Assembly (NCBI GenBank): GCA_904063045.1
Contig: CAJFCJ010000018.1
Coordinates: forward strand, 930,429 to 994,428
Length of the DNA: 64,000 nucleotides
Source: Dimorphilus gyrociliatus
Lineage: Eukaryota; Animalia; Annelida
Reading direction: 5' to 3'
Positions 1 to 64,000 of the stretch are shown here, in pieces. Below the pieces are notes generated by a model. That model did not search any database, was not told the origin of the DNA, and saw only the letters and a list, made by a program, of their open reading frames with translations. Within the stretch, counting starts at the first letter, position 1. The number at the start of each line of letters is the position of its first letter. Both the position numbers and the translations under genes were made by a program.

Positions 1-301
1 TTTGCAAATTGTAGAAGTGTTTTTTTTTGTATACTTTGAAGTTTGAGATCGAAGTTAACAATGTTTTTAATAAATCATGAAGAATAAGAAATTAGAGTCT
101 CTTGTTTGTTTTGACTTCAGTTTTAGCCTGGATCGTGGTTTATATCTTTAGCTCCAGCAGGCAAAAATACGAATAATAAGAACCTGATTATTTCTGCTTC
201 GTTTAGGTTCTTTATATTCGTATTCTGAATGGGACTTTTTAAAGTTAAATTAGGTTGGAATGTATTTTTAAAATTGTCAAAACTAGATTCGACGTTATAG
301 A

Positions 302-1266
302 ATGAATGGTATGTAAAGTATTATATTGCAACTTATCATCTGTATGGATAAAATTTGATATCAATCATGTTTTTTTAAATAAATACTTTTTACGATCATT
401 TTGAATTTTTGTTTTTTTTAATATTTTTTAGGGGAAACTTTACAAAGAACTCCACTAAATTTTAACGATTTTACTGAAAATATATTGGAAGTATTGGAAG
501 TAATTGTTCACAGTTTGCTCTATACAACAGGAATTTATCCCGATGGCACGTTTAGGGAAAGTAGCAAGTATCTGATACCTATTCCGGTTAGTTATTTTCT
601 CATCTTTTTTCTCTTTAAAGGTTCATTTGTTTAATTTAAATTTGTTGTAGATTTGCAAGGAAAGGCTTGTGTTTTCGTATATTCACAATGCTGTGCTTTC
701 TTTAAAGTCGTTATTGAAAGAGCAGTCCATTAGCACCTTTAACTTATTGATAACAGATGGAAATGCTAAAACGGTTTGTCAATTTGTCATAGAATTCAAT
801 TTTGGGAATAATTTCATTCAAAATTTAAGGTGAGCAGTTGTCAATAGGCCTAAATTTAATACTAAAAATAATTTAAATTATTCTTATTAGTGATAGTCAG
901 AAAGATGACCTAGTGGGAGCATTTCGTGCCTTGCTAAGTGTAATTAAATCGTGTAGCATTTTACAAAACATAAGATCACTGGAAAAGAAATCATGGCTAA
1001 TAGAAGTTATTGGGAAGAATTCTGATTTAAAAATAGTTACAAATAATTCAGATTTGATGAATTGGAAGAAGACTAATATGAATTCGTTATCAACCGACTT
1101 TTCAATTATACCATTGAAATCAATATGGTGTGATACTTTTTCAGTAAGTATAATATGCAAATTTTTCAATATATGGATATATACAGTATATATATATATA
1201 TATACATATTATACTATTATTCAAATAAAATAGATGCAGTGCTTTCTAAAGGAACGTAATTCTTAG
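302..1266 (+). CDS. MAD2L2: HORMA-domain protein MAD2L2/REV7 (exons 302-308, 432-586, 651-829, 891-1143, 1234-1266)
   Basis: Spliced translation MNGETLQRTPLNFNDFTENILEVLEVIVHSLLYTTGIYPDGTFRESSKYLIPIP-ICKERLVFSYIHNAVLSLKSLL...AFRALL...FSIIPLKSIWCDTFS-MQCFLKERNS* follows the REV7 pattern (EFLEVAVHLILYVREVYP...KYNVPV; RAFILK; IPLKTM..LKMQLYVEER). All introns are GT-AG and phases match. Confidence 0.85.
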
Positions 1267-2043
1267 CATACAACTAAAAAAGAAACTTGTCCCCTCACTA
1301 TTATCATCTTTTATTACTACTGATTACATATTCTTTGAAAATATCATTCAAACTATTTTATTCGTTTATCTATTAATATATAAATATTTTTAATACTCAT
1401 TTATGTTTTAAAAGCATTGTTTTCATATTAAAATAATATAATAAAAATACTTTAAGTAAACAAGTAATTACAAGATTAATATCTATATTATTATGCAAAA
1501 TAGAAATATGATTAATTGATATTATACAAATATTAAAATGAAGGAAGTTCAATATATGAATAGATGACTCAATCAACCGTAAAATAATCTATATTCTTTG
1601 ATATAATTGATCAATAGTTTGATATATTTATATATAAATATGCAATACATGTTATAACAGTTTTATAGATTATAAATAGACGAATAGTAGTTTTTTAAAT
1701 CGATCAATTTTTAACATTCCCTTATATTAAAGGTGGAAAAACCTACGCTAATTTACCCTACAATAAGTTAATTTGTACCTACAGTTCTATTTTTAGGTTT
1801 TACAAATGATTTAGTCGTAACCTTAGATAATCATTTGTTTGTATCAATAGGGGAAAGTAAAACTAAAACTGTCACCTGTAAACAATCTCAGGTAACCATT
1901 GTTTCGCTATAGACTAATAGTTTTTATGGGCTACTAGCGCCACCTATTTTTCGTCTGCTTGCTTACTCATGTTATCTCCCCTTTTAAATCATTTCACGAA
2001 TTGAATAAGATGTTAGAATTCTGTAGAAAAGCTGTTTAGAGGA

Positions 2044-4891
2044 ATGGAAAAGAGTTTAGAGGATATACTTTATGCTTTTAACGCGCCTTTGAGCGAAGAA
2101 CAGGCCTGGGCGGTTTGCCACCAGTGTCTAATTTATCTAATTAAGGTAGACAAGAGTTACCGACGTTTTCGGGGATTAAATTCTGTTATCATTGGTCCAA
2201 ATGGCAATGTTGTCAGAATTAAAGGAGACGAGGATGGTAGTGAGAAAGAGGTATAATATCCGTTTTCTCCAGTTATTCAAACTTTGAACCACTCACTATA
2301 ACTGTAATAAATGCCTATATCTATTGACTTTCAAAAGGTTACGAAATGTCTTGGAGCTTTGGTCTACCAAACAATTGATTGGGGTCTTAGCGAAGAGGAA
2401 TCTAACGAAATTAGTCCAGAATTAACTTTTTTAATAGAGGAATTGATTAGGGGAGATGATAGTTTCGAAAAGGATGAAGGAATAGATACAGAAGAATCAC
2501 CTTCCTATTTTTCGTTATCATCAGCATTAAAGGTAAAGTAATGTTTAGTAGCTGTTCTTAATAAACGAAATATTTATTATATAGATTTGTAAGGAGAGAC
2601 ATGTAGAAGAACATTATAAAGCTGTATGTAGAGCGATCATAACAGAAGCAAACGAATTATCTGAGTTTTTAGATAAGATCTCAAACGAATCCGTTGATGA
2701 ACTCAATAGAACTGATTGGGCCAAATTATGGATTCAATTAATGAAAGAGCTAAGAATGGGAGTCAAGTTAAAAAGTATTGAGATTGAGAAACAAAGGAAC
2801 TGTCATTACGAGCTTACACCATATGAAATTTTAATGGCTGATATCCGAGACAAACGATATCATCTAAACAAAATTATGGTAAAATTTAAATATCCAACTG
2901 ACAAATTTTTGTTAAATATCCCAGCACGTATTTTTCTATTGTACTCAATATTTGTAATGCTTATGTACAGGTGAACGGCGATATTCCGCAACACGCATCT
3001 AAAACCGATGCCAGGTCCGTGATTATGGATTTTATTAGATCTAGGCCTCCTTTAAAGCCAGCTGGCGAGAGAGTTCTAAAACCAAAAAAATCTCCAAAGT
3101 TACTGGTTCGAGAGGAATTAATGCAACAGATAAAAAGAGGAGTATCTCTAAAGACCACTCCATGTTGGTATTTGTAAATTATTTGTACAATTGAAACTAA
3201 ATCATAATCATTTTCAGCCTCTAAGTTAGCCATTGTAGCGAAGAAGAATCTAAAGAAAATTGAACCAATTGACTTTGTTGATTTTGAAGATTGGGAATCG
3301 GAAGATGATTTAGATGAAAATGATTTAGTCGAGGAGAGAGATTGTCAAACTCCAACTATGGATACAGATAAATATAATATCGAAGAGGAAATTGAAAAGA
3401 AATTAACAACTTTAAGACCAAAGAGGAAATTGGATGAGGAAGAGAATTCCAGACCAAATTCCCTAAATTTGGAAGATAAAAGAATTGAAAAAGAATGTGC
3501 TGGAAAGGACTATGATGAAAAGGAAAATGTTGAAAATTGTCCTTTAGCGGATAATGAGAAGAATAACAATGATTTCAGGGAAGAAACACCTAAAAATAAC
3601 AAAATTAAATTAATAGTTAGTGATGATTTATTACAACCATTGACTCCTTTATCACCCAATGGAGGTAAGAATGCTTAATAAATTAAGCCAATAGTATTAT
3701 ATAATATATTTTTAGGGAATATTTCAGAGTCTGAAAGAACTTGCCGAAAGAGAGAACTCAGGAAAAGACATTCCCTAACAGCTATAAATTTTACCCCAAA
3801 ATTCAGTGTTAGTTGGTTATTAAAATTGATAAAAAGAAAGCTTTAAACAATAGTTCTATATATAAAGTATATACTGTATATATACAGTATATATATATTG
3901 ATATATTTCTACAAATTAATATTTCGTACAAAACTAACTTCTCTACTGGCTTTGTATGAAAAAATCGTATAAATTCGTATTTACTAAAAAGAATTTAACA
4001 TATAGGCAAACATATGTAACGCTTTTATTCCTCAGGTTAATAATATTGATTGCTTATCGTTAACGCTCGATGAACTATCTCATATTCGTCATACCCTCAC
4101 CAAAGCCGAGTTGGAATATTGTATTTCTAATAATAAACTCTACGATTTACTAAGAAAAGGACAAATCTGTTTTATTTGTAAGAAGACTAAATTTTCTTTC
4201 TTTGGCGATCGGTCAACAAAATGTAAAATCTGCTGTCGTTTAATATGCAACAAATGCTTAAAGCAGGTAAATTAAATATCTAGCTTTATCTTTTTATATA
4301 AAGTAGTATAACAATCTACAAATAGGTTATGGATTAAAACGCAAAGAGCTTTACTAGAGGCATATAGCGCTTCTCTTTTAAAACTGATTTCAAATCTCAT
4401 TCATAGTAGTAAGATATTAGCTTAAACTCTCAAAATTTTATAGGTTAATCTCCCGCTGGAGCACTTTAGTCGTATTCCCGCCTACACTTTGGGCCCTTCT
4501 TCCAGTCTCAGGTATCCAGTAGAGAATCAGTAAGTTTTAAAAAGTTTAACTGATGTTTTTCAATAATTAACATCGGAATATTTTTCCTACTTATAAAAGT
4601 TATGGATCAGCTCCAAATTCACCAGAACGAGGTCGCAAATTACCTTTTGTGACAGATTTACTTAATCATATTTCCGCAAAGGTAATACATTATATGTGAA
4701 ATTCTTAATTATCGATTTAATGTAATTAAAAATTTCTTTACCAGCGTTCTAAAGTACCAATTTGCATAGACTGCAAAGACTTAGTTTTTCAAATTGTAAA
4801 AGCCAGCAGAAACACTCTCTACACAATAGGAAATTCTTCATCCGTCCCTTTCGCAGACCATCATGACGGTGACTTAATTGGAACTATCTAA
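2044..4891 (+). CDS. spir: Spire actin nucleator (KIND, four WH2, FYVE-like zinc finger)
   Basis: KIND start SLEDILYAFNAPLSEEQAWAVCHQC. WH2 repeats WIQLMKELRMGVKLK, LTPYEILMADIR, IMDFIRSRPPLKP and EELMQQIKRGVSLK. C-terminal CFICKKTKFSFFG...CKICCRLICNKC and PICIDCKDLVFQIV. Multi-exon. Confidence 0.93.
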
Positions 4892-5253
4892 AGTATCTAT
4901 TTACATAGAATGTTTTTACTCTATTTTTTTAAAAAAAGTATTTTACTATGAAAGCAAGTGTTTTTTAACGGATTTAGATCATTTAAGTATTATTGCTCAA
5001 TTTTGTGAGATTCATGGCAAAGATATGTAATTACTTTGATTTAGAATTATCATAATAATTTGATATTACTTTAATATTGGGACATAATAAAATAATATAC
5101 AAAGTATATTTCCTTCAAATTATTGTATGTTTTGTTAACAATTATTGAAAATATCTAGTCTATTATTAAATCAACGTCATAAAAATGGCGCTATGTCACC
5201 ACGGCGATTCCCTAACCTGAGTAAATAGACTTTAGGCAATTTATGACTTAACC

Positions 5254-6123
5254 ATGACAGAGAATGAAGACGAATATACGAGTCGTTTAGTAAAGTTGGT
5301 TTTAATAGGAGACGGAACCTCTGGAAAGGTTTTGAGAGTTATCTAGTTATTTCCTGCAGTTTGCTAATTCAAAAATTTCGCGTAGACTTCTTTAGCTTAT
5401 CGGTACGTTAACGATACATTCAGCAAACCTTACTCGCAAACACTAGGAATTGATTGTTTATTAAAGAGAACAATTTTATCAAGTAATGTTCACGTTACTG
5501 CACAAATATGGCATATTGGAGGCCAAAGTATTGGAGGAGGGATGCTTGATAAATACCTTTACAACGCCGATGGTGTAATTTTAGTATATGACGTTACCAA
5601 TTTGGAAAGTTTTGAAAATTTAATGGATTGGAAAGAGCAAGTTCTTCAACTTATAAGATTACGTAGCGATGCAAAATTTCCTCACTTTGTTCTTGTGGGT
5701 AACAAAAGTAAGGATTTGATATTCCATAAGAAGTTTATTAAGCTAAGTTTTAACTATTTTTAATTTAGTCGATCTCGAACATTTAAGGGTTGTTCGAGGG
5801 CAGCGACAAGAAGCGTTTGCAAAGAAACAAGGCATGAGTTCATATTTTGTTTCGGCTAAAACAGGAGAGGGCGTAAGTTGGTATTTTACCGCGAATGATC
5901 TGTCTATAAAATATTTTATTGTTTAAAGGTTACGATGTGTTTTAAGAAAGTTATTGCTGATATTTTAGGCATTAAATTGACGGTAAAAGATCATGATTAT
6001 CAATATACTATAGTTAAAGCAGAAATTGTCAAAGAAAAGAAAAAATGCACAGAAAATTCAACAGTTCAATCAGTTGCAAGACCAAAATCTCCAGAGAAAA
6101 GCTCGTTTTGTGTTGTTCAATAA
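5254..6123 (+). CDS. RAB28: Rab28 small GTPase
   Basis: LVLIGDGTSGK-TS, IGGQSIGGGMLDKYLYNADGV (Rab28 signature GGQTIGGKMLDKYIYGA), NKID, VSAKTG and C-terminal CaaX CVVQ. The G3 motif reads WHIGG instead of WDIGG. Confidence 0.92.
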
Positions 6124-6601
6124 GTTGTTTTATCCTATATTAGAAAGGGTAGACTTAACCTTGCTAGACTACACTTCAGGCAGATTATAGACTTATTTCT
6201 CCAATGATTTTATATATTCCTTATATTGAATAAAGTTAAGTTTTAGTAATCGTTTTATTACTCTATTTTACAAATATTTATTGAGTCTTCAATAAACTTA
6301 CAAGAGATATTTGTTATAAATAAATATAAACACTCTTTTCCCGCCTTCTAAATCTTTCAAAGAGATGGAACCGTATTCCAGTGCGAATTTTATCTAAATT
6401 TTTAAGATCAGAATATTTGCAGCAAATCATTGTTGCAAAGAACGCAGAAATTTTCGCAGGGTTTCTATGACGGATCCATTTTGCTGAATGCTTATTGAAA
6501 TAAACCGGTGACAGCAAGTGATTGAATATTATGTAAGTTTCCTGTAAGATTTTAACACCTTACAAATCGCTGGAATATTCAATTTGAAATATTTAGGCAA
6601 A

Positions 6602-9600
6602 ATGTCTTCGCCTGCCAAATCTCATTATCAGCCGGCACACGATGGACAATTTTCGTTTAAAGATTTATGTGATAGAATGTTAAGAATGAAAGTTGATCAA
6701 AATGTTTCTACCTATCATTTACATGAGATATTTAACGAAATACTATCTATGAATTATAAAAGTTTTACATTTCAACGTGTAAATGTAAGTGGATTTTTAT
6801 TAATACTTTGTTTTGCTATTTCTTTATATCTATATATCACCTTAAATACGGCTATCAGGTTAGATATATGAAATGACTATTTGTTAACAAACAAGTAATT
6901 TATTTTCAGACCTTAACAAGTTTCATTAACAATGGCATAAAACTAGTGAAACTTAATGAACATCACTTAGTTAATAAGTTTTGCGAAGCTATTTATAAAG
7001 TAGGATGGGATTTGGACGAGGTAACACTTTCTGTCAATATTTTTGGAATAAAAGAATACTCAATTTTTTCCTCTAATTGCTATTTATAGGTGAAACTTGT
7101 AGATTTACAAATTGACCAAGTTATTAATTGGTTTCTAAATGCTATTGAACAATCTCCAAGATGGGTTACAGGAAAAATATTATTTAGTTTTTCTGTAATC
7201 CTAAATAAACAATGTTACGACGCCTCACCAAAAATTTGTGCTGCTTTAATCTCTGAATATGGCTTCCTCACAACTTTTTTGTCGATGACCAAAGATATTG
7301 AAATGGCAACCGGTGTGGCTGCGTGTCTGAAATCTTTCTTTAGATTTGATGCAGATATGCAGGAAGATATGAATATTGACTGCAGAACTATACGTTATGT
7401 ATTTGCTAAACTTTTACATTGTTTAGCTATTGAGATACCTCGGATGACTTCAGATCAACTAAAGCATCTCCGAATGGTCACATATACTTTACATCTACTT
7501 CAAAGTTTGTACAAATTGGGATACTTTTGGCATAAAGAAGAAGTTTGTCAAATACTTAGAGTGAGAATATATTTATTTATATTTGAAGCTTATAGTAATT
7601 TTATATTATTGTAGAGATTTTGCGTCCTTAACCCATCTGTGGACTTTAAATATATAGATATCCGAGCCACTATAGACAAATTATATTCTTTGAACGATGA
7701 AAATTACGTAAAATTACAATCAGTGAGGGCTAAGCGTAGCAAATCTGGTAAAAAGAAGAAAAAACCCGAAACAACTCAATTAAAAGCATATAACGTCCAA
7801 TCAAAAATTAACTGGAATAAATTTTCATACGAGTTTAAGTGAGTTTTATATGAAATTGCATCATTTTTCAAGTATAATATATATATATATATACTGTATA
7901 TGTCTTTGTTTTTTAATTACAAAAGATTTCTTTCAAACGAAGAGGAACAAGTGATAAGTGAAGATGCCATGAGAATCATAAATATACCTATTCCGTCGAA
8001 ATGTGAATCTGTACACGATGAAGTTAGAATCCTAGCATTGAAAACTTTACCAGTTGCTCTCTCCTATTTGGACTTGTCTGAATCTTTTGATTTGGCAGTT
8101 TCAATGCTTAGTTTAAATCAAAAGTTTAAGCAGCAAAAAAGTATCCTTGTCTTCTGTTTTGAAGCAACTGATTTACATAGCAGAGTTAGAACGGAAGCAA
8201 TTGAATTTATAACGGCCGTTATTAGGAAATGTAAAGATATATTATCCAATATACACGATAATGTACTGAAACCCCTTACAATAACCTGTTCTTCAATGGC
8301 ACCTAAGGCTTTTGAATTGTTCATAAATATTCATCAGCTTTTAACATACATCATAGCAACAGAAACCAACTGCAATGTTGTAACAGAAGCGTTAAAAAGT
8401 TTTGAAACTCTATTAGAGATTGTACCATATTCAAGAGTTCGTCCAAAGTTATTTTATGATATAATCCAAATGGCTATGCATTGCCTGAATTGTAATGATA
8501 TCACTCTAAGAATCGGTGCTTATAAAGTAATAGCAGCTTGTCTAAGCGTTGGCCGAGACAGTAATGGAATAAATAAGCATGTTGCTTTCGTTCTCCTGTC
8601 GAAAGCTTCTATGCTGTTCAAAGGATCTGTTAAGCCACTTTGTATTGTTGAGCCTACTGTTAACAAAGGTGGAGCATTATTGATGGTTGATGTTCACGAT
8701 AGTAGAGAGGATGTAGAAGAGGATGTATTTCATCATGGAAAACTTTATGACTTTTTGATGCAAGGAGAAAGTGTAATTAATCAAAATGTTCTATACGAGA
8801 AAGTCAAACTTGGAAATTGCTGGTTGTTATCTTTAGTATTTCGTATTCTATCTGCAAAATTGTTCGATCTTCAAGATGTTGCATATACTACGGTTGAGGG
8901 TTTCCATGGTTTAGTCGAAAATGAAGAATGGGTGTACAAAGGAAAAAGATTAGTTTCAGTTGTTGAAGTTATAGAAGTAATAAGCATATTAAGATGCTTG
9001 TTCCGCCATGCATTTGTAGTTCTTGTTCCATACATTGGAGCAATTCACAAATATACTCTTCGACTTTGTTCTCATCAGGTCATCAGAAGTCTATACAAAT
9101 GTTCAATTGATAGTTATACTTTTTTGTTTTACAGGACGATTCTTTACGATGTCATGGTCTAAAACTTTGGACGGAGTTTGTAACTGCTGAAAGTGTTTTA
9201 AACGCGGAAGAAAGCTTATTACCAAAATCTCTAGTCTACATAATGTGGTCTGAAATGATCGAAAAATGCCTTCTGACATGTATAGCAGCTCAACAATCTT
9301 CCGTTGTGACAGCCTCAGCCAATGCTCTTTCCCAAATATCTCAATCTGTGTTTGATCTATTTCGATCGGAAAAAGGTCCAATTCTTTATTCCATTGTTAC
9401 ATCTGCTGCAAATTCCATTCTGACGTCGAAATCAATTGATGACAATTGCACAGCGGCAGTTTTCAAAACAGCAGGAACTTTTGCAAAATTTCAATGTACA
9501 AGACAAGAATATGGTTTTATAGATGATGTTGTTCGCTTAGTTGCGAATATTGTGGGTCGTCATTCGAAGAAGAACGACGAATTAAAAATGGTTATGCAGC

Positions 9601-10701
9601 GTTGCGCATGGTTATTATCAAATGTTCTTGGTCAAATATCTTCAACGCCATATAAAGATGTAGCTGTTGAATTTGAATCATCTTTCTTTTCTCGTGTATT
9701 GAGTATCGTTATTGTAATGTGTTCATCAGTTGACGAAAAGGTTTGCTCGAATGCTGCTAGAAGTCTGTCTTATTTTATTAAGTTAATACCGCAAAATTGG
9801 CACAACGAAAAAGTAGGAAACAGATATTTATATATTAATATTTGTTGTTAAATGAATAATTGTATTTTCTCTTTATTGATAGAAAGTGGACGAAGTGAAT
9901 GATCTCTTTGGCAAAGGGATGGAAAAAGTTAATAGGGAAGAGAATCTACGCCAAGCGGTAAACTATCTCATAAGTTTCTCGAAGAAGAAGGCTTTAAAGA
10001 TTGTTTGGAATGCTACGTTGGCTCTCGGATTAGTTTTAAAATATTCTCCTTTACCGTTAGGTGCTCTAAAAAATGAGATAATCGTACAACTAGTGAAGTT
10101 AGTTGCGTGTCATACAAACTATAAGGTTCGAATGCATGCTTGCTCAGCCTTAAGGTATATACCATCAATAGAATATATGGAGGAGATTTTCAACGAAGTC
10201 GTCCTCAAGGCTTTTGAGGGAGTGGAGATTTTAGCTGCTGAAGCGCCGTATGAAAAGTATTCGGATCACTTGAAAACAGAATTGACTCGTACCATTTTAC
10301 ATTTCCTTGCTTTATGCTCCATGAAAGAATTAGTGTCTCTATTTGATAAATTAGATGAGAATAGATTAGAGTTAATGAGAAACTTTCTTGCTCCTCGATG
10401 GGCTGAGTTTAGAAAAGATTTAGTAATCTTTAAAATTAGAACGGGATCAAAAGCTATCGAAACCGAAGCTGAAGTAAAACATTATCAAAATGCTATTAAA
10501 GTCCCCGAAGCTACTGAAGAATGGCAAACTACCGAAGGTAAAATAGAATTAAGAGTCGAAGACACTTTGGCTGACCTACACGGAGCCGGCATGGAAAAAT
10601 TAAGTAATGAGCCACCTACTACAAGAATTTTATATGAACTGTTCTATCATTCTGTTTTGAAAAAAGTTGTAACCAGTCAATTCATGCCAATTTATGATTA
10701 A
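6602..10701 (+). CDS. HEATR6: HEAT repeat-containing protein 6-like
   Basis: Long HEAT-repeat ORFs 7090-7614, 7900-9162, 9243-9851 and 9886-10701 joined by short introns. Motifs SANALSQI, KIVWNATLALG and NYKVRMHACSAL match the HEATR6 C-terminus (KVRWNACYA, NFKVRIRSAAAL). Confidence 0.75.
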
Positions 10702-11074
10702 TGGGCTACAATGACTATGTATTTTGTATCTTTCTATCATTAAATTAGTCAGATATCTATTAAAAGAAACAAAAAATATAACAACTAGATCATTAAAGCG
10801 GTAGTGGTCATATCTATAAAAGGTTTATTATCTCACTTAAAGATAGACTTAGTTTCCAAAATTAACTTTTTGTTGTTAACGCCATCTGTCTATCTCCATA
10901 AACCGGATATCGTTTGACCCCATCTTCCGGCTTACCGGTGAAGCGCACGTAAGAAAGTCAGAATGTCGTCAGTTTAAGTTGGTTGAAGCGTGAAATAACT
11001 CTGAGAAAAAATTATTATTATTAGCTAATCAGGCCATTCGAGGATAGTAACTCAGACGACAAGCTGATAAAAAG

Positions 11075-13255
11075 ATGTCTGTTCTTATTCTAGGCGGTAT
11101 GAAGATTTCTTAATATTTATATATTTTACTGACATAATATGTTGGCTATGGTATTTTTACATATATATTTCTGTGAATACATGAATAGGAACAGGATTCA
11201 TTGGAAGGAATTTGGTTCAATATCTCGTTGAGAATAATCTAGCTCATGAGGTAAGAAATAGTTTAAAGAAGAAAATTGACTATGAGTTTTTAAATTATGA
11301 TCACGTGATCAAGAATTTAATTACCCTTTTATAATGTATATATAAAAAAGGCGACTATTAACAAGAGAGTACTATAAATTTTTGTTAAATGCTTTAAATT
11401 AGTCGGTCAAAATCAGTTCTGCAGTGTCAGTGAACACCTGAGCAAATTTAATTTAAGAAGCGTTTTTTAAAAGAAGGCTTATAGGCTTAAAATCGTAAAC
11501 AATTTCCTTGTGTTAGTTTACACTAGGCAGTTGTCACAGTTTATGGACTTTAAATACATAAATTACATTGTTAATTAGCAATATATATTGTATATATTAG
11601 TATATATATATATATATATATATTAAATCAATTGATAAATGAAGGAGAAATCATAAAAAAGAAACTTTTTCTATTGGATATTAAGTTATTAGATTTGTCA
11701 TAATACTTACTATTTTAAATGACTGCTAAAGATCATTATTAAAAAGTCATAAAAATATCAATTAGATTAAACTAAAAAGAGGAAATAGATTTTAGTGATA
11801 AAACATTTTTTTTTTATTTATTTTTGAAAAAATTAGGCAATTAATTAATATAAATAAAAAAACTCGATAACATAGATTGGAGTCGTTGATAAAACCCCAC
11901 CGCAAATGGCTTATCTATGCAAAAGATCAGCAGAAGCTTTTCGAGATGATCGTGTACATTTTAGCCACGCTAATTTAATTAATCCAGGTAAAATAATCAG
12001 ATTATTTTATTAAATTGTTTATTATTAAAAACAATTCAATATTAAACGTTTATTCGTTTTTAATTCATTTTTACTCTGGCTTTAGCGTCCGTTCAAAAAG
12101 CTTTCGATACCTGTCGAAAAGGAAATTACGAATATGTTGTTAATTGTGCGGCTGAAACCAAACACGGACATAATGATGCTGTATGACTTTCTTTCTTTAT
12201 TTTTAATTAATTATGTTAATTAACACTGTTCATATCTAAATATTACTTTTAGGTGTATAAAGAAGGAATATATAAATTAAGCTTAAACTGTTCAAAAGAA
12301 TCTGCTAAAAGAAATGTTAAAAAATATATCGAATTATCAACTTGCAGAATATTTGATAGTGAGGTACGTATAAGAATTTCTCTCTCTCTTCCTCTCATTC
12401 TCATTGAGTTTTACAGATAAGAAATTCTATAACTATCTTTTATTGATAATGATTACTTAAAAAAAATTCTTTTTTTTTTTTGTACTACTATCTTGCTTAC
12501 TTAGATATTTTATCAATGAAAAACAATATAGTTTATTTCTATAAATAAACCCTGCATATATTAATTATCTAGAGCAGTTTATTAACAACAATATTATATT
12601 TACGATATATCGTATTTAAATTGCACTAATTATTAATCCTTGTTTTGTTTTATTTTTCCTTATAGAAACCTTGCAACGAAACCCACAAAGCAGATTTTCC
12701 TTGGACTGAGCGTGACAAACAAGTAATTTAAATAATTTAATTTAAAATAAAAGGAAGAGAAATTTCTATTAAATTTATAAGCTTTAATTGTATTCATATA
12801 GAATTTATGTATATATCTAATATATAGGTTTATGTTTACTATTTATTTCTTTAGAAACTACTGGCTGAAAGTAAAATAAAAGAAACGCCAGAATTAAATT
12901 GGATTATACTACGTTTGGTAAATGTCTACGGTCCAGGAGATATTTGTAGCTTTTGTAAGAATAAATAGAAATATATTTTGTTCTTTTATTTAAGGTTTAT
13001 ATTTACATATACAAATATAATACGTGTTTTTATTTTAGTACCGAAAATACTTGCTGGTGCAGTATATAAGTACTTAGAAAGAAAAATGCAGGTATAATTA
13101 TATGTATTAAAATTTATATACTAATACAAATATTATCGGCCTTGGGTGAATTCAGGTAATAAAAATACATGTAACGCCTAGTTAAAATGGCTCTTACCCT
13201 GGATTAGGTGTAATTTTTAATTTCCTAGGCAGAATACCTAAGTTCTTTGTTTATA

Positions 13256-13294
<39 letters not shown>

Positions 13295-14596
13295 TTGTGT
13301 ATATTAACATATTGGCAGCTACTATTAGACTTTTCCCAATTTCCTTTCTTTGTTCAACCCTTATTAGATTATTTAATGGAATAGTTGTAGCATTATTTTT
13401 TAAACGTTAATAATTGTAATTTATATAAAAAATATAAAATATTCATAGTTAATAAGTTATTATACAGATGCAGCGAGTATAGGCTTTTATATTTATTTTT
13501 CAATGCTATTCTCAATAAATATGAATATCTGTCAATATTATCTAAGAATTAGTTTAACTTTACTTGTTAATTTCAAATATTGACTGGAAAAGTGTAATCA
13601 TCACCGCCAAAAGGTGCCTATTACCTGGGTTTTGTATGTAATCACGTTATTGCCTGAAGGAGCCTGTTGCTGGTACCAAATTTATAGTATATACTGTCAA
13701 CTATATACTGTATATAGTATATATAATTTTCTTAAGAAAATCAATATTGTGCAGGTTATGTCATTCTTTTAACTAACTTCCTATTTTCAAATAGATTTTA
13801 TGGACGGGACATTTAAAAACTAATACTGTACATGTTAAAGATGCTTGTAAAGCTATTTGGCATTTATGTGAACGAGTACCCCCAAGAAATGTCTTTCATT
13901 TAGCCGATAAAGGTTCTACAAGTAAGTTTAAATAGTTATTTTGATTAAAGAATAAAAATATATCCTCGTATACGCTCTCGCTCTTGTTCCCTTCCAATTT
14001 AGATCAAGCAGTTTTGGCTTCAATAGTTTCAGAGATATTCGATATTGAATGCGAATTTGTTGGATCACTCTTATCCAAGGTCGCCAAGGTAAATTATTAC
14101 ATAGAATTTTTTTTATTCAATAATAACTACGCTTCCGTATTTATATATATTCTCTATAGAGTAATTTAAGCGATTTAATTAGAGAAATGAATGAGAGTCA
14201 TTTAGGAGCTTGGATAAATATTTGTGAACCAGAAAAAATTACAACACCTTTATCGCCTTTCTTGGCCGAGGTATTGACTAATCAATTAATAAATTATTGC
14301 TTTATTGCCATTGATTATTTCGTTTTCTATTGATTTTTTTATTATTACGCAGGAAGAAGTTTATGATAGAAATTTGAGTGTTGATGGTTCAAAAATTGAA
14401 GGTACAGGTTTTCAATATGACTATCCAAAAATCTCTACAAGTTTGATTAGAGAGGTAAATTTTAAGACATATAACTAAACTTTATTCATTATTTACCTCT
14501 GGTATTATATTAACGCAAATATTAATAATAATTACACAGGTAATCGAAGAATACATTGACGAGAAACGTTTTCCAAAATCGATTATATTAAGATAA
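11075..14596 (+). CDS. NAD(P)-dependent epimerase/dehydratase-family (atypical extended SDR) protein, many small exons
   Basis: Exons read MSVLILGG-TGFIGRNLVQYLVENNLA, RVVDKTPPQMAYL, YVVNCAAETKHG, LRLVNVYGPGD, NTVHVKDACKAIWHL, FHLADKG and LSVDGSKIEGTGFQYDYP. Contains the Rossmann GGTGFIG motif. Confidence 0.8.
11601..11643. repeat. (TA)n microsatellite
   Basis: Direct tandem TA run in an epimerase intron. Confidence 0.9.
13255..13291. repeat. (TA)n microsatellite
   Basis: Direct tandem TA run in an intron. Confidence 0.9.
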
Positions 14597-15231
14597 AACA
14601 AATGACGAGTCTGTCAAATTACCAAGATTTTCCTCCGTCTGTCTATCTCCCTCTCTCTTTCTCTTTGTCTACTTGGCTCTCTTTCTCTCTCTCTCTCTCG
14701 CTCTCGTCTTATATCTTTTTATTTTTTAATATTTTCATTTTATTCTTTATTGAAAATTTTATTTGGATGTGGTCGAAAAGAAATATGAAGAAAAAACACG
14801 AAATTTTACAATTTAAACTGTCTCAGAAATTTCAAAAAAATACAATTTTCTAATTTTTTATTCTTACTTTTAAACATATAAACAGATAATAAAGATTAGG
14901 AAAAGTAAGCTATATTTCATATATTTTCCATCCAAATGAAATACATTAGCAATATATGGAAGAGATAATCAATAAGTGGGAACTTATTTTTCGAAAGCAA
15001 GTACTTGTGTTAGATTTGCATTATCTCTTACCTTAATCAGGTCAATTATCATCTATTTACAATAATGACATTATTAAGTTACAAATAACTAATGATCAGC
15101 AGTTCTGGTAAGATTTAGATTTATTATTAGAACAACAACAAAATTTTATCATTCTTCCTAATATTTTTAGAGATTTACACGCAAGTTGAAAACAATTTAC
15201 ATAACAATTAAGAGAAAATATTTTACACTAG

Positions 15232-17000
15232 TCACAAAGATGGTTTAGTCGCGGTTTTCTTGATTGTCCATTCATCCTTTCTTAATTGCTGCAACTCTCT
15301 AACGGTTTTGGCCTTCCAACCTAGCCAAATAAATCCGATAATAAAACAGACAAATGACTCAATATAGTAACCATCGATACGAGTAACGCACGATCCTCCG
15401 TCTGCTTGACAAGTTTTCATTGTTAAAGGTTCCACCATCCAGAGGGCAACAGTGCCTGGCCAATTACCGCCGAAATTCGAAATTGTATTCAGCAAGGTCA
15501 TATATGTTCCCCCTATTGCAGGATCGCTGATGGTTGCACTAAAACTCATTCCAGCTACGTACATACTATAGATCGTAACTTGATGAAGGGCATACGATAT
15601 TAAAAGAACGATATAGAAGTATCCGGCAATTGTACCCTTATCATCAGCCGTTTTAGGTGCCCACCATACTAATACGGCTAACCAAGCTCCACCTAAAAGT
15701 CTAAATGGAATGGCTTTGAGGAAAACATTCATGGGATTTGGACCAGTAGTATATTTGCTAATAAATATTGGCAGAATAATTTGAACTGGTATCATTGGTA
15801 TGGAAAAAAGAGCTAATTTTTCTCTCGGTACACCTCCTTCAATAAGCTTTAAGGCAGTAACAGCATCACAAGCTGCAAAGCCAATCTGAAAAAAAAATTG
15901 ATTATTTTTTTTGTCCAGGATTTTTTCTTCAATAGAGAAAGGAAACTCAAGTAAAAAATTATAATTACCTTGCACGTTAGTAAAACGACAACTAACTTTC
16001 CAATTGACTTTAATTTAAATATACATAGAAGTAATTTATAAGTTTCGATTAAACCAAATTCTTCATCATTATTTTCGGCAGCTGCATTTCTTTCCTTTTT
16101 GAAAACTGACACTAGAGTCGTTGTAATTAGAAAAACAATCCCACACCCTTTCAAAAAAGCTAATAGGATAAAGAAAAAGTGTTATTAGCGATGTTTTTTT
16201 CAAAAAGAAAATGAGGGAAAATTTGCTAATTAAATACTCACTACTCAATGTAACAATTCCAGTAGGATATGGTGTGCTTCGAAGAAAATTATTACAGAAA
16301 TCTGGCGATTCTAAAGCCAAGAATACTACATTGCCTATAAAGTAACCTGCTGTTTGACCAACAGTGTTACAAGTCGATGCCCAGGCTACATTTTGTCTAA
16401 TATAAATAAGAAATAGAAATTACTATGATTAATAGGCTATACAGAAATATTACGGTTTAACGATTACCTAGAAAGCATTGTCAAAGCCCATCCGTCAACA
16501 GCAATATCCTGGGTAGCAGCCAAGAAATTCAAGAGGAAAAAGATAGCAGTCAGTAAATATATGTTCAAATTGCCTTCGTCCATTATTTGGGAAATAAATA
16601 GGGATAAAGCCAACATGAAAATCCCAATAAGATACTGAACGGGAACTAGCCACGATTTTCTTCTTCCAAACGAGGTAATATATAAAGAATCCACAATAGG
16701 AGCCCACAATAACTTCACTGAGAATGGCCAATATACAAAACTAAACAGGGCTTGATCATTATATGATACTTTCCTAGTTGATAATAGATAGGGTATAGCC
16801 CCTGCAAGACCTAATGGAATGCCTTGTAGAACATACAAAAACATTAAAAGTGCTATGTTTTTTCTGTCTCCTTCGATCTGAGTACACATCTGCTGACAGT
16901 CTTTGTTCGATTTATTTTCATAATTATCTGAATTTGCCATATTGTTCAACTCTGAATTTTCAGGGGCAGTTGCTTTCCTTCGTTTGGCTTCGTTTTGCAT
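15232..17000 (-). CDS. SLC33A1: Acetyl-CoA transporter 1 (MFS)
   Basis: LYVLQGIPLGLAGAIP, YWPFSVKLLWAPIVDS, RRKSWLVPVQYLIG, LAATQDIAVDGWALTMLSR, DPAIGGTYMTLLNTISNFGGNWP and DGYYIESFVC. Confidence 0.96.
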
Positions 17001-17225
17001 TACTGTCTAAAAGCGAAAAATATGTACTGCACGAATTTATGGATTGTAACAGATGAGCAAATAAGTCAACGTAATTTAACGATGAATCATCAACCTAGTT
17101 TTTTACATTAGTGAAATCAAAGAAGATTATCTCTTAACACTAACTTTGACTGTCTCAATCGATATATCTTCGATCCTCTTATATCTCACTTGTTACACGT
17201 ACTCGTAGCAGACTAATATTCTGAT

Positions 17226-17251
17226 GTCACGTGACGTTAACTTCCTCTTTT
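17226..17251 (+). promoter_or_regulatory. E-box palindrome GTCACGTGAC plus polypyrimidine TCT/5'TOP-like initiator CTTCCTCTTTT in the SLC33A1/RPL29 bidirectional promoter
   Basis: Both motifs are seen directly. The pyrimidine tract precedes a short non-coding exon (donor gttagt at about 17269, acceptor at about 17387) of RPL29, as is typical of ribosomal protein genes. Confidence 0.6.
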
Positions 17252-17402
17252 AATATCGCTCGCTATAGGTTAGTGCCTCTCCGTAAAATCCTTAAATATC
17301 TTCGTTAATTTCATCCAAAAATTCACAACTCGTGGATCTATTACCATAATAATATTAAGCCAACTATATATCTCATTTTCGTTACAGTAATTCATCTATA
17401 AA

Positions 17403-17828
17403 ATGGCGAAGTCGAAGAATCATACAAATCATAACCAAAGTACGTATTTTAACGAGTTAAACTCGTCTGGAAATCATTTTTCTTTACAAAATACTTGTAT
17501 TTCAGACCGTAAACAACATAGAAACGGAATTAAGCGTCCAAAGAAGCAAAGGTTTCCGTCATTGAAGGGAGTAAGTAGTTTGGGTTAAAAAATGCGTGTA
17601 TTTATCAAGGCGAACCTATACAAGCCTGTTTCATTATTACTATTTAAGTTCAAAAATTATATATATCTCTTTCAAAATAATTTATAGCAGATTATTTTAC
17701 ATGAAATGCTGTAATTTTATTCCCCAAAACTTAATTTGATTGTTTTGCTACAGGTTGACCCTAAATTCTTGAGAAACATGCGTTACGCCAAGAAGCACAA
17801 CAAGCCCGCTGTCAATACGCAAAAATAA
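17403..17828 (+). CDS. RPL29: 60S ribosomal protein L29 (3 coding exons)
   Basis: [58 protein letters not shown]. Confidence 0.97.
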
Positions 17829-18151
17829 CTTTGCTTCGTTAATGCATTTTATCACATTCTGTGAATAAAATTGCTAATAAATGATCTAATAAGTCGAATT
17901 CAATATTTATTAAAAATTATAAGATAATATTTCAAATCAAAAAATATCCTTAGTATTTGTTAGTATTGAACAGAGAAATTAGCATTTCATTCAGAAAAAA
18001 ATTTATTAATGAACGCTAGGACAGAAAATATATCCGATAAATGTATTTCTCTGATAATGTAAAGATTAATTTGAACTATATATTTTTAATCTGACCATTG
18101 AAAATATAAATTGAAAAATACCCTCTTCTCTTTAACTAATCTTTCATATAT

Positions 18152-21100
18152 CTACTTTGCATTTATCCTAGCTAGCTCTTCCTCTGCAATTTTTTTCTTT
18201 ATAGCAAAAATTCTAGCTTCATCCTTATCACCTGTCCTAGCAATCCTTAGACATTCGCATTTATACTTCTCAATTGAGATCTCAATATCAATCTTATATT
18301 GCTTCAAATTAATTTGATCTTTTAGTTTTTTACGAATTTCCTGTTCGATCTGTTCGTATAATTTGTATTCTTTAGAAAACCGAGCGCTTGATGCGGAATC
18401 AATATTCGGACGACTGCTGAGTTCTCGGAGTCTCTCTTTTTCAAATTTAATCACGTCCAAGGATAACATTCCACTTCCCGACTTCTGAGGAGGAGAATTC
18501 CTGAAAGATTTATATTTTCCAATAATAAGAAATTTTGCAAGAAATATAGTACATTTATTTAAAATGTTAAACCTCTTTAAACAAGATACAGCAGGTAAAA
18601 AGCCAATTGAAATTGACAAATCAATGAAATTATTGTAAATTTTGCTTTCAAGAAATAATACTGTGATCTTTTTTAAATAAACAAGACTTGCAGTTAACAA
18701 TTATTAGAGTTCAGATGAAAATGTTCCTTCGCGTCTGCACTGGGACCGAGAGGTGTCGGCTTCGATGGGGAAGTCACAAGATGGCGCAAGCCTTCGATTT
18801 AACATTCCTGCCGCCAAGAATTTATATACATGCAATGTGACTTAAATAGTTTTACACTATTACGGAAAAAGTACGAGTAGGTTAATACTATATTATGATT
18901 TCATATTTAAGATGATAAAATAAGAAACTATTAGAGCGAGCCTGATGGTCTCCATCATTAGATTACTCTATTTCCACGTTATAAAACCGATACTCAAATG
19001 AACAATGGCAGGCTCTAAATTATTTTCCCTCTAAAAGACTAACAATGCACATAAAACTCGTATCATCTCCATTCAGCTATGGTAGTAGCAAAACGGAAAG
19101 AGAAGAGAATAAAGAAAAATTAATCAAAGAAACTTACTTTTGTCCCTGAGCGTAATTTGATGTGTTCATTGCTATAGAATGAGCTTGAGCAAAGGTATCG
19201 AGAACAAGCCATCTTTGATTGACATGTTCAATTTGACTTTTTCCACTAAGAGGCGTCCGAATTCGAACTTTCACTTCTAATTTTCCACCGACTGCCTTTC
19301 TTCCTTCATACAAATCGTGCATTCCATGTAACTCGCAATGACTTTCCAGATCGATCAGCTTAATTGAAACACTGCCCAGTAGTTTGTCGCTTTTCATGAA
19401 ACCTGAAGAAAACAAATGTAATTATATTTACTTGTAGATCAATTATTGCGAATATTGTATATATAGGAAAATAGAACGTTACCTCTTTTGTAATAGACAT
19501 CAACTTTCAGATTTTTATGTTTAATTTGTCTCTGGAAAGCAGATGATTTTCTTTGTATATTTAACTTGGTAGAAAAATCATATTCAGGATTATTTGTTCC
19601 TTTTACTGTTGAGCCTAATTCTCCAGTTTGAGGTTCATCCTAGAATTATAAGAAGAGTATATACATTTTTTGTTTTGCAATAGATTTTTGGTGAATACCT
19701 TCGGAATAGGGAATTCATATTTCAAGTAGGTATTTAATTGATGAGGAGAATAGCCATCTGGAAGAGATAAATTTATTCCTTTTACAACATGCAATTCCAT
19801 ATCATTATCTCCCAAATCTGCGCATGATCTAGATATAAGAAAGACAAAAATTTATGATAAGTAGTAAATTTCATAAATTTTAATATCATCAATTTACATT
19901 ACTATCGAGAAATTCTTTGTTTCGTAATGAAACCTTGGAGGTGGATCGTTGTGTTGAAATGCATTTTTCAACGCCCCCAGATCCTTTCGAGCACATTTTG
20001 CCCATTCATCCAATTTATTTGACATATTAATATCTCCAAGTTTCAGGAAATGTTCGTGGTTCGTTTCGCACATTCTAATTTGATCGATAAGATCTTGCTC
20101 TAATTTTTTGTAAACTTCTTCTCTATCACCTTCCGGTTCGTCTATAAAGCATTGTGGTTCACTTTGCTTTAAAGGTGGAGGAGGCAAATTACTCATATCG
20201 ACTGGCAAGCCTTTTTCACTCGCTTCAACCATATTCTTCAGCCCTAAATATACTCTCAATGAATCTTTTGCTGATTCGAGGTCACCTTTTTTCTTTGCCT
20301 CTGCTGCAGCATACTTATACTCCATCTGTCGTCTTTGAAGAATTTGACGTTGTTGGGCTGCTCGTGAGAGGTTTGTTCCAGATTTTGGAGGTAATGGAGC
20401 CTATTGTTTGGAGAGAGAGGTAAAATGTAATCGTTTCTCAAAATTATGAATAAAAATTTACCGCTTTTTTAACAACTTTTTGCTCAACTGGTTTTGGTGT
20501 TGGCAGTGGGAGGGGAGATAATGGCTTTACATTTGACACCACCGGTTGCACAGGCTCATTTGTTTGCATAGGTATAGCAGGAAAGCCGGGTGGGCATGGA
20601 AGTTCTTCGAAATCAACTTGTCTTCCAGTCTTATGTGCCTTAATTGCCTCCTCATATTGTTTAACAATTCGTTTAAAGCGTCGACTTTTGCTGTTGTTCT
20701 TTGCTTCTTCAGCCTTAGCTAATTCAGACGCATACTTTTCTTTACGCTGCTGTAAAGCTTGTAAAATATTACGGGGTGCCTCTGGAACTCCTAATAACTT
20801 TTTTGCTTCCTCTTCTGCTTGCGGATCAAGATCAATTTGAGGCTCTTGTTGATCAGATGATGTTGTGGGTGGAGGGGGAGGCATTTTGCTTAAATCTACA
20901 GCTTCACCTTTCATCATAGCCTCTAGGACAGTATCAAATTGCTGCAACAAATAGAAATGGAAAACATTAACAAAGGTAAAGACAAATGAGAACATATTTA
21001 ATGTATAAAAAACTTTACTTACTTTGGAAGTACTTAAATACTTTCTAGCAGTCTCTAAATCACCTCTTTCTTTGGCCTTAAGTGCCGCTTGTTTATATAA

Positions 21101-22054
21101 TAAACCTCTTTCTTTAACAACTCTTGCAGAATCATTTTGTTGCACTGGTAAGGACGGCGGTGCTACAGCAACGGGTTTGGGCTCTGTTTGCCGTGGACCT
21201 TTGTTTTTTTTTATGAATGAGAATTAGACAAAATCTATAAAAGAAAAAAAGCCTATATATTAAAAACTACCAACTTTCGCGCTCTTCATTGTAAATTTTC
21301 ACTGGTTCAGGCTTAGGTTGAGCTTGAGATTGTGATTGTGCAGAAGCAGCTAAATTATGATTTGAAGTGCTAACAGTAACAGCCGGAGGTATATCTTCGT
21401 TACTAATCATATTTCCTATTAGTTTGTTTATTATCATTTTGAAGGAAAAATAGATAAATAAAGTATATTAGTTTATGAAAATATATAATATGGCAGATCA
21501 AACCTGATTTAGCTCGTTTCAGTTGTTCTTGTAAGGTCTTTATTCCTCTATCCATTCTGCGAGCCTGTAAAGAGTTAAAAAAAATTAAAGATTTACTTAA
21601 AATAGATACGCCTTTGAAAACCAATAGCTATTTATTTGAGGTTTCCATTAAAAATTTCTGTGTTATATTTGAAACTGAGTAAGAACAGTCTAATTATCTT
21701 TTCATCAATCATTATTAACATTTTAATTAGAGAATTAGCTCCATCCATCATTTTTATTTTCGATTTTACGACTTATATTATCCAATAGAAACAAATTTGT
21801 TATTGTTTTAATAAATTAATTCTAATAAAGAATTCAACTAACTTTACTCTGATCATGAGCTGTTCTAGCATTTTGCTGAGCTGTTCTATACATTACGAGC
21901 CTTTCTTCAATAACTTGAACAATTGTAGGTCCACTATTTAAAGGATTCATTGTCGCATCGGGGATTTTTTCAGGAGATCTTTTCGGAGACGACGGACCAC
22001 TAGCTTCCATTGCAAGCATCTCTAACTCATCCTATACATAAAGCATACAGTATG

Positions 22055-22101
<47 letters not shown>

Positions 22102-23534
22102 CAGCAGCTGATTTACTTATATGAAAATCGGGTTAAATAAAAAGGATAAAGACTGCGTAGTATTAATTGCTTAAAAGCGCACTTGGATTTCTATTTTATG
22201 CAAAGATATAAAGCTTACTTCAATTTTCAAGGAAGATAGAATCTTTTTTGTCAATTTTCGTATAAAGAATAGTTAACAATATATAAATAATTATCGATTC
22301 CTTTTATATTTATATATATAGCTATTATTTAACATATCAATATACGAATGAAAATTTGAAACAAATACTGTCATATGAATAGATCTTTCCCCTCTCTTTC
22401 TCCAATCTATCATTGACAATGGTGACAAACTATATAATTTAGTAAATATTTAAAAAAATTATCCACCTACTATATACAGTTCTTATTACTACATGTATGT
22501 TTTTATTTTTTAATGAGTAAACCTTACTTTCAGCTAAGTTTGTATACAATTGTGTTATTTTATTTAAAATACCAAACAAAACTCTATGGAATACTGTTTT
22601 TTATCATTATTAAAAAAAAATTCAACTACAGAATATTTGTATTCCATTTACAACAGTTATGTTACTCGTTTAATGTCAACAGGTATAGCTGGGGAAGTCT
22701 ATAAACCGTTAATGTTAATAGTTTCCCTTTGAGAGAAGATTAACGATTTATTGAGGAAACAGACTTAAGTAATAAATATTACTTGCATAAGAAATAAAAT
22801 GTATACTTTAATCGCAGTATACATTTTTGACATATTTATCTATTTTGTTTAAAAATAGTATTTTGTATAACAAAAAATGACATTATGTAATTTTAAAATG
22901 GTTTATGCAAGAATGGAAAGGCAAACCTCTATTTCAGGATCATCTGAATCAGACACTTCGAGATCGATTGGTTCGTCAACGTTGGAAATAATCTTTTGTA
23001 ACTCTTTTTCACTTATACTCTTCGGAACGGAACGTTTGGCTTTTTTTTGAGATTTGCTCTCTTTCACCTGCTCTCCAGCTAATGCTGCCAATTCAGCTTC
23101 CAAGTCTTCGTCATCATTCTCGTTAAAATTGTTCGAAGGTGTCGCCGTAAGATCACCACTGTCCGGGATCGCTAGTCCCATCTGATGGGTATATTTGTGT
23201 TAACATTACGTTAGACATAAATATTGATTAATACAATTATATTGTTCTAATTTACAGTAGAATATATATGCTAATATAAATAAAATATGACAACACTAAC
23301 AGAAGGTTTCTATTCATTCCGTGCTTAATTATTATCTTATTTAAATGTAAATTAGCATGACCTTAATAAAAAGAGATTTTCAGATCGTAATTTTACATTA
23401 AACATCTTAACAGATTAAATGACAATATCAGTATGATCCATAAATGAGAGAACATAACTAACTTGCTGCATCAAAGCTTGGCCTCTGCCAGCTGAAGATT
23501 GTCGTTTCTCTGTAGTTTTCTTTTTTCCAAACAT
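18152..23534 (-). CDS. CC2D1A: CC2D1A/B / lethal(2) giant discs (DM14 repeats + C2 domain + CC2D1A-type C-terminal extension)
   Basis: Start MFGKKK at 23534. DM14 repeats (YKQAALKAKERGDLETARKYL; LQQRKEKYASE; YKYAAAEAKKKGDLESA). C2 domain (VVKGINLSLPDG...KAVGGKLEVKVRIRTPL...QRWLV). Last exon 18500-18152 with LSLDVIKFEKERL...IAEEELARI matches the CC2D1A tail. Confidence 0.92.
18774..18807 (-). CDS. Candidate alternative terminal exon of CC2D1/Lgd encoding NVKSKACAIL* (CaaX box)
   Basis: The acceptor ...ttcttggcggcag|G AAT GTT AAA TCG AAG GCT TGC GCC ATC TTG TGA is in phase with the C2 exon donor CAA AA|gtaagt at 19137. Confidence 0.5.
22059..22101. repeat. (TA)n microsatellite
   Basis: About 20 TA units in a CC2D1 intron. 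Confidence 0.92.
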
Positions 23535-23843
23535 TCTTTATTATTATTCCATACTAATCTTTACTGATTAGAGTATAATTTAACCAAGGTATTTGATAAC
23601 TTTCAACTGGTGAAAATGAATCATAAATAAAACTACAATTCAGGGGGTATTCCGTAAAAGCTGGACAGAATGTTATTCCAATATTAAATATCCGGATTAT
23701 AGTGGGAATTAGATAATTTACTTCCTTTTTAAATAAACTTTTAAAAATTTATTCTTGTCAGAGATCACTTGACAGATAACTCAATTTATTATTTGAATTT
23801 TAACCTGTTTGTATTAGGATTTTTTTAGTAAAAATTTGAAATT

Positions 23844-23859
23844 TACTGCCATCTGCTGG
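23844..23859 (-). promoter_or_regulatory. CTCF-like site CCAGCAGATGGCAGTA in the CC2D1/MCM10 bidirectional promoter
   Basis: Close match to the canonical CTCF core consensus, lying between two divergent start codons. Confidence 0.55.
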
Positions 23860-24010
23860 AATATATAAAACTAATTAATTTACTTATTTCCCGTCAAGAT
23901 AGCGAAATTTAATTGTTAGGAAAAAATTGAAATGGATGTCCCACTTAAAATAAGTGTCAGACATTTCGGAAACAAAAAAGATTGGCATGCTCAAGGTCAA
24001 GGTAGTCAAA

Positions 24011-27000
24011 ATGGCCGAAAACGGCGGGAAGGAATGTATGATTATCTTTTTTTACTAATAATCACAACTTATTTATATAGAACAAAATAATCATCATCAT
24101 TTAACAAGTCATTGCAAATTTTTCTAAGAATTCTTAATTTTTTAGCCTCGTCGGACTTAAAAATTCAGGCTTTAGAAAAGAAAATTCAAGAGCTTCAAAA
24201 CGAAATAAAAGAAAAAGACAAAAAAATAGCCTTTTTAACGAAACAGAACAAAGCTAATGTTATAAAGAACGATAAATTAAACGATGAGAAATCTAACGGA
24301 TTAAAAAACTTAACTAAAGCAGCCGACGAGAATTCATCGACATCTGATGGTTTAAAAAAGTTAACTGAAGCAGCCATCAAGAATTCACCAAAATCCAATA
24401 AACAATCTAGCATTGCTTCAAAGTCAAAAAATAATAATTTTAAAAAATCTTTTACAAATGAAACTTCTTTAAATATTAAAGAGTCAAATAGTAGTGATAG
24501 TGATAGCGATTGGGGAGAATTAGATGGAACGAAAGATAACAATTTAACAGATCAGGGAAAAGAAATTAAAAGAATTTTACAAGAAAATGAAATGGAAAAA
24601 TTAACAAAAACTTTATCGAAAACAAAGAAAATTTTAAAAACTACAACTCGTAAGTATAAAGTTTATAAAATTATTCCAATTCTTCTATCTAACTCTATTA
24701 TTCATACCTAAATCTGACAAAAGAAGCTAATTATAGACAGACAATAAGCTCTCTTTTTGGACAATTTAATAGTTTATATACGTAGATAAATACTTAGAGA
24801 ATCTACAGTATATCTATATTTTGAAATAATTCCCTTTTTTATGACATACATTTAGCTCACAGTTCATCAACCTCTAATAAACCCACAAATGGAATGAATA
24901 TTTATAGAGAAGAATATTCTGGAATAAGAATAATGTTAGTAGAGATTTGTATCTTTTGATTTATACTATATATATATATTTTTTTTTTATATAAAAATAT
25001 AAACTGAGTGATATAAAATCCAAAGGAACTTCAACAATTATTCTTCAGGTGAAAAAATATCCTAATTAATAATTGCACGCCTCTTTTCCATAGAAATCCA
25101 AAAGTTTCCTATGATGAAATGAGAAGGATGATGGAAGGGAAAGATTATGTGAAATTATTAAATATCCAATCATCCTTGAAAGATTCGCCCAACGACTGGG
25201 TAACAATGGGAGTGATAGTGAATAAAATGAATGGTCTAACATCGAGAAATGTGCGTTTCTAATCTTTCCAATTGTAAGTCTCATAATGAGGATATTTGTT
25301 TTTAGGGAAACAAATATGGAAAATGGTTCATGTCTGATCTGTCGAACTGTCAGAAATTTGTTTCCTTTATGCTCTTTAGCAAAACGCTGGAAGAGCATTG
25401 GAAAATATCGCAAGGGTCCGTTATTGCTTTATTGAATCCGAAGATAATGGAATCGTCCGAAAAGGTAAATATTAATTGATCTTGAAAGATTATTGAGTTC
25501 TACTATTAATTTCACTTTTATTTAATATCTTATAGTTTAAAGGCGACGGAACAACCTTAACTATTGACAATCCAAAGAACCTACTTTTAATGGGTAGTTC
25601 AAAAGATTTTGGCATTTGTAAATCAACAACCGCAAAAGGAGCTAAGTGCAGTAATGTTGTAAATAAGTAAGAAGTTAATTATAAGATTAATCAGCTTTAA
25701 ATAAAAAATATGTCTTTACCCTATTTCCCATAGACTTGTTTGTGAAGTTTGTGAATTTCATTTGAATAAAGCTCATAAACAATCGTTACAAAAACGGCCA
25801 GATTTAAATACCAGGTAATTATTTAAATAAGTTTATTTATGATATTTAAATCAATATCATTATTTTAGTTATAGCGGTGTTGGAGTGCCAAAGAAGTTTA
25901 ACATGTACAAGGATGCAAAAATGGTGTTCTATGGAGGAGAATCATATACGCCAAACAGATCTGCCAAAAAGTATTCAATTATTAAAATTATATAATAAGA
26001 TAAATGTTATCTATGAGTATTGTGTTGTGGTTTGTTAAATGTCTCATATGTTTTTATAGGCGTAAAATAACGCTGGAAAGCGTTATCGAGCATAAAAGAA
26101 AGGTGGGTTCAGAAGTTCCACTCTTTGCAAAAAACGACCCTGTACCTGAGAAAAAGATTGATAAAATGTCTCCGGCTTCCGATTGTGTGGAAAAGGGAAA
26201 ATTGTTTGTTTCATTCTATAATACTTTCTTTTGTATTAAAATGCGTAAACAGACTAGACAGTCGTTGATTAATGAATATTTTTTCTTCATGAAAATACTA
26301 ATATAGAAAAGATTTATTACTCATTCCTTCACCTGGAGCAAGAAATCTCTTGGCGCAATTAAAAAAGGAAAGCGGTTACGAAGAGAAGGAAGAAGAATCT
26401 TTAAACTCTAAAGCGGCTTCCCCGGTAAAGAATATGAAAGCTTCCGAAATTTTAAATCTCGTTCACCAGAATAAAACAAGGTTGTTAATTATTTATCATT
26501 CTTACTTTATTCTTTCTTTTCCCCTAATTTATTTAACGTTTACACATTTAATATTGTTTTTTAATAGAAAATTTACATATTCACCAATAAAGTCATCACC
26601 TCAGAAAACTCGAGTATTTCCTACTCAAAAATCTGGTGATGGACCACAATTGGGTCGGGGTTTGGGTCAGTGGGACGAGGTAAACCTTGACCTTTCGCCT
26701 GAAGCTGATAATAGTACTAAGCAGAACAAAAAGGCTATTGGGAAAATCAGATTGTTCGGTGGAATTGAAAAGGAAGATCCAAATTGTATTCGTCCAAAAA
26801 TAACAGACGAAAAGAAGAAATTAATAAGGGAAAAGGTTAATAAGGATATGGGAATCGATGATGTTGGAAAGGACGATAAAAATACTCCTAAACGAAAGTT
26901 AATTGGTGGCTTGGACCTAAATGACCCAAAAGTTAGAGCATTAATAGATAAACAATCGGCGTACTCTGGTGCCCTAGCGGAAGAAGATGCCGATAAAATG

Positions 27001-27613
27001 AATAGCTATTTCGGTCAACTTGAAAAAAGGGATGAAATTGAAAATAAAATGGCCTCCACATTCTCAGTCGAATGTAAAGTAGTCTCCTGTAGTCAGTGTG
27101 GCTATTCTAGGGTTAGTAAACCCGGTAAAATATGTAAAGATGAGCGTCACGATCTAAAATGGTCAAAGGCGGAACGAAGATTTTTCAAATGCAAAGAGTG
27201 TGGAAATAGGACTACTAGCGTCGAAAGGATCCCTACTAAGCAATGCGATAAATGTGGTAGTTTAAATTTTGAAAGAACGTCTATGCTAATTGTAAGTTCT
27301 TTGATTATCTTCCTTTTTCCCACCTGTTTTTTCTTTTCACAGTGTTTTCTCTCCATTTTAATCTAGAGTCATTTAATAGACCTTTAAAAATAGTTCTACC
27401 TTCATAAGTGTATAACCTTTAAAAAATCAAAGTGCAAAACCCTAGTTATATATAAAACTACTAGAAAATCCTATTATTAGAATTAAAGAAATGAAATTAA
27501 AAAAAAAAAGAATTGATTAGAAATTAACATCTTTTTCCTTTATACAGGAAAGAAAACTTCCGCAACTTCCATCCGAAGAATTGCATCTGACGACAGAGAA
27601 AGAAGGATTTTGA
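24011..27613 (+). CDS. MCM10: MCM10 DNA replication factor
   Basis: OB-fold DWVTMGVIVNK...SDL...SVIALLNPKIM. CCCH finger GICKSTTAKGAKCSNVVN...CEVCEFH. C-terminal CSQCGY...HDLKWSKAERRFFKCKECGNRT...CDKCGSLNFERTSM. Confidence 0.93.
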
Positions 27614-27881
27614 TTGTTTACAAAATAAAAAATATCGGATGCATATCTTAATCAGTATAATAAATATTTTAGAGGATATTACATTGATTATATACTCGAT
27701 TTCTTGACAAGACAGTACGGATAACAGGGAAGGGGTTAAGGATAAAATGTTTTTTCTTTTGAGGTATTTCATAAACATCACGTGACCTAATTGATTCGAA
27801 AGAACATTTCGAAAATTAGAAATTTTCTTTGAACAAAGAGTCGCATTGAGTTTTCCAAAATACCATATCTTTAAAGGATTA

Positions 27882-28535
27882 TTATTTTATATAATTCGAG
27901 CAAGATTCCCATTGATCCGAAACGTAATCGCTTCCAAGAAATTTACATATTTCTTCCATGTTTTTATCGGTTAGAGGTTTAACAATGACCCAACTACCAA
28001 TATCTTTGATTAGTACTCCAACTAATGAATCGTTAGCATAGTAACCAACGCCCATCCTGTTTAACGGAGAATTGCACTGTCCAATATAATATTCTTCCGA
28101 TTTCATTCTATAAATGTTGCAAGGATTTCCGATGTTCATTCGCTTGACGAATAATTCCTCAGAATGAATCGGTGCCAAATGTGCAAACTCACTATTATCC
28201 TTTTCCGATTCATAAATGACCAAATCTTTGTCGATAATTTTACCATTTTGTGATGATGGACAATATCTTGATGTCAAAACGTGTTTTCTACTAATCGGAG
28301 TCCTTGCACAAAAGTTCAACTTCTTGCTTCTTTTATCAATGTTAAAACCTTCCATTTTTATAATATCTCTATAAATCGCAACTCGGCATGCTATGTCGAC
28401 GGAACCGTCATCGTTTTTACATAAAGCGTCCACTATTTGAACGAAAATGTTATAGCCATGATCTATAGGATAGTTATAAAACGATCCTAAACTTAGCAGG
28501 GAAAAGAGCGTCAAAATCGTCGCGACATTTGCCAT
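27882..28535 (-). CDS. Intronless secreted trypsin-fold (S1) pseudo-protease
   Basis: Signal peptide MANVATILTLFSLLSLGS. CARTPISRKHVLTSRYC aligns with CGGSLISxxWVLTAAHC, DLVIY with DIALL, and CNSPLNRMGVGYYANDSLVGVL with CQGDSGGPLVCNGQLVGIV. Catalytic His and Ser are absent. Confidence 0.55.
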   Translation of the reverse strand: MANVATILTLFSLLSLGSFYNYPIDHGYNIFVQIVDALCKNDDGSVDIACRVAIYRDIIKMEGFNIDKRSKKLNFCARTPISRKHVLTSRYCPSSQNGKIIDKDLVIYESEKDNSEFAHLAPIHSEELFVKRMNIGNPCNIYRMKSEEYYIGQCNSPLNRMGVGYYANDSLVGVLIKDIGSWVIVKPLTDKNMEEICKFLGSDYVSDQWESCSNYIK

Positions 28536-29551
28536 CACGGGCTCGCGAATGACTGTAGCTTTCTCTATGCCGCTTGTAACGCCCACTTCTCTTTTTTTTT
28601 CCCTCTCCTACTCCCTTAGTGCTGTATTAATATTAATATTTGCGTCTACGCAGAAGTAGTAAGTTTCAATAATTGGTTGATTAAGGTGTGTTCATTTAAT
28701 AAATCCTCAAGAAAAAGACCGCCGGCATATATGCTATTTATTATTACAGAATAACAGATGCGTTAGTTGGTTATTCTACCATTTGCAATTTTGACGCCTC
28801 CACATCTTTCTTTCTCTCTTTTAAACAGAAGGCAGAAAAACATAACACTTTAGACAAAACGACAAGTTGATTTTCTTTTTAAAAAGAAAACTATTTTTAA
28901 TAGAATGTAATGTAAGAGTAGACACAAGCCTATTTAATGAGTAAAATTATATATTTGTTTTCAATAATTACTATATTGTTGTTGTTTATTTGAATAGAGA
29001 TCTTTTCGTAACTTTTACAAACTTCTGTTTAGATATATACTGTATACAGTATGTAATTCTATTGTAATTGTTTACACTATAGATTTAAATGGGCTATATA
29101 GTAAAAACTTTACAGAATACTTTTCCCATAATAAAGAATACACAAGTTCATCAACATAAGTTCTATAGGAAACTCCTTAGACTTTCAAAAAATTCTACTA
29201 TGTCTACAGCAGGATGTTGTATAAAGGTAAAAGTATGATTTATGATAATAAATTCTTTTCATTTTTTACATTTTCTTTATTTCTTTACATTCTATAATTT
29301 TTTTCAAGTATTCGTTCATCATCAAGACATTCAAAGAAATCCGAGCTATACCTATTTATATATCTATAACTCTCATATATTAATTAATCACATAGATGGA
29401 TATATTTTAAAATAGTACCTTTCGTTATGTTTTAAATGATATTTAGGCTTAAAAATACCTCCTGCAGTTATATTTTGTAGTCACACCTAAATCACGTGTA
29501 TATCAACGACGGTAGAGAAAAATCAGAAACGATTCACATCAAAAGATACTA

Positions 29552-29918
29552 ATGGAAAGAATGAACAGAGAACAAATTTTAGTCATTATTATTGTATTCT
29601 TCGCTCTCCTGACTGATTCTCTTTTACTCACTTTAGTAGGTAAAAAAATTTATGGCAATCATTTTTTGTCTGTTTCATTCGCTCTCTCTCTCATGCTTTC
29701 TCTTTCTTTTTTCTGTCTCGCTCTCTCTCTCATATATATATGTTTGGGTGTTTAGGGCCCAATCTATAACTGATTGTCTTCCTTCTTTTTAAGATTAAAG
29801 AAAAAAAGATGATTATGGAGAGAAGGAAGAAACAGAAGGGGAGAGCCGGATACATATTTATATTTATATTTATATTTAGATATATATACATTTATCTCAT
29901 ATGATATAATGAATGTAC

Positions 29919-29949
<31 letters not shown>

Positions 29950-32682
29950 CAGGCAGAGAGACAAATAAATGAACAAAGGTTTAGCGCAATTTCTCTAATA
30001 TTTTTTTTTTTCATATTCTTCAAAGATCCCATCTTACCAGATATGCTTGATAAAACAATCCAAGATAATTCAACTGATAGTGTATCACTTATAAATCAAA
30101 ATGGAAAATATGGTTTTCTAGTTGCTGCAAAAGGCGCCGCCCAGTTTGTGTCAAACCCTTTTGTCGGTGTAATCGCTACAAGGTATTAATATTTTTTATA
30201 TTATAAAAATTTCATGCTGGTGAGCTCTCCATCGAACGTTAGATGGCATTGTAAGAACTGATGCTATCTCTCAAATAAGCATGTTCTTAATGGAACACTT
30301 CCGTATATTTCTTTTTGAAGGTTTCACTTCAATAAATTTAAGAAAAAGAAGGCTAATAAATTTCTCAGAAACATGGGTTACAGCTATTATTTTTTTTAAA
30401 TATTATCGAATACAACCTTGTAAATAGCTATACAAGAGATAATAAGAAAAAGCACTAAATGGGTAAACGAAAAATCAACTCTCGTATAAATGGAATATAA
30501 TGACAAGAAAAAAAAAGTCATTTATGTTTTTTAAAAAAAAAAGAATAAGGAAAGTAATTGATAAAAAAAGGGAGAAAGTATGCTCGAAATGGAAATAAAG
30601 CTCATTATGTAGCACACTTAAATGTTTAGAACCAAATATCACTTAATAAGTTATAAAGTATCTAATGTAAAGTAAATTCTACTTATATGTATATATACAA
30701 GTTTATATAAATTTATTCATTTATTTTGTACATTGAATTGAAATATTTGTAAAATTATACAGATTCGGTTACAAGAGACCTTTACTAGTTGGAAGCATTA
30801 TTCTGCTGGCGTCGACCACCGCCTTTGCATTCGGTTCTAATTATGCTTTCCTGCTCGTCACTCGGTTATTACAGGGTCTTTCCTCAGCCATCACTGCAGT
30901 TTCCGGTTTGTATAAAGAAAACAACCGCTAATATGCGACGCGTATGAAATATAATATAGACATTGTTCACCAACAATTTCTCTCCACATTTTCTTTTTAG
31001 TAAAGATAAGAAATGAACAGTTTTCTTTTTCATAAAAAGAAATAGTTTACTTTTTTATAGATAAGCTTCCATTTCTATTTATAAAAAAAAATTTGTTGCT
31101 TTTTATCCTTTAATTCAACACTTTACGTATCTATTTTTCCATAATCTCTTTGATTATCTCCTTTTTAGGAAAAGGGGAAAAAATTTGTCATGCCCCCGTA
31201 GAACTTATTATTATTACCTTTTTATAGTTATAATAACTAGATTAATTACGAAAATAGGTAAAAAAACTTTTACTTATATCTACAATTTCTTCCTTGTTGA
31301 GTTTTTTTGTATCTATTTTTAACTTAATAGTATACTATTTTCTAGGTTAATCTTTGTTTTTGTTATTCAACATCTACAATTTGCTAATGTTGACTACGAA
31401 ATGAGAATTCTATATTTTATCCTCTTTCATGTTTCTCTTTTTCAAAGGAATGGGACTATTGGCTTCCAACTTTTGTCATCAAGAAGAAAGAGGTAAAGTG
31501 ATGGGATTCGCGGTATCTGCTATATCCGTTGGAATTATAGCAGGGCCTATTTATGGTAGTTTGCTCTATCAGTTCTTAGGACAAGCTGCTCCTTTCCTGA
31601 TCCTTTCCGGAATGATTTTCTTAGATATTATATTACAGTTGATTACCTTTTCAGTAGACAAAGGCTTGAAGGTCATAGATAAATATTAATTCAAATAAAT
31701 AATTTTTAAATCAAATTTTATAAAAAATCATTCTAAATGAATCCTTATTTATCTATGAAAAAGGATCACAAGTTTACGTCTCTATGTCAGCTAATGGTAG
31801 ATCCTTTGATACTTGTAGTCGCTGGAAATATGTTCCTGTTAAATTTAAATGTTTCTATGATACTCGCCTTTCTACCGCTTCGTTTGATAGAATTAAGTAA
31901 TCCAGAGACATGGAAGTTAGGTGTAGTTGTTCTCCCAGCTTCAATAGGTTATCTAATCGCTGGTATTCTATTTCCGAGGATAACAAAATACGTTTCAAGG
32001 TGGATGGGAGGCTTATACGGTTTAATTTTGAGTGCAATAACACTTTTTATTCTTGCCTTTCTTAAGTCTTTCATTGGGATGCTAATTGATACAACAGTTT
32101 TAGGAATTGGATTAGGTAAGATAAATATTATATTATATTAAAGATTAGCTGCTAATTCCCTAACCTAGGTTGGATAAGTACTTCGATGCAACCCATATTT
32201 GCTTTGATCGTCGATACACGTCATAAAAAGGTCTATGGTAATGTCTACGCTATTTCTGATATGGCAGTATGCCTGGCAATGTTTCTAGGACCTATGATTG
32301 GCGGAACAGTACTATTTGCTTTTGGTTTTGAAGTCCTAATTTGCTCAATTGCCATTATAGATGTATCGTTTTCCATGTTGTCTTTTCTTCTGAAAAATGT
32401 TGATCAAATGCAACCAATCGCCGATATCGATTCAGATTCCGAGAAAGAGGCAAATGAAAAACAGCCTCTCATCAAGTTTTCTGACTCCACGAAAAGATGG
32501 CGAAGGACGTCATCTTCATCACAGGTACTCAAGAGGGTCTTTAATATTCTTAACGCATTTACCAAACTATTTTTAATATGTTTATAACTTCTTAGGTTGC
32601 TGAGACAATATCGTCTCATCCTGTTCCAAGATATATGGATAATTTGTCTGGTATAGAAAGATTATTTGACGAAATTGTATGA
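29552..32682 (+). CDS. Vesicular amine transporter-like (SLC18A/VMAT family), divergent
   Basis: ALLTDSLLLTLV-DPILP, AAKGAAQFVSNPFVG, GMGLLASNFCHQEERGKVMGFAVSAISVGIIAGPIYGSLLYQFLGQAAPFL and VDTRHKKVYGNVYAISDMAVC are collinear with VMAT motifs. Confidence 0.88.
29915..29960. repeat. Compound (TA)n(GA)n microsatellite
   Basis: Seen directly in SLC18 intron 1. Confidence 0.85.
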
Positions 32683-33021
32683 TATTCTGTTTTGAATATC
32701 ATCACTTCTTCATTCTTCTGCTCTTGATAGTAGAAATTATATTAAAAAATGAATAGTTTATTTTTATCTGTAGTAATTTTAAATTTCAAATTTTTTTCAA
32801 AACACAAGCTTATTCAGTAAAGGAAAGAAAAAAATAAACATCATTCTGAGAGGGGAGGAAAGAGAGAGGGAAGGTGAATTTATTCACTAATTAAAGTAAA
32901 GAGATGTACATAATTTTTTATAATTGTGTAAATTCGAAAAACGATATAATTTAACTATTATAAGTTTGCTGAATTCATGAAGTGTTCCACACAAACCAGA
33001 CAGTCTATTTTTTTCCCAATT

Positions 33022-36000
33022 TCACAACATTCCAAAGCCTTTAGTATGAATAATAGCTTTTAATAGTCGTTCACGAAGTTTATCCTTTCTCTTATAATCA
33101 GGTATTAGCAAAACATTGAAGCACGTATGTGCCGTCGGTAATCTGCATAATTAAAACAACAAGAGGGTTACGACTGTTTCTATTTATATTTTCAATTGCA
33201 TACCTATCTGAATCTGGTCCATTTCGAGCGATAATCAATTTTAGTTTTGACAAACCCCCAACCGGTACTCGGTCAGAACCCGTAGTAAACTGCAATAACT
33301 GCTTCTTTTGCTCTTCCGTGAATTCTTGATGAACCAATTCCCAGAAATGACGTATAGTGTCAGATTGTTGATCATAACCTCCGTCGTATTCTGTGGTCTT
33401 CTCTAGTTCTTCAAAATTAAAATCCTAGAAAATAAGGATTTAAACGTTTATAAATAATAAATTTCAGATGTCAGCAAACTAAAAAGAGAAAGCATCCTTA
33501 GAAACGCTAGATAATAATATTAAAATTATCAATTTTCATCAAATTATCTTAATATGTTTAATAAAATAGTATCAAGTCATAAAAACCTCGCTTCCGCAAA
33601 TCAAAAGTTCAACTTCTTCTGGCCTGAATAATGTACTTAGCGGACTTTCATCCGTGACAAGTTTGAACCCTCTTCTAAACGCCGCAAATTGTCTCTCAAT
33701 TCTTTTATTTAAAAGAAAGTCCGTATACAGTTCAACAAACTCCTACAATAAATACATAAAAATATACAAATATATTTTTAATAAAAAATTAATTTTAATA
33801 TTCTTTATAATATACCTCTCTATTTTCATTATTAACCAATATATTACAACCTCCCTCTTTCAAATCCACAGTTGGTCTTCCATCAAAGAGATCATCGTAA
33901 GTAATGCAGAAGGGTTGAATAAAATCATTCTCTACATCTCCTTCATAAACCAGCAATTGCTTAAGAGAGGAAGATATCACCTAAAATTAAATGAAAATTA
34001 TTTTGATTTAATCCATCAGTCTTAACCTTTTCTTTCTCAAATTCTAATGTTTCTTACCGGGTAAACCCCACTTAAATCCGATAGTGTACCTAACTTTCCC
34101 ATCAATTTTCGATAGACAACAGGTGGGAATCGAATATCTAATATTATGTTGTTATAAATTGCAAGCCCTAATACTATTCCTATTAATGTGAACTGGGCGT
34201 CATTTTCGAACGACGATGGGTTAAAGAAATAAGTTCGTGTTTCCTCAGAATAAATAAACATTCCTGAAAGTAATTAAGATTAATTTATCGATTATCAATA
34301 AGTATTTTGAGATATTAGTCAATATACCGTAGTCAGGATTGAACAATTGAGCGCAAATAAGTTGAAAAAATTCTTTGCTTAAGCCTCCTTCATCAATACC
34401 TTGTTCACCTTCAAATTCCACATATAACTGCTTTCTTAATTCTGATGGATCTTCTGTTGCTGAAGCTTCTAACTGTAAAAAAAAATTTCTTAAATGCCAT
34501 CATGAAAAGAAAAGATAATTCATTTAAACAGACAGCAACTAGGGCATCGTCCACAATGTGCTCTCTTCGAACATGTAATTTTAAATAGGGCATCACTGGG
34601 ACACTCTGAAAGAGAGTGTTGATTAAGGCTTGCCTCCTTTCGTTCAACATAGTCCATTTGTTTTCATAAAACATTTGCGTTACTTTAGCAGTCGTTGTTA
34701 ATATAAAAGAATGAGCATAAAAAGAAAATTTGTCCTGCTTGTACTCAAGATAGTCATTGTCCAATTGTAACGCATCGCTTAAAGGTTCATTAATAAAGCA
34801 ATCATAGTTTATCAATGGTTTTTTACAGTTTATAGGTTTGACTTTTAAAGCAGACGACAAAGGGTCATCTTTTACTGAAGATTGTTTATTGGTCTTAGGT
34901 GCAAAACCTGAAGAATTAGATTCATTCTCTAAAGCAGATGTTTCGGCTATTAGCAATTTTGGATCGTCGCATTCTCCCCCTAAAATTGAAGCATAATAAA
35001 AGCATTTCATTACTACAGTTGCTCCCTGGACGCTTAAGTCACTTGCAACGTTTCTTTCATTGCTGAGAACTTTTAGTGTTATATATTGTAGAAGTGTTTG
35101 TATTAAGGATTCCAAACGTTTTGACGGCTCTGAGAGAGCGTAAAATCTTGCGAGCCGTTCTTGAACTGGAAGAGGTAGATTGGCGGCGACTTTGCATATA
35201 CTTTTTAAGCCATCTTCCAAACAATCATGCACCTGCATGAATGGTAATTCTAATATAACGACGAAAGCATGAGCTATTTTTGAAGAGAGCTTCGAGGGCA
35301 TTTTACTCGTCTTAAAAGTTATTGGAAGAGAAGTACTTAATTGCTCCAGACCGTGTATAATAGATGGCATATAGTTACTTGCATCAAGTTTTAACAAGTC
35401 GTCATAGCTTCGTCTAAGGCTTGCAACATCTATACGAAAGCCAATTTCTTTATCAATCTCTTCTTCTTCTTCATCAATTTCCATTCTTTTATAATCAGCC
35501 TCATTGATTTCTTCGCTTGGTAGAAAGCTATTACAAAGATTATCCAGAGTTGAAAATGCATTATACAATATATCCTTCAATTTACTATAAGTTGTTTTCT
35601 CTTTGTTTTCTAGAATTTTAAGTATCAATTTTTCGCCGAGGAAATCTGAATACATAAAATTAAACTTAATAAATTAAATTGAAAATAAATTTTATAACAA
35701 CCATAATTGGACGTATTAGTGCAGGGTGATAGTTTGGCAACTTTGCTTGCAAGTGGTTCGCTTTCAAATACATCGGACTTTCCAACAATATCTTCTGGTT
35801 GTGATATTGACGTAGTACTCAAAGAGTCATCACTTGCCTTTGCTGTAATGTAAGAGCATCTATCAGCTTTGTTCTTTACTAATTCTATAGCTTTTAAAGC
35901 CGCTTCGGATGGTTCCAAACGCAAACTGAAATTTAAGGTATTTTTTTACGATTGTGTAATCGCTTGAAATAATCACATCTTACTTAAAGTTCTTATTGGA

Positions 36001-36170
36001 AGCACACATAGGTGTAGTGCAAGTCTCCCTCCCACAGCCAGTTGTTAATTGCTGATAGAACTGCTCTATTAATTTTGCGACGATGCTTTTTTTTAAACTA
36101 TCGAAAAAACGATCTTTGAAAACATAGAATAGAAAAATAATAAAATGTCTTACTCTGCTTCGGCTTCCAT
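33022..36170 (-). CDS. UBE3A: HECT E3 ubiquitin ligase E6-AP
   Basis: AZUL finger [29 protein letters not shown] domain with [28 protein letters not shown] and [16 protein letters not shown]...[12 protein letters not shown]. Confidence 0.96.
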
Positions 36171-36842
36171 AATGTGAGTTTCTTTAATTCTGAAAAATTA
36201 AATTGAATAAAATGCTATTATTCAGTAAATTGTAAAATGCGGAAAAAGGAACCAGTCAAAAATAAGAAGAGAACGCTTTGGGGAAAGTTGGCTTATAGTT
36301 TACTAGATTACGAACCTTGATCAAATACAAACTAGTGATAAATCAAATATTTGAAAAAAATGTTATAAATGTAACCACTTCATTATTCGATAATATTAGA
36401 TTATAGAGAAAATTCCTTATGTTCTTAGAAAACGAGATCTCGCTTTTTCACATAAGAATCTTGTCCATTTGATATACAACTTACAGAGTAAAAAAATATA
36501 ATTTTTTAAATGCTCAAACTCCAAAAATCATATCTAATGATATAAATTTTCAAATTCTTTATCAAGGATATTTTATTACTTCCGGCTTCAGAGAATAAAT
36601 TGTAAGAATATTCTGGTATAGATCGAATATTTCGCCCAGCATATTTGTTACTACGTAAACAACAGGGAATTTGTGAAAAATCTGTACCTCAAATTTGTCA
36701 TCTACTGTTAAAATCTACTACACAAAACAGGTGAATTATATAATTAACTGATAACTTTCATACTTTATATATATAATTTTGTTTTTTAAGTGAGCAGTTT
36801 ACTTGGAAATAAATTTAATTCGTCAAAATTTGAAAAATTATA

Positions 36843-37241
36843 ATGGCCGATGAAGCACTTGCAAAGGCCGGTCTGCACTTTGATGATCTAAATGCTATCA
36901 GAGTCTTGGAACCTCAAATATCTCAGGAAACTCTTGAGTTGAAAGAAGAATGTCACGATTTCATTGAAAAAATGACCGAATTTAAAAGGATAGTTGCGGT
37001 ATTCGTCGATGTTATCAATAAAGTTTCTGAAGCGGTTGAAAAGGAAAAGCTGAAAGCTATTGGATCCAGAAATTTGTTAAAGAGTATGGAAAAACAACGC
37101 GAGGCTCAACAACAACAGTTATTAGCTTTGTTGAGTGAAAAAAAAATGCAATTAGAGAGGTTGAGAGTTCAACATGAGGCACTGCAGAAGCAAGAAGCCG
37201 AACAGAATGATTTCATTGAACAGTTTATATTAAACAAATAG
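36843..37241 (+). CDS. IFT20: Intraflagellar transport protein 20 (single coding exon)
   Basis: [24 protein letters not shown]...[28 protein letters not shown]...[11 protein letters not shown]. Confidence 0.97.
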
Positions 37242-38309
37242 GTAACAGAAAATTATTTATGTTATATTATAATAATATATTCACTCACCTTGATTTCAAT
37301 TTATTTATTTCTGTATCCTTGAGAAAGTGTAAATTAAATAAATTTCTCCTTTTCAAAAAGTATGCTCAGAAGTGAAGTACAGTTTTTCAAGTTTGTCAAA
37401 GCTTGCTGACAATACACTAATACTGCAACTGTAGATGTACTTTATACTATAAATTTATAATACGAATTTATGGCCTACGCGTACCAATACGTATAAAATC
37501 TTAGGATTAACATAAAACAAACTATTGCGGAAAAGCTAATTGATCAGAGATGTGGACGTTTTTGATGCGTTGTTGCTGTCTGATCCCGCAAGAAGATGAT
37601 CAAATGATGTTGGAGGAAGTAAGAGAAGATAACCCCTGTTATTACAGTTATAACATATGAACAATTTTATAGAACTAAAACGTAATTGTTACAAAAGAAT
37701 TGATAATATTAAGAGCCTCGTATGAGAACAATAAACAGCTGCATCCTTTGCCATAAAATCGCTTAACTTCATTTATTTCTTTTCAAGAATTTTTACAGTT
37801 CATATTTTATTGTAAGTCAAAAAATAAAGAAATATAAAACTTTGAAACAGACCTTCAAATTGCTTCTTTTTTTCAAATATTATAAAAATTAGGTGACGTG
37901 TGCATTTTGACAGATGAACAGTTTGTCGTAGCCATTATTCGAGGTTTTTTAATGAGATAGTTGAATGCTTTTCAAAGATTTACACTATATAGTGAAATAA
38001 TATTTTCTATATTAGAGAGTAAAATTCAAATGTTGCCTATTCATTACAAATAATTAGATCTTTTTCAAGTCAATACTAAATCTCAGACAATACTTTCTTA
38101 TACATAAGCATAGTCAAGTTCTTTTGGTGCAAATTTTGCGCTCTGATTCAAGTAAAACACTTAGTCTTGCCAAATAAACTGTTACGAAACTACTATCACC
38201 TGTTCCTCGCCCAAATCGCTCCACACATTTTAGGCAACGAACGGAAAACATTCGATTTAGGAAGTGAACAAAAATTTTCATAATATTAAGGAGAATATTA
38301 AATATAAAT

Positions 38310-39180
38310 ATGGGAAATTCGATCAAACCGCAAATAGAAAATGCACAGAAAACGGGAACATGTAATCTATCAAACAAAAAATTAACAGAGGTACATATTT
38401 TCATATTTTTTAGGAATGAATTACATTTTCGAACGGTTCTAAAATACGACTATTGCATTTTGCTTTATCTTTTTCTTCTAGTTTCCAGATCCATTAAATA
38501 CTCTATCCAATCATCTACGAACACTCGATATATCAGATAACTCTATTGCAATTTTGCCAACAAGTATTGGAAGATTTGTTATACTAAAATCATTATCCCT
38601 AGCAAACAACAGGCTTAATCAACTGCCAAATGAACTTGGTAATTTAAAAAAAATGGAATCTTTGAATTTAAGCTTCAACAGACTAACAATGGTACCTCGA
38701 ACGTTCAGCAATCTTAACTCTTTAAAGAAGTTACAAATAAACAACAATCATCTGACATCTTTTCCAGTAGAAATTTGTAGTCTAAAGCATTTAGATTCAG
38801 TTGACTTAAGCTTTAATAAAATCTCTGCATTACCGGACGAATTAGGTAGTCTGAGTGCTCTTGAATTAAACATGAATAGTAATCGACTAGCAAAATTGAG
38901 TAATAGTCTAGCCCAATGTCAAAGGTTAAAAGTACTTCGCTTGGAAGAGAATTGTCTATCGTTGGAAGCATTCAGCCCATCAGTGCTAAAGGAATCTAAA
39001 ATATCATTGCTTCAGATAGAAGGCAATACATTTACTGAAAAACAATTTCGAGAATTGGATGGTTATGAACAAGTAAGAATTAAAATGAATAGCATCCCTT
39101 CTCCTACTTAAACGTTGCTCATGTTCTTTTTTTTTCAGTATATGGAACGATTTACGGCTACAAAAAAGAAAATTTCCTAA
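38310..39180 (+). CDS. LRRC57: Leucine-rich repeat-containing protein 57
   Basis: MGNSIKPQIENAQKTGTCNLSNKKLTE-FP, followed by an LRR array, then LRLEENCLSLEAF...[30 protein letters not shown]. Confidence 0.93.
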
Positions 39181-39532
39181 AAATGCTTAAGATGCCTATT
39201 ATCCTATTTTAACTATAACCATAATAATGACAAATATATATTGTATATTTCTATTTATTAATTAATATTGAAATATATTTTAATAGTTGTCAGTATTTTT
39301 AATAAACTAAAAAATATACATAATAAAAATTGATAGATAGTATACATAAACAGTATATTATCTATTATGAATTATTAAAAAGACGCTTTATTTTGCTTAA
39401 AATCTCGAGGTCTTAGTGTTCTGAATATTTTATATTGAGTAATTTCAAATTTTATTGTAAATAGATAACTTATATTTTTACAAAGGTAAACTTTGGTATG
39501 CGCGTTAAGTTAAAGCACATTCTATCCTTATC

Positions 39533-42153
39533 ATGGCGCCCTCTACAGAGAAAAAAGCCGATGAAGGTAAAATATCATAGAATAAAAGTTATACTAAGTT
39601 TGATTATCCTACCAATACTTTTAATTTATTTTACTATAATAAGAGTACATTTTTTTCAAATAAATTCAGGTGTTTATAATATTAGATTGTGTATTTAAGT
39701 TAATTTTTCGTGCGGTTCTTTTTTCAGACGATTCTAAGAAAGAAACTAAATCTGAAGATTTAAGAGGTGAGCTATTTACATAACGTTATTACGGCTAAAT
39801 AACATAAAGAATAAATTATAAGATCCAGAAGAAGTTCGTCGTACTGCTCTTGCTGCTATTGGTATAGGTTTCGTCTGCATTATTATTGGCTTACCACTAT
39901 GGTGGAAATTAACCGAAGTTTATCGAGCTTCACTACCCTATGGTGATATCACAAAGTTACACTCGTCTGAGGTAAAGTTCATATCTTTTAAAGACCTTCA
40001 AAAGAATTTTATTAAATTATTATGATACTCTTTCCACCATAATCAGTCTACTAGCATTTCAATTAGAGCTAGAATAACCGTAGAAAATATTGCAGATATC
40101 CGCAAGAGTTAACATCAAAATAATTGATTTTGGCATAAGCGATAATAAAGAATTGGAGGATGACTTTAATAAAGCTTTTAAATCATTTAATAATGAATAT
40201 TTAAAAATTTCATATTATGTTACACTATCAAAAGCAACTGACAAGCTCAAATCGAACTATAAAGCTTCAAAAGATTTACAAAGTAAGAACAAATTTGGAA
40301 TATTATTTGTAATTAATTAATTAGTCTTGTCTGTCATCAATAATAGAAGTCTAACACTCTTTTATATTTAGATTTTGAAGCACAAATAGATGACGACATC
40401 AAAGAAGATATACAAATTTACCTATTACCAGAAAATTCTCATCTGTTTGATAATTCTAAATTGGTTGTTGGTCTGAAGAATTTCATGTTTCACTTTGGCT
40501 CAGTAAATGATTTATCAAATATTGTTTATCTAGTTAAGGATGTATTCGTTGAAGAAGACAGAATTTTTGCTGGTTTAGTAAGGAATAAAGGGGAGGTTTC
40601 GCATAAAGTAATAATTTTTTATTAATAATATAATATTATAATATTATTTAAACAAAATTTTCTTTATCTTTTCATAATAGCACAAAAAAGAAACAGTAAT
40701 GAGTTTACAATCGGTTCCCTCCTACGAAGTGACATTTACATTGTTAAATCCTCAACCGGATGAATTTGATGTTTCTTGGGATATACCAGACGCAATTAAA
40801 AGTAACTCTTTCCAAATTTAGCTAACCTTTATAAATCAATTGACATTTTGTGTTAACTTTTAGATTATTTGCAAGATTTTCTCACAGTATTCGAAAAGTA
40901 TAATATCCCATTTGATGTAAAATCACAGGTAAAATTCTCTTTATGTCTTTCCCTTCATACACCAAATCGTAACAGGACGTTAGTATAATTGTAATTATTA
41001 TCTTTTTAGTATATGTATCATACTTCATTAAACATTAACCCAAAACGAAATAACGATGGTTACTCTTTGTCTTACTCTGATATTCAACTGCTAATTAATC
41101 CAATAGATACGAAATTAAGTGAGTAATTTTTTACTTATATTTTCTTAGAATTGTAAATCCTACTATTTTCTACTCATTTTCAGGTTCACATTTGTCAAAA
41201 TGGCCAAATTTGAATTTGGTCTTGTACGTTACACCTAAACGACATATTCCGTTATCAATTCAAAGAGAAGATGAGACAGAAGCTGAATCATTTATTAACG
41301 CTCGATGGGGAGGAGTTACTATTTTTAATTCTAACTTTTCAAAGGATGCAAAATTACCAATCAAAGTGGAAGTTGATGCTCCACAAACAATGTTAACTTT
41401 TATTAAACATCTGAGAATCCTACTAGACTTTGAAGATGCTGAACAGAAATATATCGATGGAATTAAATTTTTACAAAATGATGGATTGAGCATGACAAAA
41501 TGGGTATAAGAACTTTCATTGGCCTAATTTTTTTTTCTATATATTTTCATTTTAATATAGGAAATAAATAGATGGATAAGGCGTAAAACAATTGAAAATA
41601 TTGGCAACGTCGGTGCAACTTTAAACTCCCTAACTGAGCTGGTAAATAAAATTCGTAATATGATTATTAACGATGATATTGGTAAAGAAGTCGAGAAAGC
41701 TTTGCAATATGCACAAGAAGCAAAAAGAGCCTTGGAAAAGGATGATATCAAAACAGCCTTTCCGTTTTCTAGAAAAGCTTTTCTTGCGGCTGGTTAGTAA
41801 ATCTTTTACTGTATAGAGAGAATAGCATTTGTTTTTGTAACTCTCATTTTTTCTTTATAATTCTCTACTTTAAATTTAAAATTGTTTATCTTTCAGATAC
41901 TGCTTTTTTCGATCAATCTTTATTAGAATTACTTTACTTTCCTGAAGATCAGAAGTAAGTTAATCTAATAATATTTTTTCTTATACCTATGTTTTTTATG
42001 TTATACTTTTATATAAGGTTCGCTATTTATATTCCACTATTCTTACCTATTGGATTTCCTGTTATAATGGCAAGTTTTCAAGCTTTAAAATACTTTAAAG
42101 AAAAATTGAAAGAAAGCAAGGAAACTAATAAGAAGAAGGTGAAGAGCGAATGA
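39533..42153 (+). CDS. PIGS: GPI transamidase component PIG-S
   Basis: GLPLWWKLTEVYRASLPY, YEVTFTLLNPQP, NLNLVLYV, ARWGGVTIFN and [30 protein letters not shown]. Ends in a KxKxx ER-retrieval tail (KVKSE*). Confidence 0.93.
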
Positions 42154-42475
42154 AAGAATTTTTTTAAAACACCTATTTAACTTATTGTTTTTGTTACTTT
42201 ACTTGTAAAGATAGTAATGATAATAGTAATAATAAAAGAGATCACAAAGTCTTTCAAGTATTAACAAAGTTATATTAATATAATAATAAATATATCTGTT
42301 TTATGTACAATGTATGTATGTAAATATCTATCAATATATATATATATATATTTTTGTATGTATAAGCAACTGATATAACAATTAAATAAGATACTATTCT
42401 TCATGAAACAAAAATGCAAAGAATTTCATTATATATGGACTGAGCATTCCATTTATAGCTGATTTTTCTTCTATA

Positions 42476-45092
42476 TTAGCAATTTCCTTTTAATTTAACA
42501 TCAAACCTATTTTTAGATGGAGATTAAGAATTAATATCCTGACATAATCTTAAGGGAATTAATTGATTTCACTTACTCAAGGATTTCTTTCGGAACAAAG
42601 ATATAATCCGTTGAAATATTTTCTTTTAAGTTCTTTAAATTCCTAATATATTTCACCTTGTTTCGGAAATTCGAACTGTATCCATAAATATTGTATTATT
42701 ATCTATTATTTAAGGAAATAAGAGCAAAAAGTATACCTACCTATAAAATGGTTTTGCCATAATAAACAAAGTTTTCAGCCACATCGTTGGATGAACAATT
42801 AGTAATCGTTTTAAATTCTTTTTTAGCTTCTTATCAATCATATCACAACATTTTTTTAGCCAGATAAGAGAAGGCAATTTATTTTTTGGTGATGCTCCAT
42901 GAAAGAAAACGATTACATAATCGTCCATAACCAAAAGTTCTAGTGTAGATATCACGTACAAGAATAAGTTATCCATAATATAGTCATAATCCTTAAGCTT
43001 TTTATCTGGTAGATAACAAGTACAAAATACAATAATCGCTTTAAAACCTTCTTCATAATATCCTGTATTAAAATTATTGATTATTGAGCTATATTTAAAA
43101 TTATTAGCAATGTTGATCATTACCCCCATGAGAGATTACTTTCTTATAAGGTTCAATGACTCTGACATCGATCTCGTACTCTTGTTCTGCTATGCAAACA
43201 ATTTGCCAATTGTTGTTCGTAAATTTTTCATCTAGCTCATCAATCGTAGATGTTGTTTCAATGGTATTATCGTCATCGAAATCGAAGGAAAATTCAAAAT
43301 CTGGTAAGATCTTTCTCTTAGGTAGATCACTATTCGTTTGGGAGTTGATATCTTTAAGGGAAATCATAGTTAGATATTATGTATGACAATATTGATATCT
43401 AAATAAGAATTTTTTTCACCACTTACTTGGGGAGTTAGACGCAAGATCTCCATTTTCATTCGTCTTGTTCTACAAAGGAATTTTTTAATACTGTCAATAG
43501 GCAATGTTTTCTCTACATGATAGACGTATTTATGGTTATACAGGCTTATTTAGGACAAATAATATGTCTTGTTTCATTAAAAAAGAAAATAGAAATAATA
43601 TTAAAAGAAGAGAAAATGACCAGAGAAGAAGGTAAATAATTAACCTGATTAACAGATATAACATTTTTATATAACGTATCAAAATTCTCATCATCTTCCA
43701 ATTCATCTGAGCTATTTATATCAAAATCTGATAGATTTAAACTTTCAGTTCTAGACAATTTCTCATTCTTATGTTTTTCAGCGGCTATACTATCTATGCC
43801 ACTATCAGCTGAGCAAGTTTCCTTTATAATATCCATAGCTAATCTCTAAACTTTTAATATCGTATAAACGCTATAAATAAAAATTGTATTTATAGTATCT
43901 TCAATCTCATCTCAAAAGAGCTAAGAGGTAAATGAAGGTAGATTGAAACACAGAAACGTGACAAATCTTCCTTCAATTCGTGATAATACTGGTAGTGAGT
44001 AAGAATTTATACAATGTGAAATATTTCATTTCAGCAACTCGAAGCAGGGGAGAACGTAAGGGGGGCCAAAATGTGTTAAATTTATAATAAAAGGGGGGAG
44101 GTGAGCCAGGCTTATGACAGGTAGCGGGTGGGGGCGAGACAAGGTTTTTGGTGGGAAACTAGGTATAAGATTTAGCTGAATTTGTTGTTTAAGTTGTAAC
44201 GCAAATAAGGCCTATAAACAGATTTTACATAGACGGAAATCCGGAAGTTTTTTTCACATATTTTATTTAAAAAAATAATAATTCAAGAAAAGAATATACT
44301 AATTGTAATATCTTATCTTAATCTCGTGTCAAAATTCGACAAGATAGATAGATAGATAGAGAGTGAGAGATAGAGAGAGAGAGAATAAGATGATGAAAAT
44401 ATAATATATGATTACTTGACAGCTTCTTAAGTAAATAAATATAAAATATATATAAGATATATATTTGTGCATATAATATGTTAAAGGAATTAGGGTTGTT
44501 TTGTATAGCTTACCAAATTCTTTTTAAATTGAATTGGTCCGTCTAAAGCTTTTGTGAAACTAGTACTCTCAACATCCATGTCATTTAAGCTTGAAGTAAC
44601 AATATCCATATTACCACCTAGAATGTCGAAGTTAGGTAAATATTGTATTTCAACTGGGCATTCTGTTTCATCATAGAATATTTCGTTCAGTAATTCATCT
44701 GTCAAAGGTGGTTCATAACTGATGAGAGCCTCGTTAATTATCTGTTTAGCCAAACAATAATCTACAGCCTCATGAGGAATTTTGTAATCAAAAGAAGTTG
44801 AGTGAGATCTGATAACGTTTGCTAGTGTAAAATTCTGAATATCGTGTAAATGGGAATCACTTTTCCTCCCACGAAGATTTGACGCTTCGACTATATTAGA
44901 ATTTTCTAAAATAGTCATATTTTCTCTCATAAATGACTTTATCTTAGGAACATTTTCAAAACTATCTTTTCTCCTTCCTTGAAAATTTGACAAACAATTG
45001 GCAGTTTGATTACTTCCGTTGCCTTGATAATTGTCAAAAGTATTAGCTTCCCTTAAACTTATGTTATCCGAACTCTTAATTTCCGTATCCAT
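42476..45092 (-). CDS. BNIP2/caytaxin-like BCH (CRAL-TRIO) domain protein with acidic N-terminal region; 3' end approximate
   Basis: [35 protein letters not shown]...YIMDNLFLYVISTLELLVMDDYVIVFFHGA...LKKNLKRLLIVHPTMWLKT matches the BNIP2/ATCAY BCH domain. The ATG at 45092 is preceded by an in-frame TGA. Confidence 0.85.
44342..44385. repeat. Compound (GATA)n(GA)n microsatellite
   Basis: Seen directly in a BCH gene intron. Confidence 0.85.
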
Positions 45093-45239
45093 TAAAATTA
45101 ATCAAATAAATATATATATTTTTTTTCCTTTCTGTAATTTATAACAATAAATAATATATCTGAAGAGAGGAATAAAAAAAACATTGATTAAAAATGTATA
45201 AACAATAACTGAAAATAGACCTACTTACCTGTGAAAAAC

Positions 45240-48200
45240 TTAATCTTGAAAAAAAGACAAGCTTTTAAGGAAAAGTGGTAGAATAACCTTTCTAGACGCC
45301 TTCACATTACGCTGTATGAAAGCAGAGGTAAAACGTTGTGACGCTGCAGGCAAGTCAAGTCTATCTAAGTCCAAAGACGGTTCTCGACAATTCGTTAATA
45401 TTTTCACTGCCTGGAAGTGAAAAAATGAATAACTTTTAACATATGAAAACTACAAAACATTCTCTTCGTTTCTCTAAATATCAACGAGCAAAAATCAATA
45501 TTTGTGTAACGTTATACTTTTATTTCTAGATAGTGAACTTTTAAAAGGAAACAATAAAAAGAAATAATAAGAGATACTAGAGACAAGGGGGAGGAAACGT
45601 GTAGCCCAGCAGGTATTGCATTAACGGTTGTCACGAAACCTTGAAGCCGGACATGTGTTGTATTGTCATTAAAATAATCTAATTCTCTGAAGTTTCTGCA
45701 TTCAATGACAAACAGAGTAAAAATAATTCGTCGAGAGACAATACAAATAGAATCATCAAAGCACATTGTTAAAAAGGTAGGAGAAGATAAAATAAAATAA
45801 ATGAACAAGAGCCAGAGAGGGAGTAAAAGAATTGGAGATGTGGCGAAGGGGAGAGAGAGGAGAGAGAGAGAGAAAATATGCACTATTTATTAAACTAACT
45901 TCAAAAGCAAATTCCCCTTTTACACAACACTATATCACGACTACTCCCCCTCTCTCTTTCATGTTTTTATCATTTTCTCTGACGTTTTTGTCATTTATTT
46001 TATTTGAGCACAATAGGCCTAGCTAAAACTAGACTACATAAATTCATTACGGTTCATCTTTAAATAAATAATTTATATCACATTTCCTTCCTGATTTATG
46101 AATTAGCAAGGAGGAGGAGAGAGCGTAAAGAATATTATGGTTAAATACCCTATACTTATCAAAGTTTAATCTTTGTTCTTCCTATTTACTTTAAAGGACG
46201 CATCTATTTTTATATAAATATATAATAAATGTATATTATATTGTAAATTGCCGTAGAAATGGCTTACAAAATACAAAAAATTTATTTGGCTTTATTAGTC
46301 AATGTAGCGAATAAAATTCTCTTTTAGGTCGATTGAGTAATTTGAACTAAATACAGAGACAGAGAGAGAGAGAGAAAGAAACAAAAAAACAAGTGAATAA
46401 TTAACAAAATAGAGTAGAAAGTTAAGGTTTTTTCTAAAAGTTCTTGTATAAACGATAAATACTACGCTGTAGGCATTTTCCACTTGTTATCACAAGAATA
46501 ATTATAGAATATGAAGAAATACGACTATTAAAAAAATCAATACATATATATAATATAGTTGTATATAACAAATCGAATCTTTCTTTAGACCAGTCGTTTG
46601 AAAATAGTAGTCAGTTTATCAAACTAACAAATAAATAGAACAGAATTTCTTTACAATTAAAGCGTAATAATTGACTATTTTCATAGAAAAAAAGGAGATA
46701 GGGGTTGCAAAATAATAGTACAGTCTACTGTAATTGACTAATTTAGTCATGTTATTCCTAATATATAAGTTGTTCTATATAATAGAGAATATTTTAGAGA
46801 TTATAATAGATATTATTAAATACTTTTTTATATGAATTGCGTTAAAGTCAAATAGTATTGAATATAATGAACGTCACTTACAAATTATGAATTTATGTCC
46901 ATAAATCAGATTGGAGAAAATGTAAAGAACTTTTCATGTTAATTGCACGAAGTTTACTAAACACTACAGTTCTTCGAATCTTAATAATACCCTCGTGAAT
47001 AAACTCGAACAATAGGTGGCGCTATATTTCTATTACGAACCTCCTCTTTTATCTTGTTATTTTCTGAATAAACTGCAATTTCACGTTTTGTGGTATTATC
47101 CTCAGTAACGAACAATACCATAATAACGACAAGGTTTAACGAAAATAGCTTAGAAAATTCTCTCAATTCTCCAAAGACGTTGTCCTTATTAAAGAATGTC
47201 TAAAAACAGAGACAGAACATAAATTAAGCATAACATAATTATTCTATTTATTAATTAGTACAACAATTGTTATTAAAACATCTATATAATGGGAATAAAT
47301 TAACTTACAAGTAGCGGAAGCGGTATTGAACTAATTCCAATTTTAATATTTGCATCGTTGATAATCTTCACATCTTTCCTTAAGATTTCCACAAGTGTAA
47401 GACCTTGAAGAGAGAGAGAGAGAGAGAGAATATAACAAAGATTTATTATAATTAATTAATTAATTAATTTTTACTTGAAACATCAGTTTTCGCTTTAAAG
47501 TACTCATTAAAAATTTCAGTATGGTCTATGTTTGGTAGATATTTTCTTTCCAATTGATTTAATATGATTTTATCTTTTTCTGTTACTATATCAGCTTCTT
47601 TGGATAGATTTATAGTATCCAGAATGATTGTAGCTACGTAAACATTCAAGATGTAAAAATCGATTAATTTCATTTTTAAATAATTAATTTACTGTATAGC
47701 ATTTCGGCCAAATGTTTGTCAATTGTAATACTTGAGTTTAAAATTAGCTCAGCTATCAAAGTACTACAAGAGCCAACTTTTTCTATTTTAGTTTTAACTC
47801 TGTAAATGAAAGTATAATTACTATAAATTAAAGACAAAAGTGTAATTAACCTTTCATCATCAACCCATTGCTTTCGATGATGATCAACAATGTAGGTAAT
47901 GCACGGTTTGAGAGGTATTTCGTCTTCGGATAATGTATTTCTATCAACAAGGACAACCTCAAGCTTTCCTTTTTCTTTATAATCAATTAAATTAATATCA
48001 TCTTTGAAATGGAGGAAAGATGAACTTATTCCGTATTTATCAAAGAGGTGTTTAACTTCCGTTTTCAAAGGATAGTCCTCTTTATTGATATTCAATACTG
48101 GTATTGTTTTTGCATTATCTGTCTCACTTGTCTGAATTAAAAGTATCTCTTATGAAAAGATGATTATTTCTAAAAAAAAAAACACTTGAAACTAAAAGAA

Positions 48201-48421
48201 ACCTTATGCAAATAGTATCCAAAAGAGACAGCGGAAGCAGCTGAATCTAAGTCACAGGCACTGTTTCCTATAACTGCTCTCAAGATATTGTTTCCTCTTA
48301 TGTTCGCCTGTAAACAAGAAAAATTTGCAATATTTTATAAGCTTTGTGTTTACTTTTAGCATTCGTATTTACTGACAATAGCTGTTTTACACCATTCTAA
48401 ATATTTTGCTATTTCTCCCAT
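45240..48421 (-). CDS. prune: Prune-family DHH/DHHA2 exopolyphosphatase-like protein
   Basis: MGEIAKYLEWCKTAI-ANIRGNNILRAVIGNSACDLDS, VGSCSTLIAE, IILDTINL, ILRKDVK, KREIAVYS, and last coding exon 45410-45240 QRNVKASRKVILPL. The DHH motif reads DRN. Confidence 0.88.
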
Positions 48422-49157
48422 AATGTTTCTTCTATTCAATGGTGATTGGAGTTAATTAAAAGGTGTTGAAATGTCACAGGCTGATAGTGTGATATAGGAG
48501 ACCAGCGAATTAGAAGAAGAGGATATTATGTGCTCTGTAAATTTTTACACTTTCTATAATAACGAAAACCCTTCGTCTCTCAGATTAAACTAAATGCTTT
48601 ATCGCTTTTTAAAGCAGACGACACCGCCATATTATAAAGAGAAATTCCAACTCTAAATCCTAGTTGTCTGTCGTCGGGAAACTAATTAAAAAGTGACATT
48701 TGAAGTAGAAAGAATAGTTAATATATTGTGTCATTTTAATATAAGAAACACATGTTTAAAGTACTAGTTAGTAGCAAACTATTACTTTAAACTAAAAAAG
48801 AAATTATGAATATATAAATGATGTTATTTATACTTTCAGGTTTTATTTTATGACTTTATATCCAAAAATATTAATTAATATACTAATTTTATCAGATATA
48901 TTTTTTATATTTATATTTTCTTTGGTACTTCACATCTTATTCAATAATATCAACTGTAAAAATGATCTTTTTCGAAACTTAGGCCTATGCGGCAATAATA
49001 TCAATATTATTTTATTATTAAGATAAAATATTTAATTTATTTTAATTTTTCCGTGTGATTATTTATTAAAAAAAGCAAAAGTTTTATGTGTTTTTACGAG
49101 AATCCAGCGGGAAAAATAACGCCACCTACAGTTAGTTAAATTTCAAAGTGTGGCAAT

Positions 49158-49863
49158 ATGAGCGGGCAAGAAAGATGTTATCCATTGAGTAAACATGTAA
49201 TTTAATTTAACATTTTTATGCTTGCCTTTCAATAGCTATTAATATGTTTTTATAATTGATTACTATGCTATTGTATATCACGTTAAAATCAGTTAAAATT
49301 TTTGTTAAAAAATGAACGATAATACAGATCTTGGTTGAAATTACTAATGGTACAGTCGATATTTCATGGATTGAATTTGATGACAGAATTCTCATAAACA
49401 TAACTCAATTTGGTAAATTTGGAACATTAGTGAGTATCTTTTACTATGGCTTACTCAGCACAAAAAATTATTATTCCATATGAAATCGTTATCTACTATT
49501 AGTACTATCCAAATATTTATAAATAATACTAATCAATTCATTTATGTGTCTTAAAGATCCATTCTTGCAAGGACGTTAATCCTGAAGCCTCAAGATATAG
49601 TCTTCAAACAAGTGATCCTGTTAGCTTCACTAACAAGGTCCTTTTTGGTATCGAAAAGGTAATATTATAAAACACAAACATCAATCAATTATTATATTCA
49701 AATTTACTTATAGCCTGAAATGTTGATGCTGACGAGATCTTTAACGGCGAAATTAGACAGAAATAAACCATTGTTATATTCCTTGTCTCTTAAAGACTTT
49801 TCCATAGAAACTTTAAAAATTATAGAGAACTCTATTGTAGATTTAGGTTCCAATTTAGCTTAA
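49158..49863 (+). CDS. PSMG3: Proteasome assembly chaperone 3
   Basis: MSGQERCYPLSKH-ILVEITNGTVDISWIEFDDRILINITQFGKFGTL...FTNKVLFGIEK-PEMLMLTRSL...LSLKDFSIETLK is collinear with PAC3 (VVTQFGKMGTL, TTKVLLG.DEP). Confidence 0.85.
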
Positions 49864-50490
49864 GGTTAAAATGTTAATATTAAAAATAAAATTTAAAACT
49901 GCTGATTAAATTTTACTTAGAGTTATATCTCAGTTTTGCACTGATAAAGATAACTCAACTCCTGTAGGAGTGTAAGTTATCTGGTAAATCAGAAAGTTTC
50001 GAGAGTAAATCCACTATTAAATACCAATCCAAACTGTATAGTGGTGTATATGTCATTGATGATAAACATAAGATTCGGAAAACTTAACGAAGATTCTTCC
50101 AAAAACCATTCTAAAAGTAGAAGAATCTTTTGGTAGAATAAGTCCGAAAGATTATAATTTAAAAGTTCCAGCTGAATCAACTTTAATGTTTCCTTAAAAA
50201 CTTCAAGAACAGCGTCGTTCTAGAACGGAACATTTCAGAATAATTTTTCCTTTGAGTTTGCACGCACTTTTCATGCTGATAGTAAAGAAATTATATGTTA
50301 TATATAGTTTACAATTTCTCTCGCTACATTTTTAAATCTATTTTATCTTTTTTTCATTGCGGAGTATATAATTTATAAAACACGGTATTTAGCGTTACTC
50401 GTCTCTGGAAACTGGTGAACTTTTGAATGTTTTACAATTAAACAACGTGCTTTTTCGGTGTCGATTTGTTAAGCTTGGATCCTTATAATT

Positions 50491-51433
50491 ATGGTATTTA
50501 TTTATTATTCAATAGCACTGATTAAAATATAATAATTTATCCTTAAAACAGCTACGCAGACAAACCCGCCTCCGACGGGAGTTTATATATAGAAAGTCTA
50601 TAGAAGACAGGGAGAGAACTATTCGAGACAAAAAGCAAAAGCTAAAGTCAGCTGTTGACAACAATAAGATGATAGATGGTACACTAAGGAAACAGGCAAT
50701 TGAACTAGATAATGCTACAGCATGGGATGATGAAGGAGGTGAAGGAACAACCTCGACTCAGGATGACGAATATAGATGGGCGGGAGTTTCTGATCCCAAA
50801 CTAGTTCTGACGACAGCTAGAGATCCTTCTGTCAGATTAAAACAATTTGCTAAGGAAATGCGATTGATATTCCCTAATTGCAAGAGGATAAATAGAGGAA
50901 ATTATGATTTAAAGCAATTAATACATGCCTGCCGAGCAAATGAAGTTTCAGATTTAGTCATCTTATCTGAACATCGTGGAGTTCCTGACGGAATAATTAT
51001 AAGCCATTTACCTTATGGTCCAACCGCTTATTTCACTCTCCTACATACAGTTATGAGGCATGATGTTCCAGAAGCTCAAAATTCTAAAGTATCAGAAGCT
51101 TTCCCTCATCTCATATTTCAAAATTTAACGTCAAATCTCGGTAAACGTGTTACCAATATATTAAAATATCTGTTCCCTGTTCCAAAATCTGACTCAAGGA
51201 GAATAATAACTTTTTACAATAATGACGACACTATATCCTTCCGCCATCATACTTATAAAAAAGAGGGTCCGAGTAATGAACTAACAGAGGTTGGGCCTAG
51301 ATTTGAAATGAAATTATTCAAAATTATCCAAGGTACATTAGAAAATGCTGACAGTGCTGACGTCGAATGGGCTCACAGACCGTTTATGAGAACGGCAAGA
51401 AAGAGAAAATTTCTATCAGAAGAGGATGATTAG
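50491..51433 (+). CDS. IMP4: U3 snoRNP protein IMP4 (Brix domain)
   Basis: ATG|intron|LRRQTRLRREFIYRKS, then DPKLVLTTARDPSVRLKQFAKE, EHRGVPDG, ELTEVGPRFEMK and EWAHRPFMRTARKRKFL. Confidence 0.96.
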
Positions 51434-51747
51434 ATAGACTTCCGTTCAACATTTGAACTATAGTGCATCTATACATAGTTAAAAAGATATTTTAGATAAT
51501 ACTTGAACTTTAAAAATACAAATAACAAAGTATTTATAAAAGAATATGCAAAATGTTTACTTGTTAATATGTTCGAAAGTAAATTAGACCATTTTTAATA
51601 ATCATCAAAGGTTTAGAATTAAAGTTATATTAAAGACTTGTTTTTAGTTTAATTCTTTTCCGATTTGGGTCATGAAGAGCAAAGAATATCGTATCAGAAA
51701 TAGTTAACGCCTACTACTTTAGTTTGAACTCATTAGTTGTTAATGAG

Positions 51748-53382
51748 ATGTCTCTTAAAACATGGTTTAAAGCGAATTGGCGACTTGTGATTCTTATTTT
51801 GATACCCCTTCTGTTTATGCCAATACCAATAGTACTGAAGACTAGCGAGGCAAAATGCGCTTATGTTCTTATTATTGTTGCGTCGTACTGGATGTCGGAT
51901 GTATTACCATTGGCCGTTACATCATTGCTACCAGTTGTATTGTTACCTCTCTTTGGTATTTTAAGAGCTAAGGATGCCAGTAAGACTTACTTTAAAGATT
52001 CTACTATGATGTTTATGGGAGCTATCATGGTTGCTTTAGCAGTTGAAAAGTGCAATCTTCACCGCCGTATAGCTCTGAAAATTTTGTTAATTGTTGGCGA
52101 AAGGAAACCTAATTTAATATTTGGCTTTATGCTGGCTACTTGGTTACTTAGTATGTGGATTTCAAATACTGCAACGACGGCTATGATGCTTCCTGTAGCT
52201 GAAGCCGTACTTTCTCAATTAAGTGGATTCGCTGACGAAGATTACAGTAATTTCGGTAAATCTTTAGCTATATGCATAGCTTACGCGGCAAACTGCGGTG
52301 GAACCGCAACGTTGACCGGAACAGGCTCAAATATGGTAATGAAAGGATTCGTCGATGATCTATATGAAAAGCACAACGTCACAACTGCACTAACTTACAC
52401 GAACTATCTTGGCTGGGGTTTGCCAATAGCTTCTATGATCCTTATATTAACTTGGTTATGGCTATCGATACTTTTTCTTGGCTTTAGGGAATTTTTTTCA
52501 TGCTGTCGAAGAAAAAAAACAGATTTGGAACGAAGGGATCATGGAATTCAAGATATGATAAAAGAGGAGTATACAAAACTCGGAAATATGAAATATCAAG
52601 AAATTGTTGTCATTGTTATATTTACTACTTTGGTTCTCCTATGGTTTTTTAGAGAACCTCAATTTATGACAGGTTGGTCGGCAGCATTTAGGCCAGGGTT
52701 TGTTTTTTAACTTATAATTATTGACATAATTGACAAATAAGAGTGTTTTTCGTATCATAGGTACGTTACGGGAGCCGTTCCGTCAATACTTTTATCTACT
52801 CTCATGTTTATTATACCGACAACACGTCCATTCAGCAAAAGTGCAGACGATAGAGATTATATTCTTACGTGGCCTTTTGTCCAAAATCGCATGCCTTGGG
52901 GGATTGTACTACTCTTTGGGGGTGGTTTTACAATGGCTGAAGCTTGTTCAAAATCTGGTTTATCATCATTGATTGGTGAAAAGTTGGCAACTTTTGACAG
53001 ATTACCAAGTGCGGTAATGGTTGGTCTAATATGTCTGCTTGTAGCTATGCTCACTGAGGTTACATCAAATTCTGCAACAACAACACTACTTATGCCAATA
53101 ATGGCTAGTATGGCAGAGAATATGAAAAAAAATCCTCTATATCTCATGTTACCTGTCACAACATCAACTTCTTTTGCTTATATGCTTCCAGTAGCAACGC
53201 CGCCAAATGCTATTGTCTTTTCAACAGGGCGTTTAAAAGTTGTAGATATGATAAAAGCCGGATGGATTTTGAATATATTTGGAGTTTTAATAGTAACACT
53301 GGGCACTCATACATGGGGGATGGCTATATTTAAATTTAATCAATTACCATGGCAGATTAACAACTCTACTAGAACCCTATAA
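51748..53382 (+). CDS. SLC13 sodium/dicarboxylate-citrate-sulfate symporter (one intron about 52698-52760)
   Basis: PLAVTSLLP, AVEKCNLHRRIAL, LSMWISNTATTAMMLP, IAYAANCGGTATLTGTGSN, MPWGIVLLFGGGF, TEVTSNSAT and FAYMLPVATPPNAIVF. Confidence 0.95.
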
Positions 53383-54052
53383 GCTTCTATTTATGTTTCA
53401 ATCATTATTTAATTATATACTGAAATAAAACACACACATTCTTCTCACCCTATTACTCCTTTTAGAAGGTCAATGCTATAAGCCTAATGCATATATTTTT
53501 ATAACTTTTGTAGGCCTACTTTGCTTAAATTTTCACCATTCTGTCAATAGTTAAACATTAATGTTTATTAAAATACTCTTCACCTTTGATTATATTGTTA
53601 TTTCAATGAATGTTGATAAAGAAACAACGATTATATATCTCTTTGAATTTATATATATACAATACAGTGTTACATAAAGTTCCTTTATTGTTTCTCTTTC
53701 GCTTTTTGTCTTGCTACTCTTTTAGTTCAGCCATAAAAAGAATGGGTTATAATTATTTATTCGTGTGGTATAGGCCTATTAATAAGTGTTAGTGAAATGT
53801 TAGAAAATAACAAAACTTGCGTGCTAAGAAACATCTTTCCTAGATAAACTATAGGCCTATTAAAACGCATCAATAATTTATAGGCGCAATCAATCGACAA
53901 CATGTTCAAACTTGATCAGCGCCACACCTGAAATCGTTCATATCTATTTCTGCAGTCTTCTCGAATGAAATTTGTTTCATTCGTCCATAAAAATAAGATA
54001 CTAGTTCAAGAACTAAAGGAATAAATAAGTTACAGGAACTTTTTAAAGGAAA

Positions 54053-55355
54053 ATGGACGAATTGAACACTTGGAGGAGGAGCGGAGAACTATCTGATTTA
54101 ACTATTCAGATAGATGATTCGGAATTCAACTTGCATAAATTTCCAATGTTTATTAAGAGCGATTACCTAAAGAAGAAAATATCGGAATGCAATGATAACA
54201 AAGCCGTATTGAAACTTTCAAATTTTCCTGGTGGAAAGGAAATTTTTGAGATTGTTTCCGAATTTTGTTACGGTGAACGTTCCTCCTTAAGCCAGGAAAA
54301 TGTCGTTCAAACAAGATGCGCCGCCCATTTACTCGAAATGGAAACCACTGGTAATTTGGCGTCATTTTGCGACAGAGTAATCGATGATCTTTTAAGGAAT
54401 GCCAAAAATTCGAGATCAACTTCCGTTTCGATTGAAATGTTAGCTGTTTGTGAACAACTGGGAGATATTAGTGACAAAGCTGGAATTGTCGATAGATGTG
54501 TATCTGCATTAATTGATGTCCTAAGCATCAGTGGACGTCAACAGGTAAAATTCTCTAACATTTGCCCTTTATTCTTGAATATTTTGCGGTTATTTTAGTA
54601 TTATATTTTCTTTCATTAAAATATTAGGTAACTGAAACTTTAACCGGTTTAAGTTCAAACTGGTTCGAAAAACTACTTGGGGCTGCAAGAAAGAAGAATA
54701 TGAGGCCTCATATTATTGGTGAAATGCTCATTTCCTATCTGCAGATTTCATTTATTTATGAAAAAGATGAGACTGAAGAAGAAACCGACAAGAAGAAACA
54801 TGTTGAATTAGCTGATGAAGAAAGACAGCATCTCCTCGACGATGTCCTATTGAAAGTATTTAGGGATGAAAATAAAGTTGGCGAAAAGCATGCTCTTCAA
54901 GAAAGGCTTAATCCGGAATTAGCTGTCAAATTGCTATCGGAAGCTGAGAGATTAAAGTGTGACGTAAAAGACGATTTAAGAAGACTTTGTGCCAAGTTAG
55001 TTCCGAGGTTAAAAGCCCCCGACCTCGCTCAACTTCCTCCAGAAGTTGTTGTTGAGATGGTACAAGTGGGAGAAACAGATTCGGCGAATAAAGAGGCTGC
55101 CTGCAAGACTGCCGATATTTATCTCAAAGCGTTGGCCGATAACAAGGTAGGACAAAATTACATTTAAAAAGGTTAACAAATACCTGCATAAATATAGAGC
55201 ATTGATCATTTTCTCATTATAATCTGACAAAAATCTATATTTAGCGATTAGACGCTGAAACGTTTGCGGCCGTTTTGAACGCCGCACCAAACGATGCAAG
55301 AACAAACCACGACAACCTTTTTGAAGTTTTGCACACACTCTTACAGTCAGGTTAG
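54053..55355 (+). CDS. BTB + NPH3-domain protein (NPH3/RPT2-like family); exons 54053-54544, 54628-55146, 55245-55355
   Basis: SDLTIQIDDSEFNLHKFPM...FPGGKEIFEIVSEFCYG...NVVQTRCAAHLLEM..GNL; LTGLSSNWFEKLLGAARKKNMRPHIIGEMLISYL; KTADIYL; PNDARTNHDNLF. These are collinear with the plant NRL motifs LHKFPL, PGGxEAFELxAKFCYG, LRCAAEYLEM and RxSHDGLYRAID. The 3' end may continue via the donor at 55351. Confidence 0.85.
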
Positions 55356-56599
55356 TGGATTAATGTAAAGTTTCGTCCCCTCTTTCTATTTGTAATCCTT
55401 TTATGATTTTCTGTTTTCTTATTTAATGAGTTTTTAAAAGGGATCAATAACAACTCTTCCCTTTTTCTGACCTTCTTATTTTTTTCTTCTCTTGGACTTT
55501 TAATGGTTTCAAATTGAACGTAAGTTCATTCAATATTTTCATTTTTGTTTGAATTGTTTGGGAAGGTAAAAAGTAAAAAAGTTGTGAAAAATAGCAATTT
55601 TTCATACAGCCAATTTCCTGAGTATAAATAACGTTTATTGGCCTAAAATCGATAATTTTTTATTTCCGTTTAATGTGGCAAGATTAATGCATTTTATTAA
55701 AAAAAAATTGAACATTAGCAATTTATTAATAGCAATTCTAATCGCAAATTTCATTGATTTATTGCTTAGTTCAAGAATAGGTTCTGTTGTGATTATTCTT
55801 AAGTAAACCCAGCCAATATTGTTATCTAGAACAATACCCGAATCTTTACAATTGAATACAAAACTCCCCAGACTAATAAATGACGTCTTTGGTTTACAAG
55901 CAAAAAACCCTTTGGGCTTAAATTTATCTGTTTTTTAGTATGGGTAGTTCATATGCTTTTTACTTTTCTAAGAAATAGTCATTCCCTTCCGTCCTTTGAC
56001 CTTCCATCAGTTTGACAAACTAACCACCATTGATTTTGTTGAAAAACTTCCAAAATGCCAGAAATAGTACGAAGATCATTAGAATTTTCATAGAGAAGAT
56101 CATAGAGAATAGACATTTCGACAGAGAAACATCATTTTCACTTTCATTCGTGCAAACTCTATAAGATTTTTGAAAAATTCTTGCATAAACATAACTCTTT
56201 TCTATAGTTTGAGAGTAGAAATCTAAATGTAATAATCTTCCATTATTTCCTTAATTTAACATAAATATATAATCTCTCTTTTGCTGGTTTTACACGTTTG
56301 ATTGTTCAAAAACTACAATATTAGATTTCGAGTAGAATATCTTCTCCCTTTGTCTATTATTACAAAAAATAATTCAATTAGGCCTAGATTCATCAGTTTT
56401 TTCCCCAGTTTAATTTCACTTAATTTATAATAGAATCGCAAGAAATAAAGACAATTATAGCTAGTATTTCATCTATTAAATTATGAACTTTGTTACCATA
56501 TTGTAGGGTGACCCTGATCTATAGTTTTTCTAATAGAAAAAATTGATAACGATATTTAGTAGGTTGTTTGTCCTGCCTGGGGATTGGGTTAGCTATGGA

Positions 56600-57600
56600 A
56601 AACATCCACTTAGCTGATATTTGCTAAAATGTTGTATAGTCAGTAGGTCTAAAAATTTGAATTTTGGGGAGGCCTATCAGTCAGTTTATTAACTGTATGT
56701 GGAACATCTATTGAATAAAATATTTCTCCAAAGAAAATATCTTTACAATGTACTATTCAGTTAGTGTTAGAAGAGGATTGCAGTTGCCTCAATTTCATGT
56801 GTAGAACTTTTCTCATTTGAATGATTTTGTTTTTCTAAAAATTGTGATCCTTTTAGTACAATAATTGCAGGACATTTGTATTTTCCCATCATTTTGCTGC
56901 AGACCCATGTTGTTTGTCTAACTGATTGTTTTTTCGCTGCAAAACATCTTTCCCTCTTCTCGATCCTTCTTTAAGAATCTTAAAATTCTCTTGGTTTGAT
57001 TCTTTTGTCAATTTGTTACGACTTTCTTCAAATGAGCTTTCATCAGAAACATTCACTGAAGTTGTGGAAATTTTTAGTGTATAAGTTTCATCAGATGAAT
57101 CACCAATTTCCATAGAATCTTCATTTGAAAAATCAAATAATAGTTCAAGCTAGACACAAATACTAAAATTGAACATAATGATAAATTAAATATAAATTTA
57201 ACCTCTTTATTTCCAAATTGATGAAGATTCTTATGATTACCATTTGCTAAAATAGTTGAAGATTCAGACCCAAGTGACTCCATTTTAATTTTGTCAGTTT
57301 CAATACAATCTACTGCAGTTCTTTTTTCCAGTTGATTTTCTTTTTCTGTTTCAGATTCATATTCAAATTCATGTTCATTTTCATTTTTCATTCAATTTCA
57401 GTTTTCCATAGTTAGCTTATTCCTTTCAGTCTGTTTGTCATTTTGTACTGGCAAATTGTCTGATAGCCTTTCCATGAATTACAAAAATCTTGCTCTGCAT
57501 GTTATAAGTTTGGAATGATATGCATAATAATGAAAAGTATAACAAACCTTTGAGGCAAATATCATGACAAACATGTCTACACAACAGACATGTCTTATTT
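56600..57600 (-). pseudogene. Decayed acidic/Cys-rich coding sequence (PHD-like CxxC..HxxC and CNYC motifs), frameshifted
   Basis: Fragments KTCLLCRHVCHDICLK, ORFs 57074-57391 and 56889-57113, then DGKIQMSCNYCTKR after an in-frame stop. No continuous frame. Confidence 0.35.
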
Positions 57601-57859
57601 TGTTTTGAGTTTAAACTCTTTTGACAGTATTTTCATTTGGAAGACATTTTTTCAATATAAATGTGTATCTAAATTTCCTTAAAATTATTTAGATAAAAAT
57701 TCCTTGCATGGTCATTACATAAAGAGACAAAAAAGTTAATAAATACAATATTTTCAAAGCTTGTCAGCCTCCAGTCTTTAACCATAGACTTCACTGTACT
57801 GTTAGATTGAAACTCATTTACTTAACACATAATTTATTTGCAAAGCTCTGGTCTTTCCC

Positions 57860-57965
57860 TTGAAATTTGGCATAGGGTTAGATACAGGGCGCACAAACCA
57901 CTATACAAAATTTGAGCTAAATCGGCCCAACCGTTTAGGAGCTATGGCCGTTTGAAACAAACGTA
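57860..57965. mobile_element. Fragment of a non-autonomous Helitron/Helentron-like interspersed repeat
   Basis: Motif aaatttgagctaaatcggcccaaccgtttaggagct resembles the conserved core of such invertebrate repeats. Recognised by pattern only. Confidence 0.4.
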
Positions 57966-58524
57966 GGTCACAACCAGTTGTCACATAGGTCCTCTTATAA
58001 AGTCTCTCCTTCTACGTTGCTATTTCTCTTTGGATGCTTAAAAAAGTATCACCTCCTCCACTCTTCCATCTACCATTTTCTTTCCTGTTTACAAAACCCT
58101 CTCCTCTTTCTTTTTGCACCAAACAGAAGCTTCATTGTGTCATTCTGTTTCTGACTAAACATTTTTGAAAAATTATCATCAATTAGGGAAGAATCTATAC
58201 ACTTTCAATTTAGTTTGCATGACTGAGCGAACTACTATTTATGTATCATCAAATATATTAATATAAGGATACGGGACTGTAAAGATTATAATAATTTATT
58301 GCGCAATAGACTATTCATAATTTTGCTTGAAAAAATTTTTAAATAATGAATTTTATGAGTTTAATAAAATAGAAGGAAAAGATTTCGTGCATTTATGCAT
58401 ACATATATCCTTATATTCTGTTCAAGCAAAGTAGAATGGAAAGGAAATTCACAGCAAAAGTTGAAATATTATTTATCATTTATTTTATTACAGCCTATAG
58501 TCTACCCTAGAATAGTTAACTCTT

Positions 58525-58800
58525 TTATTCTTTAATAGTCTCCCATTCTTTATACATGTCTGCCATTTGGATGGAAGTAGATCTGTCGCATTCTGATGCA
58601 AGGACGATGGTTTCTCCTCAATATTTCCTGATGTCGTTTTTTAGCTCATCCAAATTTTCGTAATCAACTCCCCTGATATCTTTTAGGTCAAATCAGGGCT
58701 GTTTTGGGGATGTGAACATATAGACCATCCCTGTACGGACTGGTATGGTGTTTTGCATTGTCATGCTGTAAAATAGTTTGTCTCTTCCTTTACCTCTTTA
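58525..58800 (-). mobile_element. Degraded mariner (Tc1/mariner) transposase C-terminus
   Basis: ILQHDNAKHHT, HPQNSPDLT and YENLDELKNDIRKY...LPSKWQTCIKNG match mariner HDNARPH, HPPYSPDLAP and LPERWQKVI..NG. Frameshifts and stops are present. Confidence 0.8.
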
Positions 58801-59532
58801 GGATCTCCATATATTGATAGGATTATTTTGTCAATTTCATATTAAATATTGCAGTTTTGTAGTTGTTTTTAAACTTTAATACAGATATTATTGCAGATGT
58901 TTAAACTGACTTAAAGATATCTTAATGTAAGAAATATTTACATTTTCAATTATACCAACCATATTCTTCTTAAAGCATAAATACACCTTTGCCTTTTTTT
59001 TGTCTACAAACATTTAACAAAATGATAGACAGAAGAGTATTAAGTATATTTTATGGTCTATGGGAAATTATTTCGGCCTATGAAGAATGTACACTCGGAA
59101 AAAATCCAGATTATGGTCCATATTAAGATGATAAAAATTTTTTTGAATATTCAATAAAACCTTTAATTGAGGATGATTTTTCGATTTATGAAAGAAAATC
59201 TATATAATTTCAAAATCGAAATATTATGTTATATTTAGCTTTTGATAATGGAACTAATCAGAGATATCAAATATTTTTAGAGGGAAAGAAATAATTAAAC
59301 AAAGTTCAAGTTGGTTATAGTGGAAGCAATTTTTGTCTTAGCCCTCCTAAAGTGTGGCCAAATTAAACTAATGCTAAACTTTGAAACATCATGTTACTAA
59401 AGATAAATATGAACTAGACATATCCCAACAGCAAAGTGATGATTAGATGTTGGAAACCAACCTCACTGTATATAAATCCTCAATATTTTATCCCAATCAT
59501 CAGATCTCAATCTAATCACTTGAGAGGATGAT

Positions 59533-59718
59533 TTGGAAACAACCCTTCCACTCCTCAACATTGGACATTTGGAGTTGTTGTTAAAGGGGAATATTTGGTA
59601 CCTTGATGTCACATTTAAAGTAGCTAAGGAACGTTTTTTTCAAATGCTCTCCAGTCAAGAATTTAAAAAAAATGGAAAACTTAAACAAGTTCCATTAATT
59701 ATTTCTTTCCCTCCTTGA
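59533..59718 (+). mobile_element. MULE (Mutator-like) transposase remnant
   Basis: LELLLKGNIWYLDVTFKVAKERFFQMLS...KKNGKLKQVPL matches the MULE motif WYxDGTFKVV..PFxQL.SIHAF....KQVPL around the first catalytic Asp. Confidence 0.7.
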
Positions 59719-59919
59719 AAAAGGCATATAGAATATTTCGGCCCTGGATATATTAGTCCATTTTTATATATTACTTTTAGTAGAAAACAATAGATAAATA
59801 CAACAATTATAATTTTTTATTTTTAAAATTTCTACCGTTTGTGCTAAAAGCTACCATTTGATGGTATGCCAAAATGGTGATTGTAGCTTTAAACTTGTAG
59901 TTGCTGGCGAATGTCATCG

Positions 59920-61320
59920 AATTGACTTGGTCAAGAATGGTTTTCGAAGAAACAAAGTGTTTGTTAGGGGACTGGCTGAATATCATACTTCATTGGCGTT
60001 TCCTCCTATTTAGTAACCTTGGCGTTTCATTAATATCTTACAGACAGTATGGGAAAATGCTTATTATAAACCCTTCAGATGGTCGACGGAGGGTAAGCGA
60101 TTGATTGCGTTTTTGCCCATCGCTCTTGCTAATCCCCTATTTTCCTACTTTCAGATTCCAGTAGAGGGCTTTCGAATGGAGTCGAGAAACTACTTAAATA
60201 TCCACCAACTGAGTAAACGAAAATATTCCATCATATATCCTTCTGCACTTTTAATAAATAACTATAGAAATTGTCAATTTACAAGAAAAGAACAATCATA
60301 TATTGCTGTTGTTTTGAATAAATGCAACTCGTTACAGAGTATTGATCTTTCCTCTGCAGAATTTATAAGGCAGGAATTTGAGAGTATTTGCATTGGGCAA
60401 AGATCTTCCTATTCCAACACTTTGGAAACTTGAATTTCATCATAGAAGCTGTTTTGTAGAAGATAATAATGCTTTTATTAAACAGTTCAACAGATCTGGT
60501 AAATCATGGTCCAGAAATGCTTTATTAAATATTTGAAAAACCATATCTTTGAAATTGTATAGGGTTATAAATTCTACTGTAAATCCTATAATTTATATCT
60601 TTGGTGAAATTTATAATAAAACTAAAAGAACTAAAGAAGAAAGAGAGGAAAGAATGTACAATTTCTGCATAAAAACAACTCCATTTTACTGACACGATTC
60701 TTCCTTTTTCTATTCTTTGTAGAAAAAATGAAATTGATAAAAATATTGACAAAAATACTATAAAAGTTTGATTCTTTTTCTTTTTCAATTCTTGTAAATT
60801 TCCTATCAAAATTACAGTTTTAAAATGCTTACAAAATGAAATGAGAGGAGAAAAGGAAATAGCAGGGATGATTCAATTTCATAATTATATAGAGAAAACT
60901 GAAAATGCAACAAAACAATTTATTTTGGAGAAATCTTTTCATAAAAATTTTGAATTTTTCTTTTGCATTAAAGCTGTTTTACAAACAATTAAATGCTTGC
61001 ACAATACTCGAATTTGTTTCAAACAGGTTTTTTTACAAGTTTTCAATATTTATGATATTAATATTATGTAAATACCTTTTTTTAGGATTCAACATACGTG
61101 CTGGGATATTTTCAAAATCTTTGTTTACTAACAACCACAAAGGAAAAAGAAGATATTAAAGCTTTTGAATTGTTTGTCAGAAGAATTCTCCAATTGCATT
61201 CAATCATTAATAACTGAGAACAATTCAAAAATAGTTTTATCAATTTTATTCTTCCTTTGTCAATCTTCTATAAATACATACTTTTTAGCCTACAAAAACA
61301 AATTTGTATTAGCTCAACCT
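59920..61320 (+). pseudogene. Fragmentary LRR-like coding sequence, probably a pseudogene
   Basis: Short GT-AG exons at about 59921-60110, then IAVVLNKCNSLQSIDLSSAEF...ESICIGQRSS and KKILKLLNCLSEEFSNCIQSL, interrupted by stops. Confidence 0.35.
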
Positions 61321-61580
61321 GTTGCATAATATCTGTATAAAGCCAATTAGCCGTCTTGCCGCCTCCACCAAAACAGCAATTCATTATTATATTGTATAAA
61401 GTAGAATATAAGAGTATAATAGATGGAGCACTCTGAAATTGAAAATACCTCACTCCTTAGGAGAGATTGAAAAGTATTTGCAATATTAAAAAACATATAA
61501 AACTTTTCAACAAGAGAAATTAAATTGTTGTTGAACAGCTTAATTATTAAAGTGTTTAGTGTTGAATATAGAGTTTTTTT

Positions 61581-63413
61581 TCAAATATGAACAGCTCCAT
61601 ATTCTCAAATTGTAAAAAAAAATAGCAATTATGTTGTAATGATGAAATTTAATGAGTAATATCATTTCTTAAATTATGCAAAAGAATGGAAACATTACTT
61701 GTAGTGATATCAATTTCAGATATGGTATGTTGATCTTTAGAAGTCAATTCAATATATTTTGTCACATAATTCAAATTGTTAAGACAGCATGTCTGTGAAG
61801 ATGAGAAATTTGTACTAAGAAGAAATTCTTTGCCAATTAGATCAGTTTTTGATTTAAACATTTTAACAATAAATCCGTTTGTAACATAAGTATTTAATAC
61901 TGTTTTGCAAAGAGAGAAGATATAATAGAATTATAGAAAAAAAATTTAAGTTTTCAATTCTTTACCAGTTATGCAGAATGATGCTATTTTAAATGATGGA
62001 GTTTGTATTTTAATCATTTCACTTTGATTAACTTTGATATAATTTGATTCTACAACACCAAAGTATATATTATCAGTTAGAATTGATTTTACATTTAAAC
62101 TTCTAATTTCAATGGAATTGATTAATTCTTTTACATCTGTAATTTAATGAAAACTGTTTAATAATGAATTGTTTGCTAATTGTCTGTACTTTGATGTTCG
62201 CTATTTTCAGAAATTCCATAGACAACTAATTCACTAAATTCTAATTTATATATCACAGTATCAAAAGTACTGTCATAGAGCGATATAAGAAGATATCTTC
62301 CATTCATTGGTACAGTTTTAAAAAAGCCATGAGTTTCATACTTATTCAGTGGAATTGATGTTGTGTAATTCTTCACAAGAAAGTTATTGTCTATATTAAA
62401 AATTGTTTGTGGAGAATTATTTACAGATATATAAACATTTTTAAATATCTTATTAGGCCCTCCTGAAAGAAGAGTAGAAGATGATAACTACATATGTTAT
62501 ACATGATCATTGGGTCATACCTCTTCTACAGGTTATAATAACCCCATATACACGAATGTTTTCCATAAAATCCAGCCTGAAGAAAACATCATTTTCTCTC
62601 TCCATTGAAAATATTGTTTCATATTTTTCATCTCTGAGTTTTGTTAGTGAAAATGTTTTGTCAAAATTTTCTGAATGGGACAAACTGATGATTTGAAAAT
62701 CTAAACAAATGATCAAAAGTGAATAAGAAATGTGAAAAACAAATTATTCATCATTGTAACAAACCTCTCTTTTCAACGAGTTCGCCATAAACTTTAACAT
62801 CGCACATTCCAACAAATGTGTTCAAAAATTGAGCTCGTATTTGTAGGAAAGATCCAATAGCATTAGATGAACAATTTAAACATTCATAATCACTTAGAAA
62901 ATTTACACTTTTCTTAACAGGTGTACTTCCCCAACTACCACAGAGTTTATCGTTTTCATCATCATCGAATGGATATTGTTTCAATAAAATATCAAAATTT
63001 TTCAATAATGTATCTGAAAAGTTTGAAATAAAAATAAACACTCTACCAAAAACTTAAGAATTATGTTATTACAAAACTGATGATCTCCTCTATTTAATAG
63101 GCATACAGAAATTATTTTGTAAATATTTTTTAAATCAACCATCCACCAATTCCTTTCATTTGTATTGCTATATGTATAACTACACTTGTAATGACCATTA
63201 ACATGTCCGTTTATAATTTCTGCGTCATTTGCAAGATATCCATAATAGTTAGTTGTACTTTGATAGGTTGGAAGGCCTCTGATTAGATTACCTTCTTCAT
63301 TTGGTTGACCAATTGTAAGTTCTGTTTGAAAACATTAGATAGAAACCAAAAAATTGTTTCGTTTATAATTTTAACAAACTTGATAATTGGAAGATTAATA
63401 TTATTTTAAGCAT
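61581..63413 (-). CDS. Secreted protein with an F-type lectin (FTP) domain and further galactose-binding-like domains; 3' end uncertain (61581 or 61649)
   Basis: Exons 63413-63380, 63321-63073 and 63013 onward, with 58-59 nt introns in phase. Reads MLKIILIFQLSKLTIG signal, NLIRGLPTYQS...CSYT...NWWMVDLKNIYKIISVCLLNRGD...GMCDVKVYG, and later GRYLLISL...LEFSELVVYG. Confidence 0.72.
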
Positions 63414-64000
63414 TGCAACAATATCAGGCAAAATACTAACAATTGCAACAAGTCGATAATTTCAAATATTTAACATAGTTTTAAATAATAAACAACAAAG
63501 TGTTCTCTTCTCCAACTCAATATTTATTGTATAAAATTCAAAACTATAAATAATTGCTATTAGAATGAATCGTTGTGCAATTATTGATGAATTTGAAACA
63601 TTATTAAATAATTATAATGTTGCAGTATGATATCATGATTACAAAACTTAAAAACATTGTTGCTGAACTATGGGTTAATTCAGTTCCATCTCATTTTGAA
63701 AATATAATGCTGTAAAACAAATTAAATTGATAAAAATATTCAAACAAACAAATGTAGCAATTTAGATAAAGGAAAGGTTCAAAAGTTTATTTACTGCAAA
63801 GCTGTTCATCCACTAGTGAATTGTAGTATATGGTGTGTTCAAGTTCCATTTTCATACTAATAATTGAAAAGTCTAAAAATTCCTTCTTAAATCTCTTTTA
63901 TAAATTGCAATTGTTAGGTCATTCTCCACTAATTGAGTTATTTTTAAAGATGATTTGGGCTTCTGTTATGTCGTCCTATTGGTTGAATAATGTAAATTAT

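What the first reader, a model, noticed from the sequence alone, without database searches (positions are those of the whole stretch)
18774..19137. Hidden alternative terminal exon gives Lgd/CC2D1 a prenylation (CaaX) tail
Seen in sequence: the C2 exon ends CAA AA|gtaagt (19137, minus strand). It can splice to the distal acceptor at 18500 (CC2D1A-type 115-aa extension) or to a proximal cag at 18808, which yields Q-K-N-V-K-S-K-A-C-A-I-L-stop. That is a basic stretch plus a CaaL box in the correct phase, within a locally GC-richer patch of an AT-rich intron. Reading through the donor gives a third end, QGQK*, resembling Lgd/CC2D1B, which stop just after C2. Use of the proximal acceptor leaves no downstream junction, so the mRNA would escape NMD. 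Established: Lgd/CC2D1 regulate ESCRT-III (Shrub/CHMP4) and are regarded as cytosolic, and CaaL is a geranylgeranyl-transferase I signal. Inference: a splice switch could make a membrane-anchored ESCRT-III regulator, which I am not aware of having been described.
Basis: partly seen in the sequence, partly recalled or inferred. Interest (0 to 1): 0.7.

Follow-up and report, generated by a model that had tools for sequence, protein, structure and literature searches.

The report
Conserved prenyl-tail exon in CC2D1
A 34-base stretch in the last intron of this marine worm's CC2D1/Lgd gene matches a tiny alternative last exon, conserved from corals to fish, that ends this ESCRT-III regulator in a lipid-attachment (CaaX) signal, an isoform that no paper I could search mentions.

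Summary
On the minus strand the C2 exon ends at 19138 (AA|gtaagt). The cag at 18810-18808 opens a 34-nt reading K-NVKSKACAIL-stop (18807-18774).

Taken alone this is near chance: 5% of shuffled introns give some CaaX tail. Comparison changes the verdict. Short CC2D1 isoforms ending S-x-aliphatic-C-x-aliphatic-X-stop are annotated in corals, a jellyfish, a nemertean, 12 molluscs, echinoderms, a hemichordate and amphioxus. In teleosts a short CC2D1A-like form, probably a separate gene, carries the same ending.

At DNA level the micro-exon lies between the C2/linker exon and the helical extension exon, after a phase-2 donor, in a coral, an oyster, a brittle star and amphioxus. I also found unannotated copies in the annelids Capitella (SSGVCRLL*) and Owenia (SSSVCGIC*). 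The motif built from other species occurs in 0.16% of shuffled worm introns and once in the whole window.

The exon is therefore very probably real and orthologous.

No paper found links CC2D1/Lgd to prenylation. BROX is a known farnesylated CHMP4 binder.

The scan noted this same stretch once more from an overlapping window (s1-084107), without follow-up.

The parts
18152..23181 (-). CC2D1/Lgd gene, from the start ATG at 23181 to the distal stop TAG at 18154-18152
   Evidence: Pfam DM14 (PF21528) E 3.4e-22 and 1.2e-5 on exon translations. tblastn of Capitella and Lottia CC2D1 maps exons along 23187..18155.
19138..19402 (-). Exon with the second half of the C2 domain plus a 20-residue linker. 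It ends in phase 2 (AA|gt).
   Evidence: Read. phmmer with its 87 aa finds CC2D1 orthologues, best 58% identity, E 4.9e-18.
19136..19137 (-). Donor GT (gtaagt) shared by both splice choices. Read-through stop TAA at 19134-19136.
   Evidence: ORF 19134..19415.
18501..19137 (-). Last intron of the long isoform (637 nt), among the longest in a gene whose other introns are mostly about 60-260 nt
18808..18810 (-). Proximal acceptor cag. The tract before it is ttctt followed by ggcgg, weaker than the tttcag of neighbouring acceptors.
18774..18807 (-). Alternative micro-exon coding part: 1 nt + 10 codons + TGA, giving (K)NVKSKACAIL-stop
   Evidence: It is the only window segment matching the cross-species motif.
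18777..18788 (-). CaaX box codons TGC GCC ATC TTG (C-A-I-L)
   Evidence: CAIL is also the box of the Mytilus isoforms P0182, P0189 and P0190. PMC1175975 lists it as a valid box.
18554..18559 (-). AATAAA inside the intron, 215 nt after the TGA and 53 nt before the distal acceptor. It is a candidate poly(A) signal for the short isoform.
   Evidence: Read. This is inference only, since AT-rich sequence gives such hexamers by chance.
18152..18500 (-). Distal last exon: a 116-residue helical extension (S.DVIKFEKERL ... KKKIAEEEL) of the long isoform
   Evidence: It aligns with the extensions of 13 orthologues. Weak Snf7 match, E 0.002.
18002..18007 (-). AATAAA after the distal stop. It is a candidate poly(A) signal of the long isoform.
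   Evidence: Read.

Best explanation
Window 18807-18774 (minus strand) is the Dimorphilus gyrociliatus copy of an ancient alternative last micro-exon of CC2D1/Lgd genes.

The exon carrying the end of the C2 domain and a short linker ends in phase 2. It can join either of two exons. The distal exon adds a helical extension of about 115 residues. The proximal micro-exon adds ten residues ending in C-A-I-L-stop.

Inferred steps:
- The short mRNA ends at a poly(A) site inside the intron.
- The Cys is prenylated. X = L favours geranylgeranyl transferase I, and CAIL is also accepted by farnesyl transferase.
- AIL is trimmed and the Cys is methylated.
- The lipid, the three lysines at -2, -4 and -7, and the adjacent C2 domain hold the protein on membranes.
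- The DM14 repeats would then meet CHMP4/Shrub at the membrane rather than in the cytosol.

Shown here: the sequence, its phase, and its orthology by position, phase and motif. Inferred: splicing in this worm, the lipid modification, and the effect on ESCRT-III.
For: 1. The sequence and phase are as stated.

2. Annotated short isoforms end with the same motif.
- Molluscs: Crassostrea CTIS, Ostrea CTIS, Mya CMIM, Dreissena CTLM, Potamilus CVVL, Mytilus CAIL, Pomacea CSIA, Littorina CTLS, Biomphalaria CTLS, Ylistrum CILS, Liolophura CVLS.
- Other phyla: nemertean Lineus CSVS, Amphiura CMLS, Anneissia CSAS, Ptychodera CNII, Branchiostoma CSVV and CVIC.
- Cnidaria: corals CSVS/CSVT/CSVA, jellyfish Rhopilema CCLS.
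- Teleosts: a short CC2D1A-like form ends CSVL/CLLL/CRVL.

3. The residues before the Cys match. The worm has KSKAC, Ptychodera ESKAC, Pomacea KSKLC, Dreissena KSKVC.

4. The genomic architecture is the same: linker exon, then CaaX micro-exon, then extension exon. The donor is phase 2 and the micro-exon starts with 1 nt. This holds in Capitella, Owenia, Amphiura, Branchiostoma, Ostrea and Pocillopora.

5. The motif is rare by chance: 31 of 20000 shuffles and 1 of 5044 window segments. The worm's own CC2D1 paralogue has a 1096-nt intron with 82 AGs and no in-phase Cxxx tail.

6. A 1543-nt Logan contig carries an uninterrupted 354-aa ORF running DM14-C2-...CAVT-stop, which looks like spliced mRNA.

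7. The genome holds the prenylation machinery: three prenyltransferase beta-type loci, alpha-subunit repeats, and ICMT.

8. The linker is hydrophilic and carries lysines at positions -1 to -7, as PMC1175975 describes for GGT1 substrates.
Against:
- The proximal acceptor has a poor pyrimidine tract (ggcgg just before cag), unlike the strong tracts in Capitella and Owenia.
- The worm's own annotated proteins for this gene were not visible in any database search.
- The a1 and X positions vary widely among species (S, T, M, N, R, G; X = S, M, L, V, I, A, T, C). The type of lipid is therefore not conserved, and some boxes (CSAS, CNII, CGIC) are atypical.
- No experiment anywhere shows prenylation of a CC2D1 protein.
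Confidence: 0.7

Rival explanations
1. Relic exon. The micro-exon is orthologous to the conserved CaaX exon but is no longer spliced in Dimorphilus, whose compact genome has lost many features. Only the long isoform, and perhaps the read-through form, is made.
For: The acceptor is weak. The worm's paralogue has lost the exon altogether. Lineages do lose it: the largely arthropod proteins that end right after C2, and Babylonia, which has Ser in place of Cys.
Against: An unused 34-nt stretch in a fast-evolving AT-rich intron should not keep an open frame, the Cys, the stop and the SK-aliphatic-C context. The flanking intron shows no such conservation. Local GC is exon-like.
Confidence: 0.13
2. 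The exon is used and conserved, but the terminal Cys motif serves something other than CaaX prenylation. Candidates are S-acylation, a C-terminal degron or a protein-binding tail.
For: Several species have atypical boxes (CSAS, CNII, CGIC, CCLS). There are no experimental data.
Against: The invariant features are exactly those of a CaaX box: Cys at -4 from the stop, an aliphatic residue at -2, and a hydrophilic linker. Class I PDZ ligands need S/T at -2 and a hydrophobic last residue, which most of these tails lack. CAIL, CSVL, CVVL, CMIM and CTLM are standard boxes (PMC1175975).
Confidence: 0.08
3. Chance. An AG followed by a short open frame that happens to end C-A-I-L-stop in an AT-rich intron.
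Against: The match covers eight positions of a motif defined on other phyla (0.16% of shuffles). It sits in the orthologous intron and in the right phase. The same exon is present in two other annelids.
Confidence: 0.04
4. Regulatory truncation only. The exon matters as a premature end that removes the helical extension or lowers the output of the long mRNA, and the peptide it encodes is irrelevant.
For: The switch does remove a conserved Snf7-like extension. The read-through end is annotated for the worm's paralogue.
Against: Read-through of the donor already gives a stop after one codon, so no exon is needed for truncation. What is conserved is the peptide motif, not merely a stop.
Confidence: 0.05

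Closest known systems
[quoted passage not shown]
   Same: Same gene family. Same position of the alternative exon, after the C2/linker exon and before the extension exon. Same phase 2, same size (8-12 codons) and same S-x-aliphatic-C-x-aliphatic-X-stop ending. Mytilus has the identical CAIL box.
   Different: Here the exon is inferred from genomic sequence only, and its acceptor is weaker. Those models are automatic predictions, and no paper I could search discusses them.
BROX (Bro1 domain and CAAX motif containing protein)
   Same: An ESCRT-III accessory protein suggested to act like ALIX in recruiting CHMP4, and named for its C-terminal CAAX motif (PMC7995964). That the motif is farnesylated is my own knowledge. 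It works like what is proposed here: a lipid-anchored CHMP4 partner.
   Different: It has a Bro1 domain, not DM14 repeats plus C2. Its CaaX is constitutive, not supplied by an alternative exon. It is not homologous.
Drosophila Lgd and mammalian CC2D1A/CC2D1B as studied experimentally
   Same: DM14 repeats that bind Shrub/CHMP4, plus a C-terminal C2 domain (PMC11275157, PMC4697852, PMC6286407).
   Different: In my sample the proteins that end within 10 residues of the C2 domain, largely arthropod by the names I saw, have neither alternative end. The papers discuss a cytosolic chaperone model or a recruitment model and mention no isoform and no anchor (PMC11275157 has 0 occurrences of either word).
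Alternative last exons that switch a lipid anchor, such as K-Ras4A/4B and the Cdc42 brain and ubiquitous isoforms (own knowledge, not tested here)
   Same: An alternative 3' exon changes the C-terminal membrane-targeting signal of an otherwise identical protein.
   Different: Those swap one lipid signal for another. Here a lipid signal is exchanged for a helical protein module.

Membership tests
CC2D1/Lgd family | Repeated DM14 domains | tested here: met
   PF21528 E 3.4e-22 (window 20444-21145) and E 1.2e-5 (19894-20325), both above the gathering score.
CC2D1/Lgd family | C-terminal C2 domain of the CC2D1 type | tested here: met
   The 87-aa exon alone gives no Pfam hit. It aligns at 45-62% identity to the C2 region of CC2D1 proteins that carry PF00168. 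The upstream C2 exons map by tblastn.
Conserved CC2D1 CaaX alternative last exon | Lies in the intron between the C2/linker exon and the first exon of the helical extension | tested here: met
   Worm 18807-18774 lies between 19138 and 18500. The order is the same in Capitella, Owenia, Amphiura, Branchiostoma, Ostrea and Pocillopora.
Conserved CC2D1 CaaX alternative last exon | Phase-2 donor, with the micro-exon being 1 nt + 8-12 codons + stop | tested here: met
   Worm AA|g + 10 codons. Capitella AC|T, Owenia CA|A, Amphiura and Branchiostoma AG|C, Ostrea (donor not read)|C, Pocillopora GA|C.
Conserved CC2D1 CaaX alternative last exon | Ends S-[KSGARV]-aliphatic-C-x-[IVLA]-x-stop | tested here: met
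   KSKACAIL-stop matches. 31 of 20000 shuffles match, and it is the only one of 5044 window segments to match.
Conserved CC2D1 CaaX alternative last exon | Actually spliced to the C2/linker exon in mRNA | not tested
In other species there are RefSeq isoform models and one mRNA-like Logan contig.
CaaX prenylation substrates | Cys at the fourth position from the C-terminus, aliphatic a2, and an X that selects the enzyme | tested here: met
   C-A-I-L. Leucine is preferred by GGT1, and CAIL was also shown valid for FT in vitro (PMC1175975).
CaaX prenylation substrates | Flexible hydrophilic linker of about 11 residues before the Cys, with lysines at -1 to -7 for GGT1 | tested here: met
   The residues before the Cys are Y-A-Q-G-Q-K-N-V-K-S-K-A, with three lysines at -2, -4 and -7 (judged against PMC1175975). 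This was done by inspection, since no predictor was on hand.
CaaX prenylation substrates | The organism has prenyltransferases and the processing methyltransferase | tested here: met
   G000 has PF00432 at three loci (best E 6.5e-93), PF01239 repeats and ICMT PF04140 E 1.6e-18. I did not look for Rce1.
CaaX prenylation substrates | Covalent isoprenoid on the Cys | not testable with these tools
   This needs metabolic labelling or mass spectrometry.
BROX-type lipid-anchored CHMP4 binder (works-like comparison only) | Bro1 domain | tested here: not met
   Pfam finds only DM14 on the exons scanned. The gene is not a member. The resemblance is functional only.

The most novel reading that the evidence does not exclude
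CC2D1/Lgd has had two alternative C-termini since before cnidarians and bilaterians split. One is a Snf7-like helical module. The other is a prenyl anchor made from a ten-codon last exon.

The anchored isoform would be a membrane-resident partner of CHMP4/Shrub. It may have been overlooked because the proteins ending right after C2, largely arthropod by name and presumably including fly Lgd, have neither alternative end. I did not look at mammals.

In teleosts the two ends appear to be split between paralogues.
Probability: 0.55. Interest if true: 0.85.

Novelty: new variant of a known kind. Interest (0 to 1): 0.75.

Why it matters
The field debates two models for Lgd/CC2D1. In one it keeps Shrub/CHMP4 from polymerising in the cytosol. 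In the other it brings Shrub/CHMP4 to the endosomal membrane (PMC11275157).

An evolutionarily old isoform with a lipid anchor next to the C2 domain would give the family a dedicated membrane-bound form. It would make the two models testable isoform by isoform in animals that keep both ends, such as molluscs, annelids, sea urchin relatives, amphioxus and some fish.

The finding also shows that a ten-codon exon missed by annelid gene models can be recovered by motif, position and phase.

For this window alone the gain is a corrected gene model. The wider value lies in the cross-phylum pattern, which none of the papers I could search mentions.

Tried and rejected
- **Joined spliced model.** I did not build or search it. 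Exons were searched one by one by reference, or as separate rows of alignment A1.
- **Structured RNA.** An Rfam scan of 17800-19500 gave only two far sub-threshold matches.
- **Repeat or transposon.** The GC-rich patch 18690-18850 is single-copy in the 77.9-Mb assembly.
- **The worm's own protein or transcripts for this gene.** None appeared in the representative search, the two word searches that could have caught it, or the profile search. I therefore could not see whether the official annotation has the short isoform.
- **Short isoforms by identity.** The look-up of encoding contigs has no record for short isoforms or for the Pomacea GenBank model. I used the longest isoforms instead.
- **PDZ-ligand reading of the tail.** Rejected, because most tails lack S/T at -2 or a hydrophobic end.
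- **Tetrapods and human.** Not examined. The vertebrate word search listed only fish among its best 120. I took no human sequence.

Full report
**What is in the sequence**

The gene on the minus strand from about 23181 to 18152 is a CC2D1/Lgd orthologue. Two exon translations hit the DM14 domain above Pfam's threshold. Capitella and Lottia CC2D1 map exon by exon along the gene.

The exon 19402..19138 carries the second half of the C2 domain and a 20-residue linker. It ends GGA CAA AA|gtaagt, which is phase 2.
- Read-through gives K then TAA.
- The distal acceptor (tttcag, exon from 18500) adds 116 residues up to TAG at 18154-18152.
- The cag at 18810-18808 opens (AA)G AAT GTT AAA TCG AAG GCT TGC GCC ATC TTG TGA, which is K-NVKSKACAIL-stop (18807-18774).

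Of the 31 AGs in the 637-nt intron this is the only one whose in-phase tail has Cys at -4. The patch is GC-richer than its surroundings. It is single-copy in the 77.9-Mb assembly and matches no Rfam family.

**Chance**

5.1% of dinucleotide-preserving shuffles of this intron give some C-aliphatic-aliphatic-X tail, and 1.0% give CaaL/F. A reader who scans many introns will therefore meet such cases.

**Relatives**

A phmmer search with the 87-aa C2 exon returned CC2D1 proteins of three kinds.
- 90 of those of 500 residues or more stop within 10 residues of the C2 domain. By the names I saw they are largely arthropod.
- 73 carry a long extension beginning S.EVLKFEKQ.
- 15 have a short tail of 28-40 residues ending Cxxx.

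Names show that most of these short forms are alternative isoforms of the same genes as the long forms. Their endings are:

| Group | Species and ending |
|---|---|
| Bivalves | Crassostrea and Ostrea KSSICTIS, Mya SRACMIM, Dreissena KSKVCTLM, Potamilus SSTCVVL, Mytilus SGVCAIL, Ylistrum SSLCILS |
| Gastropods | Pomacea KSKLCSIA, Littorina KSSICTLS, Biomphalaria RSKVCTLS |
| Chiton | Liolophura SSKVCVLS |
| Nemertean | Lineus TSKVCSVS |
| Echinoderms | Amphiura HSKVCMLS, Anneissia SSSICSAS |
| Hemichordate | Ptychodera ESKACNII |
| Amphioxus | RSKMCSVV, plus a second exon GYCVIC |
| Corals | AKSAVCSVS/T/A |
| Jellyfish | RSSVCCLS |

In teleosts a short CC2D1A-like form ends SS.C[SLR][VL]L in clupeiforms, esociforms, a smelt, characiforms and gymnotiforms. 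It looks like a separate gene in most, although Esox labels it a CC2D1A isoform.

The worm's KSKACAIL fits this series position by position.

**Genomic architecture**

The order is linker exon, then CaaX micro-exon, then first extension exon in five other species: Amphiura, Branchiostoma, Ostrea, the coral Pocillopora and the two annelids below. The donor before the micro-exon is phase 2 wherever I read it, and every micro-exon starts with one nucleotide that completes the split codon.

The annelids Capitella and Owenia have only long models. In both I found the micro-exon in the expected intron and phase, behind strong pyrimidine tracts.
- Capitella L002 from 6868 reads T-SSGVCRLL-stop.
- Owenia L003 from 48026 reads Q-KKTSSSVCGIC-stop, downstream of a small linker exon that also ends in phase 2.

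**Statistics with the outside motif**

I wrote the pattern S-[KSGARV]-[AVILMT]-C-x-[IVLA]-x-stop from the other species. It occurs in 31 of 20000 shuffled worm introns. It occurs in one of 5044 stop-terminated six-frame segments of the whole window, and that one is the finding.

There is also an internal control. The worm has a second CC2D1 gene on another contig, which identifies the organism as Dimorphilus gyrociliatus (DgyrCDS13554-13556). Its equivalent intron is longer (1096 nt, 82 AGs) and has no in-phase Cxxx tail.

**Mechanism**

Shown: sequence, phase and orthology.

Inferred:
- The proximal acceptor is used in a share of transcripts.
- The short mRNA ends inside the intron, where an AATAAA lies at 18559-18554.
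- The Cys is prenylated, the last three residues are removed and the Cys is methylated.
- The lipid, the nearby lysines and the C2 domain keep the protein on membranes.

The genome has three prenyltransferase beta-type loci, alpha-subunit repeats and ICMT. PMC1175975 describes the features seen here: a hydrophilic linker of about 11 residues, lysines at -1 to -7 and leucine at X for GGT1, with CAIL also valid for FT.

The switch removes a conserved module of about 120 residues. That module, scanned one orthologue at a time, hits the N-terminal hairpin of Snf7 in 7 of 14 cases, all below threshold. The two isoforms would thus differ by a protein-type module against a lipid-type attachment.

**What is missing**

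I did not build or search the joined exon model. Exons were used singly by reference.

The proximal acceptor is poor (ggcgg before cag). A relic exon therefore remains possible, although an unused 34-nt frame would hardly keep eight motif positions and the stop in a fast-evolving AT-rich intron.

Transcript-level support elsewhere consists of the RefSeq isoform models and one 1543-nt Logan contig with an uninterrupted DM14-C2-...CAVT-stop ORF.

**Literature**

Full-text searches gave only incidental co-occurrences. They combined CC2D1 with prenyl, farnesyl or CaaX, and 'giant discs' with prenyl.

A 2024 structure-function paper on Lgd/CC2D1 contains neither 'isoform' nor 'anchor'. It frames the open question as cytosolic chaperone against membrane recruiter (PMC11275157).

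A precedent for a lipid-anchored CHMP4 partner exists in BROX, the Bro1 domain/CAAX motif protein (PMC7995964). The concept is therefore not new, but its occurrence in the CC2D1 family appears undescribed.

**Verdict**

Use in this worm and prenylation are still to be shown. This is a new variant of a known kind, with interest 0.75. Most of that interest comes from the cross-phylum pattern that the finding led to.

Noticed in passing
L007 (G000:C25:1006500-1016499), C2 exon 6074-6339, extension-like exon from about 7436 to 7790: The worm has a second CC2D1 paralogue, 45% identical in the C2 exon. Its annotated proteins (DgyrCDS13554 and 13556) end by reading through the phase-2 donor (KNR-stop). 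Yet an in-phase exon resembling the helical extension (SLQVLKFERE...) lies 1.1 kb downstream and is absent from those models. There is no CaaX micro-exon in between.
   Followed up: partly
window 18155-18499 (-) and alignment A2: The long C-terminal extension of CC2D1 proteins matches the N-terminal helical hairpin of Pfam Snf7 (PF03357) in 7 of 14 orthologues scanned singly. The best E is 1.1e-5 and the worm's is 0.002, all below the gathering score. One orthologue also touches PspA_IM30. An ESCRT-III-like hairpin on an ESCRT-III regulator may deserve a profile-profile and structure check.
   Followed up: partly
L005 11914-11934 and 13616-13636: Branchiostoma has two different Cxxx-ending terminal exons in the same intron (GYCVIC-stop and KMCSVV-stop). 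Both are used in RefSeq isoforms.
   Followed up: partly
proteins P0009, P0156, P0157 (Babylonia areolata): The short isoforms of this whelk end KSSISTLS, with Ser exactly where relatives have the prenylated Cys. This looks like a natural loss of the anchor while the exon is kept.
   Followed up: no
proteins P0094, P0099, P0159, P0272-P0292, P0323: In several teleost orders the CaaX ending sits on a short form of 360-620 aa, mostly labelled 'CC2D1A-like', beside a long CC2D1A without it. Esox labels it a CC2D1A isoform. Where the two are separate genes, this looks like division of the two ancestral isoforms between duplicates.
   Followed up: partly
window 18807-18801 vs 18500-18494; L009 28254 vs 30280: The two alternative exons begin with the same few nucleotides: GAAT in the worm and CCAAG in Ostrea. 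Both isoforms therefore share the first one or two residues after the junction. This could reflect a splicing constraint or an old exon duplication.
   Followed up: no
window 17403-17588 (+); 15232-17000 (-): A ribosomal protein L29e gene lies on the opposite strand (PF01779, E 1.4e-12). It sits between the 3' end of CC2D1 and the start of an acetyl-CoA transporter gene (PF13000, E 5e-42). The packing is very tight and convergent.
   Followed up: partly
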